A stretch of 26,507 bases of DNA from a virus (lineage: Duplodnaviria > Heunggongvirae > Uroviricota > Caudoviricetes). The stretch lies in the IMG/VR virus record IMGVR_UViG_3300011772_000022, positions 80,259 through 106,765 of that record; one strand, 5' to 3'. Of this stretch, positions 1 through 26,507 are shown piece by piece. Position 1 is the first letter of the stretch. Each line of letters opens with the position of its first letter. The position numbers and the translations under genes are program-made. The notes below the pieces were generated by a model. The model saw only the letters and a program-made list of their open reading frames with translations. It did no database searches and had not been told where the DNA came from.

Positions 1-176
1 GTAGCGACCACCGTTACCGATACCGTACCAACAGTGCTGAAGTTTGGCTGAGTTTTAAATGTAAGGGTTGGATTCGGGTCCGTATCATCCGTAACCGTAA
101 CAAGGTCCTTAGGAAGTAACGTACCACCAACATAAACCCATACACCAGTTTTTGCAGTTAACACCGGAGCTGCCAT
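1..176 (-). CDS. Ig-like domain protein, possible capsid decoration protein (runs off window start)
   Basis: Not in ORF track. GGAGG RBS at 184-189, ATG at 176; MAAPVLTAKTGVWVYVGGTLLPKDLVTVTDDTDPNPTLTFKTQPNFSTVGTVSVTVVAT fits a bacterial Ig-like beta-sandwich pattern; directly after the major capsid gene. Confidence 0.6.
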   Translation of the reverse strand, partial: MAAPVLTAKTGVWVYVGGTLLPKDLVTVTDDTDPNPTLTFKTQPNFSTVGTVSVTVVA

Positions 177-183
177 TTAGCAT

Positions 184-266
184 ACCTCCAATCTTTAGTT
201 TCTTTACTTATATATTGTTAGTTAAGAATCTTTACCTCACTGAAGTAAAGATTCTTAACCTCATAG
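184..266 (-). promoter_or_regulatory. Tandem-palindrome module, copy A, with shared 18-bp RBS leader
   Basis: GTTAAGAATCTTTAC (221-235) and GTAAAGATTCTTAAC (245-259), 24-bp period, plus ACCTCCAATCTTTAGTTT (184-201); near-identical module at 23308-23391. Confidence 0.75.
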
Positions 267-279
267 AGCCTGTACAATA

Positions 280-1197
280 TTAAGCAGTTTCGATACGTAC
301 TAAGTTAGCATCTTCTAAGATTGCAGTACCGAAGATTGCGTACCAAGCTAATTTGTGGATACGTCCGAAGTCTTCGATTCCGCCGTCACGCATCTCAACA
401 GGTAATGCCCAACCTAAGCCGTAAGCATTTTCCCCGAACATAACGCCTTGGTATACATCAACAGATGCAGGAGCGCCGTTCGTACCTTTTTTGATGATAG
501 GTGTTTGAGTAGTCTCGATGAATACAACATCGTGAATACGTCCGATTTCACCTGCGTATTGCTTGCCGTATACAGTAACCATTTGGAATTCATGGTTGTT
601 ACGGATTCCACGAGCGTGATGCGGGTGGATGAAGCAAACGTAGTGGTCGTTAGCGTATTTACCAACGTTGTTCGTAGAAAGAACTTCGATACCGTCTTTT
701 AAGATTTCGCCATCGAATAAGTCAGTAGCAGCTAAAGCGCCACGGCTTGTTTTCTTACCTGCGTATACTACTTGAGTACCAGACATTACAGTTTTGCATA
801 ATTCGAAGTCGATTGTGCGAGCGTAGTCCATACCAAGTAATTTAGCTCCATTAGCCATTGTGTCATCGAAAGTAGCTTGTAATAGTAATTCAGTAACAGA
901 AATAGCGTTACCATATTCGTATACAGTTACCTCACGTTGGCTTGCGCTTAGAGCTTGCGTTTCCATTGGAACGCCTTCTTCTAATTTCTTACCAAGTTCT
1001 AAGTTGTTGTATACAGTCATTTTTAATGTTAGACCCGGAGTTACTGTAAGGTCAGTTTGTTGTACTGCGAATTGTTCAAAACGTAGTACAGGTTGAGCAT
1101 GGAATAAAATATCCTTCGAGTATACATCTAAAATCGTTTGTGGAATTGGTACTGCATTACCACCTGTTTGACGGGCTGCATTATATTTGTTTGCCAT
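280..1197 (-). CDS. Major capsid protein, N4-gp56-like family
   Basis: 305 aa, strong codon bias, follows portal/scaffold; GEIGRIHDVVFIET and IEDFGRIHKLAWYAIFG resemble the N4-gp56 family. Confidence 0.85.
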   Translation of the reverse strand: MANKYNAARQTGGNAVPIPQTILDVYSKDILFHAQPVLRFEQFAVQQTDLTVTPGLTLKMTVYNNLELGKKLEEGVPMETQALSASQREVTVYEYGNAISVTELLLQATFDDTMANGAKLLGMDYARTIDFELCKTVMSGTQVVYAGKKTSRGALAATDLFDGEILKDGIEVLSTNNVGKYANDHYVCFIHPHHARGIRNNHEFQMVTVYGKQYAGEIGRIHDVVFIETTQTPIIKKGTNGAPASVDVYQGVMFGENAYGLGWALPVEMRDGGIEDFGRIHKLAWYAIFGTAILEDANLVRIETA

Positions 1198-1224
1198 TGG
1201 GAAAACCTCCTAAGTAATTTAAAA

Positions 1225-1983
1225 TTATTGTATATTGCCATTTCTCATCTCTTGCATGATGCGAGAGCGATTCTTGGCAAACTCATCAGGAGACATACGT
1301 TTAATCTCTTCAGCAGTTAGAGGAGCCGTAGTCGTTGTATTTGCCGGATTCGTAATCGTAGTTGCGTTCTTCACGTTTTGTTGGTGTTGTTGCTGATTAG
1401 CAGCTTGAACTTCTCCAACAATACGAGCGTACTCAGCCTTAGCAGCTACAATCGAAGCATCAATTGCTTCCTTCGAACTCCCACCAACCATACCTTCGAT
1501 GATTGCACCTTTTGCCTCTTGGAGTTTCATAATCTTGTAAGCCTCTAACTCTGCTGCTGCTGCTTTTGCTTCCGCATCTGCTTTATCCTTCTGAAGTTGA
1601 GCAATGAATTCAGCTTGTTCCTTCTTCATTTCTGCAATCTGTAATTGGATTTTTTCTTCAGCAGTCAGGTTACTTTCCTCTAACTCTTTGGCACGTCGTT
1701 GTGCTTCTGCAAGAGCTTCTTGTTGTTTCTTCAATTCATCGTCTTTAAGACCGATAGTTTTATATAACTTATCCTTCTCTTCGCCACGAATTGATTGAGC
1801 GATTTGTTGGAACGCCGGAATCTGCAATAAGTCCTTTAGCTCCTTATCTTTCAATAAGTCCTCTAACGTAGGTTGAGCCGTATTCGTTACTACAGGCGGC
1901 TGCGTGTTAGTAGGTTGTTGCGTGTTTGGGTCCGTAGTTGCTTGTGGGTCATTCGTCGTATTTGGGTTCTGTGTATTTGTCAT
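1225..1983 (-). CDS. Capsid scaffold protein
   Basis: T/N/P/Q-rich N-terminus, long E/K/A coiled coil, C-terminal EEIKRMSPDEFAK motif, just upstream of MCP; start moved to ATG 1983 behind GGAGG. Confidence 0.75.
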   Translation of the reverse strand: MTNTQNPNTTNDPQATTDPNTQQPTNTQPPVVTNTAQPTLEDLLKDKELKDLLQIPAFQQIAQSIRGEEKDKLYKTIGLKDDELKKQQEALAEAQRRAKELEESNLTAEEKIQLQIAEMKKEQAEFIAQLQKDKADAEAKAAAAELEAYKIMKLQEAKGAIIEGMVGGSSKEAIDASIVAAKAEYARIVGEVQAANQQQHQQNVKNATTITNPANTTTTAPLTAEEIKRMSPDEFAKNRSRIMQEMRNGNIQ

Positions 1984-1999
1984 TTGTAAAACCTCCATT

Positions 2000-2662
2000 T
2001 TAATAGTTAAGTTTTAAGAGATATTCTGCCATAGGTCGAGGATAATCTGGTAAGCTATCAGGTTTGTATTTGCCTGCGAACGGCGCTAAAACGTCATCTA
2101 CTTTGTGATGCTCTTTGTAGAGAACCACTTCGATTTGTCTAGCCTCTGTTATGAGCGCAAATTCTTGTACCGTGTAATGGTACGCCCGAAGCATCTCAGT
2201 TATCATGATTCTCCTACTCCAACCATAGGCAGGGTTTTCAAAGTCCATCTTCAAAGATGAGAGTTGACCATTCAAGAGTTGTACAAGGCTCGTCCGTAAA
2301 ATAACTTTTATCCGATGTAGCCTCTTAAAGATGTCCGAACCTTCAAAAGTCTCTCTTAATCGCATTTCAATCCGTGTCGTGAGTTCATTCCGTTTGTCTT
2401 CTCGTAAGTCAATGCCGTATGTAATCTCTAAGTCTTTTAGAGTGAATTTGATTGCTTCAGTAGAAAGGGAAGAAGATAGCGTATGCATCATGCTCCCGTA
2501 ATACTCGCAATAAGATGAAACCAATGAACGTTGCTTCTGTACGTTAAAATACGAAGAGTCGTCTATCAGGTTTTCAGCTATGTCATAAGTCTGGCTCGAT
2601 AGCTCAGTCAATTTTGTCTCAGCCACTTTTACCAGAGTTCGTAACGGATGTACTTTTGCCAT
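2000..2662 (-). CDS. Putative head morphogenesis protein (SPP1 gp7-like)
   Basis: Between portal and scaffold; RRIMITEMLRAY resembles the gp7 RIARTE motif; TAATG coupling with portal. Confidence 0.5.
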   Translation of the reverse strand: MAKVHPLRTLVKVAETKLTELSSQTYDIAENLIDDSSYFNVQKQRSLVSSYCEYYGSMMHTLSSSLSTEAIKFTLKDLEITYGIDLREDKRNELTTRIEMRLRETFEGSDIFKRLHRIKVILRTSLVQLLNGQLSSLKMDFENPAYGWSRRIMITEMLRAYHYTVQEFALITEARQIEVVLYKEHHKVDDVLAPFAGKYKPDSLPDYPRPMAEYLLKLNY

Positions 2663-4236
2663 TACTTATCACCCTTTTTGGTCTTATCCTCTTTCTTTGC
2701 CTTCTGGACAGGTGTTTCGTTTTCAGGAGTCTTGCTATTCGGTGATGCTTTTTCATCTTTGGATACCTCACCGCCGATGTTAGTTTGTAGAGCTTTATTT
2801 GCTCCACCTGCTAAATCACCAGAACCGAATCCCATGTCCTCCATCAGCTTGCTCCACTCTTTAATCTCCGCTTTGATTTCTTCTAGTTTCTCCTTAGCGT
2901 TATATTCGCCAAGTTCACGTAAAGCATCAAGACGAGTTTGTAAGTGAAGTGCCATCTTCTGAGCGATTAATTGCATCTGAATCAGTTCATCTTTTGGAAG
3001 TGGGTCTTTAAAGTCAACAGACGTTTTGTAACGAATGCGTGGCTTCAAAGCATTGAACTTCGCAAGGTCTAATTCAGGATGACCAATCTCTTTCGCTATA
3101 CGAAGGATGAGAGTATTGATTTCCTCAATACCTTTACTGTAAGTAGCCCATTTTGTTCGAGTAAGTTCCATTAAAGGTTGGTTCTCGATGTGGAGTGCAA
3201 CACCACTTGTATTTGAAATTGACTTTTTGGCTCCTAAAGCATTCTCAGGGACCTTCCCGATTTCGAACATTACTTCACGTATCAACCCTAAGTAACTCAG
3301 GGCTGCCGTTAAGTCGGATTTCAATTCTAAGTTAAAGATATCTGAGTCTTTTGGAAGACCGCTCCATATCTTACGTGCACCACGCTCTAACTTAGATGCC
3401 TTCGCTCCTTTTACAACCGTAACAGGGGCAGAATGGTAATTGATAATATCCGAGATGTCCGTCATCTTGTCATTTAGCTGCTTATTAATAGGGATGATGT
3501 CCTTTAAGTCAGATTGCCCAAAGACCTCTCCGGCTTTCGGAATATTAGGAATATAGACAACTGGGATACACTTCAGAGGATTATCTTCTCTTGTTTGTAC
3601 CTTGTCATTCAAGTACGTTGTTATCGTAGTCGGTGTAATCACTTCACGGTACCAATACTCTTTCAATCGTCCGCCCTCATCGACATTGATTCGATACATA
3701 ACGGAAAACTCCGTCATCTTCGATTTATCGTGAGCGTGGAATCTTGGAAAAGCACAAACGCTTGGTATCTGTATAAGTCTGATACGACCTTCTGGATATT
3801 GCTCATAATTGAATGGGTCTTCTTCCGGGTCAAATTCCTCGACCGCAACCTTCACGTAACATTCACCTGAGATACCACCCATTTGCGCCATCTCAATAAA
3901 GAGTAACGTTCGTCGGTTGTCATCCCAGACCTCATCAAGTAGAGGCTTTGTTACCTGTTCTGCATCAGGGTCCGTATTGATAGCGAATCCTTTACCTGCT
4001 AAGAACGCAACACCTTTATCTACAAAGGCTTTAGAATAATTTATCGTAATCTGGTCTTCACCATCAGGACGACGATTATTCCAGTGGTCACCATTATAGA
4101 ATTTAAAGTACGTTGCCATATTCTGAACACGTAGAAGTTCCTCTCGTGTTAACCCTGCATCTAAAAGGAATGGGTTGGAAGCAATCGTATTACTTTGCTC
4201 TAGGTTCAGCCCTGTATTGTATGGATTGTTTGTCAT
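2662..4236 (-). CDS. Portal protein (SPP1 gp6-like)
   Basis: 524 aa; PVVYIPN..G.SDLKDIIPINKQLNDKMTD and SNTSGVAL segments typical of this family; position in head module. Confidence 0.85.
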   Translation of the reverse strand: MTNNPYNTGLNLEQSNTIASNPFLLDAGLTREELLRVQNMATYFKFYNGDHWNNRRPDGEDQITINYSKAFVDKGVAFLAGKGFAINTDPDAEQVTKPLLDEVWDDNRRTLLFIEMAQMGGISGECYVKVAVEEFDPEEDPFNYEQYPEGRIRLIQIPSVCAFPRFHAHDKSKMTEFSVMYRINVDEGGRLKEYWYREVITPTTITTYLNDKVQTREDNPLKCIPVVYIPNIPKAGEVFGQSDLKDIIPINKQLNDKMTDISDIINYHSAPVTVVKGAKASKLERGARKIWSGLPKDSDIFNLELKSDLTAALSYLGLIREVMFEIGKVPENALGAKKSISNTSGVALHIENQPLMELTRTKWATYSKGIEEINTLILRIAKEIGHPELDLAKFNALKPRIRYKTSVDFKDPLPKDELIQMQLIAQKMALHLQTRLDALRELGEYNAKEKLEEIKAEIKEWSKLMEDMGFGSGDLAGGANKALQTNIGGEVSKDEKASPNSKTPENETPVQKAKKEDKTKKGDK

Positions 4237-4272
4237 AGCTTCACCTTCTCCCTTTCATAATAGGATAGTTGC

Positions 4273-4288
4273 AGGGGATTTCTCCCCC
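4273..4288 (-). other. GAAA-tetraloop hairpin
   Basis: Minus-strand GGGGGA-GAAA-TCCCCT between the 54-aa ORF and portal; no clear U tract. Confidence 0.45.
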
Positions 4289-4305
4289 ACCTCTACCTTG
4301 CTGCA

Positions 4306-4470
4306 TTAGTTTAACTTACCAGTTGTACCAGAAGTTACAGATGCAGGCTTTGGATTGCCGTCAGTTGGATGTTGACGTTTGTTAGCTAAGTTGATACCTT
4401 CACGGAAAGCACCATTCTTTGCAACCGGAAGCGGTTGAGTCTTAGCAGCGTTCTCGAAACCACGATTCAT
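4306..4470 (-). CDS. 54-aa protein upstream of portal
   Basis: Below ORF-track cutoff. RBS AAGGGGG, ATG 4470, TAA 4306; MNRGFENAAKTQPLPVAKNGAFREGINLANKRQHPTDGNPKPASVTSGTTGKLN with MCP-like codon bias. Confidence 0.7.
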   Translation of the reverse strand: MNRGFENAAKTQPLPVAKNGAFREGINLANKRQHPTDGNPKPASVTSGTTGKLN

Positions 4471-4483
4471 ACTTGTAGCCCCC

Positions 4484-5329
4484 TTATGATTTATTGGACG
4501 TTAACTTGTCCATATTGTTCAAAGCCTTAATTAAGGTCTTTGCAACCTTCCCACGTAGTACATGATTCGGAGTTTTAAATTCCGAAACACCTACAATCGA
4601 TTCCTCAGCTAAAAGTTCCATTAAGAATTCCAGACCATCTGCTTTACGGTCTTTCTGCCACTTAGACGTGTCACCAAGTAGAATCAGTTTCCCGCCCGCA
4701 CCTACACGAGAAGCAATCGTAATGATTTCTTCACGAGTTAAGTTCTGAGCTTCGTCTACTACAACCCAACCGTTTGTGATATCACGACCTCGGACATATT
4801 CCAAAGTAGTAACATGCAAACGTTCTTGTTGTTTTAGAGATTCTACTTCTAATTGAGACAAGCGCTTAATATATTGGTAGAAAGACTCATATTCAGGGTC
4901 GGTTTTCTCATCAAGAGTACCCGGTAAATGACCGTGTGTTTTCCCGACTGGAACGTGAGGTTTTGTAAGGTACAGTTGGAATCCTACATCACCCTTCAGT
5001 TTTTCAACCGCATGAGCCATAATAGTTCCGGTTTTTCCTGTACCGAAGTATCCATCTGCAATTACGATTAATACTTCCTCGTTTTGCAAGTGGTCATAAA
5101 ATAAGTGAAGGTCTTTGTTAGCAGGTTTCCATTCTCGGACAGGACGATGTTTCGTTAATGGACGAACCGACTTAATAGCAGGGTCGTAGATACCTAGATG
5201 TTCCCTCCCATCTTCGCTGCGAAGTATTACACCTGCATGAGGCGTATCCGCTACGTTAATAGAAGTGTTGAATTTAAGGTATTGCTCCATTTCAGAATTC
5301 GTTATCTCGTGCGTTGTCCAATTTGTCAT
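4484..5329 (-). CDS. phoH: PhoH-family ATPase
   Basis: GYFGTGKT Walker A, EYVRGR, VVVDEAQNLT Walker B, LLGD; start moved to ATG 5329 behind AAGGTGG. Confidence 0.9.
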   Translation of the reverse strand: MTNWTTHEITNSEMEQYLKFNTSINVADTPHAGVILRSEDGREHLGIYDPAIKSVRPLTKHRPVREWKPANKDLHLFYDHLQNEEVLIVIADGYFGTGKTGTIMAHAVEKLKGDVGFQLYLTKPHVPVGKTHGHLPGTLDEKTDPEYESFYQYIKRLSQLEVESLKQQERLHVTTLEYVRGRDITNGWVVVDEAQNLTREEIITIASRVGAGGKLILLGDTSKWQKDRKADGLEFLMELLAEESIVGVSEFKTPNHVLRGKVAKTLIKALNNMDKLTSNKS

Positions 5330-5355
5330 TTCTCCGCCACCTTCTGAACATAATA

Positions 5356-5425
5356 AAAGCAGACCGAAGACAGTCAACACGAATCATAAAAATTCGGTTA
5401 AACTCTTTGTCTATTAGTCTGCTTT
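5356..5425 (-). other. Long interrupted hairpin in phoH 5' leader
   Basis: AAAGCAGAC/GTCTGCTTT outer stem, nested AGACA/TGTCT and CGAAT/ATTCG stems. Confidence 0.5.
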
Positions 5426-5505
5426 GTCATAATTATATTTACCTATTTTATATGTTATAAGTGGGACCAAAATTTTTTGAACAAAAAAGCTAGTCCTCAC
5501 TAACC

Positions 5506-5534
5506 ATTATAGGTAATTTTTTCATGTATGTCAA
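5506..5534 (-). promoter_or_regulatory. Consensus sigmaA promoter upstream of phoH
   Basis: TTGACA (5534-5529), 17 nt, TATAAT (5511-5506). Confidence 0.85.
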
Positions 5535-5549
5535 TCATGTATCGAATAT

Positions 5550-5807
5550 TCAAACAAGGTAATCTTTAATCATTTTATCAATTGCTTCCTTGTTGAACCC
5601 GCATGTCGTCTGGGTTTGACCAAAATAGGTACCATAGGTCTGTGTCCAGTCTCTAAACAGGACGGGAACCCGAGTGTATCCAAAATCTGCTAGGATTTTA
5701 GTATCATTAGTGATATCAATTACCTCGAATTCCACGTTATTATCTAAGAGATATTGTCCCATTAAGTCGCATTCGGGACAGTTCTGCTTCACGTATAGTT
5801 TTAACAT
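5550..5807 (-). CDS. Glutaredoxin-like (NrdH-type) protein
   Basis: 85 aa, N-terminal CPEC and RVPVL cis-Pro motif. Confidence 0.85.
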   Translation of the reverse strand: MLKLYVKQNCPECDLMGQYLLDNNVEFEVIDITNDTKILADFGYTRVPVLFRDWTQTYGTYFGQTQTTCGFNKEAIDKMIKDYLV

Positions 5808-6075
5808 CCTTTTCTCCCACCTCCGGCTTCCTTATTTTCGTGTCGGATGCATCAATCTTTAATATGATTGACGGATACATTAACCATTCCGCTTCCTTTT
5901 TAAAGATAGAATACGGACTTTCTACAGGTAGTCCACATTCCAACCGAGAATAAGCGATATCTCTGTCAGTTCGTGTGCTATACCATAAGGTAGAACACTC
6001 CTGTCCTTCACTAATTGCATACATAATTCCATATTGGGCGCAAGCATCATGTTCAACATAGGGTATCTTTCCCAT
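5740..6075 (-). CDS. Hypothetical protein
   Basis: 111 aa, AGGAGG RBS; 3' end overlaps glutaredoxin start. Confidence 0.55.
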   Translation of the reverse strand: MGKIPYVEHDACAQYGIMYAISEGQECSTLWYSTRTDRDIAYSRLECGLPVESPYSIFKKEAEWLMYPSIILKIDASDTKIRKPEVGEKDVKTIREAELSRMRLNGTISLR

Positions 6076-6086
6076 CGAATTTCCTC

Positions 6087-6332
6087 CTATTCTTCTCGTA
6101 ACATTTTACGTGTAATAAGGTGTCCTTCATTCGCTTCATAATGGATGTTATTTTGTGTAACACCCGCCAATGCAGCAGCATCCATGTAGTCCTCAACATC
6201 ATAATACGTAATAACTTCGCCAGTCTTTAGTGAAAAGGTCATAACGAAGCTCTCAATATCATGAAAGTTCTCCTCTATAAACTGAATCATTGCCGTTTTA
6301 CTCTCTGGGGCGATACGTTGTATATTCGACAT
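6087..6332 (-). CDS. Hypothetical protein
   Basis: 81 aa, GAGGTGG RBS, TAATG coupling. Confidence 0.65.
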   Translation of the reverse strand: MSNIQRIAPESKTAMIQFIEENFHDIESFVMTFSLKTGEVITYYDVEDYMDAAALAGVTQNNIHYEANEGHLITRKMLREE

Positions 6333-6613
6333 TATTCCACCTCTAAATCGTACGTTTTCACGAATATGTCGTGTTTACAAGGGTAAATTTCACCTGCAAC
6401 CCCTTTGATAATCCAGTCTCCGAAGCCACCCTTCATTCTTCCTTCTAATGTCGGGATTTCACACCACATATCAGGTCCACCTTTTGTATCTACACCTGTT
6501 GCATAGAGCATAATTTCTCTAGAAGACACTTTTTCTTGGAACCAATCCGGGAACGTCTCAACCCCATAACGAAATGCCTCAATTACCACAGGTTTTTTAC
6601 GATATTTTGTCAT
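6332..6613 (-). CDS. Conserved phage protein (KYRKKPVVIEA...GDWIIKGVxGExYPCK type)
   Basis: 93 aa from ATG 6613 behind AGGAGG; the upstream part of the tracked ORF overlaps another gene. Confidence 0.75.
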   Translation of the reverse strand: MTKYRKKPVVIEAFRYGVETFPDWFQEKVSSREIMLYATGVDTKGGPDMWCEIPTLEGRMKGGFGDWIIKGVAGEIYPCKHDIFVKTYDLEVE

Positions 6614-6630
6614 TTTTCTTCCTCCTAATG

Positions 6631-6795
6631 TTATATTAATACACCAAAGAATAAGGCTAAGATAAACCATAGAATAACACCTAAGGAGAATCCTAGAACA
6701 ATTATCATCATAAAACGGAATATTGTTGATTTCCATATTATCACAACAAGCTGAACTACCCATATTCCAAGTATAAGCCATCCAATTTCTCTCAT
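6631..6795 (-). CDS. 54-aa two-TM membrane protein
   Basis: Below ORF-track cutoff. AGGAGG RBS, ATG 6795, TAA 6631; MREIGWLILGIWVVQLVVIIWKSTIFRFMMIIVLGFSLGVILWFILALFFGVLI. Confidence 0.7.
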   Translation of the reverse strand: MREIGWLILGIWVVQLVVIIWKSTIFRFMMIIVLGFSLGVILWFILALFFGVLI

Positions 6796-6804
6796 AAGTT
6801 CCTC

Positions 6805-8559
6805 CTAGTAATCAGATTCCTCGATTTCTGGGTAGAATTCCGCCTGTGCAGCTAAATTCGCAAGACCTAATGAGTCACAATAGTCATCATGTGCGCCTTT
6901 CGTATCTGGATGTTGACAGACCATGTATTGACCAACGTAATCTTTTTCCAAGTCGAGCATCTGAGATTCGAATTTCTTGAATTGTCTTAAACGTTTTACT
7001 CTGGAATGTCCCGGAATTACAAGTCTGTGCTGCCTTAATTCTGTATCCAGTGCCTTCCACATTTCCGATTTAGATTGACGAGAGAACGGATAAGGTATGA
7101 CGTCTACCATATCGAGCGCATAAATAAAGCGGTCGGCTACGGCATCCCCTTTACCAGTCGAGTCAATATACATCGTTCGTACATTATAGTTCTTCAGGAA
7201 GTCGATAATCTTATGGAATTGGACCTCATGGTCATCCCCTTCGAGTTCGAGCCAAGCAATTAACGTTTTCTGTGGCTGCATCTGTCCGGTCAACGCATTT
7301 TCATACGCATTATCCCAGTCCATTTCCAGTACAGTAACAACCGTGCTATCGGCTCCTTTACCAACGTCCATTCCAACCCCGCAAGGCATAGCCGAAGATT
7401 CTTTTAGCTTCAGCGATACATCATACGTATCTGTTAAAACATCTTCGGTGATAAACATACCACGCTCAAGGATAAAGTGAAGGCGATATGCCATTCTAAA
7501 TTCGTCCGAATCATACCCGATACGTTCAATCTCTTTCTCAATGTATTTTGCATAACGTTTGTTGTATTTCTGTACCGTACGATAGTCGTATTGGAAGTGG
7601 TTTTGCTCCGCTCCATACTCCTGCGCTTTACGGATATTACGACGAACCGTTTCATAGAAAGAAGACTTCTTCGTATTCGGTGTACCAATCTTGATAAGTG
7701 TTGCGTTCGTAGAGGCTCCCATCGGGTGAATCGATTTTAATAGTTTCATATCATCTACGTCCTGACACTCATCGACCCAGATAATGTGATACGTTTTCGA
7801 CTCGATTTGGGATTGCTTCGCAGCAGTCATCATTCGGCATAGTGACCCATTCGTTAAGACAATCGGATTCCCCTTCTCGGATTCGAAATCTACCGATACC
7901 TCAGGGTCCGTCATTACCATTCTTGCATTCTTAGAAGTTAGCTTCGACTTCAGACGTGTAAAGGCAGTATGTGCCTGCTCTTTAGAAGGAGCAAAGATAC
8001 CAACCAGTACCCCATCCTTGAATTGCTGCAAGTTTTCATTCTGTGGCATCAGTTTCGCCAAGATAGGCAGAATTACCATCAATCCCCCAAGGGCTACCGC
8101 AGCAGATTCCGTTTTACCTGACTGACGTGAGAATAAAGCCGTAATCTCTTCCCCATCATTGACGATAACGGATTTAATAATACGTTTCGCAAACGGTGAC
8201 TGATACGGATACAGGCTCGTCCCAGATTGGGCTTCACAATAGAGATATACCTTCTCCACAAGGTCATTGATATCACTCTTCGTATTTATGACGGCAAGCT
8301 CAGAAGTAATCTCCTCTTCCAACGCCTTCAACTGTCTCTCAGTCTCCCGGTCCATCATATCAGAAGCCTTTTCTGCTACCTCTTTCTTCTCTTCCTCTTC
8401 TGGCTTTTCCGGTTCGGCGGGTAAAGGGGTACTCTCCTTCTCTAAATCAACCTTTTTATCTTCGTTCTTTTTAGATTTGTTAGCTTTTCGCTTTTTCTCT
8501 TGTTGCTTTGCATATTGCTCCTTTGACATACCATCAGACTCATTTATGATTATAGCCAT
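6805..8559 (-). CDS. terL: Terminase large subunit
   Basis: 584 aa; SRQSGKT Walker A, IWVDECQD Walker B, IGTP, nuclease motifs GMDVG, YIDSTG, HDDYCDS. Confidence 0.93.
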   Translation of the reverse strand: MAIIINESDGMSKEQYAKQQEKKRKANKSKKNEDKKVDLEKESTPLPAEPEKPEEEEKKEVAEKASDMMDRETERQLKALEEEITSELAVINTKSDINDLVEKVYLYCEAQSGTSLYPYQSPFAKRIIKSVIVNDGEEITALFSRQSGKTESAAVALGGLMVILPILAKLMPQNENLQQFKDGVLVGIFAPSKEQAHTAFTRLKSKLTSKNARMVMTDPEVSVDFESEKGNPIVLTNGSLCRMMTAAKQSQIESKTYHIIWVDECQDVDDMKLLKSIHPMGASTNATLIKIGTPNTKKSSFYETVRRNIRKAQEYGAEQNHFQYDYRTVQKYNKRYAKYIEKEIERIGYDSDEFRMAYRLHFILERGMFITEDVLTDTYDVSLKLKESSAMPCGVGMDVGKGADSTVVTVLEMDWDNAYENALTGQMQPQKTLIAWLELEGDDHEVQFHKIIDFLKNYNVRTMYIDSTGKGDAVADRFIYALDMVDVIPYPFSRQSKSEMWKALDTELRQHRLVIPGHSRVKRLRQFKKFESQMLDLEKDYVGQYMVCQHPDTKGAHDDYCDSLGLANLAAQAEFYPEIEESDY

Positions 8560-8591
8560 AGGTTTATTCCTCCTCCACCTATACTACTTAT

Positions 8592-8620
8592 ATTATATAA
8601 TGGAATTGGAAAATTTTGAA
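8592..8620 (-). promoter_or_regulatory. sigmaA-like promoter upstream of terL
   Basis: TTCAAA (8620-8615), 17 nt, TATAAT (8597-8592), then GGAGGAGG RBS. Confidence 0.5.
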
Positions 8621-8629
8621 GTCTTTCTC

Positions 8630-8972
8630 CTGCCTCTAAAGCAACCACTCACTGCCTCTACATGAACAACTCACTGCCTCTCAAGGGATTCCTCCTGCCT
8701 CCTCCCTGCCTCCTCCTGATTTTCATGGATTTCAATAGGAACCCTTCAGCTCGTGCAGGGTCTCTCGAACCGAAACTAGTGTTTTACTTATAGGGGTTGG
8801 GGACTAACAGTGTCTTACCTACTGGTGGTCGTTGTCCGACGTTTGAAGGTGGGGGGTTGACAAGAATCTATATCGATGTTTGTGAATATACCATGTTCGG
8901 TGGTCGGGGTGTCGGGGTGTGTCGAGGGGTGCCGAGTGGTCGGGGTGTGCCTGCCTGCCTCCTGCCTGCCTC
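8630..8972. repeat. Phased CTGCCTC direct repeats (7 copies)
   Basis: Starts at 8630, 8652, 8674, 8695, 8706, 8955, 8966. Confidence 0.8.
8906..8945 (+). repeat. GTCGGGGTGT-type repeats with four GGGG tracts
   Basis: GGGG at 8906, 8914, 8926, 8942. Confidence 0.7.
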
Positions 8973-9017
8973 GTGTGTGCATGATGTGTGTACGTTGTAT
9001 ATACATACATTATATAC

Positions 9018-9056
9018 ATAGGATATATACATATGTTATATATGTATATATCCTAT
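9018..9056. repeat. Perfect 17-bp AT-rich inverted repeat
   Basis: ATAGGATATATACATAT - GTTAT - ATATGTATATATCCTAT. Confidence 0.85.
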
Positions 9057-9066
9057 ATGTTATATA

Positions 9067-10026
9067 TTATATTGCGTGGTTCTGAATCTCATTCAGCAAG
9101 GTACCCCACCCACCTGACAGGTCTATGTTCTGTATAGGGTGCATGTTACCCGTGCGTGTGCGTGTGCACATCTCATCTTCCCAATTATCACATAGTACAA
9201 TCCAGTGTCTGTTTACAAAGCGGTCTTCCTGATATTTCTGTGTTGCCGTACGTTCTCTATAGTCCCCACGTAGGTTAAAGCGCATCCCTAGGTAATGACC
9301 TACCTTCGTTGCACGACCTCCGTTTGTGAAGACCATCAATGGTCTATCTGCCCAATTATCCTGCGTGAGTACCAAAGCGCCTCCATCTTTAGATGGTAAA
9401 ATCAATTGGGAGTCAGGTTTGATAAATAAAGCCGTTTTGCCTCTGTCTTTTCCTATGAGAATTATCTCGCCTTGTGAAGCATCTAAATATTTTTTCCATT
9501 GTGCCGGGGAATAACCTTTAATCTCCTTTCTCATTGCCTTATAAGCCGAGGAGTGGTCCTTATATTTATCTGCTTTCAATATATCTAAGTAAGGCAATAG
9601 TGAGTAGTATATATTCTCATAGCTTTCTCCTTTGCCGTCATATAGAACCCGTAATCCCTCTGCATTGAATCGCTCTTCCAAAGTAACCGCCGTTAGGTTC
9701 TGCACCGCATCCTCTAAACGTTCGCCTTTTGTATTGCCTTCTGCCTCTTTGATTTCCGCACGTACCGTATCGAAGCCTGCAAGGATGGATTCCATATCCA
9801 ATTGCTTCGGTGCCTCTGCCTTTGGTTCCGCCTCCTGCTCAACCGCCTCTACCATTGCGTTTACGATTGCGCTCTCTTTAGATGGTTTCGATTCTTCAGC
9901 GACCTTGATTGCATCCAATTCAGCAGCCTGTTTTCTTGCTTCCAATTCTGCTTTTGATGGGCGACCACGTTTTTTCTTTGGAGCCTCTACAGTTTCGTTT
10001 ACGTTACCTTTGATTTCTTTTGTCAT
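9067..10026 (-). CDS. Hypothetical protein with N-terminal AT-hook-like motif
   Basis: About 319 aa; PKKKRGRPSK near N-terminus; second ATG (10026) has correct AGGAGG spacing. Confidence 0.7.
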   Translation of the reverse strand: MTKEIKGNVNETVEAPKKKRGRPSKAELEARKQAAELDAIKVAEESKPSKESAIVNAMVEAVEQEAEPKAEAPKQLDMESILAGFDTVRAEIKEAEGNTKGERLEDAVQNLTAVTLEERFNAEGLRVLYDGKGESYENIYYSLLPYLDILKADKYKDHSSAYKAMRKEIKGYSPAQWKKYLDASQGEIILIGKDRGKTALFIKPDSQLILPSKDGGALVLTQDNWADRPLMVFTNGGRATKVGHYLGMRFNLRGDYRERTATQKYQEDRFVNRHWIVLCDNWEDEMCTRTRTGNMHPIQNIDLSGGWGTLLNEIQNHAI

Positions 10027-10122
10027 TTTCATTTCCTCCTAAGTTTTGGTGTGATTCGGCGTAGCCTTCGCCGTTTTCCTTATACTCTATTATATTCCCC
10101 GTTTGGGGTAAATATTCCTTCT

Positions 10123-10389
10123 TTATTTTGAAAGTTTTTCTACTTTCAGAATTGCATCGTGGTCTTGGTTCATCCAAACCCTTACTTTGTCGCCTTCTTT
10201 TACGTTCTCTTCCTTATCCAATACCAAGCCCGCATCCGATGTAAGTGATTCGCCGTAAATGTATTCCGAGTCTTGAGATGTAATGATGTAGTTATCAACC
10301 TCTGCGCCTTTTAATGAATCGTTTTGACATCCCGCTCCGAATAGTAATGCACCTGCAATAATGAATTTAGCCAATTTGTTTCGTACCAT
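10123..10389 (-). CDS. Putative lipoprotein/exported small OB-fold-like protein
   Basis: 88 aa from ATG 10389: basic start, hydrophobic stretch, GAGC lipobox-like Cys; tracked 65-aa extension crosses promoter DNA. Confidence 0.65.
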   Translation of the reverse strand: MVRNKLAKFIIAGALLFGAGCQNDSLKGAEVDNYIITSQDSEYIYGESLTSDAGLVLDKEENVKEGDKVRVWMNQDHDAILKVEKLSK

Positions 10390-10438
10390 GATATTACCAC
10401 CTTTTCCCAATTTTTGTTCCCCGTTCTGGGGTAATTCA

Positions 10439-10467
10439 AATATAACCCATCTTGGGGAATATCGCAA
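10439..10467 (-). promoter_or_regulatory. sigmaA-like promoter
   Basis: TTGCGA (10467-10462), 17 nt, TATATT (10444-10439). Confidence 0.55.
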
Positions 10468-10637
10468 CCCCTTTTCGAAACTTTTTCTCGAATTTCTTTT
10501 TCTTCTATTATAAGGGGAACTTTGGTCGGTCGAATCAGGAGACTTGCGCTTGTCCTCTCCGACCTCCTCGAACTGGCTCTCCAACGTACCGAACGCTTGT
10601 GCCCCTAATTACCTGCGTACCTCCTTGGTGACTGGTA

Positions 10638-10680
10638 GATACTAGTGGCGTATTTTTGTGGGACACTATATGGGGCGGGG
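10638..10680. repeat. Island motif GATACTAGT...GGGACACTATATGG..CGGGG, copy 1
   Basis: Matches 21804-21843 and partly 21899-21920. Confidence 0.7.
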
Positions 10681-10771
10681 TGCGTGGTGGTGTGCGGATG
10701 TGCTCCGTGCCTCGTGTGTGAACTAAAATGCGAAGACACAAATAAGACTCTACCCGTTTATGGATAGAGCC

Positions 10772-10814
10772 TGTTATCATGATGATATCATTTGTGATAT
10801 CAGATGTGATATCA
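10772..10814. repeat. TGATATCA palindrome array
   Basis: Exact TGATATCA at 10783, 10795, 10807; variant TGTTATCA at 10772. Confidence 0.75.
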
Positions 10815-11216
10815 TCCGTGAATTGATGGTTGACCTGCTTTGATATAACAAGATGTACAATAGAATCGATTCGTTACGAATTTATCATAAGTGCCTTCAT
10901 TCTCAAGCATGAATTCAGTTGCCGTCATACCTTCCATTGAACCTAATACCTTATATTCATTCAGTTGTTCCGCCGAAGCCCGGCATCCAATGCATTTAGG
11001 TTCCGGAGCATGATACATAAAGATTTCCTGTTCAGTAGCAGCACGGTTTTCCTTTTTGTTAAACCATTTACCACCGTCACATTCGTTGCACTCTTTCCAT
11101 TCCGGCAAGTTATGTACATCTGGGTCTAAAAAGCCAAAGCCTCCACATTTCTGACACATAGAAAGATTTTCCTTTAGATATTGCTTATATTCTGACATTT
11201 GATTTGGTTTACACAT
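10812..11216 (-). CDS. Cys-rich putative zinc-binding protein
   Basis: CQKCGGFG and CNECDGG (DnaJ-like CxxCxG) plus CIGC and CTSC; own -10 box and leader motif. Confidence 0.65.
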   Translation of the reverse strand: MCKPNQMSEYKQYLKENLSMCQKCGGFGFLDPDVHNLPEWKECNECDGGKWFNKKENRAATEQEIFMYHAPEPKCIGCRASAEQLNEYKVLGSMEGMTATEFMLENEGTYDKFVTNRFYCTSCYIKAGQPSIHG

Positions 11217-11328
11217 TTTACATCATCCCTTCGTTTTGTGATTCCCTTTGATATCTTTATTATATGGGAAGCAGGATAACTATAGAAATTCAATTTCCTC
11301 CGCCAATTGAGGAATACCATTACATCAT

Positions 11329-11431
11329 GTATGAACTCGAAAATGAACTTGAGACTTGTTTTATTATGTAATTATTACATAGCTACACCGTATGAACTCG
11401 AATATTGACTGGTATATGCAGTAACTACGAT
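11329..11431. repeat. ATGAACTYGA repeat cluster in non-coding island
   Basis: Copies at 11331, 11343, 11392; AACTACGAT at 11423; same elements recur at 22514-22679. Confidence 0.7.
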
Positions 11432-11518
11432 ACCGAGATTGCGATTCTAAGCCAATTAACTTTGACTTGGTGACCGATTGTATTACTAATCGTCTTTAAA
11501 CTTGAGGTTGAAAGCAAC

Positions 11519-11540
11519 AAAAAAGAGGGCATTAGCCCCC
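11519..11540 (-). terminator. Intrinsic terminator
   Basis: GGGGGC-TAAT-GCCCTC then T tract, right after stop codon. Confidence 0.7.
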
Positions 11541-12170
11541 TTATTCAGCACCGATTTTTAAATTTTTGATTGCGAGTCTTGAGCATTCCAATTGGCGCAA
11601 TGCTTCATTAATATAATCATCAACGGAATCCGCTCTGTAATTGCCCACCGTTTCCATTAAGAAATCAGCCGTTACATCAAAGAATATCTTTTCCCCTTTA
11701 TGTTGCTCAAGGTATTTATTGATTGTGATTGCGATATCATCCGAGCCGTCACCACGTTCGTAATTAGCATACGTATGAAGGAAAGTCTTTAGAACCGCTG
11801 AAATATCTTCCTCTGAAATATGGTTTGGAAGTAGTTCTTCATCCTCATCCATTTCCTCAAGGTCGCCGAGGTCTTCCATATAGAAGCGATTTGCAACCTC
11901 ATAACGTTCTCTATCATATTTGAATTTGTAACCTGCATTAGCAGTACCTTTCAAACCAATTTCCACTTCACCTAGATAATAATGAGAGCCGAATAATTCA
12001 GCAACATATTCAAGCATTTCCATTTCCGCTTTGATGAACGTTGGAGCCTCAATCGTTTTAACCTCTAAAAAGTATGGAGTTTCCATTTCCTCTACCTTAT
12101 GATAAGAACACATTTCCTTATATTCAGCCGAAACCTGAGCAACCGTGATAACAAATTTGAATTTATTCAT
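11541..12170 (-). CDS. Hypothetical acidic protein
   Basis: 209 aa, GGAGG RBS, upstream TATGAT and leader motif. Confidence 0.75.
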   Translation of the reverse strand: MNKFKFVITVAQVSAEYKEMCSYHKVEEMETPYFLEVKTIEAPTFIKAEMEMLEYVAELFGSHYYLGEVEIGLKGTANAGYKFKYDRERYEVANRFYMEDLGDLEEMDEDEELLPNHISEEDISAVLKTFLHTYANYERGDGSDDIAITINKYLEQHKGEKIFFDVTADFLMETVGNYRADSVDDYINEALRQLECSRLAIKNLKIGAE

Positions 12171-12255
12171 AATAAAACCGCCTCCGAAATGATTTAGTAA
12201 GGTGTGTGATGACCTTCTATAAACATCATACCCGGTAGGCGGTGACTGGTATACA

Positions 12256-12537
12256 TTAGTTTCCGAAAGGATTTGCGATTGCTCTTTCTATTTCTTCTTC
12301 CCTGCTTATCTCATCTATAAAGACCACCTTCTCATCATTGCGGGAATAGTCGTCTTCCCTTCTCTCTTTGAATTCCCGTGCCATCTCTTTAGTGATTTGC
12401 TCATCCGAGGCAATCCAATTCTTATTATAGGAAGAGACCGGAGCAGGAGCAGGGAACTGCACTTGCGCTTGGTGTAACCTTTTCTGGAACTCGGCGAAGA
12501 ATTCATCCATTGTCATATCCTTAATCAGCTTTGACAT
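12256..12537 (-). CDS. Hypothetical protein
   Basis: 93 aa from ATG 12537 behind AAGGAGG. Confidence 0.65.
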   Translation of the reverse strand: MSKLIKDMTMDEFFAEFQKRLHQAQVQFPAPAPVSSYNKNWIASDEQITKEMAREFKERREDDYSRNDEKVVFIDEISREEEIERAIANPFGN

Positions 12538-12736
12538 CACTTGTCTCCTCCTTAACTGGCGCTTGACCTGCAAGGCGCTTATTACGAATCGTATGAACTG
12601 CATGAAGTATAGCAGCATTCACAACTTCCCCGATTGCCATTGGTTTAGGTCGGTTATCAATTAGCATATCTTCCACTAGTAACTCAAGCACATTCTCCAA
12701 ATCAACTGTCACTTGTATTGTTTGTTTATCGTACAT
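12521..12736 (-). CDS. Hypothetical protein
   Basis: 71 aa with RBS, directly after the RHH gene. Confidence 0.6.
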   Translation of the reverse strand: MYDKQTIQVTVDLENVLELLVEDMLIDNRPKPMAIGEVVNAAILHAVHTIRNKRLAGQAPVKEETSDVKAD

Positions 12737-12737
12737 T

Positions 12738-12926
12738 CTACTTCATCCCCTCTTGTAACTTCTCTATTTGTTTTTGCTTAATCACTACATGTGTCTTCAA
12801 CTTGCCCGCCACCCATAATTCTAGGTTGAATCTAATTATTTCACTCACTGGCACTCCGGTCTCCTCTGACTTCCTCTGTACTTCCGCTTTAAGCTCCTCA
12901 GAAACTCTCACTGGTATCGTAGGCAT
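12738..12926 (-). CDS. Ribbon-helix-helix (CopG/Arc-like) regulator
   Basis: 62 aa: TIPVRV beta-ribbon, SEELKAEVQRKSEETG helix, VSEIIRFNLELW helix. Confidence 0.8.
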   Translation of the reverse strand: MPTIPVRVSEELKAEVQRKSEETGVPVSEIIRFNLELWVAGKLKTHVVIKQKQIEKLQEGMK

Positions 12927-12942
12927 CTCTCCTGCTCCCTTC

Positions 12943-12992
12943 GTATATACTTGGTATATACATAGTATACACCGTGTATCTACACATTACAA
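12943..12992 (-). promoter_or_regulatory. sigmaA promoter overlapped by four phased operator boxes
   Basis: TTGTAA (12992-12987), 17 nt, TATACT (12969-12964); GTATATAC-like boxes at 12943, 12954, 12965, 12976. Confidence 0.75.
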
Positions 12993-13494
12993 CTGTTATT
13001 TTCGGGAACTTTAGTTCCTCATGGACACTAAAAGGTAAGGCGAAACTGTTCGGTCAACTAGGCGCAAACCCTTGGTATGACTGGCTTCGGAGTGTTCGGG
13101 GTGGCTGCACTAGGGGTCATGACCATACTAGAGGGGTCCATTGTGTGGGTTGGTTTGCTAGGGTTAATTTTCAGTTCTTAACTAATCTAAAGACTGTTTG
13201 TCTCTTATTCTATGGTTAGTAATGATGGATATACTTGTTATTTGTTTCCCGCCCGCCGGGATATTCTGATTTATGGGAACTGTTGAACCGTTGGTGTTAT
13301 GGGCTTCTAACAACTCACTGGTACTTGTCTTCATTGGTGACCCAAGTTCTTTTTCCTTCCCGCCCGAATATTTTGGCGAACTATGGTTTTGTGAGCGTGA
13401 TACTAGGAGCCTATAAACCTGCGCCACTAGTGGGGTGGTGGCGTGTTGGGGGTAGGTGTATGACATGATTTTCGATTGCCCGCCGGAATACATG

Positions 13495-13528
13495 AAAAAA
13501 CCGTATGACCAAAAAGTCACACGGTTTT
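13495..13528 (-). terminator. Intrinsic terminator
   Basis: Minus-strand AAAACCGTGTGAC-TTTTT-GGTCATACGG followed by T6. Confidence 0.7.
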
Positions 13529-13573
13529 CGAAGTTACTTAAAGTTGTTATTAGTTGTTGTTTGTTGTTATTAC

Positions 13574-14179
13574 TTACAAATTGCCGTTCTTAATCAGTTC
13601 TTCACAAAATACCTCTACCATGATATCAGTTTCGACCTTATCCAGTTTGCTTACAAGGTCTTTAATCGTTTCTAAATCCTCTTTTGGGATGTCTTCCACT
13701 CTTCTTAGGTGGTATGTATCCCACATTTCGAAGAGTTCCGCCGTCTCATCCTTGGATAGTACCGAGCGGTGCATTTCCCCTCTCACATCCGATTGACCAC
13801 CTGAAACCGATTCGAAATAGATTTCTTTATCATTGATATCAAATGATTCAGGATATAAAGATGTATCATAAACTGCTTCAATTCCATCTCGTTCAAATAC
13901 ATACCCTGCTAATTCACTATATTTTATATCATTATCTTTTAAGATTCCTACCACTTCACAAGAGTCCCAATAGTCAACTCGTTCTTCTAAGATTTCTAAA
14001 GCGGTATCGGAATTATATTCAAATGGTCGAACAACATCAAAACTTACACTAAATGTTCCGCCACCGTTGATTGAAAATCCTTGTGCACGAACTCCGAAAT
14101 CAACTAGGACAATGTTATTATCCTCTGTAATACCTAAGAATACCTTTTCTACTCTACCAACTACGTTTTCAACTGTCAT
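13574..14179 (-). CDS. Hypothetical acidic protein
   Basis: 201 aa, AGGAGG RBS. Confidence 0.75.
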   Translation of the reverse strand: MTVENVVGRVEKVFLGITEDNNIVLVDFGVRAQGFSINGGGTFSVSFDVVRPFEYNSDTALEILEERVDYWDSCEVVGILKDNDIKYSELAGYVFERDGIEAVYDTSLYPESFDINDKEIYFESVSGGQSDVRGEMHRSVLSKDETAELFEMWDTYHLRRVEDIPKEDLETIKDLVSKLDKVETDIMVEVFCEELIKNGNL

Positions 14180-14232
14180 ATCTCATTCCTCCTATAAGGT
14201 CGGTTTGTCTTTGAATCGTATTTCTAACTAGC

Positions 14233-14250
14233 CCCGCCCCGAAGGGCAGG
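14233..14250 (-). other. C(UUCG)G hairpin
   Basis: CCTGCCC-TTCG-GGGCGGG on minus strand, no U tract. Confidence 0.55.
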
Positions 14251-14257
14251 AATTGAA

Positions 14258-14692
14258 CTACATTTTTACTTCAGTGCGTTCCGAAATCTTATCACCGTGC
14301 TCGATAATCGTTCCTAATAATTCAAGTAGTACGTTATCTGCAATTGGTTCCGGCATTCTTTCCATTAATCGATTACGAATTTCACCAGTAAGAGTTAAAT
14401 ATATTTTCAAGAAATCTGATAAGCTAAATTCACCAACAACACCCGTTGCAATGCCTCCTTTTGTCGTAGACATAACAACTGCGCCTGCTCCATGTAATGG
14501 CATATTGCGTTTTTCATGGTCAATTAGGATTCGAACTTGTTCCTCAGATTCAGCAGTAGCAGCACTTGGTTGCTCCATAATTTGTTTAATTGTTTTAGCC
14601 GTTGCTAGTTCAATAAGGTCACCGATTACATCTTTTTCCTTTTTAGCTCCACCTAAGATTGATTTTAATAATTGCTCGATATTGTTTGCCAT
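14258..14692 (-). CDS. Hypothetical protein
   Basis: 144 aa from ATG 14692 behind GGAGG. Confidence 0.7.
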   Translation of the reverse strand: MANNIEQLLKSILGGAKKEKDVIGDLIELATAKTIKQIMEQPSAATAESEEQVRILIDHEKRNMPLHGAGAVVMSTTKGGIATGVVGEFSLSDFLKIYLTLTGEIRNRLMERMPEPIADNVLLELLGTIIEHGDKISERTEVKM

Positions 14693-14745
14693 TTGAATTT
14701 CCTCCAATTATATAGTTAAATTTTGTTTTGGTTTTATAATAAAGC

Positions 14746-15099
14746 CTAGTGTAACGGAATAACAGGCGCTTTCTTTCTGTTTTTCGCTAATGCTTCCAGT
14801 TGTTCTGTTAAAATACGATGTCTTTCATTGAATGCCTCAAGTAATAACTGGGGTGGCATCCCTGCTTCATGTAGTCTTTCTACCACAATTTGTTCGATGC
14901 GGTCGATTGCCAGTAATAGCTCCGGCGGTGTCATCTTTCCGATTAAAGAAGGAACTGCGTATGTTAATACTTCGCCGTCTTCTTCCTTATCGATGAATGA
15001 TACAACGGCAACCCCTCTTGCTTTTTCCTCATAATTTCCGAATTCGTCCCCGCCCTTAATGCTTACAGGTAGGAAATTATCTGCTTTGTGCTCTGTCAT
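14746..15099 (-). CDS. Hypothetical protein
   Basis: 117 aa, AGGAGG RBS, upstream TGGTATTAT extended -10-like box. Confidence 0.7.
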   Translation of the reverse strand: MTEHKADNFLPVSIKGGDEFGNYEEKARGVAVVSFIDKEEDGEVLTYAVPSLIGKMTPPELLLAIDRIEQIVVERLHEAGMPPQLLLEAFNERHRILTEQLEALAKNRKKAPVIPLH

Positions 15100-15216
15100 G
15101 GCTTTGCCTCCTAGAATTTTTTATCTATATTGTAGGTATTACCCCCACACCAATATAATACCATGATGTGGGCAACTACCGAACAATCAATTTTTAACAA
15201 TTATAAGTGTTATTAC

Positions 15217-15480
15217 TTAGCGTTGATATGATTCCCCAAAGTCTAAAAGTGGATTGTAAGCCAGTTTTTCAGTCATTGCGATGCGTTTTGCCTTTGTAAC
15301 CGCCTCTGTCTTTGAGCGAATACCAGATGTAATCATGTTAATTTTCCCGCCGATTCGAGTTACAATTACATGGTCGCTCCATCCATCCAAATAAAGATTA
15401 TTGACAACCATAACACGACCTTTAGAAGCGAATTTTTCCAGTTTCTTAGTATTGAATCTTTCCATTGTAATCATAGCCAT
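15217..15480 (-). CDS. Hypothetical basic protein
   Basis: 87 aa from ATG 15480 behind GGAGG; leader motif upstream. Confidence 0.7.
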   Translation of the reverse strand: MAMITMERFNTKKLEKFASKGRVMVVNNLYLDGWSDHVIVTRIGGKINMITSGIRSKTEAVTKAKRIAMTEKLAYNPLLDFGESYQR

Positions 15481-15551
15481 TTTAAAGCCCTCCATTTAAT
15501 GTGTGATTTATTTGTTAACCTTAGTATCCCATGTATTATACAACTATAGTA

Positions 15552-15746
15552 TTACTTTTTAATCACCGTTCGGTACTCGTATCCACAATCATAGCCATTA
15601 CATTCGTGATTCTCAAACGTTCCGTGAGAACTCGTGTGGAAGGAAGTGCTCCCACAATGAGGGCACTTCGGTTTGCTATTCCTCCACTTTTCGATTTCTC
15701 GTTGTTGAATCATTCCGTACACTTGTTTCATGATAAAATCTGTCAT
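15552..15746 (-). CDS. Small zinc-ribbon-like protein
   Basis: CPHC...CNGYDC; TAATG coupling. Confidence 0.65.
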   Translation of the reverse strand: MTDFIMKQVYGMIQQREIEKWRNSKPKCPHCGSTSFHTSSHGTFENHECNGYDCGYEYRTVIKK

Positions 15747-16078
15747 TATTCTGTATCTCCCTTGAACTGATGTATCTTGTAATCATCGATATTAATAACC
15801 TCATAGTCATTGTCAGCTAATGCTTCTTTCAACGTTTCAGCCAGTGGATAGAATGTGAAGTCTTCGTTGTGAATGTCCTCAATAAAGTTCTCTTTAGATA
15901 CATAGCCCTGTATGTCATTGTAATCTGGACTGATATAGTCGTAACCCGCCACCAATTCAAGAGAGAACAAGAAACCTATTTCCGTACTTTGTAACTGTCT
16001 GAATGATGTTAGTTTATAAAGTTTCTTATCACTATTTTTCACATACGTTGTTCCGTATAAGTCGAGTGTACCCCACAT
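15746..16078 (-). CDS. Hypothetical protein
   Basis: 110 aa from ATG 16078 (TAATG coupling, AAGGAGG). Confidence 0.65.
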   Translation of the reverse strand: MWGTLDLYGTTYVKNSDKKLYKLTSFRQLQSTEIGFLFSLELVAGYDYISPDYNDIQGYVSKENFIEDIHNEDFTFYPLAETLKEALADNDYEVINIDDYKIHQFKGDTE

Positions 16079-16290
16079 TAGACTGCCTCCTTCCAATATT
16101 TCTTAGGTAATGGAATCGCTTTGAAGTGGTGACCAATACCATAAGCCATACTATATTCTTGTATTAAATATCTTTTATCAGAACTGTCCTTTGCATAATC
16201 ACAATGTTCGTATGCTCTGTCATAAGGAGTTTTAACTAGGATTTGATATTGATAGCCTTGTTGCGGTTCATATGCCTTTGGTCTGCTCAT
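16078..16290 (-). CDS. Hypothetical protein
   Basis: 70 aa, GGAGG RBS, coupled to both neighbours. Confidence 0.7.
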   Translation of the reverse strand: MSRPKAYEPQQGYQYQILVKTPYDRAYEHCDYAKDSSDKRYLIQEYSMAYGIGHHFKAIPLPKKYWKEAV

Positions 16291-16955
16291 TAGTTTTGTC
16301 CTCCCACTACTGGTTTTTCATAGAATCGGTCAAGGTCTTCTTTCCACATACCAACTTTGGTTACAGATTTGATATCATCTTGAGCATCACTATTGAATCG
16401 TACGTCTACTAAATCGCCAACTCGAAAATCATCTTTTTCTAATACGATTGTGCGATTTGGTCGGTTATTATCGACACCATAAATGTACTTGTCTTCGTCA
16501 ATGTTCACGTTATAATCCTTTGCGCTTACCAATTTATATTGACGGATATAGTTGTAATTGTATCCGGCATGGATAAGTGTATCATGATTGAATGTAGCTT
16601 CCACAAGGGCACCCGTTTCCAGTTCGTTGTAATCCAAATCCCAATCCTCTGCATCGATGTAATAAGTGTCATTAGGGTTATATTGGTTCACAACGTCGGC
16701 GCCTTTAGAATCGATTTTAGTAACCTTAAAGTATTGAGTGAATACATTATCCGTTCCGCTTTCAATTTCACCAGTACCAGTTGCATGAGTGTCAGAGTTA
16801 ACACCAGTATGATTTGTATTCTGAACTTGAGCACAAGTAGTTTCTGCTGCTTCAACTTGGGAAGTACCTTGTTCCACGTTTCCTGCTACATATCCACCAA
16901 CTAATAATCCTAATGCAAGACCTGCTTTTTTGATTGTGTTCATTAATTTTTTCAT
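16290..16955 (-). CDS. Exported protein with two OB-fold-like repeats
   Basis: Signal-peptide-like N-terminus; C-terminal domain aligns by eye with the 10123-10389 protein. Confidence 0.7.
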   Translation of the reverse strand: MKKLMNTIKKAGLALGLLVGGYVAGNVEQGTSQVEAAETTCAQVQNTNHTGVNSDTHATGTGEIESGTDNVFTQYFKVTKIDSKGADVVNQYNPNDTYYIDAEDWDLDYNELETGALVEATFNHDTLIHAGYNYNYIRQYKLVSAKDYNVNIDEDKYIYGVDNNRPNRTIVLEKDDFRVGDLVDVRFNSDAQDDIKSVTKVGMWKEDLDRFYEKPVVGGQN

Positions 16956-16997
16956 TTGTATATACCGTCCTTTTAATTTTATAGTTTGTTTTAAGGG

Positions 16998-17015
16998 GAA
17001 CCCCCGAAGGGGTTC
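16998..17015 (-). other. C(UUCG)G hairpin
   Basis: GAACCCC-TTCG-GGGGTTC just after the 17021 stop, no U tract. Confidence 0.55.
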
Positions 17016-17020
17016 GGATA

Positions 17021-17983
17021 TTAGAATTTTGGTGTAATTTCTTTATTCATTTCATGCGTAATTGCTTCCCAAATCCCAAGTACCTGATATACCTCAGTTG
17101 CAACCAATTCACCAACTAAAGATTGGAAATATTCACGACCACCTTTAGTTACAAAGTGGTGAATATCAGATTGAGCAACCGCTTTATGTTCAAGAGCCTT
17201 GTAAGCTACTAATTGTGGTGTCATATCCATTCCCGCACCATTGAATGCTATAAATTGTTCACCGTCATAATCCTTATCATAAACTGTGATTACATTTAAT
17301 CCACATTTTTCCGCCAATTCTTGATTAACATAACCGTTATATCGTCGAACATAATTAATCATGACTTCAGCCTGAACTTTTTCCAGTTCTGATACCTTTT
17401 CCTCCGCATCTTCGTCAGCCATTTCTTGTAACTCGTCTTCTGCATCATCCTGCGTTTCATGTCCTGTATCAGTGCCTTGAATATCCCCGCAATCATCTAC
17501 TACAGTGAAGAAAGGCTTAATTGCAACACCCTCTTCGAACTCGGATTCACCAAGACGTTGCACATATTCAAGTGCTTCATTTAAAGTATCATGTTGACCC
17601 CAAACTGAGTCTCCTTCGATATCCGTAACTACGTATTCTTTGTTTATATGATGTCTACGTTTGAACTCTTCTTCGAAGTGCTCCTTTGCTTCCCTCTCAT
17701 CATCAAACGTATTGCCTTCTGAATCCTTTAATTGGTCATACGTATTAACCTCATAGCAAGGTTCATCAGAATCCGTTTGAAATGCCACGTAACCCGAAAT
17801 ATCCAAGACATCTTTATCGAAAGTTGAAATTTGAATTTGTGCCTCTATATTGAATTCATTGTCTTTTAAAATTTGCGTTTCCACCTGCTCGAATGCTCTT
17901 TTAGTTACTTCATTTTGTACCGCCTCTGCATTCTTACCTAAGAAACCTTTAAATTGTGATAATGCTCTTTCAATGTTTTTCAT
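17021..17983 (-). CDS. Acidic hypothetical protein with internal repeats
   Basis: About 320 aa from ATG 17983; very D/E-rich centre; TACAAT and leader motif upstream. Confidence 0.75.
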   Translation of the reverse strand: MKNIERALSQFKGFLGKNAEAVQNEVTKRAFEQVETQILKDNEFNIEAQIQISTFDKDVLDISGYVAFQTDSDEPCYEVNTYDQLKDSEGNTFDDEREAKEHFEEEFKRRHHINKEYVVTDIEGDSVWGQHDTLNEALEYVQRLGESEFEEGVAIKPFFTVVDDCGDIQGTDTGHETQDDAEDELQEMADEDAEEKVSELEKVQAEVMINYVRRYNGYVNQELAEKCGLNVITVYDKDYDGEQFIAFNGAGMDMTPQLVAYKALEHKAVAQSDIHHFVTKGGREYFQSLVGELVATEVYQVLGIWEAITHEMNKEITPKF

Positions 17984-18154
17984 AGTCAATGACCTCCAAA
18001 TTTTATTTTGTGTGATTTCCTCTACACCCTTATTGTATCCCAGTCAGCCAAACTGAGGAAAAGGTGTTTTAGAATTGTGTGAGGCTTTAATCGCCTTCAT
18101 TCGATGAACTGTTACAGGCAATTCATCCAATGAAGAGGACTAGGTGCATCCTCT

Positions 18155-18490
18155 TTATAAGAACTTCGGTTTGTTCGGATTCCACTGTCGGGAGGCTTCT
18201 TCCGACCGTAACTTGGCAAAGAATTCCTCCACGTTCGGCGGTTCGACACCCGGCGTATATTCAACTGGCTTTCCATCGACTCTTTCAATTTCGATGTCCC
18301 AATAGTAGCGCCAATGCCCGTTATCCAATTTTCGTGGATAGCTCAAGTCAGTTGCATCAACCTTATATAAGTATTGTAATACGGCTTCGTCAACTGAGGT
18401 AGCGGTAATTGTTCGGTAATTAATTCGTTCCCAGTAGGGTTGCTCCATTACGCCACCCGTTAACATATTTAAAGTATAAGTTACATCCAT
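18155..18490 (-). CDS. Hypothetical protein
   Basis: 111 aa with RBS. Confidence 0.65.
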   Translation of the reverse strand: MDVTYTLNMLTGGVMEQPYWERINYRTITATSVDEAVLQYLYKVDATDLSYPRKLDNGHWRYYWDIEIERVDGKPVEYTPGVEPPNVEEFFAKLRSEEASRQWNPNKPKFL

Positions 18491-18493
18491 GAA

Positions 18494-18796
18494 CTATACA
18501 CCTTCTTTTACTAAGTAGTCAGGTGGTGTGAAGAAACCCTTACTTGCAGCTAGGTATTCTTCCTTTGTAATTCTTTCACAAGCATTTATATACCCTTCAT
18601 CGATACTGCCATGTTGCTCTGTTGGTGAATAGCATTCTAAATAATCTGCACCGATATTATGGATTGCAATATACACATCCGAAGCTGCGGTTTTGTCTCC
18701 ATTTATATCTACAAAGAATCCAAGCACTTTAAAACTGAAATCTTCCTGCCCGAGAACTTCCGGTGTTAAATCCCCACAAGGGTTTAAATTTAGCAT
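18494..18796 (-). CDS. Hypothetical phage protein
   Basis: 100 aa, AAGGAGG RBS. Confidence 0.65.
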   Translation of the reverse strand: MLNLNPCGDLTPEVLGQEDFSFKVLGFFVDINGDKTAASDVYIAIHNIGADYLECYSPTEQHGSIDEGYINACERITKEEYLAASKGFFTPPDYLVKEGV

Positions 18797-19137
18797 GTGT
18801 AACCCTCCTTATGAATCTCAATATTTAAAGTGAATTCATCCGGCGGTATGATGGTAACGTCTTCCCACTTCGATGTAACTCGGGATAGATGCGACATGAA
18901 ACGGTCAATCGTTGTATTCCGTGAGCATGGTTCCGAAAATGCTTTTCCACCAGTTCCCAAGCTCATCAACACGCAATAGTCACGAGTTTTAGTAACACCC
19001 ACTTCAGTATATGAACCAATCATATATACAATAGGTGGTGTACCTCCGTATTGTTTTACAAGAACCAATGAACCATTAACCAATTTCAATTTTGGAGACG
19101 TTTCCGCTCCTGCGTTTACATTTACTTTACGAGCCAT
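18790..19137 (-). CDS. Hypothetical protein
   Basis: 115 aa, GGAGG RBS, TATACT and leader motif upstream. Confidence 0.7.
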   Translation of the reverse strand: MARKVNVNAGAETSPKLKLVNGSLVLVKQYGGTPPIVYMIGSYTEVGVTKTRDYCVLMSLGTGGKAFSEPCSRNTTIDRFMSHLSRVTSKWEDVTIIPPDEFTLNIEIHKEGYTC

Positions 19138-19219
19138 GTTTATAACCTCCGATAAGTTTGTGTGATTACCTTATGCCTTAATAGTATACCGACCAGTGAA
19201 ACTATTGAATCGTTATTTG

Positions 19220-19885
19220 TTACAGAGTATAAGTCTTCGGCTCAACTTGACCGTCCTTCTTACCTCTAACTTGAGGTTGAATCCAAACCTCTTTACCAGA
19301 CTTGTATCTTCTAAAATGCCCACGTACTTGCCATGATTCAGCTTGCCTGTTGTAATCTCGTTTATCTTCCTTCTCTTCAACTGGGAAGTGAGTTGTATAC
19401 TTGTATCTGCCTATTTTCACCTTATGTCTTGAGCGGTGACTTTTCTTTTTCTTTTTCCCGCCTCTTGGCGTTTTGCTCATACGTTTGGTGTCATGTTCAT
19501 AATGAATCATATACGCCATCAAACTGTATACGGCGGTTGTAATATCAGTCGTCAAGTTAGCTTGTGCTTCTTTTGGGTAGGCGGACATGAGAATATCTGC
19601 CTTCCCGTGACCTTCAGGGGAGTTAACTGGCGTCCATACAATAACATGAACTGGAAAGCGGTCATTTTGCATAAGATTTATATTTGTTGAACCGCCTTTC
19701 AAATGCTCATATATAATAGAGTTACCATTAGGAAGCATTATTTTAGCCGTAGGGAGCGCAAAAACACCCTGCCTTACCAAATCCTTATTTTCATCTTTCC
19801 AGTCCATCAGGCGAAGAAACTCGGCATCTGATTGTATCTCTATTACATCTAAAGAATCTAGGTTTTTAACGTTGTCTAATTTCAT
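19220..19885 (-). CDS. Hypothetical phage protein with basic C-terminus
   Basis: 221 aa from ATG 19885; K/R-rich stretch and WQVRGHFRRYKSGKEVWIQP motif common in phage proteins. Confidence 0.7.
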   Translation of the reverse strand: MKLDNVKNLDSLDVIEIQSDAEFLRLMDWKDENKDLVRQGVFALPTAKIMLPNGNSIIYEHLKGGSTNINLMQNDRFPVHVIVWTPVNSPEGHGKADILMSAYPKEAQANLTTDITTAVYSLMAYMIHYEHDTKRMSKTPRGGKKKKKSHRSRHKVKIGRYKYTTHFPVEEKEDKRDYNRQAESWQVRGHFRRYKSGKEVWIQPQVRGKKDGQVEPKTYTL

Positions 19886-19897
19886 TTGTTCCACCTC

Positions 19898-19969
19898 TTA
19901 CAAAAATATAAATGCCAGTATTGATACAACAATGATAGCACGGATAAGGAAACGCATAATATATTGCAT
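19898..19969 (-). CDS. 23-aa single-TM peptide
   Basis: MQYIMRFLIRAIIVVSILAFIFL; AAGGGGTGG RBS, TAATG coupling, fills the gap exactly. Confidence 0.6.
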   Translation of the reverse strand: MQYIMRFLIRAIIVVSILAFIFL

Positions 19970-20418
19970 TATGCCACCCCTTCTTTACGGCGGTATGCCA
20001 TTGCCTCTGCTACATCGATTGTATAGAAGGCGCAGAAACTTCCGTCTGCTTCGTGATACCCACAATGTAACTTGCCGTTCAATCCGAGATTTTCATGAAC
20101 TGTTTTGTTAGCAATTGCCAAGCATTCGTCCATATAGTTTTCAAGTTCTTGTAAAATAGTACCAATATTATTAGAACTGATATCATCGGGTAAAATTGCA
20201 TCAAGATAATCTGCGATATACTCATATTGCTTTGTCCCCTCTTCATTGTATACAAGTGATTCGATAAAGATTTCAACTTCCTTTTCGCCTTTTCCATGTG
20301 CCCAACTAACATCTGCATCATGTAACACATTCATTTCAACGGCGTTGACGTAACACAAAACATTTGCATACATTTCCACAAATGATTCAGCCTTTACAAT
20401 AAATTTTACCTCTGACAT
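19969..20418 (-). CDS. Hypothetical acidic protein
   Basis: 149 aa from ATG 20418 behind GGAGG. Confidence 0.7.
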   Translation of the reverse strand: MSEVKFIVKAESFVEMYANVLCYVNAVEMNVLHDADVSWAHGKGEKEVEIFIESLVYNEEGTKQYEYIADYLDAILPDDISSNNIGTILQELENYMDECLAIANKTVHENLGLNGKLHCGYHEADGSFCAFYTIDVAEAMAYRRKEGVA

Positions 20419-20544
20419 AAAATCAGCCTCCAAAAATAATTTTCGTGTGAGTGTGTGAAGGTTTATTCCCTTCCTAGTAATAGGATATGATACCGCCTAG
20501 CACTAGGAAAGGAACAAATTTTGTTCCTCCCCCGCCAAAATTGA

Positions 20545-21456
20545 TTAAAAGTTTGTATATGGTTTAATCAATTTTAAGCATCTATGAATATGCGGATTGG
20601 TAGAAGCTAACTCTTCTAGCTCTTTCCAAGCAACTTGTGCCTCTCCCAACTGCTTATTCTCCTCTAATTTTGGCTCAATGAACCGTTCCCAACATTCCGG
20701 CGTTTTTAGGTAGTTGAATAAACCTACTTTGCAATTTTCAATATATGCCTTTATGTGTTGGATAGTACGAGCTAGGTTATCAAGTTCTAACATGATTTCT
20801 CTACTTTCAAGTGTAATACCATACAATTCAGAACTACGTTCTTCGCTATCAATCTCACCTTCTTGATAATTAACATGAACTTGGTCTGCTCGTGCCGTTA
20901 AATCTTCTAAATCGATTTCCCTTATACCATAGTCTATGTCAGTTTGAAGGACTAACCACCCACCTGATTTTCCCGCCGTATGATAATCATGGAATATTTT
21001 CCAATCCGCCATCGGGCTGAAATCAGTATAACGTTTGTCAAAGAGCGAACGTAACTCGTGTTCAAATATTTCCACATATGCCTGCCTAATTTCATCATCC
21101 GTTAATATGTTTTTAACGTTTGGTAGTACATCTGGTACCCAAGGCATTTTGATATCAAACTGTACATCTGTTGGTTGCATTGAGTGGTGCCCTGTAAAAT
21201 CCCTTATATGGTCAATTGATTCATCTATTGTATAAGCATCCACAACAATTAAGTCTTTCAGAGGAACTGTGATTTTTCCTTGTGGGAAGAAAACAGTTGC
21301 CGTCTGTTCTTCTTCATCCACTGAATGAGCGATAACAAAACCCGTTTCGTGTGGTGGTACATCAATGTAGTCAAGACGTGAAATCCTTTGTTCATTACGA
21401 ACCCAAGCCCTTACATTTCCTTCTTCTGCATTTCTAATATAATTTACTGATACCAT
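20545..21456 (-). CDS. Hypothetical protein
   Basis: 303 aa from ATG 21456 behind GGAGG; tracked 27-aa extension runs through the promoter. Confidence 0.7.
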   Translation of the reverse strand: MVSVNYIRNAEEGNVRAWVRNEQRISRLDYIDVPPHETGFVIAHSVDEEEQTATVFFPQGKITVPLKDLIVVDAYTIDESIDHIRDFTGHHSMQPTDVQFDIKMPWVPDVLPNVKNILTDDEIRQAYVEIFEHELRSLFDKRYTDFSPMADWKIFHDYHTAGKSGGWLVLQTDIDYGIREIDLEDLTARADQVHVNYQEGEIDSEERSSELYGITLESREIMLELDNLARTIQHIKAYIENCKVGLFNYLKTPECWERFIEPKLEENKQLGEAQVAWKELEELASTNPHIHRCLKLIKPYTNF

Positions 21457-21681
21457 CGTAACCCCTCCAAAATAATTTTCGTTGTGTGTGATTTTTGACC
21501 TGTTCTTTAGGTCTTCTTCATCATACCCAGTAGACACAAACTAGAGTATCAATTTTAATAAAGATTTTCAAACTATGTATGACCTCTAGAAGCCTTTGCG
21601 CCTTATAATAGAAGGAAACCGACAAACCCAGTCATATCAACGTTTTCAGCCGTATTTGTCGAGTTTCTTCTATATAAAAGA

Positions 21682-21762
21682 AAAAGAAGGATGTCGGCTA
21701 GGGTTCCTCTGGATATGCCATAACTGGCACTTGAGGTTCCTTTGACCTTACATCCTTCTTTT
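21682..21762. other. Nested stem-loop in non-coding island
   Basis: 13-bp perfect outer stem AAAAGAAGGATGT/ACATCCTTCTTTT enclosing CCTC/GAGG and TGCCA-TAAC-TGGCA. Confidence 0.6.
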
Positions 21763-21803
21763 GTTTAACTTGGTTGGTGGCTCAAAATGAAATTTTTATC
21801 GAT

Positions 21804-21920
21804 GATACTAGTATGCAATTTTTCGGGACACTATATGGCGGGGCGCCCTGTGGAGCCTGAGGTGCCTGCGCCCGACCTGAAAGTGAATTTTTTATGATGA
21901 TACTAGTGTCTAATTTTTGT
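21804..21920. repeat. Island motif GATGATACTAGT, copies 2 and 3
   Basis: GATACTAGT at 21804 and 21899, each after AATTTTT; copy 2 continues into GGGACACTATATGGCGGGG as at 10660. Confidence 0.7.
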
Positions 21921-22100
21921 GACCAACTAGCGGTAGCGGGAAGCGGATTGTGAGATGTACAGTCCACAAGATTGATAGTTCGAACATACCAGTTGAATAG
22001 TATCGAGTCCATTTAAGATGGATTGGCAGATACCATTTCGTAAACAAGAAAGAGATTATAAGTTGCAGCATAAATGTGAAAATCTCAATTCGTAGTTTCA

Positions 22101-22286
22101 TTATTCGTCCTCACCATCTAAAATCTCAGCGAATTTTTCTCTCTTTCCATATTCCAGAGCGCCATCTACGTAGTAAGCATAAGTAATTCCAGTAGCTCCA
22201 CCAGTAGATGATTTGATTTTAGCTTTTGAACCATCTTGTAAAATTACTTTCGTGCCGTTTGGAATGACTTTTTCGTTTTGATACAT
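22101..22286 (-). CDS. Hypothetical protein
   Basis: 61 aa from ATG 22286 behind AGGAG. Confidence 0.6.
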   Translation of the reverse strand: MYQNEKVIPNGTKVILQDGSKAKIKSSTGGATGITYAYYVDGALEYGKREKFAEILDGEDE

Positions 22287-22513
22287 GGTTTGTCTCCTAC
22301 CTTTCCAATTCTTGCTATCATTTGTCAAAAGATGTTGGTTATAATTCATCTTTTGTTCCTGTATAATTAATTAAGGGTTAATGTCCCTAACCGCCTGAAT
22401 TCAAAACAAGATTTTCTTCCCGATGTTCGGCTCCTATAAGAAATGGTCATTAAGCATCTCATCTCTCGACACCTTGACCAATTCTTACAGGAGCCTTTAT
22501 CTTTTTATGCGCC

Positions 22514-22679
22514 ACATGAACTCGAATATCAACTAGGTCACACATGAACTTGAGAATCAACTAGTCCTCTTTAATATTCCCGCTGCTGCAAAGCAAACAT
22601 GAATCCCAATAAGAACTACGATTTCAACTAAGTGCCTTGCCTTTACCTTAAATGGAACATGGACCCCATTTTCAACTAG
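22514..22679. repeat. ACATG-N11-CAACTAG bipartite repeats (4 copies)
   Basis: Starts at 22514, 22542, 22597 (GAACTAC variant), 22657. Confidence 0.7.
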
Positions 22680-22700
22680 GGAATCATAATCTTGTCTCAT

Positions 22701-23300
22701 TTATTTACCTCCGCCAAACAGTTGACTTAAAATGCCACCTGAACTTGGATTTGCTCCTTGTGCTTCTCCTGCTGCTCTAGCCGGATTACCCTTCACTTTG
22801 ATGCTGATTTCGTCTTGAGGTCCAGTCATTAAGTCTTTAAAGTCCTTCATTAGTTCCATCATTAGTTTCATTTCCTTCGATAAGTTGGCATCGATGTATC
22901 CACCCTCTGATTGTTCAATGAATCGACCAAACATAACCCGTTCCCCTTGCATGTTCAACATCATCTTTGTTAATTCTAAAAGGTCTTCCGGCTTCTCAAT
23001 GTTAACTGCGTTCTGGAAATAACAAGATGCGTTCTCCTTATAGTGTGGACATTTATCGATTAAATAACATTGGTCACATAACTTAGGCATTCCCAGTTGT
23101 TGCCCCATTACCGCCGGAGTATTAGGAGCCTGTTTTGCAGGTGCTCTTACTTCAGCCTGCACCAGTTCTGTCGTATTCTCTTCTCGGATATCCTTTTCTA
23201 ATTCCTTAATCTCAGTCCATTCAGCGGGAACGGAATTTTCACGTTTCTTATCACGTTCCGCCTCTTCTTTTGCTTCTTTATCTATCCAATCCATAGACAT
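22701..23300 (-). CDS. Cys4 plus helical-domain protein, candidate terminase small subunit
   Basis: 199 aa from ATG 23300; CDQC-x5-C-x8-C, helical core, C-terminal ISIKVKG strand and GGILSQLFGG tail; function inferred only. Confidence 0.45.
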   Translation of the reverse strand: MSMDWIDKEAKEEAERDKKRENSVPAEWTEIKELEKDIREENTTELVQAEVRAPAKQAPNTPAVMGQQLGMPKLCDQCYLIDKCPHYKENASCYFQNAVNIEKPEDLLELTKMMLNMQGERVMFGRFIEQSEGGYIDANLSKEMKLMMELMKDFKDLMTGPQDEISIKVKGNPARAAGEAQGANPSSGGILSQLFGGGK

Positions 23301-23307
23301 ACTAGCC

Positions 23308-23391
23308 ACCTCCAATCTTTAGTTTATTTAGCCTTTCTTTTGTTAGTTAAGAATCTTAACCTCATTCAGGTAAAGAATCTTTACCTCATAG
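23308..23391 (-). promoter_or_regulatory. Tandem-palindrome module, copy B
   Basis: GTTAAGAATCTTAAC (23346-23360), GTAAAGAATCTTTAC (23370-23384), leader ACCTCCAATCTTTAGTTT (23308-23325). Confidence 0.75.
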
Positions 23392-23655
23392 CTCAGGGTC
23401 TAACATATTCATATCATGTTCTTGGATATCTACAGGAACGACTTGATAAGCCATTTTGTTATAGTTCAGCACCTCAACTACAGATGAGAAATCGTCTTCT
23501 CGGATGTACAAAGGTACCACTAATGGTGTATCCTCGTAATTTATCATGAGGTTTAACTTCATAATGTTTTCACCCGGCTCAATTGCTAACGAAAAGAACT
23601 GTTGGTCGAAAATTCCTCCATAACCGTTCTCGAACATATTTCCCATTCTACTCAT
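23386..23655 (-). CDS. Hypothetical protein
   Basis: About 89 aa from ATG 23655, overlapping the upstream stop. Confidence 0.55.
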   Translation of the reverse strand: MSRMGNMFENGYGGIFDQQFFSLAIEPGENIMKLNLMINYEDTPLVVPLYIREDDFSSVVEVLNYNKMAYQVVPVDIQEHDMNMLDPEL

Positions 23656-23872
23656 CCTTTCCATCTCCTGAATTAAATAACTCTTCAAACATAGCTAGAT
23701 GTGTAACCATCTTTACATCTTCACCTTGCTTTTTGATTAATATTTTGTAAATGACTGCATTATGGAATGCCTGCCATACCATTAACCGTAAAGAGCGTAA
23801 ATCCTTAGCGAAAGCAGCGAACACATGATGTGACTGAGGTATCTCAATTACCATCCAGTAAGAGCTAGTCAT
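23648..23872 (-). CDS. Hypothetical protein
   Basis: 74 aa, start overlaps upstream stop. Confidence 0.5.
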   Translation of the reverse strand: MTSSYWMVIEIPQSHHVFAAFAKDLRSLRLMVWQAFHNAVIYKILIKKQGEDVKMVTHLAMFEELFNSGDGKDE

Positions 23873-24080
23873 TTTTGATATCCTTCAGTGCTCTGAACCG
23901 TGGTACGATTTCACCGTCATGGTCTAAATGTCCGAAGAATCGTTCAGATGGTTGGTCATAGATTTGACCGTCAGAATCGTCCAAGCAAGTATAAATTGCT
24001 CGTTTGATACCTGTTTCCGTGTCTAGTGCGATGTGTAAAACTCGATAGCGTTTCTTATTTCCGTAATGTACATAAATCAT
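23865..24080 (-). CDS. DUF1653-like protein
   Basis: YVHYGNKKRYRVLHIALDTET...AIY...QPSERFFG...RF pattern; start uncertain, ATG 24080 avoids overlap with dpdA. Confidence 0.6.
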   Translation of the reverse strand: MIYVHYGNKKRYRVLHIALDTETGIKRAIYTCLDDSDGQIYDQPSERFFGHLDHDGEIVPRFRALKDIKND

Positions 24081-24090
24081 TGGGTCTATC

Positions 24091-25905
24091 TTACTCAACA
24101 AAATCATCTCCCCACTCGAATGTTTTCTCAAATTGTCCTCTTTCATATGAATCAGGATTGTGTGGGCGGTGGCGCCAATACTCAACCTGCTTCTTATAAA
24201 GTCCATTACCATCTTGTTCATTGTTTAGCCATTCAGCAAATTTAATCCACTGCTTTAAACTAAATTGGTTGACGGCTTCTGCTTTATCTCCGATGAAATC
24301 ATCCCAGTTTACTCCTGCATCCATTACAATTCGTTTCCATCTTGCTCGATGGTGTTTACCGAATTTGTCATAGGAGCGGAGGCGGTGTCCATCAAACCAG
24401 AATGACATCCCGTGCTTTGCTCCGGATAACCATGTTGTGGAATCGACCGAGTAGAACGGGAAACGTTTCATCATTTCAATATTTGTGATGGCAACACGAT
24501 TGTTACTCACCTTGCGGTGGGATAGGTCGTTTCGGTTCCGCCTATCTCCCTATATTTCTATAGGGGTCAGACTGTCGCATGACTCGTTCCATGATGTTCG
24601 TCAAAGAGTTGCGTATATAGTTTGGTTTGCCCACTTTGTTCCCGAAGAAGTTCATCAATACCTAAGTCTGCTTTCGTCATATTCAATCGACCAACCCGTA
24701 ACATATCACACATGTTCGTAATTACTCGACGTTCTCTGATTTCCTCTTCTGTATAAGGGTTCATATTAGTACGTTTGTCTGCTCTAGCATTCATTTCCTT
24801 TACCATATCGTAAATATTCGCCCACATATCAAAATCTCGGCTCTTTTTAGCCTGTAACGGGTATTTAGTAAAGATATGATGAATTACCTCACAATGACGA
24901 ATTCCGTCATAATGAAGTGTTACTTGAGCAGTCACATCGTTCTTACGTTTTCTATGATAGATTGCTCCTTCACCCATTCCGAATGAATCCAACCAATCTT
25001 TGATATCGTAAAGAATTTGTGCATCATCTTCCCGTACCTGTATGCCCCATCTAAAGGAGAAAGCAGTTCGTTTGTATTTCTTTTTTGTTTCCCGGAACAG
25101 TGGTCTAGCGATGAAATAGCTCTCACCATCTGCAAACCCTGCTAAGTACCACCCTTTTTGCTCATCAGTTAGTTCACCAAACATAATTCCCACCCCTAGT
25201 TCGTTATAGTAATTCCTATAACCAATTATAAATGGTGTTGGTAAACTATGTCAACGAGTCCTTCCTCGCTCAGTCGTTCACGGTCCTCAAAAGGTTCCGC
25301 CCTGTTGCCCTCGTCTTTACGTTAGGGGTTCCAAGTCAATCAGAGGAAGTTTTACACGGTCTAGCCATTAAACCGTGAACCCTTGTACCATATTTCGCTG
25401 CAATTCTCATCCGGCTCCCAATGTATCGTGAAAGGTAATTCGTTGATACATCTGGAACCGAACCGAATGCCACATACGGATAGTTCTTACATAAGTATTC
25501 GATATAGGCTCTCGTATCCCGTCTATGAATAACGGGAAGGAGGTTGTCCAGTTTCAAATCAAGCAGCTTCTCTCTGTTTTTCGTCTTCTGATACATATTA
25601 CCGACGTCGAGTTCGGCGCAGATATGAAATTGGTCTGCCATATACTTCAGGAATTGATAGTATTCCTTGAGGTATATCGATAGCTCATGCTCGATATCCT
25701 TTGCAGTTCGCCCATCCTTTACCATTTGCTCTCTAAAAGAGAAGGCTCCTGAATCCAAGAAGACCCGTGGAAAGGATTTAATAACCTGTGCTACCTTCTT
25801 ATCACTTTTATGTCTCATATAATAGAAGGTTGCCAGTGCATTCTCTACTTCATTTTCTTTTAGAATCCGAGTCATTGATTCGGCTCCTGCGAAGAACGTA
25901 TGCAA
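24091..25905 (-). CDS. dpdA: DpdA-like/TGT-fold guanine transglycosylase, spliced: exon 1 25905-25371, exon 2 24494-24091 (312 aa)
   Basis: AAGGAGG then TTG start; FLDSGAFS, ELDV, LPVIH, YVAFG in exon 1; splicing gives RVHGFAITNIEMMKRFPFYSVDSTTWLSG; adjacent to queC-like gene. Confidence 0.75.
24567..25184 (-). CDS. Intron-encoded single-motif LAGLIDADG homing endonuclease
   Basis: WYLAGFADGESYF motif and FTKYPLQAKKSRDFDMW segment; in P8 loop; ATG 25184 behind AGGGGTG. Confidence 0.88.
   Translation of the reverse strand: MFGELTDEQKGWYLAGFADGESYFIARPLFRETKKKYKRTAFSFRWGIQVREDDAQILYDIKDWLDSFGMGEGAIYHRKRKNDVTAQVTLHYDGIRHCEVIHHIFTKYPLQAKKSRDFDMWANIYDMVKEMNARADKRTNMNPYTEEEIRERRVITNMCDMLRVGRLNMTKADLGIDELLREQSGQTKLYTQLFDEHHGTSHATV
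25225..25254 (-). promoter_or_regulatory. Intron-internal sigmaA promoter for the endonuclease
   Basis: TTGACA (25254-25249), 18 nt, TATAAT (25230-25225). Confidence 0.75.
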
Positions 25906-25919
25906 GGCATCTTCCTCCT

Positions 25920-26504
25920 TTACAATTTCCCTGCTTTTTTGAAAGCATCAATAATTTCTTGTCCTCGTTTACCCGGATATTGCCCTAATCTAGCTCGACG
26001 AAGGTAATCCTTTGCTAATCTCGTTTCAAGTGGAGGTAGTTCATACTCTTCCTTGATATCATTCAAGTAAAAAGCAATGAATCTTCTGAAGCAGGCTCCA
26101 CAATTTCCACAAGGTTTCTTATCTCTCCCTGCATCATAACAAGAATGAGTCGCTAGTAAACCTGCAATTGGTAATCCTTGCTCTTTATACCATTTTACCA
26201 TATCCACTTTGGTCATCGTCCAAAAAGGTGTATCTACCTTGACCTCTCGGCAATTCAACTCGGAAAGAAGTTCTGACATGCGTAAGTAACCAGTGAAGGA
26301 ACGGTCTGGTAAATCTGTCTCACCTTGTTGGGTAATTAACCACACCCTGTCAGCGCCCCACATTGCCCCTACATGAGCCAGAAGAGAATTTCGTAATGGA
26401 ATATGTGCATTGTCCTCTTCCCATCGTCCTAAGGAAAGTGTGGAGTCCAGAATGACATGTTTATCGTCCATAAATTCCGTTGTACGGTGGATTGCATCAA
26501 TTTC
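25920..26504 (-). CDS. queC: QueC-like 7-cyano-7-deazaguanine synthase, N-terminus missing from window
   Basis: HIPLRNSLLA, TPFWTMTKVDMV, SCY...PCGNCGACFRR zinc motif; SGGxDS PP-loop not in window. Confidence 0.8.
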   Translation of the reverse strand, partial: EIDAIHRTTEFMDDKHVILDSTLSLGRWEEDNAHIPLRNSLLAHVGAMWGADRVWLITQQGETDLPDRSFTGYLRMSELLSELNCREVKVDTPFWTMTKVDMVKWYKEQGLPIAGLLATHSCYDAGRDKKPCGNCGACFRRFIAFYLNDIKEEYELPPLETRLAKDYLRRARLGQYPGKRGQEIIDAFKKAGKL

Positions 26505-26507
26505 TTA

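Follow-up and report, generated by a model that had tools for sequence, protein, structure and literature searches.

A very probable mobile group I intron with a LAGLIDADG endonuclease ORF in a dpdA-like gene of a phage

Results

A dpdA-Like Gene Is Interrupted by an 876-nt Insert

The window analyzed in this study is a 26,507-nt stretch of a phage genome (positions 80,259 to 106,765 of the record IMGVR_UViG_3300011772_000022), and all positions given below are those of the window. On its minus strand lies a dpdA-like gene in two exons, which are separated by 876 nt at 25370-24495, the last base being a terminal G at 24495. Exon 1 (25371..25905) begins with a TTG start codon at 25905, with AAAGGAGGA ahead of it, and holds 178 codons and the first base of a Phe codon; exon 2 (24091..24494) carries the last two bases of that codon, 133 further codons and the stop. 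The 3′-end of exon 1 reads ...CAC GGT T up to the 5′ splice site at 25371, and exon 2 opens with TT GCC ATC at 24494, the G at 24495 standing directly before it. When the exons are joined, a 312-aa open frame is obtained that reads ...TRVHGF|AITNIEMMKRFPFYSVDSTTW... at the junction (VHGF|AITNIE), and around ...HGF|A(I/L)T... this spliced protein stays, with no indel, in register with six uninterrupted homologues of 304-320 aa. The first-pass annotation had placed an intron with both splice sites at 24495-25370 and proposed that joining CAC GGT T to TT GCC restores VHGF; the location was confirmed, on the minus strand, and the restored frame followed the uninterrupted homologues position by position.

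Each exon is intact and shares 68-85% identity with homologues; for exon 1 the identity to the homologues P0002-P0011 is 68-77%, and exon 2 is colinear with relatives in tblastn. The profile PHROG 887 matched exon 1 over aa 1-178 (profile positions 10-189, E 4.8e-24) and was directly continued in exon 2 (profile positions 192-283, E 2e-11). The insert falls within the catalytic barrel of the DpdA-like protein, and the unspliced reading frame of exon 1 closes 11 codons into it.

Other readings of the insert were discarded. A 3′ splice site directly after helix P9 (after ...GGGAG) would also keep the frame, with 17 aa added, and was rejected because no P10 forms there and a 17-aa insertion is absent from all uninterrupted homologues. 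Shifting both splice sites by one base was rejected as well: the conserved HGF would become HGV, and the 5′ splice site would lose its U.G pair. The insert contains host-frame stop codons and has features of neither an intein nor a group II intron.

The Host Gene Is Predicted to Encode a DpdA-Like Protein of the 7-Deazaguanine Pathway

PHROG 887 is labeled ‘queuine tRNA-ribosyltransferase’ and matched the uninterrupted homologue P0003 with an E-value of 1.6e-43. Because the spliced protein itself has no reference, the fold was assayed on P0003, which is 74% identical to it. In VIA-align, the AF2 model of P0003 (pLDDT 81.2) gave tRNA-guanine transglycosylases (TGTs) as all of its top 50 matches; these have Z 17.6-16.6 and align over 254-276 residues with an rmsd of about 4 A. 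A Foldseek search with the same model had only returned 1iq8 as a weak best match (E 2.3e-4) among generic TIM barrels, an ambiguity that VIA-align resolved, and the BFVD matches included phage entries named ‘queuine tRNA-ribosyltransferase’. Searches of Pfam TGT, NCBIfam and PDB sequences gave no TGT match for the DpdA-like protein or its homologues, and the DpdA profile searched against PDB sequences hit only spurious designed-repeat proteins. In 10 homologues, neither the Asp of FLDSGAF nor the Asp of (S/C)(V/A/C)DS(T/A) varies, and by the resemblance of these motifs to those of TGTs the two may correspond to the catalytic residues. A separate gene at 22701-23315 encodes the Cys-rich part that corresponds to the C-terminal third of PHROG 887.

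Next to the dpdA-like gene lies queC, the C-terminal part of which occupies 25920..26507 on the minus strand (Pfam QueC E 1e-13; TIGR00364). This gene runs across the overlapping contig ends (~98-nt overlap), and its N-terminus is intact with the SGGLDS motif. The same genome carries queD and queE, and queC, queD and queE are all intact. In relatives, FolE, QueD, QueE and QueC are encoded beside the dpdA-like gene, whereas no folE match was found in this genome. Based on the PHROG profile, the fold of the homologue and the gene context, the host gene is predicted to be DpdA-like, which agrees with the dpdA assignment made at first sight. Together with QueD, QueE and QueC, its product is predicted to put 7-deazaguanine into the phage DNA.

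Intron-Bearing, ORF-Less and Empty Alleles Occur at the Same Codon

Alleles of the same site in relatives show a presence/absence polymorphism. The related metagenomic phages L010-L012 carry, at the same codon, an intron with a complete LAGLIDADG ORF, and L007-L009 carry an intron with a LAGLIDADG ORF that is cut by the contig end. L015 retains the 5′ part of the intron at this codon with its downstream ORF cut, and L025 and L026, the DpdAs of which are only 41-43% identical to the present one over exon 1, carry both the intron and a LAGLIDADG ORF. L014 has an ORF-less intron of 326 nt at the same codon, while the dpdA-like genes of L021, L023 and L024 are intronless, so that the intronless alleles for which a search had been proposed do exist. 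Further, of 18 homologues from the protein collection, at least 5 stop at the intron junction. A tblastn search with exon 1 against 50,697 phage records found no relatives, and searches of viral contigs with exon 1 for related loci and with a DNA pattern of the intron 3′ domain gave nothing.

A GGC Gly codon was considered as a mark of intronless alleles only, and was ruled out as L025 and L026 have the intron together with GGC. A pseudo-palindrome in the putative homing site, ATGGC-TTT-GCCAT, was seen in L021 and is inconsistent across alleles.

The Guide Sequence Covaries with the Exon at the 5′ Splice Site

Sequence and covariation define a P1 hairpin at 25355..25377 (minus strand), in which CACGGTT (25377-25371) pairs with GACCGTG (25361-25355) and the 5′ splice site carries the U25371.G25361 pair. 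Exon 2 (24494-24488) pairs with the P1 loop (25368-25362) to form P10, with 6/7 bases paired. Each of the junction features expected of a group I intron is present, namely the U.G pair, a terminal G and P10.

Across seven alleles, all P1 cells are paired (49/49), the U.G pair is invariant, and compensatory changes occur at two positions. In detail, the wobble base of the Gly codon and its guide partner were seen as C-G, G-C, U-A and A-U in these alleles. None of 500 shuffles reached the observed values, and slid controls paired in 18-47% of the cells.

The Ribozyme Core Is Canonical in Order and Reduced in Size

The 5′ half of the core (25253..25349, minus strand) was delineated with RNAalifold and an MFE fold. 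RNAalifold on six related introns recovered P3 (25349-43/25267-61), P4 (25337-32/25304-299), P5 (25327-24/25311-08), P6 (25298-97/25283-82) and P6a (25294-92/25287-85), all on the minus strand and with compensatory changes. Two further helices were paired by hand on the same strand, P7 between 25275-71 (5′ strand) and 24574-70 (3′ strand), and P8 between 25260-25253 and 24588-24581; J8/7 (24580-75, minus strand) was read from the sequence. P7 is GACUG/CAGUC here vs. GACUA/UAGUC in L010, L014, L025 and L026, a compensatory double change. The 3′ domain (24495..24565, minus strand) comprises P9 with a GAAA loop (24565-59/24554-48) and P9.1 (24546-41/24526-21), both recovered by RNAalifold with compensatory changes, then P9.2 with a GCAA loop (24519-16/24511-08), read from the alignment, and finally the terminal G at 24495.

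The MFE fold of an ORF-deleted construct yielded P1, P3-P6, P8, P9 and P9.1. With the hand-paired P7 and P8 included, the helix order P3-P4-P5-P6, P7-P3′-P8-P7′-P9 is canonical, with the P3/P7 pseudoknot. The core lacks P2, its P7 to P3′ spacer is only AGC, and P4 is short and contains an invariant A.G mismatch.

The Intron Escapes the Rfam Model and Is Akin to Recognized Group I Introns

An Infernal/Rfam group I model had been proposed as a check on the intron, and this expectation did not hold for the window intron itself. No match to Rfam Intron_gpI (RF00028) was found in the window at the gathering threshold of 50 bits, nor in 24300-25600 at E <= 10, nor with the 5′ half alone, and the scans of the window returned chance snoRNA and IRES matches only; the covariance score is, however, a detection aid and not a defining property of group I introns. 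The intron missed in this way holds a 618-nt ORF in its L8. At the same site, the ORF-less intron of L014 was matched at 87.7 bits (E 1.8e-21), and the introns of L025 and L026 gave partial matches of 27.6-40.2 bits against the 50-bit cut-off. The ORF-less introns of L016 and L017 share their P3/P4 sequence with the window intron and were also undetected at E <= 0.01, which indicates that this core variant is atypical.

Kinship to recognized introns was evident in megablast, where the 5′ core was 81-90% identical over 47-84 nt to the intron of Lactococcus phage Tuc2009, which is annotated as group I, and to that of Staphylococcus phage SEP9, which scores 91.5 bits with Rfam. A second group I intron lies in the gene for DNA polymerase in the same genome (Rfam 80.7 bits) and shares 85% identity with the 5′ core over about 48 nt.

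Some phage genes that are split by free-standing endonuclease genes encode two-piece enzymes. If the same applied here, an endonuclease cassette would have split dpdA with no splicing involved, and the two halves would be translated separately, the second from GTG 24510. The early closure of the exon 1 frame would fit such an arrangement, as would the ORF from the in-frame GTG 24510, which spans all of exon 2, and the lack of an Rfam intron match in the window. However, that GTG lies inside P9.2 with no evident Shine-Dalgarno sequence ahead of it, the insert shows every group I hallmark, and an ORF-less intron that Rfam recognizes sits at the same site in L014. Moreover, the guide sequence covaries with synonymous changes in the exon, which is inexplicable without P1 pairing. 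A two-piece enzyme is therefore exceedingly unlikely. Taken together, the junction features at P1, P10 and the terminal G, the compensated helices P3-P9.2, the kinship to Rfam-positive introns and the L014 intron sustain the original classification as a group I intron, and the phage dpdA-like gene very probably holds a mobile group I intron at 25370-24495 (minus strand).

The Intron Carries an Intact Single-Motif LAGLIDADG ORF

Inside the P8 loop, on the minus strand, lies an ORF of 205 aa (24567..25184) with its ATG at 25184 and the Shine-Dalgarno sequence GGGGTGGG at 25196-89 ahead of it. Upstream of the ORF, in L8, a promoter-like TTGACA-18-TATAAT (25225..25254, minus strand) is the sole 12/12 consensus match in 23800-26507, and L015, L009 and L010 keep TTGACA-N17-TATAAT at the equivalent position; the site is a putative promoter by its sequence. 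The ORF is a member of Pfam LAGLIDADG_1 (PF00961; 48.4 bits, cut-off 23.1, E 1.9e-12). It has the motif L-A-G-F-A-D-G-E-S, of which G16-S22 (GFADGES) is invariant across 7 homologues, and it is intact in all of these. Alignment to PDB entries placed a single domain, aa ~10-133, on I-MsoI and on either half of double-motif enzymes, in line with the single-motif LAGLIDADG enzyme in L8 that had been noticed earlier.

A homodimer model of the endonuclease scored 0.72 vs. 0.00 for the best control, a mark that was reached by 21/30 proteins solved as pairs and by 0/23 solved as single chains. The runs agreed in at least 87% of contacts with a partner pLDDT of at least 82, and placed the interface on the LAGLIDADG helix. 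The model thus predicts that the endonuclease most likely acts as a homodimer, a prediction that may stem from its resemblance to dimers of known structure.

Some LAGLIDADG proteins are known to act as maturases, for example in a bacterial 23S intron (PMC3984707). If the ORF product were needed as a maturase in the same way, the output of DpdA would hinge on how far the intron ORF is expressed, instead of following from constitutive self-splicing. The reduced core, with no P2 and a short P4, would suit such a dependence, and so would the overlap of the last codons of the ORF with P8′, J8/7 and P7′. The same-site intron of L014, however, is ORF-less, which implies that splicing at this site is feasible with no such protein, even if the L014 core is larger. 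We regard a maturase requirement as improbable.

A further reading, by which this phage would have a pseudogene of dpdA with a decaying relic of an intron that no longer splices, is also very unlikely. The atypical core missed by Rfam, the weak P4 and the lack of a folE match where relatives have folE could be read as decay. Against this, the exons retain the 68-85% identity to their homologues given above and are unbroken; P1, P7, P9 and P9.1 stay paired through double changes; the endonuclease ORF is unbroken and the catalytic residues of its motif are invariant; and queC, queD and queE are intact.

Discussion

Group I introns of Bacillota phages, such as those in the major head gene of Tuc2009 (with an HNH ORF), in the endolysin gene of SEP9 and in Twort-like, SPO1-like and Bastillevirinae phages, are elements of the same kind as that described here. 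They have a related core (81-90% identity in the P3-P6 region), and share with it a P1 with the U.G pair, P10, the terminal G, an endonuclease ORF in a peripheral loop and the occurrence of alleles both with and without the intron. In contrast, their hosts are structural, lysis, nucleotide-metabolism or polymerase genes rather than a dpdA-like DNA-modification gene, their enzymes are of the HNH or GIY-YIG type rather than LAGLIDADG, and the present intron differs from them in having no P2, no P7-P3′ hairpins and no RF00028 match. New host genes for phage introns appear regularly. No report of dpdA as an intron host gene was found in the literature searched, and the deazaguanine papers searched do not mention an intron in dpdA. 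The element is thus very probably an ordinary mobile intron, and dpdA is a new host gene as far as the searched literature goes.

The first-pass annotation had called the combination unusual. This holds in that LAGLIDADG enzymes are uncommon in phage introns, and needs qualification in that they are already on record in phage group I introns (PMC11878797). In the group I intron of a Bastillevirinae (Nitunavirus) DNA polymerase gene, a LAGLIDADG ORF likewise occupies a loop, although that ORF is LAGLIDADG_2 and lies in a polymerase gene, whereas here it is LAGLIDADG_1 and lies in dpdA (PMC11878797). With homodimers of the I-CreI/I-MsoI type, the endonuclease shares a single LAGLIDADG domain, the acidic motif residue and the location in a group I intron; its aa 11-151 align to I-MsoI, and it is predicted to form a symmetric dimer via the LAGLIDADG helix as they do. 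It differs from the solved LAGLIDADG enzymes by its low identity to them and by an extra C-terminal region of ~70 aa (aa ~135-205) without a match, and the I-CreI/I-MsoI type is organellar whereas the window endonuclease is encoded by a phage.

The host protein has the same TGT-type TIM-barrel fold, as modeled for its homologue, as phage DpdA1-4 and bDpdA (Hutinet 2019, PMC6884629; Cui 2023, PMC10516641), resembles the phage DpdAs in its Asp motifs LDSG and (C/V)DS, which are invariant, and is likewise encoded with preQ0-pathway genes. Unlike them, it matches neither Pfam TGT nor NCBIfam, its Cys-rich part is encoded by a separate gene, and an intron interrupts its coding sequence.

We infer a course of splicing, of endonuclease action on its target and of DpdA chemistry that would run as follows. 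The dpdA transcript would fold into a ribozyme in which P1 presents U25371.G25361, and an external guanosine would attack there. P10 and the terminal G24495 would then align exon 2, and ligation would give ...CACGGTT-TTGCCATC..., from which the 312-aa DpdA would be translated. Unspliced RNA would be translated only as far as 11 codons into the intron, leaving the catalytic barrel cut in two. Since the split falls inside this barrel, it is a sound inference from the gene structure that DNA modification would depend on splicing. The endonuclease, most likely as a homodimer, would cut the intronless dpdA of co-infecting relatives near ...GG(N)T|TTGCC..., and repair from the intron-bearing genome would copy the intron into the cut allele, that is, homing.

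The intron also bears on how such phages are counted. As called by automatic annotation, the dpdA-like gene falls into two fragments (189 and 139 aa) that bear no family name, so surveys of 7-deazaguanine modification that are based on DpdA would miss or miscount phages of this kind.

As the enzyme would cut the intronless copy of a gene that protects a rival’s DNA from restriction, it could be an agent in inter-phage competition more than a neutral passenger, a role that we consider unlikely; if real, cleavage would propagate the intron and at the same time disable or convert the rival’s counter-defence gene. A further question raised by this arrangement is whether a LAGLIDADG enzyme can cut DNA that contains 7-deazaguanine, the product of its own host gene. 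Because the enzyme would have to act on DNA in which the host gene replaces guanines with 7-deazaguanines, cleavage may be limited to newly replicated DNA that is still unmodified; alternatively, the enzyme may have adapted to the modified base, and either case would tie homing to the timing of DNA hypermodification. With the present element, a DNA-hypermodification gene joins the list of phage genes colonized by group I introns, and the full intron, the ORF-less intron and the empty site at one codon, in DpdAs down to 41% identity, provide a natural series of the homing cycle.

Predicted Splicing Restores the Frame of a dpdA-Like Gene

On the minus strand, which carries all the genes discussed here, three open reading frames were read from the sequence: ORF 1 from a TTG start at 25905 to a stop at 25338-25336, ORF 2 at 25184-24567 (205 aa), and ORF 3 at 24510-24091. 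ORF 1 residues 1-178 matched positions 10-189 of PHROG 887 'queuine tRNA-ribosyltransferase' (E 4.8e-24), and ORF 3, read from 24492, matched positions 192-283 (E 2e-11), that is, consecutive stretches of a single profile. The first-pass annotation had placed an intron at 24495-25370; removal of exactly these 876 nt indeed joins the two PHROG 887 halves, and CAC GGT T joined to TT GCC ATC restores, as it had claimed, the reading frame, which is then open over 312 aa.

When exon 1 was searched in a 5.8-billion-protein collection, both uninterrupted and truncated homologues were found. All six uninterrupted ones (304-320 aa, 68-74% identity to exon 1) read ...(V/I/F)HGFA(I/L)T(D/N/Q)IE... at the junction, and the spliced window protein, with ...VHGF before and AITNIE... 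after the junction, aligned to them with zero gaps. The homologues P0002, P0007, P0010, and P0011 end at ...HG, followed in P0002 and P0010 by an 11-residue read-through nearly identical to that of the window. An alternative in-frame 3' splice site just after P9 was rejected, as it adds 17 residues absent from every homologue and leaves no P10.

Structure of the Group I Intron

The core pairings and both splice sites proved readable from the sequence, as had been proposed. P1 (25377-71/25361-55, all positions on the minus strand) carries U25371.G25361 at the splice site, P10 pairs exon 2 (24494-88) with 25368-62 through 6 of 7 pairs, and the terminal G is 24495. P2 is absent, and the core comprises P3 (25349-43/25267-61), P4 (25337-32/25304-299), P5 (25327-24/25311-08), P6 (25298-97/25283-82), P6a (25294-92/25287-85), P7 (25275-71/24574-70) and P8 (25260-53/24588-81), the last two paired by hand, with J8/7 at 24580-75. 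These are followed by P9 (24565-59/24554-48, GAAA loop), P9.1 (24546-41/24526-21) and P9.2 (24519-16/24511-08, GCAA loop). RNAalifold on related introns recovered P3-P6a, P9, and P9.1 with no manual input, and the minimum free energy fold of an ORF-deleted construct gave the identical helices plus P1 and P8.

The strongest single test of group I identity is P1 covariation. Two exon positions vary synonymously among seven alleles, and the guide sequence tracks every change, with 49/49 cells paired; C-G, G-C, U-A, and A-U are all present between the Gly wobble position and its guide partner. Neither the pairing nor the covariation seen was matched by any of 500 shuffles, and in slid controls only 18-47% of cells paired; P1 pairing is thus under selection. 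P7 shows a double change (GACUG/CAGUC in the window vs. GACUA/UAGUC elsewhere), both strands of P9 and P9.1 change together in a compensatory manner, and P4 is short and invariant.

The Rfam search of the window, the Infernal check suggested by the first-pass annotation, gave zero group I intron match, whereas the ORF-less intron at the same site in locus L014 does match. By megablast, the intron region matched known group I introns over their 5' portions, namely the one annotated for the major head gene of Tuc2009 and one from Staphylococcus phage SEP9 (Rfam 91.5 bits). Rfam misses this core variant in other genes even without an ORF: the inserts of L016 and L017, with identical P3/P4, were undetected at E <= 0.01, so the variant seems under-represented in RF00028. 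Identical P3/P4 sequence was present in introns of non-dpdA genes on other viral contigs (L016-L020), and these inserts (L016:6342-6560, L017:10160-10425, and those of L018-L020) also share J8/7 and P7' with the window intron; that of L016 is apparently a complete ORF-less intron.

The same genome has a second group I intron (G000:C1:17992-18249 minus; L004:1356-1613), ORF-less and 258 nt long, in the family-A DNA polymerase (polymerase I) gene, with host ORFs of 493 and 247 aa (Rfam Intron_gpI, 80.7 bits). It shares 85% identity with the dpdA intron across P3-P5 (dpdA intron positions 19-66).

The Intron-Encoded Endonuclease

The 205-aa middle ORF matched LAGLIDADG_1 (48.4 bits vs. a cut-off of 23.1). 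It lies within the P8 loop, its final codons overlapping P8', J8/7, and P7', and only one domain (aa ~10-133) is alignable to solved enzymes, which bears out the single-motif LAGLIDADG gene in L8 read earlier. The domain aligned with either half of double-motif enzymes and with homodimeric I-MsoI, and zero match was obtained for the C-terminal ~70 aa in this comparison; G-F-A-D-G-E-S is invariant in seven homologues (43-100% identity). The homodimer prediction scored 0.72 vs. 0.00 for the best of three controls; among proteins of solved structure, 21 of 30 pairs and 0 of 23 single chains attained this mark. Contact agreement among runs was at least 87%, partner pLDDT was at least 82, and the predicted interface was on the motif helix; a score of this kind indicates likeness to known dimers, not proof of binding.

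Upstream of the ORF, TTGACA-18-TATAAT (25254-25225) is the sole 12/12 sigma-70-type consensus in the region, and TTGACA-N17-TATAAT is kept at the equivalent site in L015, L009, and L010. The Shine-Dalgarno sequence GGGGTGGG precedes the ORF.

Distribution of Intron States

All three states of the homing cycle were found at the same dpdA codon, a presence/absence polymorphism. The intron with its endonuclease gene occurs in the window, complete in L010-L012, and with the ORF cut by the contig end in L007-L009; L015 has the 5' part of the intron and a cut downstream ORF of unchecked identity, and the L013 contig terminates within the intron. L025 and L026 carry an intron with a LAGLIDADG gene (44-50% identical) in a DpdA 41-43% identical over exon 1 and adjoining glycosyltransferase genes. 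L014, with a homologous DpdA, has the ORF-less state, a 326-nt insert at the exact same codon (Rfam 87.7 bits, E 1.8e-21) whose P1 and P9-P9.1-P9.2 tail align with those of the window intron. The proposed search for intronless alleles yielded three (L021, L023, L024). We conclude that the dpdA insert is a genuine mobile group I intron with good support. One relative, L012, holds a further LAGLIDADG ORF (209 aa, L012:2246-2875) in addition to the intronic one; it is located between queC and dpdA.

Host Gene and Phage Context

Pfam TGT, NCBIfam, and PDB sequence searches with the DpdA-like protein or homologues gave no TGT match. For P0003, an uninterrupted homologue, the top 50 VIA-align matches of the AF2 model (pLDDT 81.2) were without exception tRNA-guanine transglycosylases (Z 17.6-16.6), and the model also matched phage 'queuine tRNA-ribosyltransferase' models in BFVD. 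Homologues share, without variation, the LDSG and (C/V)DS motifs, each with an Asp, as well as the H-G where the intron is inserted. queC lies directly upstream, and queD and a QueE-type radical SAM gene just past the contig-end junction. Because of the TGT-fold matches and these preQ0-gene neighbours, together with the PHROG 887 profile, the host gene is read, in agreement with its first assignment as dpdA, as a DpdA-family transglycosylase predicted to act on DNA.

The gene row in relatives is QueD, DUF1599, QueE, FolE, QueC, DpdA, with folE between queE and queC in every related cluster examined. GTP cyclohydrolase I (PF01227) had zero match in the whole genome, and the phage presumably relies on the folE enzyme of its host.

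The window is the final 26.5 kb of a 106,765-bp IMG/VR virus contig, whose ends (window 26410-26507 and G000:C1:1-98) overlap by ~98 nt. Owing to this overlap, the record, labelled linear and 70% complete in IMG/VR, is circularly closed or terminally redundant, and queC runs through the junction as an intact gene whose N-terminus carries SGGLDS; its in-frame TAA (26507-26505), CAA at the opposite contig end, is an assembly-end artefact. Genes for the major head, portal, and large terminase proteins lie in the window, and the terminase has 45.5% identity to that of Bacillus phage BCD7; the virus is therefore a large tailed phage, and its host probably belongs to the Bacillota.

A separate Cys-rich ORF (204 aa, 22701-23315 minus) matched PHROG 887 positions 334-472 (E 1.3e-20), the C-terminal third of the same profile, whose N-terminal part corresponds to the intron-split gene; the two are separated by three small ORFs. 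Relatives have a ~200-aa ORF at the equivalent place (e.g., L021:7408-8010), likened by position and size. The Cys-rich ORF may encode, as a gene of its own, a zinc-binding domain that partners DpdA. From its first ATG, a DUF1653 ORF (23865-24221 minus) overlaps the final ~130 nt of dpdA exon 2; its true start is probably further downstream, since the Pfam match begins only at residue 49.

Novelty and Proposed Mechanism

In a literature search that left most subscription journals outside, so that absence is not proof, no report was found that treats group I introns together with DpdA, or phage introns together with queuine tRNA-ribosyltransferase. Group I introns go unmentioned in the main papers on 7-deazaguanine in phages, and in one DpdA paper a homing endonuclease appears only as a BLAST match for an unrelated gene. 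According to reviews, enzymes in phage introns are mostly GIY-YIG, HNH, PD-(D/E)xK or EDxHD (PMC3984707). A LAGLIDADG example has been documented in a Bastillevirinae polymerase intron (PMC11878797). Of the combination first called unusual, the host gene is thus unreported in the literature searched, while a LAGLIDADG phage intron was already on record: dpdA is a new host gene for a phage group I intron, and the endonuclease family is uncommon for phage.

By established group I biology, guanosine-initiated two-step splicing would yield the DpdA mRNA; by established LAGLIDADG biology, the dimeric endonuclease would cut intronless alleles, and repair of the cut allele would copy the intron in. 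The split falls within the barrel, 17 residues ahead of the invariant (C/V)DS aspartate, and it may therefore fairly be inferred that the unspliced message would be unable to yield active enzyme and that modification would depend on splicing. The endonuclease, for its part, would have to act on DNA that its own host gene is predicted to hypermodify.
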